A stretch of 30,614 nt of DNA from a virus (IMGVR_UViG_3300021963_000456:1-30614); one strand, 5' to 3'. Shown: positions 1-30,614, counted from the first letter of the stretch. The notes: generated by a model from the letters alone, not told the origin. Translations and numbers: made by a program.

Positions 1-1
1 C

Positions 2-322
2 TATGCACATGGTGACAGGTTTAGCAAAGGTGAAAGGGTTTTTGGTGCAGATGGAATGGCAAACAAGCGTAGCGTCTGGACTGTCAACACCAAGCCATAC
101 GCAGGCGCACACTTTGCCGTATTCCCTACAGAGTTGATTGAGCCGTGCATCATGGCTGGCGCACCTGTTGGTGGCGTGGTGCTTGATCCATTCATGGGAA
201 GCGGAACCACTGCACAAGTTGCACAGCATTTGAACCGCCAATACCTTGGATGCGAATTGAATCCTGAGTACAAACCACTGCAAGACAGGCGGTTGCGTCA
301 ACTGTCATTGATGCTGGAATGA
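2..322 (+). CDS. Site-specific DNA methyltransferase (N6-A/N4-C), C-terminal part; 5' end lies outside the window
   Basis: Frame is open from base 2. HFAVFPTELIEPCI, SAM-binding VLDPFMGSGTT and GCELNPEY motifs are typical of beta-class MTases. Confidence 0.92.
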   Translation, partial: YAHGDRFSKGERVFGADGMANKRSVWTVNTKPYAGAHFAVFPTELIEPCIMAGAPVGGVVLDPFMGSGTTAQVAQHLNRQYLGCELNPEYKPLQDRRLRQLSLMLE

Positions 323-678
323 CCTACCTTGCCCAAATGCTCAAAGAGACGGCTGACCACTACGCCAAGCTTGCGCTGAACGAAGGCTGGATCGACTATG
401 TGCGCCACCGAGTGGCACAGATGCAAAAAGAAAAGATATACACAGGGCTTGGGCAGATGGTCAAGGCTCGCATGGAGGAACTCAAAAATGAAAATTATTC
501 TGGACTTTCCGCCAGCCGACCTGTTTCCGAACCGATCCAAGGGCAAGCATTGGGCGGTGATGCACAAGTCCAAGACAACGTACAGGGAGTCCAGCTTCTG
601 GGCGACAAAACAGCAGATGCAGGGGTGGAAACACAAGGGGGGCGACCTACACCTCACCCTGACCTTTTTGATGCCTGA
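319..678 (+). CDS. Hypothetical protein; 3' half overlaps the RusA-like gene
   Basis: ATGA overlap with the MTase stop. The first ~57 aa look protein-like; the tail overlaps the next gene by about 190 nt. Confidence 0.55.
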   Translation: MTYLAQMLKETADHYAKLALNEGWIDYVRHRVAQMQKEKIYTGLGQMVKARMEELKNENYSGLSASRPVSEPIQGQALGGDAQVQDNVQGVQLLGDKTADAGVETQGGRPTPHPDLFDA

Positions 679-838
679 TAAGCGCCATAGGGACGCTGAC
701 AACTGCCTTGCCGCCGCCAAAGCTGGACTGGATGGCATGGCAACCGCCTTGGGGGTGAACGACCGTCACTTCCAGCCCATCACCATATTCCGTATTGCTG
801 GCGCAACAGAAAAACTACTTATTGCCGAATTTGACTGA
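488..838 (+). CDS. RusA-like Holliday junction resolvase
   Basis: GGAGG upstream of the ATG at 488. PDKRHRDADNCLAAAKAGLDGMATALGVND matches the RusA D-x-D-N...K...D...ND catalytic pattern. Confidence 0.85.
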   Translation: MKIILDFPPADLFPNRSKGKHWAVMHKSKTTYRESSFWATKQQMQGWKHKGGDLHLTLTFLMPDKRHRDADNCLAAAKAGLDGMATALGVNDRHFQPITIFRIAGATEKLLIAEFD

Positions 839-860
839 TTCTTTAACTTGGTGTTATAGT
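831..860 (+). promoter_or_regulatory. sigma70-type promoter with repeated motif (copy 1)
   Basis: TTGACT-18-TATAGT with TGn extension; contains CTTTAAC-NNN-GTGTTATAGT at 841-860. Confidence 0.7.
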
Positions 861-885
861 AAAGTCCCATCAACAGGAGAACGAT

Positions 886-1287
886 ATGAAATCCAAATAC
901 ACCCGTGGTTCGTTAATTCATCAAGCGATTGAGTCCCTTGACCGCATGCCGAGGTCACCAGAACAGCTTCGCACATCCCTTGACAACATTTCGATCAAAC
1001 GATTCAACGAGTATGTGACCTATCCGCTGGTCAATGATGGGTTTGCCGTGATCAAGGAAGACATGATGTATCTGACAGCCCTTGGTCGTGAGAAGTTCAG
1101 TGAGCTTGGTATGTGCAAGACAAGACTTCCACCATCACATCGTGCTGAGTTGATCAGCACCACTTATGACGGTAAAGAGTTAAAGGTTGCGGCTGTGCGT
1201 GTAGGGGCTGACGACCACATGCGGTTCCCAAGCAGAGTAGGTAACACCCTTCGCTATCGTGACGGTCGAATTGAGGAGACAGCATGA
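886..1287 (+). CDS. Hypothetical protein (possible winged-helix N-terminus)
   Basis: AGGAG RBS; 133 aa ORF directly after the promoter. Confidence 0.8.
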   Translation: MKSKYTRGSLIHQAIESLDRMPRSPEQLRTSLDNISIKRFNEYVTYPLVNDGFAVIKEDMMYLTALGREKFSELGMCKTRLPPSHRAELISTTYDGKELKVAAVRVGADDHMRFPSRVGNTLRYRDGRIEETA

Positions 1288-1529
1288 TTGAACCAACAAC
1301 ACCAGATGAAGACGAAGCGTTCAACGAGTTGGAGCGCATGGCAAAACAGAGAAAGGAATCTGTAAAGGCATCGTTAAGGGATGCGGAGAATGCTTTTGAA
1401 GCGATGTACCCAATCGTGGTACGCAACTTGGTGATTGAAGAAGTGGCACAGCACGTCGAGAAGCTGACAGGTTTTGGACAAGACACCATCAGTTCGTTTG
1501 CAATCTATATCAGGGGGATGAAGCGATGA
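1284..1529 (+). CDS. Hypothetical phage protein
   Basis: GAGGAG RBS and ATGA coupling. Confidence 0.8.
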   Translation: MIEPTTPDEDEAFNELERMAKQRKESVKASLRDAENAFEAMYPIVVRNLVIEEVAQHVEKLTGFGQDTISSFAIYIRGMKR

Positions 1530-1744
1530 ACAACCCACCAGCATTTCCACATGTAGCCGATATTTTGCAAATAGCTGGCAATTCCGCTGTTGTAAAAACT
1601 CTTACGCAAAATGGCATGAGTCTGCGTGACTACTTTGCGGCAAGGGCTATGCAAGCGTTAATTGACAACGATGGTTTATTTTCAGAGATACCAACACAGG
1701 CTTACGCTTTGGCAGACGCAATGATGAAGGCGAGAGAAGTATGA
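1526..1744 (+). CDS. Conserved small phage protein (GMSLRDYFAARAMQ family)
   Basis: PAFP...GMSLRDYFAARAMQ...AYALADAMMKARE is a widespread phage motif. Confidence 0.88.
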   Translation: MNNPPAFPHVADILQIAGNSAVVKTLTQNGMSLRDYFAARAMQALIDNDGLFSEIPTQAYALADAMMKAREV

Positions 1745-1962
1745 GTTTCAGAGAATCAACAATCAAATACATCAAAGATGTAATGCGAGCAAGAACCATC
1801 CATGAGGTGATTGCCAAAGAGTTGCATGAAGCACACCTACGCAAGTTGGAGGCTGAGACTGCGGCTGAGTATGCGTATGCGGCTATCCAATACAACGAGC
1901 AACGCATTGCTCGGTTAACGGCACGACTGACTGAACACACAGAGGAAGGGGACTACGCATGA
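1741..1962 (+). CDS. Hypothetical coiled-coil protein
   Basis: ATGA coupling on both sides. Confidence 0.8.
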   Translation: MSFRESTIKYIKDVMRARTIHEVIAKELHEAHLRKLEAETAAEYAYAAIQYNEQRIARLTARLTEHTEEGDYA

Positions 1963-2294
1963 CAGCAACAATAAAAAGACGCTACGTTAAGAGGAAAGAA
2001 ATTTCCGAAGGAAGGCAGGCGGCGTTTGTAAAAACGGTAGATGGGGCTATTGATATTGCCAATAAATATTCGTCTGGGGGTTCCATTCAATATCAGAATC
2101 ACTTGAACTCGCAAGGGTACTACTCAACGGTTGATCCAGTATCCATAGCTGAAATGGAAAAAGAATTGCGTGGTATGTATTTGTTCTTGTGCAACCTCAG
2201 CCATCAAATTGCAAATGAAAAGACTTTTAAGATGGAGCAGTACGGCAAGGTGTTTACTCTAACCGCCAAGGAGGGTACGCATGACACAAGATGA
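1959..2294 (+). CDS. Hypothetical protein
   Basis: Coupled ORF with RBS; slightly AT-rich. Confidence 0.75.
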   Translation: MTATIKRRYVKRKEISEGRQAAFVKTVDGAIDIANKYSSGGSIQYQNHLNSQGYYSTVDPVSIAEMEKELRGMYLFLCNLSHQIANEKTFKMEQYGKVFTLTAKEGTHDTR

Positions 2295-2514
2295 AATCAT
2301 TGAGATGGCAATAGAAGCTGAATTTGTTTCACATGGAAAGCCAAGTGACGAAGAAAGTGAATTGTTTGTTTGTGTTGATAAAGACATCTATAAATTTGCC
2401 AAACTGGTAGCCGCCAAAGAACGTGAAGCCTGTGCATTGATATGCGATGAATTTTGTTATGGCAGTACAAAAATTCTTATTGAAAGAGCCATCAGAGCCA
2501 GAGGTGAAGCATGA
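2281..2514 (+). CDS. Small phage protein (MTQDEIIEMA...AKEREACA...AIRARGE family)
   Basis: GGAGG RBS; motif family common in freshwater betaproteobacterial phages (from recall). Confidence 0.85.
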   Translation: MTQDEIIEMAIEAEFVSHGKPSDEESELFVCVDKDIYKFAKLVAAKEREACALICDEFCYGSTKILIERAIRARGEA

Positions 2515-2723
2515 ACACTTGTCCAAACTGCGGAAAGGTAGCGGGTCTTCACTCAAGCATATTGCAAGGGTGTATGTGTCAATACTCAATGCAAGCCCCA
2601 CCACAGCGCACATGGGTAGGGCTGACAACAGATGAAATAGCCGTGCTTCATGCAAATTATCCAAACCCACAGGGCTTTGCTTTGGCATTGCAAGCCAAAC
2701 TCAAGGAGCGCAACAATGCTTGA
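2511..2723 (+). CDS. Small phage protein (CxxC N-terminus; PQRTWVGLT...AKLKERN family)
   Basis: GAGG RBS, ATGA coupling, recognisable C-terminal motif. Confidence 0.82.
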   Translation: MNTCPNCGKVAGLHSSILQGCMCQYSMQAPPQRTWVGLTTDEIAVLHANYPNPQGFALALQAKLKERNNA

Positions 2724-2922
2724 CCGACTCATTCTCAGTGCGGTGTTGACCACAGTAGGGTTCAATGGTTTATTCCCTGACCCACCACCGCCACCTACAT
2801 CATTGACACTGAAACAAAAGGCAAAGGAAAGGTCAATCAGTGGTGTGTGTGAACGAAGGAAAGGACAAAAGCAAAGTAAGACGGTAAAAGAAATGTGTGA
2901 GAAATGGAGAAATCATGAATGA
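2716..2922 (+). CDS. Hypothetical protein with hydrophobic N-terminus
   Basis: AAGGAG RBS before the ATG at 2716 (MLDRLILSAV...). Confidence 0.72.
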   Translation: MLDRLILSAVLTTVGFNGLFPDPPPPPTSLTLKQKAKERSISGVCERRKGQKQSKTVKEMCEKWRNHE

Positions 2923-3259
2923 TCGACTGACAGACCCAAACCAAGCAATTGATTACATCATTGCAAACTCAAAGCTGTATGCGCAGGCCAGAGCCGAGCG
3001 CATTTACATGGAGGAGCTTCGCAAGACCATCAAAGCAGAGTTGTGTAAGACAGCCCTGCACCATGGGTTTGAAGCAGTCAACGCACAGGAGCGGGAGGCC
3101 TACAGCGACCCCAACTACAGGAAGCACTTGCTGGCGATTAAACAGGCTGTAGAGGCGGAGGAACAGCTTCGGTGGATGCTGATAGCCGCCCAAGCCCGAA
3201 TCGACGTGTGGCGGTCTATAGAGGCTTCCAACAGGGTTCAGGACAGGGTGACGATGTGA
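2915..3259 (+). CDS. Conserved helical phage protein
   Basis: GGAG RBS before the ATG at 2915; AQEREAY...IDVWRS..A..R pattern. Confidence 0.82.
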   Translation: MNDRLTDPNQAIDYIIANSKLYAQARAERIYMEELRKTIKAELCKTALHHGFEAVNAQEREAYSDPNYRKHLLAIKQAVEAEEQLRWMLIAAQARIDVWRSIEASNRVQDRVTM

Positions 3260-3540
3260 CCGAAAAGGAATGGATGAATGCCGTAGCAGAGCTTGGATGC
3301 GGCATGTGCAGGCGCATGGGGTACGGTGAGACCCCTGCCCACTTGCATCATCCAAGGGAGGGTGTGGGGATGGCGCAACGCCAAAGCAATTGGCTGGTCA
3401 TACCCCTTTGCCCTGCCCACCACACGGGTTCCAAGGGCTGGCACGGGACACGGGACGACTTCAAGCGCCACGGGGTTGACGAGATGGACATCCTTGCTGA
3501 CACCCTGAGTCTCATATTAGGGAAAGTCCCTACAAAATAG
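3256..3540 (+). CDS. Ref/DUF968-like HNH-fold nuclease (recombination enhancement family)
   Basis: GTGA-coupled start; GCGMC...HLHH...IPLCPAHH Zn/His motif. Confidence 0.82.
   Translation: MTEKEWMNAVAELGCGMCRRMGYGETPAHLHHPREGVGMAQRQSNWLVIPLCPAHHTGSKGWHGTRDDFKRHGVDEMDILADTLSLILGKVPTK
3518..3532. repeat. Palindromic site TAGGGAAAGTCCCTA (copy 1)
   Basis: TAGGG-N5-CCCTA; near-identical copy at 4423-4437. Confidence 0.75.
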
Positions 3541-3552
3541 TTGGATAACCCA

Positions 3553-3622
3553 TTGCACTCCTTTAACTCTGTGTTATAGTTTCAACCACTGCAACATCGC
3601 AGGAACGATAAAAGGAAATGAA
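3553..3622 (+). promoter_or_regulatory. Promoter plus leader cassette (copy 2)
   Basis: TTGCAC-16-TATAGT; CTTTAAC-TCT-GTGTTATAGT at 3561-3580; leader CACTGCAA..GCAGGAACGA.AAAAGGAAAT. Confidence 0.78.
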
Positions 3623-3937
3623 ATGAAAAACGATCTGCCCTTCACCAAAGTCGATACCCTCGGTTCACTCTTGGCTCAAATTGCTGACTTAACCAAGCAA
3701 GCTGAAGCAATCAAAGACGAGATTAAAGAGCTTGGCTCCATGAATCTCCTTCCTACCAAAATCTCCAACAAAAAACAAGTTCAATTCCTTGAAGGCGCAT
3801 TGTTTAGCGCAACTTATAGCGACTGCAACAAGACCCTGTTCGACAAAGAAAAGTTTGTTGCAGAGTTTGGCGAAGCCAAATACTTGGAGTACACCAAGGT
3901 GTCTTGCTCCTTCACCGTCAAAGTCACATCACGTTAA
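3623..3937 (+). CDS. Hypothetical protein
   Basis: AAAGGA RBS; biased codon usage suggesting high expression. Confidence 0.85.
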   Translation: MKNDLPFTKVDTLGSLLAQIADLTKQAEAIKDEIKELGSMNLLPTKISNKKQVQFLEGALFSATYSDCNKTLFDKEKFVAEFGEAKYLEYTKVSCSFTVKVTSR

Positions 3938-3969
3938 TCAAAGGGGCTTTTGCCCCATTGGAGTACACC

Positions 3970-4149
3970 ATGCAAAAAATTACCAAGTGGACAAAATGCT
4001 TTGTGGTTCAGGTGCTGGAGAACGGCAACTGGAAGACCATGACCCAACCTATTACTGAATTGCAGGCTACCCGCCTGATGCTTCAAGAGCGCATCCTGCG
4101 TCGTTTCTACGACCGCAATGAGGCTCGTGTCGTTCAACAAACCGCATAA
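3970..4149 (+). CDS. Hypothetical protein
   Basis: GGAG RBS before the ATG at 3970, following the GGGGC-TTTT-GCCCC hairpin. Confidence 0.72.
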   Translation: MQKITKWTKCFVVQVLENGNWKTMTQPITELQATRLMLQERILRRFYDRNEARVVQQTA

Positions 4150-4158
4150 GGGGGCAAC

Positions 4159-4416
4159 ATGAAACGCAAGTACATCAAAGCCTATAACGCACTCAAAAAG
4201 TTGGGTGTCCCCGTGTATGTCCGTGACGACATGGACGGTCGATTCCAGATCAGCGCCGAAGAGCCTGACTCATTCAAGTGGCTGGACTACCACGAGGGAT
4301 ACAGAATCCCCGACTGGTCGTTCGGTGTCCACCCCAAGATTGACAACATCCTGCACAACTGTGGATTGCATGCCGAGTGGATCAACGCTGGCGAACTGGG
4401 CGTGTATGAAAATTGA
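4159..4416 (+). CDS. Hypothetical phage protein
   Basis: AAGGGG RBS; ISAE...FGVHPK...GLHAEWINAG motif. Confidence 0.82.
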   Translation: MKRKYIKAYNALKKLGVPVYVRDDMDGRFQISAEEPDSFKWLDYHEGYRIPDWSFGVHPKIDNILHNCGLHAEWINAGELGVYEN

Positions 4417-4422
4417 TACGGT

Positions 4423-4504
4423 TAGGGTAAGTCCCTACCCATATCTTTAACATTGTGTTATAGTTACCTCACTGCAATAAGCAGGAACGAAAAAGGAAAT
4501 CAAA
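4423..4504 (+). promoter_or_regulatory. Palindrome plus promoter plus leader cassette (copy 3)
   Basis: TAGGGTAAGTCCCTA at 4423-4437; CTTTAAC-ATT-GTGTTATAGT at 4445-4464; same leader as copy 2. Confidence 0.78.
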
Positions 4505-4864
4505 ATGCAAGTAGCTCAATTCACCGCTTACACCGACATCGTGATCATTGGTCAAAACGCCGAGATGGCTGATTACACCAACCCCAAAGGTTACGTTTAC
4601 GGTTTTTCTGCTTATGTTTGCGCAGTTTCTGAGTCTGGCGACACCCGTATCAAGCATGTTGTTTCTGCCCGTTGGGAAGCAGAGGCTATGGCAAAGGCAG
4701 AAGCTCAAGCCGCCGCCTTGAACGCTCGTTTGGCTTTAGGCAAGTTGCCAGTCGGTTTTGATTCTTGGGAAGCTGGTCGTGCCGTTTACGGTTCCGAAGC
4801 TTATGAGGCATATGGTCAAGCCGATGACGTGGAGTTGGAGCGTCGGGAAGAGTTCGCATATTGA
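4505..4864 (+). CDS. Hypothetical protein
   Basis: AAAGGA RBS; biased codons. Confidence 0.85.
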   Translation: MQVAQFTAYTDIVIIGQNAEMADYTNPKGYVYGFSAYVCAVSESGDTRIKHVVSARWEAEAMAKAEAQAAALNARLALGKLPVGFDSWEAGRAVYGSEAYEAYGQADDVELERREEFAY

Positions 4865-4873
4865 TTAACCAAC

Positions 4874-4892
4874 GGGGGCTTCGGCTCCCTTT
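4874..4892 (+). terminator. UUCG-tetraloop hairpin, possible weak terminator
   Basis: GGGGGC-TTCG-GCTCCC followed by TTT. Confidence 0.55.
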
Positions 4893-4907
4893 ACTTGAAA
4901 GCACATC

Positions 4908-5081
4908 ATGACATCCACATCAGAGTACAGCAAGATTTTTGACAGCGGCATTGACTTTGCCGTCAACGCAATCAACGAGCATTGCGATACCAACTTCAAG
5001 TCCTTGGCGGAAGCCATCATTGCCATTCAGGCTTTGAAGGATGCGGCACAAATGCACTCTGCCACCAAGGAGGTCGTATGA
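4908..5081 (+). CDS. Hypothetical protein, 57 aa (MTSTSEYSKIFDSG...), not in the ORF track
   Basis: Read manually; its stop overlaps the next ATG (ATGA). Confidence 0.7.
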   Translation: MTSTSEYSKIFDSGIDFAVNAINEHCDTNFKSLAEAIIAIQALKDAAQMHSATKEVV

Positions 5082-5263
5082 ACGACGATCTGGAATTTGC
5101 CATCAAAACCTATGAAGATAGCCATGCTATCCGTGTCAGTCCCCACGAAGACGGCGTATGGCTGGGTCTGGCTATGTCAGGCTGTAACGCCTACACCCAC
5201 ATGACCAAAGCTGAAGCCCAGCGGCTGATTGATGCACTGACAACCATCGTGGAGGCGGCATGA
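5078..5263 (+). CDS. Hypothetical protein (MNDDLEFAIK...)
   Basis: AAGGAGG RBS before the ATG at 5078. Confidence 0.78.
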   Translation: MNDDLEFAIKTYEDSHAIRVSPHEDGVWLGLAMSGCNAYTHMTKAEAQRLIDALTTIVEAA

Positions 5264-5385
5264 TTAACTTCATTTTGGGCTTTATTTTTGGTGTTGCCGC
5301 CTGTACCATTGGGTTCACAGGCATGGCGAACATGGCTGACAAGGGAGTGACCGTAATTCAGGGAACCTTAAAGAAGGCGGAATAA
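5260..5385 (+). CDS. Small membrane protein, 41 aa (MINFILGFIFGVAAC...)
   Basis: GGAGG RBS, ATGA coupling, hydrophobic N-terminus. Confidence 0.7.
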   Translation: MINFILGFIFGVAACTIGFTGMANMADKGVTVIQGTLKKAE

Positions 5386-5386
5386 A

Positions 5387-5551
5387 ATGCTTGCTGATGT
5401 CTTCACTCTGGTAATTGTTTTATTGATTGGCGGATTGTTGGGCATCAGCGCCCTGTTGATTTTCATTTACGCACTGTGGGCAATGCAAGACCATGAAGCA
5501 GATCGAAGTTATCAGGACTCAGTACGGAAGGACAAGGGGAACCCACGGTGA
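5387..5551 (+). CDS. Small membrane protein (MLADVFTLVIVLLIGG...)
   Basis: Starts just after the previous stop; about 30 aa hydrophobic stretch. Confidence 0.6.
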   Translation: MLADVFTLVIVLLIGGLLGISALLIFIYALWAMQDHEADRSYQDSVRKDKGNPR

Positions 5552-5699
5552 GAAAAAAACTATTGTCGATTGCGGCAAGGCATATCGGTGCAGAACCTGT
5601 GGACAACTTTGGACAAATCGAACCAAAGCCGACAACCACGATTGTGGAGGACATCTGGAGCGTGGAATACTGCCGCCAGCACCCCCAGAACGCCTCTGA
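5493..5699 (+). CDS. Small Zn-finger-like protein
   Basis: YRCRTCG...H.C C2HC-type motif. Confidence 0.55.
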   Translation: MKQIEVIRTQYGRTRGTHGEKKTIVDCGKAYRCRTCGQLWTNRTKADNHDCGGHLERGILPPAPPERL

Positions 5700-5805
5700 A
5701 GCCATCAAATCCCTGCAAACCCTACTGTCGGACAGGGAAGAGCAGATAGCGGCTTTAAAGCATGCCATTGAAGACATAAGGAAGTTGCTTGATGAACGCA
5801 TTTGA
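5548..5805 (+). CDS. Hypothetical coiled-coil protein (true start uncertain)
   Basis: C-terminal half is helical and protein-like; overlaps the previous ORF. Confidence 0.5.
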   Translation: MRKKLLSIAARHIGAEPVDNFGQIEPKPTTTIVEDIWSVEYCRQHPQNASEAIKSLQTLLSDREEQIAALKHAIEDIRKLLDERI

Positions 5806-5807
5806 CA

Positions 5808-5980
5808 CATCTGGTCGCAGTTCGATAGCTGTTGAGCTTGAGGGGAAGAAAAGGAAAAGCCGCAACGTGACCAAGGCGGTGGAGATGAAGAGGGCTGTAG
5901 GCGTAGACCCCGGTCGCCTTTGGGGGTTGTCCTCAAAATGGGACGAGCGACTGGCATCCGACCCCTCATACAACCAGATG
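5808..5980 (+). ncRNA. Candidate multi-branched structured RNA upstream of terS
   Basis: Nested helices: CATCTGGT/ACCAGATG, TGAGGGG/CCCCTCA, GCCGC/GCGGT, CCGGTCGC/GCGACTGG, TTGTCCT/GGGACGA. Confidence 0.55.
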
Positions 5981-6035
5981 ACACGCATTCCAAAAACCAA
6001 GTAAACTTCAGGTTAAAGGAGCCGTTGAAATTATT

Positions 6036-6530
6036 ATGGCAACAACCAAACCAAACCCCGTAGGTGCGCCTTCTAAGTACACAGAAGAGATCGGCATCGA
6101 AATCTGTGCATTACTTGCCGCAGGTATGCCAGTTACGAAAATAGTTCAACTAAAACATATGCCGAGTCAGCAGACTGTGTATACATGGCTACGAAAGCAT
6201 CCAGAATTCCTTGAGATGTACGAGATTGCACGTCAAGATTTGGCGCACACCATGGCGAACCAGATACAGGAAATCATCGACGAGAAGCCATTGCAGGTGG
6301 TGGATGACGCAGGGAACATCAAGTACGACGCTGGGAGCATTGCTGACAAGCGCCTGCGCATGGATGGTCGCAAGTGGTTGGCGGCGAAGTACCTCCCGAG
6401 GGTGTATGGTGAGCGCACGGTGGTGGCTGGTGACGAGAACAACCCAGTGGCTCACAAGGTGAGCTTTGATGCGTTTGACACGCTGATTGATGCGCTTGAA
6501 ACACGCAGACAAGCGAAGGCACATGGCTGA
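6036..6530 (+). CDS. terS: Terminase small subunit (Sf6 gp1-like)
   Basis: G.PSKYTEE...IC..LA.G...MPS..TV..WL and RLR.D.RKW.A.K..P..YG motifs; directly upstream of TerL. Confidence 0.92.
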   Translation: MATTKPNPVGAPSKYTEEIGIEICALLAAGMPVTKIVQLKHMPSQQTVYTWLRKHPEFLEMYEIARQDLAHTMANQIQEIIDEKPLQVVDDAGNIKYDAGSIADKRLRMDGRKWLAAKYLPRVYGERTVVAGDENNPVAHKVSFDAFDTLIDALETRRQAKAHG

Positions 6531-7947
6531 TGACCTCATCGAACTGCTCAGAGACGACTCAGTCAGGGAGCAATATTCCAAGCTTCCACCAGAACTCAGA
6601 GCCGCCTTCGACTGGCGTACCAAGTGGCTTGCCAAGGCTCATGACCACCAGATTGCCCCGCCCGGCGACTGGTGGAGTATCTGGCTCCTGTTGGCTGGTC
6701 GGGGGGCAGGGAAGACAAGAACCGCCGCCGAACAAATAGGCTGGTGGGCATGGACGGAACCCGAGACCCGCTGGCTGGTAGCCGCCCCCACCTCCTCCGA
6801 TGTCCGATCCACCTGCTTTGAGGGTGACTCAGGACTGATTGCTGTGATCCCCCCTGTGCTGGTGGCTGACTACAACAAGACCGCCCACGAACTTCGCCTG
6901 ATCAACGGCTCCCTGATCAAGGGCATCCCTGCGAGTGAACCTGAACGCTTCCGTGGCCCACAGTTCCACGGTGGCTGGTGCGATGAGCTTGCCGCATGGG
7001 ACTACCTGCAAGAGTCGTGGGATCAAATCCAGTTCGGTGTGCGCCTTGGCTCCCGCACCCGCCTGATCTGCTCCACCACCCCCAAGCCCAAAGACCTGAT
7101 CGTCGAACTGGTGGGCAGGGAGGGTGACGACGTGGTGGTGACCAGAGCAAGCACTTACTCCAACATTGACAACCTTGCCCCGCAATTCAAGAAACAAATT
7201 CTTCAGTACGAAGGCACAAAGCTTGGGCGGCAGGAGATTCATGCCGAAATTCTTGACCCTGAAGACTCGGGCATCGTCAAGCGTGAGATGTTCAAGCTGT
7301 GGCCCAACAACAAGCCCTTCCCCAAGTTTGAGTACATCGTCCAGTCCTATGACTGCGCCAGCAGTGAGAAGACGCAGAATGATCCGACCGCCTGCATTAC
7401 CTTTGGCGTGTTCAAGCCGCTGGATGGCCCGATGTCAGCCATGGTGATCGACTGCTGGCAAGAACACCTGCAATACCCTGACCTGCGCCCCAAGGTGATT
7501 GAGGAGTACGCCACGGTGTACGGCGAAGGCAAGGATGCCAAGCGGGTTGACCTGATCCTGATTGAGGACAAGTCGGCAGGCATCTCGCTGATCCAAGACC
7601 TGCGCCGTGGTCACCTGCCAGTCGTGCCGTACAACCCCGGTCGTGCGGACAAGGTGCAACGCCTGAACATCGTCTCCAACATCATCGCCCGTGGGCGGGT
7701 GTGGATACCCGAGTCCGACATCCGCAAGGGCTACGTCAAGACATGGGCTGAAGGCTTTGTCAGCCAGATATGCTCCTTCCCTGATGCCAAGCACGACGAC
7801 TTTGTGGACGCTTGTACACAGGCATTGAGGTACTTGAGGGACGGTGGGTGGATTGACATTGACGGTGCGCCACCAGAGCCTTATGATGAGGATGATTATG
7901 CGGACAGCCAAAGGGGTAAACAAAAAGGGAACCCTTACGCCATGTAG
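6523..7947 (+). CDS. terL: Terminase large subunit
   Basis: Walker A AGRGAGKT, Walker B WCDE, TTP coupling motif, C-terminal nuclease YD...IEDK...HDDFVDA. Confidence 0.97.
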   Translation: MADDLIELLRDDSVREQYSKLPPELRAAFDWRTKWLAKAHDHQIAPPGDWWSIWLLLAGRGAGKTRTAAEQIGWWAWTEPETRWLVAAPTSSDVRSTCFEGDSGLIAVIPPVLVADYNKTAHELRLINGSLIKGIPASEPERFRGPQFHGGWCDELAAWDYLQESWDQIQFGVRLGSRTRLICSTTPKPKDLIVELVGREGDDVVVTRASTYSNIDNLAPQFKKQILQYEGTKLGRQEIHAEILDPEDSGIVKREMFKLWPNNKPFPKFEYIVQSYDCASSEKTQNDPTACITFGVFKPLDGPMSAMVIDCWQEHLQYPDLRPKVIEEYATVYGEGKDAKRVDLILIEDKSAGISLIQDLRRGHLPVVPYNPGRADKVQRLNIVSNIIARGRVWIPESDIRKGYVKTWAEGFVSQICSFPDAKHDDFVDACTQALRYLRDGGWIDIDGAPPEPYDEDDYADSQRGKQKGNPYAM

Positions 7948-7950
7948 TCA

Positions 7951-8096
7951 CAACACGCATGGGGATTGAGTCGCCTCACCCTGTACCAGTAAAGTGGTGC
8001 CGTTCACAAGCAGGGGCAGTCTCCAGCCGTGTTGGTGAAAGCGGATGCTGTCGGCGTACCTGCGGGGATGACCCATAGACGTAGCGAGTAGCCAAC
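7951..8096 (+). ncRNA. Candidate two-domain structured RNA preceding the tRNA
   Basis: CAACACG/CGTGTTG, GGGGATTG/CAGTCTCC and CCCTG/CAGGG; second domain GTTGGT-GAAA-GC...GC-GAGTA-GCCAAC. Confidence 0.6.
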
Positions 8097-8105
8097 AACC
8101 TACAC

Positions 8106-8182
8106 AGCAGGGTAGCTCAGGTCGGTAGAGCACTCGGTTCATACCCGAAGGGTCGTTGGTTCAAATCCAGCCCCTGCAACCA
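8106..8182 (+). tRNA. tRNA with CAT anticodon (Met; initiator-like acceptor arm), CCA encoded
   Basis: Cloverleaf: AGCAGGG/CCCTGCA, D-stem GCTC/GAGC, anticodon loop TTCATAC, T-arm GTTGG-TTCAAAT-CCAGC, ACCA end. Confidence 0.93.
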
Positions 8183-8272
8183 TCATGTACAAAAATCGGC
8201 AATAAGTAGACATGACACTTGACTCATGTACACAAAACCCCAAAAACTGTACATGACACTTGTTGACACTTG
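8183..8272. repeat. Two tandem 41-nt units with inverted ends (TCATGT...ACATGA-CACTTG)
   Basis: TCATGTAC at 8183 and 8224; ACATGACACTTG at 8210 and 8251; extra GACACTTG at 8265. Confidence 0.8.
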
Positions 8273-8290
8273 TCGACTCATATGTATAAT
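8263..8290 (+). promoter_or_regulatory. Consensus sigma70 promoter
   Basis: TTGACA (8263-8268)-16 nt-TATAAT (8285-8290). Confidence 0.85.
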
Positions 8291-8298
8291 TCTCTACA

Positions 8299-8449
8299 TC
8301 AACGGACTGGTAACCCGTTGAAGTTCATCACAACGCAACCCCGAACCCATTGTGGAGCGGGCTTCGTCAAAGCTAAAAGATACTGGTGATGCAGTCTTTT
8401 ATGCGGCAACCAAGCCCAAAGCTCGTTCCACAATGGGTTTTGTGCTTTT
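8299..8449 (+). ncRNA. C4/CI-antisense-like structured RNA
   Basis: Hairpin TCAACGG/CCGTTGA; 21-bp stem 8344-8364/8419-8439 enclosing two hairpins; loop complementarity TGGT/ACCA; T-rich tail. Confidence 0.6.
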
Positions 8450-8451
8450 AG

Positions 8452-8672
8452 CCGCCCAGATCATGCGGTACGTCGGTGGTGATCTGAGACTACCCTGCAA
8501 CACGAGCAAGCCAAAGCAGGGAACGTGGGCGAATTGCTAGAGCGTGGTGGTTGAAATAGTCTGGCATAGTGCAGGCGATGACATGGCTCCATACAGAGGG
8601 TTCATCCAAGCACAGAGCGAACTGTTGGTTTTGACCACGGTAAGGCTGTGCTTTGCTCCAACATCCACCACC
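8452..8672 (+). ncRNA. Candidate large structured RNA of unknown class
   Basis: CAGATCA/TGATCTG, CCCTGC/GCAGGG, TGGTGG/CCACCA, AAGCACAG/CTGTGCTT and ACTGT-TGGT/ACCA-CGGT; no credible ORF. Confidence 0.55.
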
Positions 8673-8685
8673 AGAGGGTACAAGA

Positions 8686-8943
8686 ATGAAGATATGCAAC
8701 TGTGGGGGTCAAGTCAGGCAACATGAACTGACTGGCGACAGAGAGGCATGGACATGCAATACCTGCGGTAGGTACGAGATAGTCAGTCGCTCCTTACCTA
8801 TGGACTTGACAGACATGAACGGGTATGATCCAGCAACTTCAATACCGAGGTCGCAATGCCCAATCCTCGCCTGTACCCAAAGCTGTCAACCCAAGCCATT
8901 GTTCAGTCAAAGGGATTCGACCCAAATGTCCCTTCTCCCCTGA
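8686..8943 (+). CDS. Small Zn-ribbon protein (MKICNCGG...WTCNTCG)
   Basis: GAGGG before the ATG at 8686; CxC...CxxC; the tail overlaps the next gene. Confidence 0.55.
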   Translation: MKICNCGGQVRQHELTGDREAWTCNTCGRYEIVSRSLPMDLTDMNGYDPATSIPRSQCPILACTQSCQPKPLFSQRDSTQMSLLP

Positions 8944-11900
8944 GTCAGGCGCATTCCCGCAGGATGGTTGAGCAACAGGTTGCCGATGCAAAGGCAAAGG
9001 ACATGCGCCTGTCCCCGTTGGACAGAGCCATTGCTGGTTTGGAAGCTGTAGCCATGGCAGGTTCAGCAATGTTTGAATCCATCCAACAAGCCCCCAAGCT
9101 GTTACAGGGCGAAGACGCATACGCCCAAGCCATTGGTAACCGCATGTATATGCCCCGCCAACAGCCTGAAAAGGCAATGGAGTACCTTGACAACGCACTG
9201 AACTTCGTTGACCGCCTACAGACCGAATACAAGCTCCCACCCATCATGCCTGAACTGGCTGGCTTCCAACCACTGGCTCAAGCCGCACAACAACAGGTTG
9301 GGCAGGGTGTCAAGCGTGGAGCCTTGCAAGCAGGCATGGCTGTTGAACGGTCGTTGGACAAGCCTGTGACCGACATCATGAACCGTGGCGGCATTGGCTC
9401 TGAGTTGCTGGGTTCCTTTAACACGCAACCTGCTCAGGTGGTCAAGCCCAAGGGTGGCAACTGGCGCACCAGCAATATGAGCGGCGGTATTGAAAGAAGC
9501 TTGGAATCGCTGAAGTCTCCAAAGATTGCGGGTGAGACACCTGCTGAGCGCATACCCAAACATGAAGCTTTGTTAAATGATCCAACATTAAATCAGGATC
9601 AACTTGACAGAGTGCGCTACCAGTTGGAGCAAACCAAAGGTGAAGCCGCACTTGATAAGTGGATTGAAAGCAATATTGCCAACTACCTCAAAAAGGACAT
9701 GGCAACTCCCACCGATCCTGTGCGACTGATGATGGATAAACGTGTGGGGGAGATTGAGGCGCAGTTCAATGTGGACATGCAACGTGCGCAACGCACCCGT
9801 GCAAGGGCTGAAGCAGAGCCTGATCCACGCAGGCAAGCCAACATGATGCGCCAAGCCCAGCGTGAAGAAGAGCAGGCAACGTTCGACCGTGACTTTGCTA
9901 TGGATCATGTCACGCATTTGCCCAAGGATGAGTTTGGCCCAGATGAGGACGCTTTGATTGATCTTCAGTCCAAGCGCCAGCAAGCTGGGTTTGCGCCAGA
10001 AGGCATGGCAACATCAGAGCCTGCCAAGCGATGGGAAAACATATCTGACGAAGCCATTGACATCAAACGTGCTGGTGACATACAAGCTCAAAAGCAATTG
10101 ATGATTGATGCTCAAAATGCTGATAGAGCATTGGCTGAGAAAAATGCTGAGATAAGTCAAAAATTTGATGAGTGGTTTGATTCCAGAGGCGTACCGCTGA
10201 CCGAAGAACAAAAAGCATCAGTAAAAAATAGAATGTCTCCTCAAGAAAAAGCGACGCTCGTTGGGGACACAGAATATGAGGCTATAAGAAACAACGCCAA
10301 CGATGCAATGTCCAAGATCAAGACAGCAGATTGGCATGCTGGCGAACAAAACCCATTCATATCCAAGCTTGACCCAGAGACCAGCACCTACTCTGCATAC
10401 ATAGATGAACTTGGCATAGACCACGTTGTTGATGTCATCAAGCAGGATTTAGCCGCTGGTCGCATCCGTCCTGAGCAACTGAACAAGCTATCGATGGATC
10501 AAGCTATTCAACGCACCGCCGAGTTCAATATGGAACAGGCAAAGAAGATGCGTGAGACTGCCATCAAAAACATGGAAGGCTTCCCTACATACAAAGACTA
10601 TGGGGACGAGGGCTACAAGTGGATTGAGTTGAAGAGACCTGAAGATTTGACTGAGTTGCCGCCAACACATCAAGTAGAACCTTACGAAAGCAAGGTGCAT
10701 GGTGGCACTGCATATCGTGTCGTCAACAAAGAGACTGGCATGAAAAGCGAAGGATTTAAAACGCCAGAACGTGCAACGCAAGAATTCTTGAAAGAACATT
10801 CCGAAGAGAGATTGGCTGAAGCCCTCAAGTATGAAGGCGACACCATGGGCCACTGCGTTGGTGGCTATTGCCCTGATGTAATCTCTGGCAAGTCCAAAAT
10901 CTATTCATTGCGTGACAGGCGTGGTGAGCCACATGTAACGGTGGAGGTGAACCCAGCAAGTGTTGATAGAGGCACTTTCCCTGTGGATACTTGGTTTAAA
11001 AGTCAATCAAAAGAAGTGCAAGACTCTATAACCGATGCAGGCTACACGGGATACAACATACGCTATTCACCTCAATTTAAAGAAGCCGAGGCATCTGCGC
11101 CAGCGTCAATTCGTCAGATCAAAGGCAAGCAAAACGCCGCACCCAAAGCAGACTACTTGCCATACGTTCAGGACTTTGTGCGCAGTGCTGAATGGACAGA
11201 TGTAGGTGACCTCAAGAACACGGGTCTTGTCAAGTACGAAGGCAAGATCATGACCCAATCCGAAGCTGATGATCTGCTGTACAAGCAATTGAACGCAGAC
11301 ATGCCCGGCATCACTGATGAGCTTGGCTTGACAAACCCACCACCTGAGCCGCCCATCGAAGGCATGAAGCGTGGTGGTGCTGTGAGCATCTCTGACAACC
11401 CTGACACCATGATGATGGAGTTGGAAGACCAAAAGTTTGCCGTGGGTGGAGCCGCCATCAAGCGTGTGTTGAAGATTGCAGACCATGCAGAACGTGCCAA
11501 AAAAGCGCAAGAGCTTTTGGTTCGTATGTCAACCAGCGGTCAGGTCGATCCAGAAGCCCAACGTGCTTTGCTCAAGGCGCAGTCTGGCGCACGGTCACTG
11601 CCAACCGTATTGCCACGGGCAAAGCCCAAGACCAAGGATGAGATCAGAGCATACGCACAACGCACCGCTGATCAACTCAATGCAATACAGCAAGGCAAGT
11701 TCCTTCGTGAAGACCCAACTGGCGCATCAATCAATGCCGCAGGCAAGTCAAAGAAACAGTGGGAGATGGAGCAGGGCTTGACCCATGACATCAGACCGCT
11801 TGGACTGCCACTTGATCCAATCAAGACAGCCAACATTGAAGACCAGCTTGGCATGTTGAAGCTTGGCATTTCAGGCGACACATCTATATCAGATCAAAAG

Positions 11901-13550
11901 CTATATCGGGCTGGTCAGTACGGACTTCAAAGCCCATCTGAACAACAGGGTGGCCCATACTTCGGATTGAGAAAACGGGCTGACCCTGCCGCATGGGCAT
12001 CCAACGTGCCTGTGCTTGAGAACTTGCAACGAGATGTTGGTGAATTTTCCAGAGCCTATGGTGACGTGCCTGTGATTGGGCAGTACAACTCAATGGGGCC
12101 GCAAGGTACGAACTTTGCCCAGCACTTTGCTGATGCCAATCTGGAAGCTATTGCCAGCCATGGACTGACACCAAGTCAAGCTGAACAAGTAAACAATTTG
12201 ATCAAGATGGGAAATGCCAAGTCTGGCGCATTTCCAGACTTCCCCGGTGTCGAAGACCCTGCTGGCGCTTACTTCTACTTTTCGTTTTACCCTGAGTTGC
12301 GCAAGCACTTCAACGACATCATGACCAAGCCTGACATCACCACCAAGCTTGGATTGCCTGATGGTCGTGTGATCCTGCATGCCATCACAGACCCTGAACT
12401 GCGTGACATGCCTTTGCTGACATCGGGCAAGGCGCAATACCAATTGGTTCCGAGCCAAGACCCCAAGAACTTGCCTTTGTCTGAGCATTCAACCTACACG
12501 CACAACCTGCCACGAGACCCTGACGCACCTGTCACACAAACACCCTTCCCTATCCCTGCTGAGTTTGAATTCTCTGATGTGACCGAGTACGCCAAGCCAC
12601 GGTACAAGCCAAGCGAGATGACCCGTGTCATACAAACAGCGGCTCCTCGTCAGATTGTTGACCCTCAGCATATTGACGAGATCAAGCAATACGAAGACTT
12701 CATGCGTCAATACACACCTCAATCTGAAAAGAAAAAGGAAGGTGGCTTGATCAAGGTCAAGCGCAAGGCAGGTGGTGGCATCATCAAGAAAGCAATTAAA
12801 GCCGCAGGCAAGGCTGTCGAAGCGCCAGCCACCAAGCGTTTGGAAATGAGCTTCAAGGACGTTGCCAAGCCTGTGCCAGAGCTTACTGAAGCCTCTCAAA
12901 AACTCAAGGCTGGTCAGCTATCCCGTGAGGAATACGAAGCTCTTGTGAACAAGCACAAGCCTGTTACGCCCTATTCCTTTGTCCCACAACCCGCAACGGC
13001 TGAAGATGCAAATCGTGCGCTGAACGTATCGCAACGCACAAAGTTCGGCAAGGTTCAAGACATCACGCCCGGAACACCCACGGGTTTGCGGCTGGACATC
13101 AATGCCTACAAAGACCATGGCGTGTGGGTAAATTCCATCCACCCCAAGGACATGCCAACGACATACAACAATGTGTCGTCTGTCACCAATGCTGAAATGA
13201 TCATGCCTGAAGAGAAGGCTTTGGAAGTGGCAACCAGAGAAAAGAACAAGTCACCATTTGCTGTGATCAAGGGTGGGTGGAATCCAATCAGCGAAGAGGA
13301 TGCTGTTGCCAGAGCGCAGGAATACCTGAACCATCCAGACTGGGTGCAGGTGGGCATTGATCCTGAACGACATGGCTACTACTACAACCGTGCCACCATG
13401 GAGCCAATAGTCAGGGCTGAAGAGGTAATCCAGATTGGCCCACTCGTGTTGGCAAAGAAGCCAGTCACAGCGCCCAAGGAAGCCTTCAAATACGCCCGTG
13501 GTGGTGTCGTCAACGCCAATGACTTGATCCTGACTGAGAGACCGCTATGA
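8856..13550 (+). CDS. Large modular polyvalent (probably virion-internal) protein with a PcfJ-like domain, 1564 aa
   Basis: GAGG RBS; EGDTMGHCVGGY...IYSLRD...TVE...QIKGKQN (about 10820-11140) is PcfJ-like; modules are separated by xxxGG linkers. Confidence 0.85.
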   Translation: MPNPRLYPKLSTQAIVQSKGFDPNVPSPLSQAHSRRMVEQQVADAKAKDMRLSPLDRAIAGLEAVAMAGSAMFESIQQAPKLLQGEDAYAQAIGNRMYMPRQQPEKAMEYLDNALNFVDRLQTEYKLPPIMPELAGFQPLAQAAQQQVGQGVKRGALQAGMAVERSLDKPVTDIMNRGGIGSELLGSFNTQPAQVVKPKGGNWRTSNMSGGIERSLESLKSPKIAGETPAERIPKHEALLNDPTLNQDQLDRVRYQLEQTKGEAALDKWIESNIANYLKKDMATPTDPVRLMMDKRVGEIEAQFNVDMQRAQRTRARAEAEPDPRRQANMMRQAQREEEQATFDRDFAMDHVTHLPKDEFGPDEDALIDLQSKRQQAGFAPEGMATSEPAKRWENISDEAIDIKRAGDIQAQKQLMIDAQNADRALAEKNAEISQKFDEWFDSRGVPLTEEQKASVKNRMSPQEKATLVGDTEYEAIRNNANDAMSKIKTADWHAGEQNPFISKLDPETSTYSAYIDELGIDHVVDVIKQDLAAGRIRPEQLNKLSMDQAIQRTAEFNMEQAKKMRETAIKNMEGFPTYKDYGDEGYKWIELKRPEDLTELPPTHQVEPYESKVHGGTAYRVVNKETGMKSEGFKTPERATQEFLKEHSEERLAEALKYEGDTMGHCVGGYCPDVISGKSKIYSLRDRRGEPHVTVEVNPASVDRGTFPVDTWFKSQSKEVQDSITDAGYTGYNIRYSPQFKEAEASAPASIRQIKGKQNAAPKADYLPYVQDFVRSAEWTDVGDLKNTGLVKYEGKIMTQSEADDLLYKQLNADMPGITDELGLTNPPPEPPIEGMKRGGAVSISDNPDTMMMELEDQKFAVGGAAIKRVLKIADHAERAKKAQELLVRMSTSGQVDPEAQRALLKAQSGARSLPTVLPRAKPKTKDEIRAYAQRTADQLNAIQQGKFLREDPTGASINAAGKSKKQWEMEQGLTHDIRPLGLPLDPIKTANIEDQLGMLKLGISGDTSISDQKLYRAGQYGLQSPSEQQGGPYFGLRKRADPAAWASNVPVLENLQRDVGEFSRAYGDVPVIGQYNSMGPQGTNFAQHFADANLEAIASHGLTPSQAEQVNNLIKMGNAKSGAFPDFPGVEDPAGAYFYFSFYPELRKHFNDIMTKPDITTKLGLPDGRVILHAITDPELRDMPLLTSGKAQYQLVPSQDPKNLPLSEHSTYTHNLPRDPDAPVTQTPFPIPAEFEFSDVTEYAKPRYKPSEMTRVIQTAAPRQIVDPQHIDEIKQYEDFMRQYTPQSEKKKEGGLIKVKRKAGGGIIKKAIKAAGKAVEAPATKRLEMSFKDVAKPVPELTEASQKLKAGQLSREEYEALVNKHKPVTPYSFVPQPATAEDANRALNVSQRTKFGKVQDITPGTPTGLRLDINAYKDHGVWVNSIHPKDMPTTYNNVSSVTNAEMIMPEEKALEVATREKNKSPFAVIKGGWNPISEEDAVARAQEYLNHPDWVQVGIDPERHGYYYNRATMEPIVRAEEVIQIGPLVLAKKPVTAPKEAFKYARGGVVNANDLILTERPL

Positions 13551-16093
13551 ACTTGATTGCAAACGCCATCAGGGCGGCAAAGGTTGGCGCAAAGACTGTA
13601 TCGAAGAACCAGCCGTTTTACTCAGCCGCAGACAAGGCGGCACTTGCACTGGCAAGAACAAAGGGTACGGGCAAAGAGTTCATGACGGAACTCAAGAAGA
13701 CCAAAGGTGTCAAACCAGCAGAGATTCAGCATCGCAAGCTTGAGCAGATTGAAGAGATGCCAAAGATGACCAAGGAGCAGTTCCTTGCTGAGTTGGAGAA
13801 GCGTCCACCTGCTGACGTGTCAGAGAATGTGTTGGAGCCTGTGACGCTGAAGATGAAGAATGATGTTGCCGAGGAGATGTTCCCCGGTCGCAACGACTAC
13901 ACCGACTACGTTGACCTCAACGCATCGCAACGACAAGCAGTTGATGAAGCCATTGAGTCACGCAAAGCACAGTACCGACAGTACACCATCCCCAAGGGCG
14001 AAAACTACAGGGAAATCCTGTTGCAACTCCCCTCCTTCATGGATGAAGAACGCCTGATGTACTTGGATGCTAAGAAGCGCCATGGTGGTTTGCACCCTGA
14101 GCTTGCACGAGAGTACGAACGACTCAAGGCAGAAAAGGAATCATTCCAACCTGAATATTTGAGCAGGCATTGGCAAGGCAATCCAAACGTATTGGCGCAC
14201 ATGCGTGTGTCTGACAGGATGACACCTGAAGGCAAAAAAATATTGCACGTTGAGGAAATTCAATCTGACTGGCATCAGGAAGGGCGCAACAAAGGATACA
14301 AGACCAATGAGTCTACTCAAGACATAGAAGCCTTAGCCAAAGAAGACATGGATAAATTTTATGGTCGTGGAAAAGGAGACATGTCTGATGAGGAATGGAA
14401 GGCGCTGGGCGATAGAGTTGAAGGTTGGCACAAAAAGATAAATCAATCTGTTCAAGGTGTCCCTGACGCACCATTCAAAAAGAACTGGCATGAGTTGGCA
14501 ATGAAGCGACTTATCAACTATGCCGCAGAGAATGGGTATGACAGCGTTGCCATCACGCCCGGTGTCGAGCAAGCGAAACGCTATGACCTGAGCAAGCACG
14601 TCAGCGAAATAAGCTATGGCACAAATCCAGATGGCTCTTATTCATTGACCGCAATTGATAAAAACGGCAGACCAGTAATCAGCAAAGCAAGCATCTCGCA
14701 GTCTGAACTAGAAGACACTGTTGGCAAAGAGATGTCGAAAAAGATTGTCGAAGGACAAGGCAAAGAGTACCCCGCTGGAAGTGCCAGTGAAGGCAAGAAA
14801 TCATTGTCTGGTCTTGATTTGCAAGTTGGTGGCGAAGGCATGCTTGGCTTCTACGACAAAATACTGCCTGACTACCTGAACCAGTTTGGCAAACCATACG
14901 GATCACAAGTTGAGTTGGGTGGCTTCAAGATAAAAGGTGATCCTTCCATGCGTGGTGAGGCATCAGAACGCCTTGGTCTTGCTGGGCAAAGATTCGATGA
15001 GATGACACCAGAGGAGATAGAAGCGTTCAACGCCAAGTTGGATGAAGCTAATGCCGTACCCCTGCACAACTTCCCCATCACCCCGCAGATGCGTGAAGAG
15101 GTCACCCAAGGGGGACTTCCTATGTACCAGCAGATTGGCCTCCCAATAGGCACAGGCGCTGTTGGCACACAAATAGAAGTGCCACAAAAGCAAGAGACCG
15201 AAGAACTTACATACGCCATGGGTGGTGCTGTGGATGACACAACGCCTGACATGAGTGACAGTGGACAGTTCCTCCAAGGTAGCGCATTCAAGCGTGGTGG
15301 TAAGGTGCATATCGCAGACAATCCAGACGTTATGTTCATGGAACTTAATGACAAAAAGCTTGCTGGTGGCGGCATATTGAAGAAAGCTTTGCAAGTCGCC
15401 AAGCCTGCTATTAAAGGCATGCAAGAGGTTTTGCCAGCAGTTGAGCGTGAAGCTAACCTTAAAAAGTTTCTTGCACCATCGGCGGAAAAGCGCAGAATGT
15501 ATCACGGCTCTAAGGAGCCAAACATTAAAGAATTTAAAACTAGAAAGGAAATGACTGACGATAGCATGAAGACTGGTCATTACGCTGACGAGCGTGACGC
15601 AGTATTCTTGTCGCCAGAGCCTCAGTTTACTAAGCACTTCTCTCAAGAAGGCTACACAGACACGCATCAAGCGCCAACTACATATCCAGTCCATGTGCAG
15701 ATTGAAAGGCCGTTTGACTTTGACAATCCAGAACATTTGGGAAAGGTCAAGGAAACGTATCTTGATATGTATCACAACCCTGAATCAGATTTGTATGACC
15801 CATATATGTTGCCATCTGAGCGATCTATGGCAATACATACATTCAACAAACGTGTTGATAATTTACCAAACGACGAAAACAACTGGGCAAGAATTGAAAA
15901 TAAAGACTTTCAAGAAGTTCTAAAAGATTTAGGTTTTGATTCTTTTTACACTCGTGAGCGTGGAACTAAAAATCTTGGTATATACGAACCAAATAGAATC
16001 AAGTCCGCACTTGGCAATCGTGGTACATACGACATCAATGAGCCAGATATCAACAAGCGCACAGGCGGCTTGGCAAACATTAAAAGGAAGTAA
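13547..16093 (+). CDS. Modular polyvalent protein: EEIQSDWHQ-type domain plus C-terminal ADP-ribosyltransferase (ART-PolyVal-like), 848 aa
   Basis: ATGA coupling; C-terminal MYHGS...VFLS...YPVHV..ERP...GFDS...YEPNRIKSALGNRGTYD..EPDI pattern. Confidence 0.82.
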   Translation: MNLIANAIRAAKVGAKTVSKNQPFYSAADKAALALARTKGTGKEFMTELKKTKGVKPAEIQHRKLEQIEEMPKMTKEQFLAELEKRPPADVSENVLEPVTLKMKNDVAEEMFPGRNDYTDYVDLNASQRQAVDEAIESRKAQYRQYTIPKGENYREILLQLPSFMDEERLMYLDAKKRHGGLHPELAREYERLKAEKESFQPEYLSRHWQGNPNVLAHMRVSDRMTPEGKKILHVEEIQSDWHQEGRNKGYKTNESTQDIEALAKEDMDKFYGRGKGDMSDEEWKALGDRVEGWHKKINQSVQGVPDAPFKKNWHELAMKRLINYAAENGYDSVAITPGVEQAKRYDLSKHVSEISYGTNPDGSYSLTAIDKNGRPVISKASISQSELEDTVGKEMSKKIVEGQGKEYPAGSASEGKKSLSGLDLQVGGEGMLGFYDKILPDYLNQFGKPYGSQVELGGFKIKGDPSMRGEASERLGLAGQRFDEMTPEEIEAFNAKLDEANAVPLHNFPITPQMREEVTQGGLPMYQQIGLPIGTGAVGTQIEVPQKQETEELTYAMGGAVDDTTPDMSDSGQFLQGSAFKRGGKVHIADNPDVMFMELNDKKLAGGGILKKALQVAKPAIKGMQEVLPAVEREANLKKFLAPSAEKRRMYHGSKEPNIKEFKTRKEMTDDSMKTGHYADERDAVFLSPEPQFTKHFSQEGYTDTHQAPTTYPVHVQIERPFDFDNPEHLGKVKETYLDMYHNPESDLYDPYMLPSERSMAIHTFNKRVDNLPNDENNWARIENKDFQEVLKDLGFDSFYTRERGTKNLGIYEPNRIKSALGNRGTYDINEPDINKRTGGLANIKRK

Positions 16094-16095
16094 CC

Positions 16096-18615
16096 ATGGC
16101 AACACAAATGCCTATTGACCAAGAGTTCGGACGCAACATCGATGGCATGGAGACCATGACCGAAAACGAAGACGGCAGTGTTGAAGTTCCGTTGGAGATG
16201 GATGAGTCACAGATTGAGGAACTGCCTGATGGCTCCGCTGTGGTGACCATGGACGACAACTTCAAAGGCCCAAGCGAAGACGAGGACTTTTATTCCAACC
16301 TTGCTGACAGCGAAATTGACTCGTGGGAGTTGGACAAGATTGCTTTGCGGTACATCGAACTGCTGGAGAAGGATAAGTCTGCCCGTGAACAGCGGGACAA
16401 GCAGTATGAGGAGGGCATTCGACGCACGGGCATGGGGCATGATGCGCCCGGTGGCGCTAACTTCAATGGTGCATCCAAGGTTGTCCACCCTGTCATGGCT
16501 GAAGCCTGCGTTGACTTTGCTTCCCGTGCCATCAAAGAGCTATTCCCACCCGATGGCCCGACCCGCACCAAGATTTTGGGCGACGTGGACAAGGAAAAAC
16601 TTGCTGTTGCCGAGCGTAAACGTGACTACATGAACTGGCAGTTAACAGAACAGATCGAAGAGTTCCGTGACGAGCAAGAGCAACTGCTGACTCAACTGCC
16701 TTTGGGTGGTTCACAGTTCATGAAGCTGTGGTACGACGAGCAAAAACGCCGCCCATGTGCTGAATTTGTGCCGATTGACAACGTATTATTGCCATTTGCC
16801 GCCGCAAATTTCTACACCGCACAGCGTGTGACCGAGGTTCATGACATCACGGACTGGGAATTCAAGCGTCGCATCGCCTCTGGGCTGTACCGTGACACTG
16901 ATTACATTCGTGCAACGGTCGATCCAGAAGAATCCAAGGCTGAAAAAGCCAACAACAAGATCGAAGGACGCAAGTCTGAAGACAATGAAGACGGAATCCG
17001 TCGGGTTTTCCACGTCTACACATGGCTTGAGCTTGATGACGACCCCCGTACCAAGGGCGAAATGGCTCCGTACATCCTGATGATCGACGAGTACGACAAC
17101 CAAGTCGTTGGTTTGTACCGAAATTGGGAAGAAGGCGACGAGACTTACACCAAATTGGACTGGTTGATTGAGTTCAAATTCATTCCGTGGCGTGGAGCCT
17201 ATGCTGTGGGTCTGCCGCACCTAATTGGAGGGCTTGCCGCCGCTTTGACGGGGTCTCTGAGGGCTTTGTTGGACTCGGCGCACATCAACAACAGCGCAAC
17301 GATGCTGAAGTTGAAGGGGGCAAAGATCAGCGGACAGTCACAACAGGTCGAAGTCACGCAGGTGGTGGAGATTGAAGGCGCTCCCGGTGTCGATGACATC
17401 AAAAAGATCGCCATGCCCATGCCGTTTAACCCGCCATCACAGGTTTTGTTTGAGTTGATGGGTTATTTGGACAAAGCCGCCAAGGGCGTGGTGACCACCG
17501 CCGAAGAAAAGATTGCTGACATCACCTCCAACGCCCCTGTTGGCACGACTCAGGCGCTGATTGAGCAGGGTGCGGCTGTGTTCTCAGCCATCCACGCCCG
17601 TTTGCACGACAGCCAGAGCCGTGTGCTGAAAGTTTTGGGCAGATTGAACCGTTGGTACTTGGATGACCAGAAAAAAGGCGATGTGGTTGCCGATTTGGAG
17701 ATCACAAAGGACGATTTCCGCCGCAACACGGACGTTGTGCCTATCTCTGACCCGCACATCTTCTCCGAAACACAGCGCATGGCGCAAATGCAGGCGGTTT
17801 TGGCACGTTCTGAGAAGCGCCCTGACCTGTACAACCTCAAAGCGGTGGAGGAGCGGTTCTTGAAGCAGATCAAGATACCTGCTGTCAACGAAATCCTGAA
17901 AAACACACCTGATCCTGAGAAGCGTGACCCTGCCAACGAGAACGTGGCTATGGCATTGGGGCAAGCCGCCTTTGCTTACATTGACCAAGACCATTTGGCA
18001 CACATTCAGAGCCACTTGGACTTTGCCAAAGACCCAGTCATGGGCGGCAACCCGTTGATGGCTCCAGCGTTCATTCCACAGGTCATGGAACACCTGAAAC
18101 AGCACTTGACCCTGTGGTATCTCAACCGCATGAACGGGTACGTTACAAAGGCTGTGGGACACCCTGTGAAGGATTACGACAGCGAGGACATGACTGCCAA
18201 GGTGGACAAGCTTTATGCCGTGGCTTCACAGCACGTCAACTTGGATACGGCTACCGTCTTCCAAGGCATTTTGCCAATCATCCAGCAGATGCAACAGCAA
18301 CTCCAGCAGATGCAACCTACCCCACCGCTGACACCAGAAGCCAAGGTGCTGATGGACACCAGCATGGCAGAGACACAGCGTCGTGCCGCCAAAGACCAAG
18401 CCGACACCCAACTGGCACTGAAGAAACAACAGGATCAGTTGATGATTGCGCAAGAGGACAACCAGTTGAAGCTGGCTATTGCCGAAGGCGACAACGAAAC
18501 CAAAGAACGTATCGAATCTGCAAGACTGGCTCGTGACACAGCCAAGTTGCAACATGAGCAGGCGAAAACTGCAATTTCTTTAACCAACCAAGGAAACCCA
18601 AATGGCTACCAGTGA
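16096..18615 (+). CDS. Portal protein (P22-like podovirus type)
   Basis: AAGGAAG RBS; 839 aa; V.HPV.AEA..F, LPL.GS.F.K...D, F.P..G.Y..GL.HLIG, APVGTT.ALIE; Q-rich barrel tail. Confidence 0.88.
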   Translation: MATQMPIDQEFGRNIDGMETMTENEDGSVEVPLEMDESQIEELPDGSAVVTMDDNFKGPSEDEDFYSNLADSEIDSWELDKIALRYIELLEKDKSAREQRDKQYEEGIRRTGMGHDAPGGANFNGASKVVHPVMAEACVDFASRAIKELFPPDGPTRTKILGDVDKEKLAVAERKRDYMNWQLTEQIEEFRDEQEQLLTQLPLGGSQFMKLWYDEQKRRPCAEFVPIDNVLLPFAAANFYTAQRVTEVHDITDWEFKRRIASGLYRDTDYIRATVDPEESKAEKANNKIEGRKSEDNEDGIRRVFHVYTWLELDDDPRTKGEMAPYILMIDEYDNQVVGLYRNWEEGDETYTKLDWLIEFKFIPWRGAYAVGLPHLIGGLAAALTGSLRALLDSAHINNSATMLKLKGAKISGQSQQVEVTQVVEIEGAPGVDDIKKIAMPMPFNPPSQVLFELMGYLDKAAKGVVTTAEEKIADITSNAPVGTTQALIEQGAAVFSAIHARLHDSQSRVLKVLGRLNRWYLDDQKKGDVVADLEITKDDFRRNTDVVPISDPHIFSETQRMAQMQAVLARSEKRPDLYNLKAVEERFLKQIKIPAVNEILKNTPDPEKRDPANENVAMALGQAAFAYIDQDHLAHIQSHLDFAKDPVMGGNPLMAPAFIPQVMEHLKQHLTLWYLNRMNGYVTKAVGHPVKDYDSEDMTAKVDKLYAVASQHVNLDTATVFQGILPIIQQMQQQLQQMQPTPPLTPEAKVLMDTSMAETQRRAAKDQADTQLALKKQQDQLMIAQEDNQLKLAIAEGDNETKERIESARLARDTAKLQHEQAKTAISLTNQGNPNGYQ

Positions 18616-18754
18616 TCAAGAGCAAAAGAGCGAACTTGTCCCACAACACAAGCGCATCGCAATGGGCGAAAAGCTTGATGGCACAAGCATGCAACCCAAA
18701 GGCGGAAATCAAAAACCACAACAAGGAGGCTTGTCACAAGCGAAGAAGAAATAA
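18602..18754 (+). CDS. Small basic protein, 50 aa (MATSDQEQK...QQGGLSQAKKK), not in the ORF track
   Basis: AAGGA RBS; read manually; its stop abuts the next ATG. Confidence 0.72.
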   Translation: MATSDQEQKSELVPQHKRIAMGEKLDGTSMQPKGGNQKPQQGGLSQAKKK

Positions 18755-18940
18755 ATGAGCATCATCGGAGACCTAATCGGTGCGTTGAAGAGTCGGCAGG
18801 CTGAAATAGCCGCTTCACTCGCCAGCGGGAACGCAGGCACATGGGAGACCTATCAGCGCATGGTTGGAACATTTCAAGGATTGCAAGAATCTTTGGACAT
18901 CTTAAACAAACTATTAAAGGATGAAAATGAGCGTGACTGA
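18755..18940 (+). CDS. Conserved small helical protein preceding GroES
   Basis: L..G....E.Y..MVG...GL pattern. Confidence 0.82.
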   Translation: MSIIGDLIGALKSRQAEIAASLASGNAGTWETYQRMVGTFQGLQESLDILNKLLKDENERD

Positions 18941-19364
18941 ACCCGAAGCTTTGAACAAAGCTGAACTTAACTGGGCATTTCCAGTTGTCGATCCGGGCGC
19001 AAAACCTCTTGGCGGACGCATCTTGGTGCAACTCCGTCGGACAAGACAAAAAACGACTGGCGCAGGAATCATATTGGTCGAAGAGACCAAGGAAACCGAA
19101 AAGTGGAACAACATGGTGGCAAAGGTCTTGATGATTGGCCCCCTCGCCTTCAAAAACCGTGACACCATGCAACCGTGGCCCGAAGGCTCGTGGTGTGAGG
19201 TTGGCGACTATATCCGTGTCCCCAAGTGGGGTGGTGACCGTTGGGAGGTAAGAGTTCCCGGCGAGGATGACTTGGAAGACCCCGCATTGTTCATGGTTCT
19301 CAACGACCATGAGGTTATTGCCACCGTAACTGGTGACCCACTTGCCATGAAAGCGTTTTTATGA
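18927..19364 (+). CDS. groES: GroES/Cpn10-like co-chaperonin
   Basis: KPLGGRILV...TGAGIIL...KVLMIGP...CEVGDYI..PKWGG...VLNDHEVIA matches Cpn10. Confidence 0.88.
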   Translation: MSVTEPEALNKAELNWAFPVVDPGAKPLGGRILVQLRRTRQKTTGAGIILVEETKETEKWNNMVAKVLMIGPLAFKNRDTMQPWPEGSWCEVGDYIRVPKWGGDRWEVRVPGEDDLEDPALFMVLNDHEVIATVTGDPLAMKAFL

Positions 19365-20335
19365 GTACAGAAACACAAGACAAACTGGACGACATTCAAG
19401 TCTCCGAAGAAAAAGACGGGTCTGTCAGAGTCGATCTGCCTGACCACATCCAAAGCCCTGACGCACCCGAAGACGACGGTGACGATAAGGACACAGTCCT
19501 TGCCGATGGTGGTGAGGTCGATGAACAGGATCATCCTGACGACACGGAAGCCATCCGTGCCGCCCGACGCAACCAGCGCCGTGCCAGAAAGGAAATGATC
19601 AAGCAGAAGAATGCCGAGAAGGACATTCGCCTGCAAAACCTCCAGCGCCAAAACCAAGAGTTGCTTGAGCGCCTGTCTGTGGTCGAACGCAAGACACAGT
19701 CAGCCGACTTGGCACGGATTGACAAGGCACTGGAAGACAAAGAACTGCGCTTGCAGTACGCCAAGATGAAAATGTCAGAAGCCACCACAAACAGTGATGG
19801 TGAGGCTTTCAGCAAGGCACAGGACATGTGGTACGAGGTGCGCCGTGAAATCGAGTCCATCAAGGCTCTGAAGGAACAGGCAGTTCGTACCAGCAACAAC
19901 CAGCCCATTCAAGACAACCGTGAGATGCAACGCCAAGCCTCCAAGTGGATGGATCGCAATCCGTGGTACGACCCGAATGGCGATGAAGAAGATGTTGAGA
20001 TTGCCAAGGTGGTTGATCAACGGCTTGTTAAAGAAGGCTGGAACCCAAACACATCAGAATATTGGGATGAGTTGGATAGACGCTTGCAAAAGCGTATACC
20101 CCACCGTTATACTGATGACAATGACGAGAGACCTACTCGTAAACCAAGGAGCGTTGTGACAAGTTCAGGGCGTGAAAACATTTCTGGTAGTGGCGCAAAA
20201 AACACTTTCACTCTGTCGCCAGAGCAAGTGCGAGCCATGAAGGATGCGGGTTTCTGGGATGACTCAGAAAAACGCAACAAGATGATTAAGCGTTATGCAA
20301 TGGAAGCACGTCAATCCCAAGGTTATAGGAGTTAA
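19361..20335 (+). CDS. Putative capsid scaffolding protein
   Basis: Acidic N-terminus, long coiled coil, W...NPWY, C-terminal LSPEQV..; lies between portal and capsid. Confidence 0.75.
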   Translation: MSTETQDKLDDIQVSEEKDGSVRVDLPDHIQSPDAPEDDGDDKDTVLADGGEVDEQDHPDDTEAIRAARRNQRRARKEMIKQKNAEKDIRLQNLQRQNQELLERLSVVERKTQSADLARIDKALEDKELRLQYAKMKMSEATTNSDGEAFSKAQDMWYEVRREIESIKALKEQAVRTSNNQPIQDNREMQRQASKWMDRNPWYDPNGDEEDVEIAKVVDQRLVKEGWNPNTSEYWDELDRRLQKRIPHRYTDDNDERPTRKPRSVVTSSGRENISGSGAKNTFTLSPEQVRAMKDAGFWDDSEKRNKMIKRYAMEARQSQGYRS

Positions 20336-20337
20336 AA

Positions 20338-20880
20338 ATGGCAACAGAATCTCGTCTCAAAAAATCTCTCAACGCAGGTGGTCGTGATAATAGGTCTGCA
20401 CAAGACTTGACCCGTGCCGCCCCCGAGGAGAAGTTCGTCTCAGCACAGGAACGTCGCAAGATGTGGAGTGATGAGTGGACACAAAGCGCCCTGCCGAAGC
20501 TACCCGAAATGAAAGGGTGGCATCTTTGCTGGTTATCAACCACCAATAGTTACGACAGTCTTGATAAACGGATTCGACTTGGATACGTTCCCGTGAGAGC
20601 GGATGAGTTCCCCAATTTCGACAATTACCGTGTAAAAGCTGGAGAACACGTTGGTCATGTCGCATGTAATGAAATGATCTTGTGCAAAATCCCAGAGGAT
20701 ATGTACCAAGACATTATGTTGCAGATGCACCATGAAGCACCAATGGACGAGGCGGACAAAATCAAAGTCCAAATCGAACAGCTTCAGGGTAATCGTGACA
20801 GTTCAGGCAAATCGCTTGGGCAGGTTGAAGGCGAAGGATTCGGACAATTTGACCAAACCGTCCGCACACCCGTCTTTTAA
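20338..20880 (+). CDS. Conserved head-module protein of unknown function
   Basis: AGGAG RBS; GWHLCWLS...R.RLGY.PV...L.KIPE motif. Confidence 0.82.
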   Translation: MATESRLKKSLNAGGRDNRSAQDLTRAAPEEKFVSAQERRKMWSDEWTQSALPKLPEMKGWHLCWLSTTNSYDSLDKRIRLGYVPVRADEFPNFDNYRVKAGEHVGHVACNEMILCKIPEDMYQDIMLQMHHEAPMDEADKIKVQIEQLQGNRDSSGKSLGQVEGEGFGQFDQTVRTPVF

Positions 20881-20912
20881 TACGGATCGGACAACCAAAA
20901 AGGAGGAGGACT

Positions 20913-21515
20913 ATGTCTTCAACTAACGCTCCGTTTGGCTTGCGTCCCGCTTTCCACCCATCAGGTCTGGATCGTGCTCAAGCTCTTGCCAACGGTATTC
21001 AAGCAGTCTCTACCAGCGGTAACGTCTCCGCTGGCTATGCCACCACCATCCTGAAGGGTCAGCCCGTCAAGATGAACACTGGTGGTTACATCGTGGTCGC
21101 CGCCGCTGGTGATGCGTTCCTCGGAGCCTTTGCAGGTGTCGAGTGGACTGATTCAACAGGCCGTCGCCGTGTTTCCAACTACTGGCCTGCCAACGAGTCA
21201 TTCCTCGTCGGTTCTGTCGTTGCGTATTTCTACTCTGACCAAAACATCGTGTATGAAATCCAAACCGATGGCACTATGGCTCAAACCGCCATTGGTGACG
21301 AAGCTGACCTAAGCAACACAACTGCTGGTTCAACAACCACTGGTTTGTCTCAAGCCACTCTGTCCACCACTTTGGCTGGTTCAGGAAACACCGCACAAAT
21401 GCGTATCGTTGATATAGGCCCTTACGCCGACAACGCTTGGGGTGACGACTACGTCATCGTTCGTACAACCATCGCCAAGTACCAGTTCGCTGGTGTCGCT
21501 GGCACAGCAATCTAA
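20913..21515 (+). CDS. Putative capsid decoration/cement protein
   Basis: AGGAGGAGG RBS; APFGLRP, G.FAGVEWTD, YE.Q; directly upstream of the MCP. Confidence 0.7.
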   Translation: MSSTNAPFGLRPAFHPSGLDRAQALANGIQAVSTSGNVSAGYATTILKGQPVKMNTGGYIVVAAAGDAFLGAFAGVEWTDSTGRRRVSNYWPANESFLVGSVVAYFYSDQNIVYEIQTDGTMAQTAIGDEADLSNTTAGSTTTGLSQATLSTTLAGSGNTAQMRIVDIGPYADNAWGDDYVIVRTTIAKYQFAGVAGTAI

Positions 21516-21528
21516 GGAGGAGTGAACC

Positions 21529-22443
21529 ATGGCCGCTCCAATGCGCAGTACCGACTTTCGTAGCATTGTCGAACCAATCTTGAATGAATGTTTCGATGGT
21601 GTCTACGATCAACGAACCGACGAATGGTCACGAGTTTTCCGTGAACAAGAAGGTATTCCCCGTAACTACCACGAAGAACCCGTCCTGTACGGATTCGGAG
21701 CCGCACCCCAGTTGCCTGACGGTACTCCTGTCAGCTACCAACAAGGTGGTGTTCTCTTCTTGCAACGCTATGTGTACAACGTGTATGGCCTCGCCTTCGC
21801 ATTGACCAAAGTGTTGGTTGAAGACGGCGACCATATCCGCATCGGTCAGGTTTATGCACGTCACTTGGCACAGTCTTTGATTGAAACCAAAGAAACTTTG
21901 TCAGCAAACGTGTTGAACCGTGCTTTCAATAGTTCGTACCCCGGTGGTGATGGCGTTCAGTTGAACTCCGCTTCACACCCCATCGTGAATGGTACTTTCA
22001 GCAACTTGTTGACCACTGCCGCCAACTTGTCTCAGACATCTCTTGAGCAGATGCTGATTCAGATTCGCCAAGCTGTGGACAACAACGGCAAGAAGATTCG
22101 CTTGGTTCCCCGCCAATTGGTGGTGGCTCCCGGCAACGTCTTCCAAGCCGAAGTGTTGTTGAAATCCGTTCTGCGTTCTGGCAATGCAAACAACGACATC
22201 AACCCCGTCAAGTCCATCGGTCTGTTGGACGAAGGTGCGGCAGTGTTGTCACGTTTGACCAATCCAAGCGCATGGTGGGTACAAACCGACGCACCTGAAG
22301 GCATGAAGCTTTTGATGCGTCGCAAGCTGGAGAAAACGATGGAAGGCGACTTTGAAACTGACTCTATGCGCTACAAAGCGACAGAGCGTTACCAAGTTGG
22401 TTTCACCGATCCCCGTGCTATGTACGGTACACCCGGCGTTTAA
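21529..22443 (+). CDS. Major capsid protein (HK97 fold, Mu gpT-like family)
   Basis: AAGGAGG RBS; GF..A....G, ..E...AN.LN.AF, GDGV.L.S.SHP, EGDFET..MRYKA.ERY..G..DPR..YG.PG. Confidence 0.9.
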   Translation: MAAPMRSTDFRSIVEPILNECFDGVYDQRTDEWSRVFREQEGIPRNYHEEPVLYGFGAAPQLPDGTPVSYQQGGVLFLQRYVYNVYGLAFALTKVLVEDGDHIRIGQVYARHLAQSLIETKETLSANVLNRAFNSSYPGGDGVQLNSASHPIVNGTFSNLLTTAANLSQTSLEQMLIQIRQAVDNNGKKIRLVPRQLVVAPGNVFQAEVLLKSVLRSGNANNDINPVKSIGLLDEGAAVLSRLTNPSAWWVQTDAPEGMKLLMRRKLEKTMEGDFETDSMRYKATERYQVGFTDPRAMYGTPGV

Positions 22444-22450
22444 TGATCCG

Positions 22451-22472
22451 AATGGGGGCTTCGGCTCCCGTT
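22451..22472 (+). terminator. UUCG hairpin after the capsid gene
   Basis: AATGGGGGC-TTCG-GCTCCCGTT; short U tract. Confidence 0.6.
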
Positions 22473-22491
22473 CTTACATGGAGAAAAGACA

Positions 22492-22941
22492 ATGGCACAA
22501 ACCTATATTGGTTCTACCCTTCGCACGGGTTCTGGCACACTGACTGATACGACTGACGGCGGATTTGTCGTCGTCTCTCAAACAGTTGAAGTTACATCTG
22601 TAGCGGCTGGCACAGCGGCAATCAGCACCATTACTCTTCCTGCAAGCTCACAGATCATCAACATTTTTGTTGATAAAACTCAGCTTCAGGTTGTTGGTGG
22701 CGGCACTGCAACCACTTTGCCCTGCTTGGTTGGTTCAACCAGCGGTGGTGGCGAATATGTTCCCTCTGTGGACATGTTTACAACCGTTCGCTCAAATGGT
22801 GTGATGACAGTAGCTACGTTGGCGGCAATGGCAAATATTGGAACAAACACAACCGTGTATTGCACAGTTGATCCAAATGGAACCATTTCGACAACTCAAG
22901 CGAAAATCCGATTCACCGTTGTTTACGCTCAAAAAGTCTAA
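22492..22941 (+). CDS. Putative virion structural protein
   Basis: GGAG RBS; T/G/V-rich beta protein, TLPA.SQI, TVVYAQ end. Confidence 0.8.
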   Translation: MAQTYIGSTLRTGSGTLTDTTDGGFVVVSQTVEVTSVAAGTAAISTITLPASSQIINIFVDKTQLQVVGGGTATTLPCLVGSTSGGGEYVPSVDMFTTVRSNGVMTVATLAAMANIGTNTTVYCTVDPNGTISTTQAKIRFTVVYAQKV

Positions 22942-22952
22942 GGAGATAAGCA

Positions 22953-24038
22953 ATGGGTCAATTCAAACCAATGGTCAAAATGATGACCACTGAGCCAACA
23001 GTTGAACTGAAGCTCAAAAAGGGTGGGTCTGTCGAGAAGGCGGACGGTGGATACATGCCCATGAGATCGGGTATGTCTTCATCTATGCCTGCATCAATGC
23101 CTGCTCGTGGCGGAATGATGCCCTCTGCTCGTCCAATGAAACCTTCAATGGCAATGCGTCGCAAGGCGATGATGGCTTCCAAACCTCCCATGTCGGCTAC
23201 CCCCGCCATGAAAGAGGGTGGTGAGTCCAAAGCCGAACACAAAGCCGAAATGAAGGCTATCAAGGGCGTTAAATCTGAAATCAAGAGCCATGCATCCAAG
23301 CCTGCCAGCAAAGCCCACAAAGGCTTGAAAACTGGTGGCGTGGTCATGGGTCAAGCTGGTTTCAAAGAAGGCGGCATCATCAGCAATGAAAAGCAAGCGG
23401 CAACCTCTACCAAGATGGTTACCTCCAAGCCTGATCACTCACCTGCCAAAACTGGTGATGTCAAGATGGGCAATGGCGGTGGTTACAAAAAAGGTGGAGC
23501 AACCCACAAGTACGCCAAGGGCGGTTCTGTGATGAACTACGTTGACGGTAATGTTGTTGGTACGCCTGCTGGCAAAACCAATACCAAGACTGGCGAAGTA
23601 GCCAAATCCAACGCAGGTGGTTACAAAAAGGGTGGTGCTTTAAAAAAGTATGCTAGGGGCGGTGAGGTAGTGCAGGACGACGGCAAGGCGGTAGAGATGC
23701 CGCAAGGTCGTAAGAAGCCCTCTGCCCCTGTGAGCATTACTGCACTGTCTGGAACCTTCAAAAAGGGTGGTTCTGTCAAGAAGATGGCTAGTGGTGGCTC
23801 CGAAAGTGACCACGACGCAGTGATTGATCGTGAGATGTCACGCCGTGATGCTGAGAAGGCATCCGAACGTGCTGAAAACGAAGCAATGCGTGAAAGCATT
23901 CTTGGCGCACCGAAGCGTTTGATTGAAGGTGCAAAGCGTTTGTTTAGCGGAACTCCGCCTTCTGGCAGTGTGACGAAGACCGAAAAGTCTGTGACCGTCG
24001 CACCAGCAAAGAAACGTGGTGGCTCTGTAAAGTGCTGA
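22953..24038 (+). CDS. Lys/Gly/Met-rich low-complexity protein with 12 xxxGG motifs
   Basis: AAGGAG RBS; LKKGG, KADGG, MKEGG, LKTGG, FKEGG, YKKGG x2, YAKGG, YARGG, FKKGG, MASGG, KKRGG. Confidence 0.85.
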   Translation: MGQFKPMVKMMTTEPTVELKLKKGGSVEKADGGYMPMRSGMSSSMPASMPARGGMMPSARPMKPSMAMRRKAMMASKPPMSATPAMKEGGESKAEHKAEMKAIKGVKSEIKSHASKPASKAHKGLKTGGVVMGQAGFKEGGIISNEKQAATSTKMVTSKPDHSPAKTGDVKMGNGGGYKKGGATHKYAKGGSVMNYVDGNVVGTPAGKTNTKTGEVAKSNAGGYKKGGALKKYARGGEVVQDDGKAVEMPQGRKKPSAPVSITALSGTFKKGGSVKKMASGGSESDHDAVIDREMSRRDAEKASERAENEAMRESILGAPKRLIEGAKRLFSGTPPSGSVTKTEKSVTVAPAKKRGGSVKC

Positions 24039-24041
24039 ACC

Positions 24042-24070
24042 AAGGTGGGGGCTACGGCCCCCGCTTTTTT
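24042..24070 (+). terminator. Rho-independent terminator
   Basis: GGTGGGGGC-TACG-GCCCCCGCT followed by a T run. Confidence 0.85.
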
Positions 24071-24081
24071 AAGGAATAAAA

Positions 24082-24486
24082 ATGGCTGATGCAGTTACAA
24101 GTCAAACCCTGCTTGACGGCGAACGTCTTGCAATTATGAAATTCACAAACATCAGTGATGGCACTGGTGAGTCTGCGGTTTTAAAGGTAGATGTTTCTGC
24201 TCTTGCAAAAAGCGCATCGGGCGCTGTATGCGATAGGGTTACGGTTACCAAAATCTACATTTCTACTCATGGCATGGAAGTCAGAATGTTGTGGGACGCT
24301 ACAGCGGATGTGCCGTTTTTTCTTTCGGCTCCCAATGCGACGCAAACGCTTGATATGACAAACTTTGGCGGCATTACCAACAATGGCGGTGCTGGAGTTA
24401 CTGGTGACATTATGTTTACCACGGCTGACGCATCATCTGGTGACACCTATTGGGTTATCTTGGAGATGGTCAAGGGGTATGCTTGA
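24082..24486 (+). CDS. Conserved putative structural protein
   Basis: AAGGA RBS; MADAVTSQT...KFTN.SDGTGES.V.KVDVSAL...TGDI.FTT motif. Confidence 0.82.
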   Translation: MADAVTSQTLLDGERLAIMKFTNISDGTGESAVLKVDVSALAKSASGAVCDRVTVTKIYISTHGMEVRMLWDATADVPFFLSAPNATQTLDMTNFGGITNNGGAGVTGDIMFTTADASSGDTYWVILEMVKGYA

Positions 24487-24938
24487 TGCCAAGCAAGTCC
24501 CCTGCCCAACATCGCTTGATGCAAGCCGCCGCCCACACTAAGGGTGGCTTTGGTGGTGCGCCCCAAAAGGTTGGTAAGGAATTTTCCAAGGCTGATGAGG
24601 GCAAGAAATTTAAAGATGGTGGAGTAACCCAATCTTTAAAAAAAGCTGGGTTTTATGATGAAGGCAAAAGCAAATCAGAGCGCCAAAAAATTATTGATGA
24701 CGTAACAACCAAGCCTCAAAGGGTGCAAATTGTGGAAAAAGTATTCTCAGACAAAAAAATGAAAGCAGGTGGTTTGTATGAAAACATTCATCGAAAACAG
24801 CAAAGAATTGCTGAAGGCTCTGGCGAAAAAATGCGTCGAGTTGGTAGCAAAGGTGCGCCAACGGCTGATGCCTTCAAACAGTCAGCCAAAACAGTGAAGA
24901 AAAAAGAAGGCGGCAAGGCAACAAATTGTTGCTGGTGA
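24486..24938 (+). CDS. Basic protein built from three small modules joined by xxxGG linkers
   Basis: TGATG coupling; MPSKSPAQHRLM...FKDGG / VTQS...MKAGG / LYENIH...KKEGG / KATNCCW. Confidence 0.8.
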   Translation: MPSKSPAQHRLMQAAAHTKGGFGGAPQKVGKEFSKADEGKKFKDGGVTQSLKKAGFYDEGKSKSERQKIIDDVTTKPQRVQIVEKVFSDKKMKAGGLYENIHRKQQRIAEGSGEKMRRVGSKGAPTADAFKQSAKTVKKKEGGKATNCCW

Positions 24939-24941
24939 GCT

Positions 24942-25196
24942 ATGGCAAAGAAAAATCCATCTCTAGCTGTTGGTCGTGGGGAGAAGCTCCCTGTGTCCAA
25001 GGGTGCAGGATTGACCGAAAAGGGTCGTGCCAAGTACAACCGTGAGACTGGGTCAAATTTAAAGGCTCCACAGCCACAAGGTGGCTCCCGCAAGGATTCG
25101 TTCTGCGCCAGAATGAGCGGTGTGGTGGAGCATTCAAAGGGTGATGCACCAAGGGCAAAAGCATCGCTGAAACGCTGGGATTGTCCATCATGGTAG
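24942..25196 (+). CDS. Small basic conserved phage protein (DUF6321-like)
   Basis: GLT.KGRAKYN..TGS.LKAP...RK.SFCARM.G...SL.RW.C pattern. Confidence 0.8.
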   Translation: MAKKNPSLAVGRGEKLPVSKGAGLTEKGRAKYNRETGSNLKAPQPQGGSRKDSFCARMSGVVEHSKGDAPRAKASLKRWDCPSW

Positions 25197-25682
25197 GCGG
25201 TCAATATGGGTAAAAAGTTTTTTTGCTTCTGTTTTGTATGCTTCATAGGCATCTTCTGCGGTGTCAAAAAAGCCTATGGTTGTGCGCTTTCCATTGTGAG
25301 AAATTCTTGCCATCCACTTGTCAACCGATTTGTGCCAAGTGACTCCTCTAAATCCAGAAGAGTTATTTTTTGGGGCTGGCCTGTTTTGCTGGTTTTGATG
25401 ATTTGTCGCCAATCGAAGATTTTCAAGTCGGTTGTCAAATTTTTTACCGTTTATGTGATCAATAAAAAATTTATTTGGTATTTGCCCAAAAAGCATTACC
25501 CAAATAACCCGGTGCAATTTATAAGTCTTGGAGTTAATGGTCACAACCTTATAGCCAGACCCATGAATGCACCCAGCAATGGAGCCTTTCACCATGTTTG
25601 ATCGTCCTTCTCTCCATCGGACAATTCCACTCATTGGGTCATACTCAAAAATTGATTTCAATTCTTCTTGCAACAGAGCCAT
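25188..25682 (-). CDS. HNH homing endonuclease with C-terminal AP2 domain
   Basis: LHRVIW...IDHINGKKFDNRLENLR and N.SGFRGV.W....KW.ARI...IG.F.T.EDA..AY; the only credible minus-strand gene; AT-rich. Confidence 0.92.
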   Translation of the reverse strand: MALLQEELKSIFEYDPMSGIVRWREGRSNMVKGSIAGCIHGSGYKVVTINSKTYKLHRVIWVMLFGQIPNKFFIDHINGKKFDNRLENLRLATNHQNQQNRPAPKNNSSGFRGVTWHKSVDKWMARISHNGKRTTIGFFDTAEDAYEAYKTEAKKLFTHIDRLP

Positions 25683-25739
25683 AATCAAATCCATTATCAA
25701 TGTGAATGGCAATAGTCTACCACTTTGGGAGAAATGGTA

Positions 25740-26813
25740 ATGGCGTACTCAGATACATTCGGTCAGACAGTCATCAACGTGCAAACGCTGATCGACCATG
25801 GCGCTCGTCGTTGTGGCAAGCTGGCTGAAGAACTGACTTCTGAGCAACAAGTTTCTGCTCGTGAAAGCCTGTACTTTCTGTTGTCCAGCCTAATCAACCG
25901 TGGCATTCAATATTGGGCCATCAGCAAGACAGTGATTGGCCTGAATGCCAACAAATACATTTACACCCTACCTCAAGGCGCTGTCGACTCGTTGAACGTG
26001 CTGTACAGGAAGATGAATAGGCCAACTGGCACTTACACATCAAGTGCTGGTGGCGTTGTATCGAATGCTGGCGACTCTGACATTGACACCTTTTGCCAGC
26101 AGACATCGACAAACGGCAACATTGCAATCTATTTTGGAACTGACAACCCAGTCTATGCGGGTTCGATTGGCATCCTGCCGTATGTGGCTGGTGGTGCATC
26201 GGCAACATGGTCTTACATTCTTGAATACTCCACGGATGGTTCGACATGGAACACGCTGTACGACGCTGGTACGGTGACGGTGACGGACAACCAGTGGATT
26301 TGGCACGACGTTGACCCCGGTCAGTCGGTCGAATACTACCGAGTCAGGGCATACAACAGCACCACCTTGGCACTGCGTGAGTTCTACGTTGGCAACAACA
26401 GCACCGAAATCACCATGGCACGGTTGAATCGTGACGACTACACCAACCTGCCAAACAAAAACTTCACGGCAAATCAGCCATTTCAATTCTGGTTTGACAG
26501 AACGATTCCTTTGCCCTCTTTGTACTTGTGGCCTGTCCCAAGTGACCCATTTGTGCAGATGACGGTTTGGTATTCCAGACAGGTCATGGATGTGGGTGCG
26601 CTCACGGATGAGCTTGAGATACCGCAACGGTGGTATGAGGCGACGGTGTGCATGTTGGCGCACAAGATGAGCATGGAGTTGCCCGGTGTCGCTGTGGATC
26701 GCATCTCCTACCTTGAAAAGATGGCTGACAAATACCTGTACGAAGTAGAGCAAGAGGAGCGTGACAAGTCGCCCATCTACTTTGCGCCGAACATCAGCGT
26801 GTATACGAGGTAA
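25740..26813 (+). CDS. Putative head-tail adaptor / tail tubular protein with an inserted beta-sandwich domain
   Basis: ARRCG...SARESL..L...NRG..W, R..Y..LPNK, LWPVP, IPQRW..A; central LEYSTDG.TW...YYRVR insertion. Confidence 0.72.
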   Translation: MAYSDTFGQTVINVQTLIDHGARRCGKLAEELTSEQQVSARESLYFLLSSLINRGIQYWAISKTVIGLNANKYIYTLPQGAVDSLNVLYRKMNRPTGTYTSSAGGVVSNAGDSDIDTFCQQTSTNGNIAIYFGTDNPVYAGSIGILPYVAGGASATWSYILEYSTDGSTWNTLYDAGTVTVTDNQWIWHDVDPGQSVEYYRVRAYNSTTLALREFYVGNNSTEITMARLNRDDYTNLPNKNFTANQPFQFWFDRTIPLPSLYLWPVPSDPFVQMTVWYSRQVMDVGALTDELEIPQRWYEATVCMLAHKMSMELPGVAVDRISYLEKMADKYLYEVEQEERDKSPIYFAPNISVYTR

Positions 26814-26816
26814 GCC

Positions 26817-27158
26817 ATGTCTAGATTCCTTGACACACTTGGAAATTCAGACATTGCAATTGCAGTATGCGACCGTTGCAAGATGAAACGTGCGCACTCG
26901 GTGATGAGGTCTGACCCGAACTTCCCCGGCCTCCAAGTCTGTGACCAAGGCTGTGCCGATGACTTCGACCCTTACCGCCTTCCTGCCAGAAAAACAGAAC
27001 GAATCACAATCAGATTTCCCCGACCAGATGTTCCGTTGAATGTTCCAAACAATCAACTGATAACAGGCGAGTATGGTTCGTATATTATTTCTACGCAATC
27101 AAACACACAAACCCCGTCAACAAACGGCAACCTTGATGAAATAGTGGTGGGCGAATAA
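26817..27158 (+). CDS. Conserved Cys-containing virion-module protein
   Basis: AVCDRC...GL.VC..C.D..DP...PRPD motif. Confidence 0.8.
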   Translation: MSRFLDTLGNSDIAIAVCDRCKMKRAHSVMRSDPNFPGLQVCDQGCADDFDPYRLPARKTERITIRFPRPDVPLNVPNNQLITGEYGSYIISTQSNTQTPSTNGNLDEIVVGE

Positions 27159-29008
27159 TGTCTTCAGTACAAACAACAATCACTCAATTGCCGCAGGCTG
27201 GTGCTATTACTGGTACGGAAGCTGTGCCCATCGTCCAAAACGGTGTTACCAAGCAAACCACAACAGCGGCTATTGCGGCATCACCATCACAGACACAGAC
27301 CTTCTTGACCATCAATCAAGAACCTACACTGACAAACAGCCGCTTCCTGTCCACAGGGACGGGTTTGGGGCTTGTTGATGGCGGTGCGCAGTCGTACTAC
27401 CGAATCACCCTGAACGGGGCTTCAGGGAGCCTTGAGGCGGCTGGCAACGGGTTTGTGGTCAAGGACAACTCAAATAGTGTTGTCAACCGCACAATTCAGG
27501 TCTCTGGCAACGGCTTGGCGATCACAAATGGCAGTGGAGTATCTGGCAACCCAGTAATTGCCTTGGATGGGCTTTCTGCCTCATTGGCGGGGATGTCTGG
27601 CTCGGGGCTGGTTGCGGTGCTGTCTGGTGCTACGGTCACACCACGAACCCTTCAGGGTACTGCTGACCAGATAGATGTGACAAACGGCAATGCGTTTGCT
27701 GGAAACCCAACTATTGGGCTGGCGAGCAACCCAGTGATCCCCGGCTCCGAGGCAGTCCAATTCCCCGCAGGCGGCACAGCACAACGCCCAGTCTCCCCCT
27801 CAAATGGAGACTTCCGATACAACTCCGACTTGGGTGCATTTGAAGGCTACGCAAACAACGTATGGGGCGTGATTGCCGCAGGTGGCGTGGGTGTTACATC
27901 CATTGCCACTGGCACTGGGTTGACTGGTGGGCCAATCACATCATCAGGCACTATCTCAATCGATAGCACCGTTGTCACCCTGACGGACACGCAGACACTG
28001 ACAAACAAAACGATCAGTGGTGCGAGCAACACTCTGACCAACATTGGCAACGCCAGTCTGACCAACTCATCGTTGACGATTGGCACAACCAGCATCTCTT
28101 TGGGTGCAACTGCCTTGACGCTAGGTGGCTTGACTACGGTTACGGTCACTCAAGACCCAACCGCCGCTTTGGATTTGGCGACCAAGCAATATGTGGATGC
28201 TGTTGCAGAGGGACTCCATGTCCACGCTCCTTCTGCGGCGGCAACGACAGGTACGCTGGCATCAATCACTGGCGGAACAGTAACCTACAACAACGGCACT
28301 GCTGGTGTTGGCGCTACTTTGACCTTGTCAGTTGCTTTGACCATCTTGGATGGCTACACACTGCTCAATGGCGACCGTATTTTGGTCAAGAACGAAGCAA
28401 CACAAGCCAACAACGGTATCTACACATGGGCAACAGGCGGCACGGTCTTAACCAGAGCCACTGACTTTGACACTGCCACTGAGATGGCAAGTGGCGACTT
28501 CACATTTGTCACAAACGGCACGTTGTACGCCAGCACAGGGTGGGTGCAGACTGATCCAGTGACCACTGTTGGAACAAGCCCTGTTGTGTGGGTGCAGTTC
28601 TCTGGCGCAGGAACTTACACCGCTGGAACTGGACTGACCCTCATTGGAAATCAATTCAGCCTTACCTCTCCTGTTACAGCCGCTTTAGGTGGCACAGGAC
28701 AAACATCGTATGCAACAGGAGATATGTTGTATGCAAGCGCCTCTACGACGCTGTCCAAGTTGACATTGGGTACTGCTGGATATTTTTTGACTGCTGGAGC
28801 ATCAGCGCCACAGTATGTCGATCCATCAACGCTGACAATTGGCATTGCAACAAATACAACCGTTACCGCAAATTCCACCAATGCAACCAACTACTTGACA
28901 TTTGTGTCTACAACAAGTGGAAATTTGCCTCAATTGGTAAACTCATCAATAACTTGCAATCCGTCCACTGGCAAATTGACTGGCGGTATTTCTGGAGGAA
29001 CTTTCTAA
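27158..29008 (+). CDS. Tail fibre / spike-like protein
   Basis: T/G/S-rich; GVTSI.TGTGLTGGPIT.SGTI, ATKQYVD, DRILVKN...NGIY...TRATD fibre motifs. Confidence 0.8.
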   Translation: MSSVQTTITQLPQAGAITGTEAVPIVQNGVTKQTTTAAIAASPSQTQTFLTINQEPTLTNSRFLSTGTGLGLVDGGAQSYYRITLNGASGSLEAAGNGFVVKDNSNSVVNRTIQVSGNGLAITNGSGVSGNPVIALDGLSASLAGMSGSGLVAVLSGATVTPRTLQGTADQIDVTNGNAFAGNPTIGLASNPVIPGSEAVQFPAGGTAQRPVSPSNGDFRYNSDLGAFEGYANNVWGVIAAGGVGVTSIATGTGLTGGPITSSGTISIDSTVVTLTDTQTLTNKTISGASNTLTNIGNASLTNSSLTIGTTSISLGATALTLGGLTTVTVTQDPTAALDLATKQYVDAVAEGLHVHAPSAAATTGTLASITGGTVTYNNGTAGVGATLTLSVALTILDGYTLLNGDRILVKNEATQANNGIYTWATGGTVLTRATDFDTATEMASGDFTFVTNGTLYASTGWVQTDPVTTVGTSPVVWVQFSGAGTYTAGTGLTLIGNQFSLTSPVTAALGGTGQTSYATGDMLYASASTTLSKLTLGTAGYFLTAGASAPQYVDPSTLTIGIATNTTVTANSTNATNYLTFVSTTSGNLPQLVNSSITCNPSTGKLTGGISGGTF

Positions 29009-30019
29009 ATGGCTCAAACAAATTACACCCCTATTCAGTTGTACTACAGCACAACTGCGGCGGCTGTTCCAACTTCAGGAAACCTGTTAGACGGCGAGTT
29101 GGCAATCAACATCACTGATGGCAAGCTGTATTACAAAAACAATTCAGGCGTTGTGACGTTGTTTGGTTCTTCTAGCGACCTCACAACCATCAATTTTGGT
29201 ACAACTGGACTGACACCATCAACTGCAACTGGTGGTGCTGTAACGGTTTCTGGTACGTTGATCACCTCAAACGGTGGTACTGGCTTGACATCATTCACTG
29301 CTGGTGACCTACCCTACTATGCGACTGGCACAGCACTGAGCAAATTGGGAATTGGCACAGCAGGTCAAATCTTGACATCAAGCGGCACAGCCCCTCAGTG
29401 GTCAACCCTAACTGGCGTGGCAGTCACAACCTTCTCTGCTGGCACAACAGGCTTTACGCCATCGGTAGCAACGTCTGGCGCAATTACTTTGTCGGGTACG
29501 CTGACAACTACCAATGGCGGCACAGGCGCAACCAGCTTGGCTGGCGCAAATATTCCTGTAACCAACGTAGCAAACACATTCACTGGACTTCAAACATTTG
29601 CTGGCACTACATCAAACGCAGATGTAAAGACTTCCAATATTTTGGAGACTGCAACTGTCTCCGCAACTGCGGCAACAGGCACAATCAACTACGATGTCAC
29701 CACGCAGTCAGTCTTGTACTACACGACCAATGCAAGTGGTAACTTCACCGTCAACTTCAGAGGCTCAAGCGGCACAACACTGAACACCATCATGGCTACA
29801 GGCGAATCATTGTCTGTCACCTTCTTGGTAACCAATGGCTCGACTGCTTACTACAACTCCGCTGTGCAAGTGGATGGTTCTTCTGTAACTCCAAAGTGGC
29901 AGGGCGGTTCTGCACCAACCTCTGGTAATGCAAGTTCAATTGATAGCTACACCTATGTAATTATCAAAGTTGGAAGTGCATCGTTTACAGTTTTGGCTTC
30001 GGTAACGAAATTTGCATGA
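29009..30019 (+). CDS. Tail fibre-like protein
   Basis: GELAIN..DGKLYYK N-terminus, NGGTG repeats, KWQGGSAPT...D.Y C-terminus. Confidence 0.8.
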   Translation: MAQTNYTPIQLYYSTTAAAVPTSGNLLDGELAINITDGKLYYKNNSGVVTLFGSSSDLTTINFGTTGLTPSTATGGAVTVSGTLITSNGGTGLTSFTAGDLPYYATGTALSKLGIGTAGQILTSSGTAPQWSTLTGVAVTTFSAGTTGFTPSVATSGAITLSGTLTTTNGGTGATSLAGANIPVTNVANTFTGLQTFAGTTSNADVKTSNILETATVSATAATGTINYDVTTQSVLYYTTNASGNFTVNFRGSSGTTLNTIMATGESLSVTFLVTNGSTAYYNSAVQVDGSSVTPKWQGGSAPTSGNASSIDSYTYVIIKVGSASFTVLASVTKFA

Positions 30020-30576
30020 TGATTCAAACTTGCCGCAAATGCCTTGTTGAAAAGCCCGTTGAGGACTATCAGTTCCATCGGGTTAGTGGCAAGTATTACC
30101 AAACGTGCAGGCGTTGCAGGCAGTTGAAAAGTTACGAGTGGAACAAAAGCAATCGTGATAAAAAGAACGAGTCAGACAGAAAATGGCGCAAAGCCAATCC
30201 AGAAAAATTGTGGGCAAATCGCAATCCAGAAGAACATAGAATTAAAGCGGCAAAAGCTAGCAAAGAGTGGGCGGAAAGAAACCCAAACTATCAACATGAG
30301 CATTATTTAAAAAACAAAACAAAGTATGTAGCCGCAAGAGCAAGACGCAGGGCGGCACAAGCAAATGCAACGCCAAGTTGGTTAACAGCAATTGATAAGG
30401 CTCAGATTCAAGAAATGTACGATGTATCGGTGGCTAGAGAAATGCAAATAGGTATAAAGCATCATGTAGACCACATAATTCCTATTATGGGAAAAAATGT
30501 GTCTGGGATGCACGTTCCTTGGAATTTGCAAGTAATCACAGCAACTGAAAACCTCAGTAAAGGTTGGAGAATTTAA
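30016..30576 (+). CDS. HNH endonuclease with N-terminal Zn-binding region
   Basis: CxxC...CxxC; ATPSWL; HVDHIIP..G..VSGMHVPWNLQVI...NLSK. Confidence 0.92.
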   Translation: MMIQTCRKCLVEKPVEDYQFHRVSGKYYQTCRRCRQLKSYEWNKSNRDKKNESDRKWRKANPEKLWANRNPEEHRIKAAKASKEWAERNPNYQHEHYLKNKTKYVAARARRRAAQANATPSWLTAIDKAQIQEMYDVSVAREMQIGIKHHVDHIIPIMGKNVSGMHVPWNLQVITATENLSKGWRI

Positions 30577-30614
30577 TGCCACGTTTATCCAAAATTGGTG
30601 CTGCCGCACTAGCC
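30576..30614 (+). CDS. Start of the next tail-region gene (MPRLSKIGAAALA...), truncated by the window
   Basis: TAATG coupling, GGAG RBS. Confidence 0.6.
   Translation, partial: MPRLSKIGAAALA

Follow-up and report, generated by a model that had tools for sequence, protein, structure and literature searches.

The window analysed here, the whole 30,614-base virus record IMGVR_UViG_3300021963_000456:1-30614, is a head module region with genes for terminase subunits, two large proteins, a portal, a GroES-like gene, a scaffold-like gene, a capsid protein, small genes, an adaptor and fibres (Table 1). The capsid protein is 94-100% identical in 80 IMG/VR loci, and cultured relatives include Caulobacter phage RW, whose capsid protein is 77% identical. 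Complete relatives span 54-58 kb, indicating that this 30.6-kb fragment lacks about half of the genome, ejection genes included. The best matches among the listed sequencing runs are mostly freshwater metagenomes. A 180-aa protein, encoded by a conserved head gene, matches only unnamed PHROG and atlas clusters and, examined as a protease candidate, has no Pfam match.

Table 1. Coordinates of the features of the window (nucleotide positions unless residues are given).
Feature	Position	Strand	Remarks
1564-aa polyvalent protein	8856..13550	+	modules ~1-836, 867-1293, 1308-1545
Motif copies of the 1564-aa protein	residues 837, 861, 1293, 1304, 1546	+	bound its modules
Motif pair and short spacer	11364..11450	+	in the 1564-aa protein
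848-aa polyvalent protein	13547..16093	+	N-terminal module (phrog_7348 match 203-456) and ART-PolyVal module 650-827
Motif copies of the 848-aa protein	residues 556, 581, 605, 837	+	sequence matches
Portal	16096..18615	+	without motif
Scaffold-like protein	19361..20335	+	assigned from position and composition; one motif, 19499
Major capsid protein	21529..22443	+	no strict motif
361-aa Lys/Gly-rich protein	22953..24038	+	net charge +35; 12 motif copies
150-aa protein, three small modules	24486..24938	+	phrog_16759 at 1-45, unnamed module, phrog_16028 at 95-140; motif after each
DUF6321, stand-alone	24942..25196	+	without motif

The initial annotation of the window had described a motif, [FYMLK]-[AKR]-x-G-G and often a following x-[VI], recurring about 25 times in virion proteins and lying between domains or near the C-terminus of the large ones. 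This recurrence is borne out by 27 matches in 43 translated ORFs, compared with 2.97 +/- 1.7 (maximum 10) in 5000 composition-matched, per-protein shuffles. All sites first listed are present at the coordinates given, in the 1564-aa protein (11364, 11436, 12732, 12765 and 13491), the 848-aa protein (15212, 15287, 15359 and 16055), the scaffold-like protein, the 361-aa protein (12 copies, 23013 to 24009) and the protein starting at 24486 (24609, 24759 and 24900). The motif pair at 15287-15373 in the 848-aa protein encloses a spacer resembling that of the pair in the 1564-aa protein. Matches additional to those first described are KRHGG at 14075 (residue 177 of the 848-aa protein), which lies within a module and is probably due to chance, and one in the terminase, which is background-like. 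The YQQGG of the capsid protein fits the loose pattern only and was not counted.

As the original pattern derives from the window itself, a stricter form, [FYM][AK]xGGx[VIAL], was run on other genomes. It gave 10, 6, 7, 11 and 8 matches in five complete relatives, compared with 0.4-0.7 expected per genome, so that enrichment over a composition-matched background extends from the window to all five. The motif is likewise retained in relatives. Each of 72 homologues of the 361-aa protein carries a motif, with the consensus [YMLF]-[KA]-x-G-G-x-[VA] in the 64 distinct ones; copy number and spacing vary in this family, and 52 of the 64 terminate 2-4 residues past GG. Among 658 core contexts, a hydrophobic residue three positions before GG is followed by Lys or Ala in 95%, at a position where the filter admitted six residues. 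The motif is optional in the scaffold (strict form in 16 of 58 distinct sequences), and a motif-like copy lies within the last 30 residues of 3 of 36 distinct portal homologues.

The five complete genomes together hold 79 copies of [FYML][AK]xGG, 2 of them in fibre-like proteins and the remaining 77 in the repeat protein, the small modular protein, proteins of the terminase-portal interval, one ejection-adjacent protein and the C-termini of a portal (1) and an ejection protein (1). None of the 79 lies beyond virion modules, in agreement with the restriction to virion proteins proposed at the outset. The motif is a real, conserved signal. An amphipathic leader behind module-opening motifs was also considered and dropped as too weak, the mean helical moment being 0.34 (n 55) compared with 0.28 +/- 0.14 for random segments. 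A literature search, with subscription journals and supplements outside its scope, gave no paper describing the motif among the matches listed, and the available text of PMC10386132 does not mention it.

The two large proteins are polyvalent proteins, having several mobile conflict domains per chain near virion genes, with shuffling among 36 such proteins; the domains include a PcfJ-like stretch at residues 654-701 of the 1564-aa protein (Pfam E 7.5e-7) and the ART-PolyVal match of the 848-aa protein (Pfam E 3.8e-9). Placement of the motif between domains was assessed in 36 distinct large proteins of the terminase-portal interval, in which 78 of 254 internal clusters of alignment ends lie within 25 residues of a motif, compared with 35.8 +/- 5.5 (maximum 56) at random, although common motifs may themselves lengthen alignments and possibly inflate this count. 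Of the 116 internal motifs in these proteins, 86 have an alignment end nearby, and 26 of the 36 chains carry a motif within 25 residues of the C-terminus; both counts bear out the location first described for the large proteins. Window module 867-1312 of the 1564-aa protein and module 610-841 of the 848-aa protein are each N-terminal, internal or C-terminal among relatives.

The same arrangement recurs in the family of the 150-aa protein, which comprises four small modules in varying order (58 distinct proteins). Where a module begins internally, GG precedes DUF6321 in 42 of 42 cases, the phrog_16028 module in 16 of 17 and the third small module in 2 of 2; it precedes none of 12 N-terminal module starts. 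Of 47 distinct DUF6321 homologues, 42 carry the domain downstream of another module, joined to it in each case via the motif. Taken with the alignment ends, these positions mark the motif, at the level of sequence, as a sign of the joints and ends of swappable modules.

In the complete relative MW202545, the motif is also present in a 639-aa protein ahead of the ejection genes, the C-terminal part of which consists of two copies of a tape-measure-type domain, referred to here as DOM. All five complete close relatives encode DOM, as the C-terminal part of the gene product immediately before the ejection genes and with 1-3 canonical motifs upstream; in the clade of the window, one canonical copy lies ~15-25 residues upstream of it. 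A search for DOM in the 30.6-kb window found none, and the phage presumably encodes it on the half of its genome that the contig does not cover. The DOM profile matches tape-measure PHROGs and 188 phage records at E <= 0.01, of which the 60 listed are mostly tape-measure proteins, and the domain as a query retrieves 10,522 protein clusters at E <= 0.001. With the respective phage outside the profile, it matches residues 1019-1056 of JBD30 gp46 (E 6.9e-5) and, twice, Douge gp16 (E 2.3e-13).

The motif leads directly into DOM in tape-measure proteins and in Caulobacter phage RW, so that by sequence register it corresponds to the first strand of the domain. DOM's own strand retains GG in 1 of 32, 0 of 31 and 0 of 12 distinct copies in three tag-rich clades, and in the single matched copy each of RW, LeBron and EvePickles. 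Across 81 aligned sequences, S38, D39, D47, G48 and E49 are invariant, and the single-domain alignment has no invariant Cys, His or HExxH. Where DOM occurs as two repeats, repeat 1 conserves Ser-Asp and repeat 2 conserves Gly-Glu, both at 100%, and the repeats of a diverged MW202675 protein are split likewise. AlphaFold models of the natural two-repeat form (pLDDT 82.9, pTM 0.80) and of a single copy (pLDDT 60.6, pTM 0.37), whose input alignment, length and repeat number all differed, suggest that DOM folds as a pair; the single-copy model was too poor for a fold search. The two-repeat model has no Foldseek match to solved structures at E <= 0.001 and a best VIA Z of 3.0 among 48,161 chains, with no solved relative, and a BFVD fold search gave phage proteins that are uncharacterised or generically named.

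The distribution of free motif copies was compared with that of DOM in 11 of 22 named records with a homologous capsid protein, the motif counts coming from 23-46 kb for five. Strict motifs are enriched in MW202545 (10 observed vs 0.61 expected), Pag-Yong1 (4 vs 0.17), DSL-LC04 (5 vs 0.29) and MW202675 (6 vs 0.29), and DOM is present in all four, the motifs of the last two having been counted ahead of the DOM search. Five named genomes in which DOM is absent across the whole record have 0-1 strict motifs each, and RW and HTVC023P have DOM, yet only 1 strict motif apiece. DOM was found in none of 30 loci on longer contigs drawn from 160 loci of two other capsid clades, 13 of the 30 being at least 90% complete; these loci have 7 strict motifs compared with ~5.8 expected. 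The same profile detected DOM in four other records, and a diverged DOM could escape it. Taken together, the 35 genomes that lack DOM have no motif enrichment. In the HTVC104P clade, whose capsid protein lies outside the capsid-homologue matches, 53 of 75 loci have a DOM gene between the portal and capsid genes, and 28 free motifs compared with 3.4 expected occur outside DOM proteins, mostly in Lys-rich peptides of ~40-47 residues. Free motifs thus go along with DOM, but because the genomes compared fall into related clades and are not independent, the association is support rather than proof.

This co-occurrence points to DOM, a domain encoded outside the window, as the putative partner of the motif, rather than to the capsid protein, portal or scaffold named as candidates in the initial annotation. 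The reading preferred here, with a rough probability of 0.4, is that the motif is a docking tag for virion-carried proteins that is read by DOM. Paired DOM would bind free motif copies in place of its own weakened strand and so bring tagged modules together with the ejection proteins in the phage head; both the binding and the packaging are presumed. DOM is a specific candidate reader and is predicted to grip the tag. Junction placement could arise from the fusion of modules each ending in a tag, with no cut required. Motif copies at the C-termini of 26 of 36 polyvalent and 52 of 64 repeat proteins fit a tag. Docking is also favoured by the 2-4 residues that trail such C-terminal tags and by an uncut copy in the structural model of the crAss001 cargo protein C1, at most a putative relative of DOM: according to the available text, the modelled segment 425-552, present in 12 copies on the portal (PMC10172136), starts with an uncut A-F-G-G, a degenerate form of the motif. 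Counting against docking are the lack of DOM in the window and the few tags of RW and HTVC023P, which have DOM. Docking also does not account for stand-alone DUF6321, which has the tag in 0 of 5 cases.

The second reading, possible but somewhat unlikely, makes DOM a small protease, acting as a pair and with a fold not recognised so far, that would bind the motif, cut at GG, free single modules for ejection, chop the basic repeat protein and cut itself in tape-measure proteins. The five invariant residues suit such an enzyme, and the split of Ser-Asp and Gly-Glu between the repeats suggests one composite site, but the alignment lacks the invariant Cys, His or HExxH that would signal a familiar catalytic set. 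The presence of the motif at every internal DUF6321 junction and at no N-terminal module start is what cutting between modules would predict, whereas removal of 2-4 terminal residues has no obvious purpose. DOM of the HTVC104P clade occupies the portal-capsid interval, the usual slot of a head protease, and no Pfam head protease was found among 100 proteins from two complete relatives. Motifs are clustered in the spacers, similarly to the extra sites of the SPN3US propeptides (PMC5694885), and a peptidase is described in the equivalent region of the T5 tape-measure protein, although the JBD30 authors report no peptidase motif in the hook region in the available text of the same paper (PMC11445458). 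The uncut copy in C1 also argues against cutting. Docking and cutting can combine, by analogy with T4, in which one signal is described as serving both for loading and for the cut (PMC5694885).

The protease reading touches an observation in phage lambda, in which ~14 kDa is removed from the Gly-rich C-terminal region of the tape-measure protein gpH, at a site and by a catalyst still called unknown in 2025 in the available text of PMC12617516. Motif copies are present in gpH at 733, 778 and 842, and a cut after FATGG at 737 would free 12.2 kDa, which fits a protease but does not discriminate; the Gly-rich residues ~709-721 would fit 14 kDa equally well or better. Residues 733-777 of gpH match DOM weakly when lambda is left out of the profile (E 0.012, 609 targets), with the motif and Gly-Glu similarly placed; an E of 1.7e-11 was discarded as circular, lambda itself being in that profile. 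An extended version of the reading, a shade less probable again, would have DOM represent a new class of very small paired proteases with a composite Asp/Glu site, which cut themselves in tape-measure proteins, explaining the conversion of gpH to gpH*, and were redeployed in abundant aquatic podoviruses for the loading and processing of every inner head protein via free copies of the first strand.

It is unlikely that the motif, as a real signal, is read by something other than DOM, such as the capsid interior, portal, scaffold or an unrecognised phage or host protease, with DOM only a self-pairing anchor that has the same strand. Several conserved head genes of no known function, such as that of the 180-aa protein, could supply such a reader, and the few tags of RW and HTVC023P and the lack of a recognisable catalytic set in DOM are in keeping with one. 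However, the motif is not enriched in clades that share a homologous capsid protein but lack DOM, and a second capsid lineage sharing DOM, the HTVC104P clade, is also enriched. It is very improbable that the motif lacks a specific reader and is a flexible linker, a scar of recombination or, in basic DNA-binding proteins, a low-complexity repeat. In favour of this, the 361-aa protein is rich in Lys and Gly and its motifs vary in number and spacing, and a common coding sequence might seed module swaps. Against it, the hydrophobic, Ala/Lys and Val positions are conserved between unrelated proteins and between lineages, shuffling at constant composition yields far fewer matches, and motif presence tracks DOM.

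If the tag addresses virion cargo, the injected effector modules of very common aquatic phages would be predictable from sequence (the capsid patterns match ~2000 IMG/VR stretches), and the unnamed module of many tape-measure proteins would gain a function. If instead DOM is a protease, gpH 733-737 becomes a candidate site, and the conserved DOM residues become candidates, for the lambda cleavage. New here are the association of free motifs with DOM, the loss of the GG pair from the domain's own strand in tag-rich clades, the asymmetry of the repeats and the match of the motif to the first strand of DOM.

The initial annotation had taken the motif as a polyprotein-processing or cargo-tagging system and compared it with adenovirus, ASFV and C39 enzymes. 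A tagging or processing signal is likely on the evidence of enrichment and placement, whereas the link to those enzymes was not supported, as Pfam adenain, C39 and head-protease families were not found in 30 window proteins or in 100 proteins of two complete relatives, although a very diverged enzyme may escape such a search. Adenain has the consensus (M/L/I)xGG, and C39 systems combine an N-terminal leader ending in GG with a C39 peptidase. A GG pair with a preceding hydrophobic residue is common to the phage motif and to the sites of adenain, ASFV pS273R and C39. The motif differs from the adenain site in that the hydrophobic residue is one position further from GG and a conserved Val follows GG, and from C39 leaders, which are N-terminal, in being mostly internal or C-terminal.

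Encapsulin-type cargo-loading peptides bind the inner face of the shell protein. The capsid-targeting sequences of T4 and the prohead-protease motifs of T4, phiKZ and SPN3US resemble the motif in being one short signal common to many inner head proteins, which there serves in loading before it is cut. In T4, phiKZ and SPN3US, the prohead proteases belong to a known family (gp21-, gp175-like) and are described as cutting after Glu, mostly in N-terminal propeptides (PMC5694885, available text), whereas the signal here is GG-based and internal or C-terminal, and such a protease was not found in the 100 proteins of the two relatives. The polyvalent proteins of phages likewise are mosaic multidomain late-gene proteins with an ART-PolyVal domain, for which processing by built-in zincin-like metallopeptidase domains was proposed (Iyer et al. 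2017, PMC5512222, available text); neither large window protein has a Pfam match to such a domain at E <= 0.01, and the word 'Glycine' is absent from the main text of that paper.

The crAss001 protein C1 (gp45, PF25725) is an ejection-type cargo protein in which GG motifs at 260 and 559 flank a compact portal-bound domain (PMC10172136, available text), and it is the nearest named cluster to DOM in an atlas search (score 0.85). Profile homology to C1 was not significant, DOM and C1 425-552 aligning with an hhalign probability of 0.5% (only 5 sequences in the C1 alignment) and no fold match, and crAss001 overall has no motif enrichment. The relatives' DOM matches in sequence the siphophage tape-measure module, represented by the AlphaFold-predicted 'hook' of JBD30 gp46 (residues 1022-1066; PMC11445458), the available text on which does not mention the motif, and by Douge gp16, of which only the last 42 residues are resolved and cleavage is not mentioned in the available text. 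DOM here differs from the tape-measure hook in its setting, a podovirus-type protein encoded next to ejection genes, in the loss of GG from its own strand, and in that other proteins carry free copies of this strand.

The two large proteins of the window share a similar spacer of ~19 residues between paired copies of the Gly-Gly motif, and the 361-aa repeat protein ends in a cysteine, a few residues past the final GG, in 58 of its 64 distinct homologues. Motif-like sequence also extends to other products of the head module: a loose form is present in 43 of 71 homologues of the conserved 180-aa protein, where it was seen close to the N-terminus, and the capsid protein contains YQQGG, with the loose pattern matching in all 77 of its 77 homologues. 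The capsid sequence is probably a structural loop. The 50-aa ORF has homologues (n=32) among 80 IMG/VR loci whose capsid protein is 94-100% identical to that of the window.

Features of the window and of related phage genomes
Feature	Genome (locus)	Coordinates	Remarks
Paired motifs, first large protein	window	11364-11450	
Paired motifs, second large protein	window	15287-15373	
50-aa ORF	window	18602-18754	overlaps portal stop; shorter than 60-aa listing limit
GroES-like gene	window	18921-19364	within head module
180-aa head-module protein	window	20338-20880	conserved
YQQGG of capsid protein	window	21736-21750	
361-aa repeat protein	window	22953-24038	
HNH/AP2 endonuclease	window	25188-25712	opposite strand; between DUF6321 and adaptor
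Ketoacyl-synthase gene with flanking 93-aa and 146-aa genes	G004 (L475)	12378-16037	
Ketoacyl-synthase gene with flanking 93-aa and 146-aa genes	MW202545 (L085)	20074-23815	
Two Cys-rich proteins	MW202545 (L085)	18832-21993	ejection region
Motif, then two-repeat DOM	MW202675 (L493)	955-1683	
Lys-rich motif peptide	HTVC104P clade (L257)	9718-9849	near capsid gene
C1 (gp45)	crAss001 (L419)	30488-33016	

HTVC104P-clade phages (L257 and L339-L418) encode, near the capsid gene, Lys-rich peptides of ~40-47 residues built of two to three motif copies. MW202675 encodes a short fusion protein in which a small module is followed by an MKRGG motif and then by two repeats of DOM, the tape-measure-type domain that is the candidate motif reader. 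Several relatives carry a ketoacyl-synthase gene directly ahead of DOM-bearing or ejection-region genes, which may point to an ejected protein being modified with lipid. In MW202545, two proteins encoded in the ejection region have an unusually high cysteine content.

In the crAss001 cargo protein C1, a copy of the motif occupies residues 260-264, separating the segment bound to the tail (214-245) from the one bound to the portal (425-552). A cut at this motif would be an alternative explanation for the separation of these two parts.
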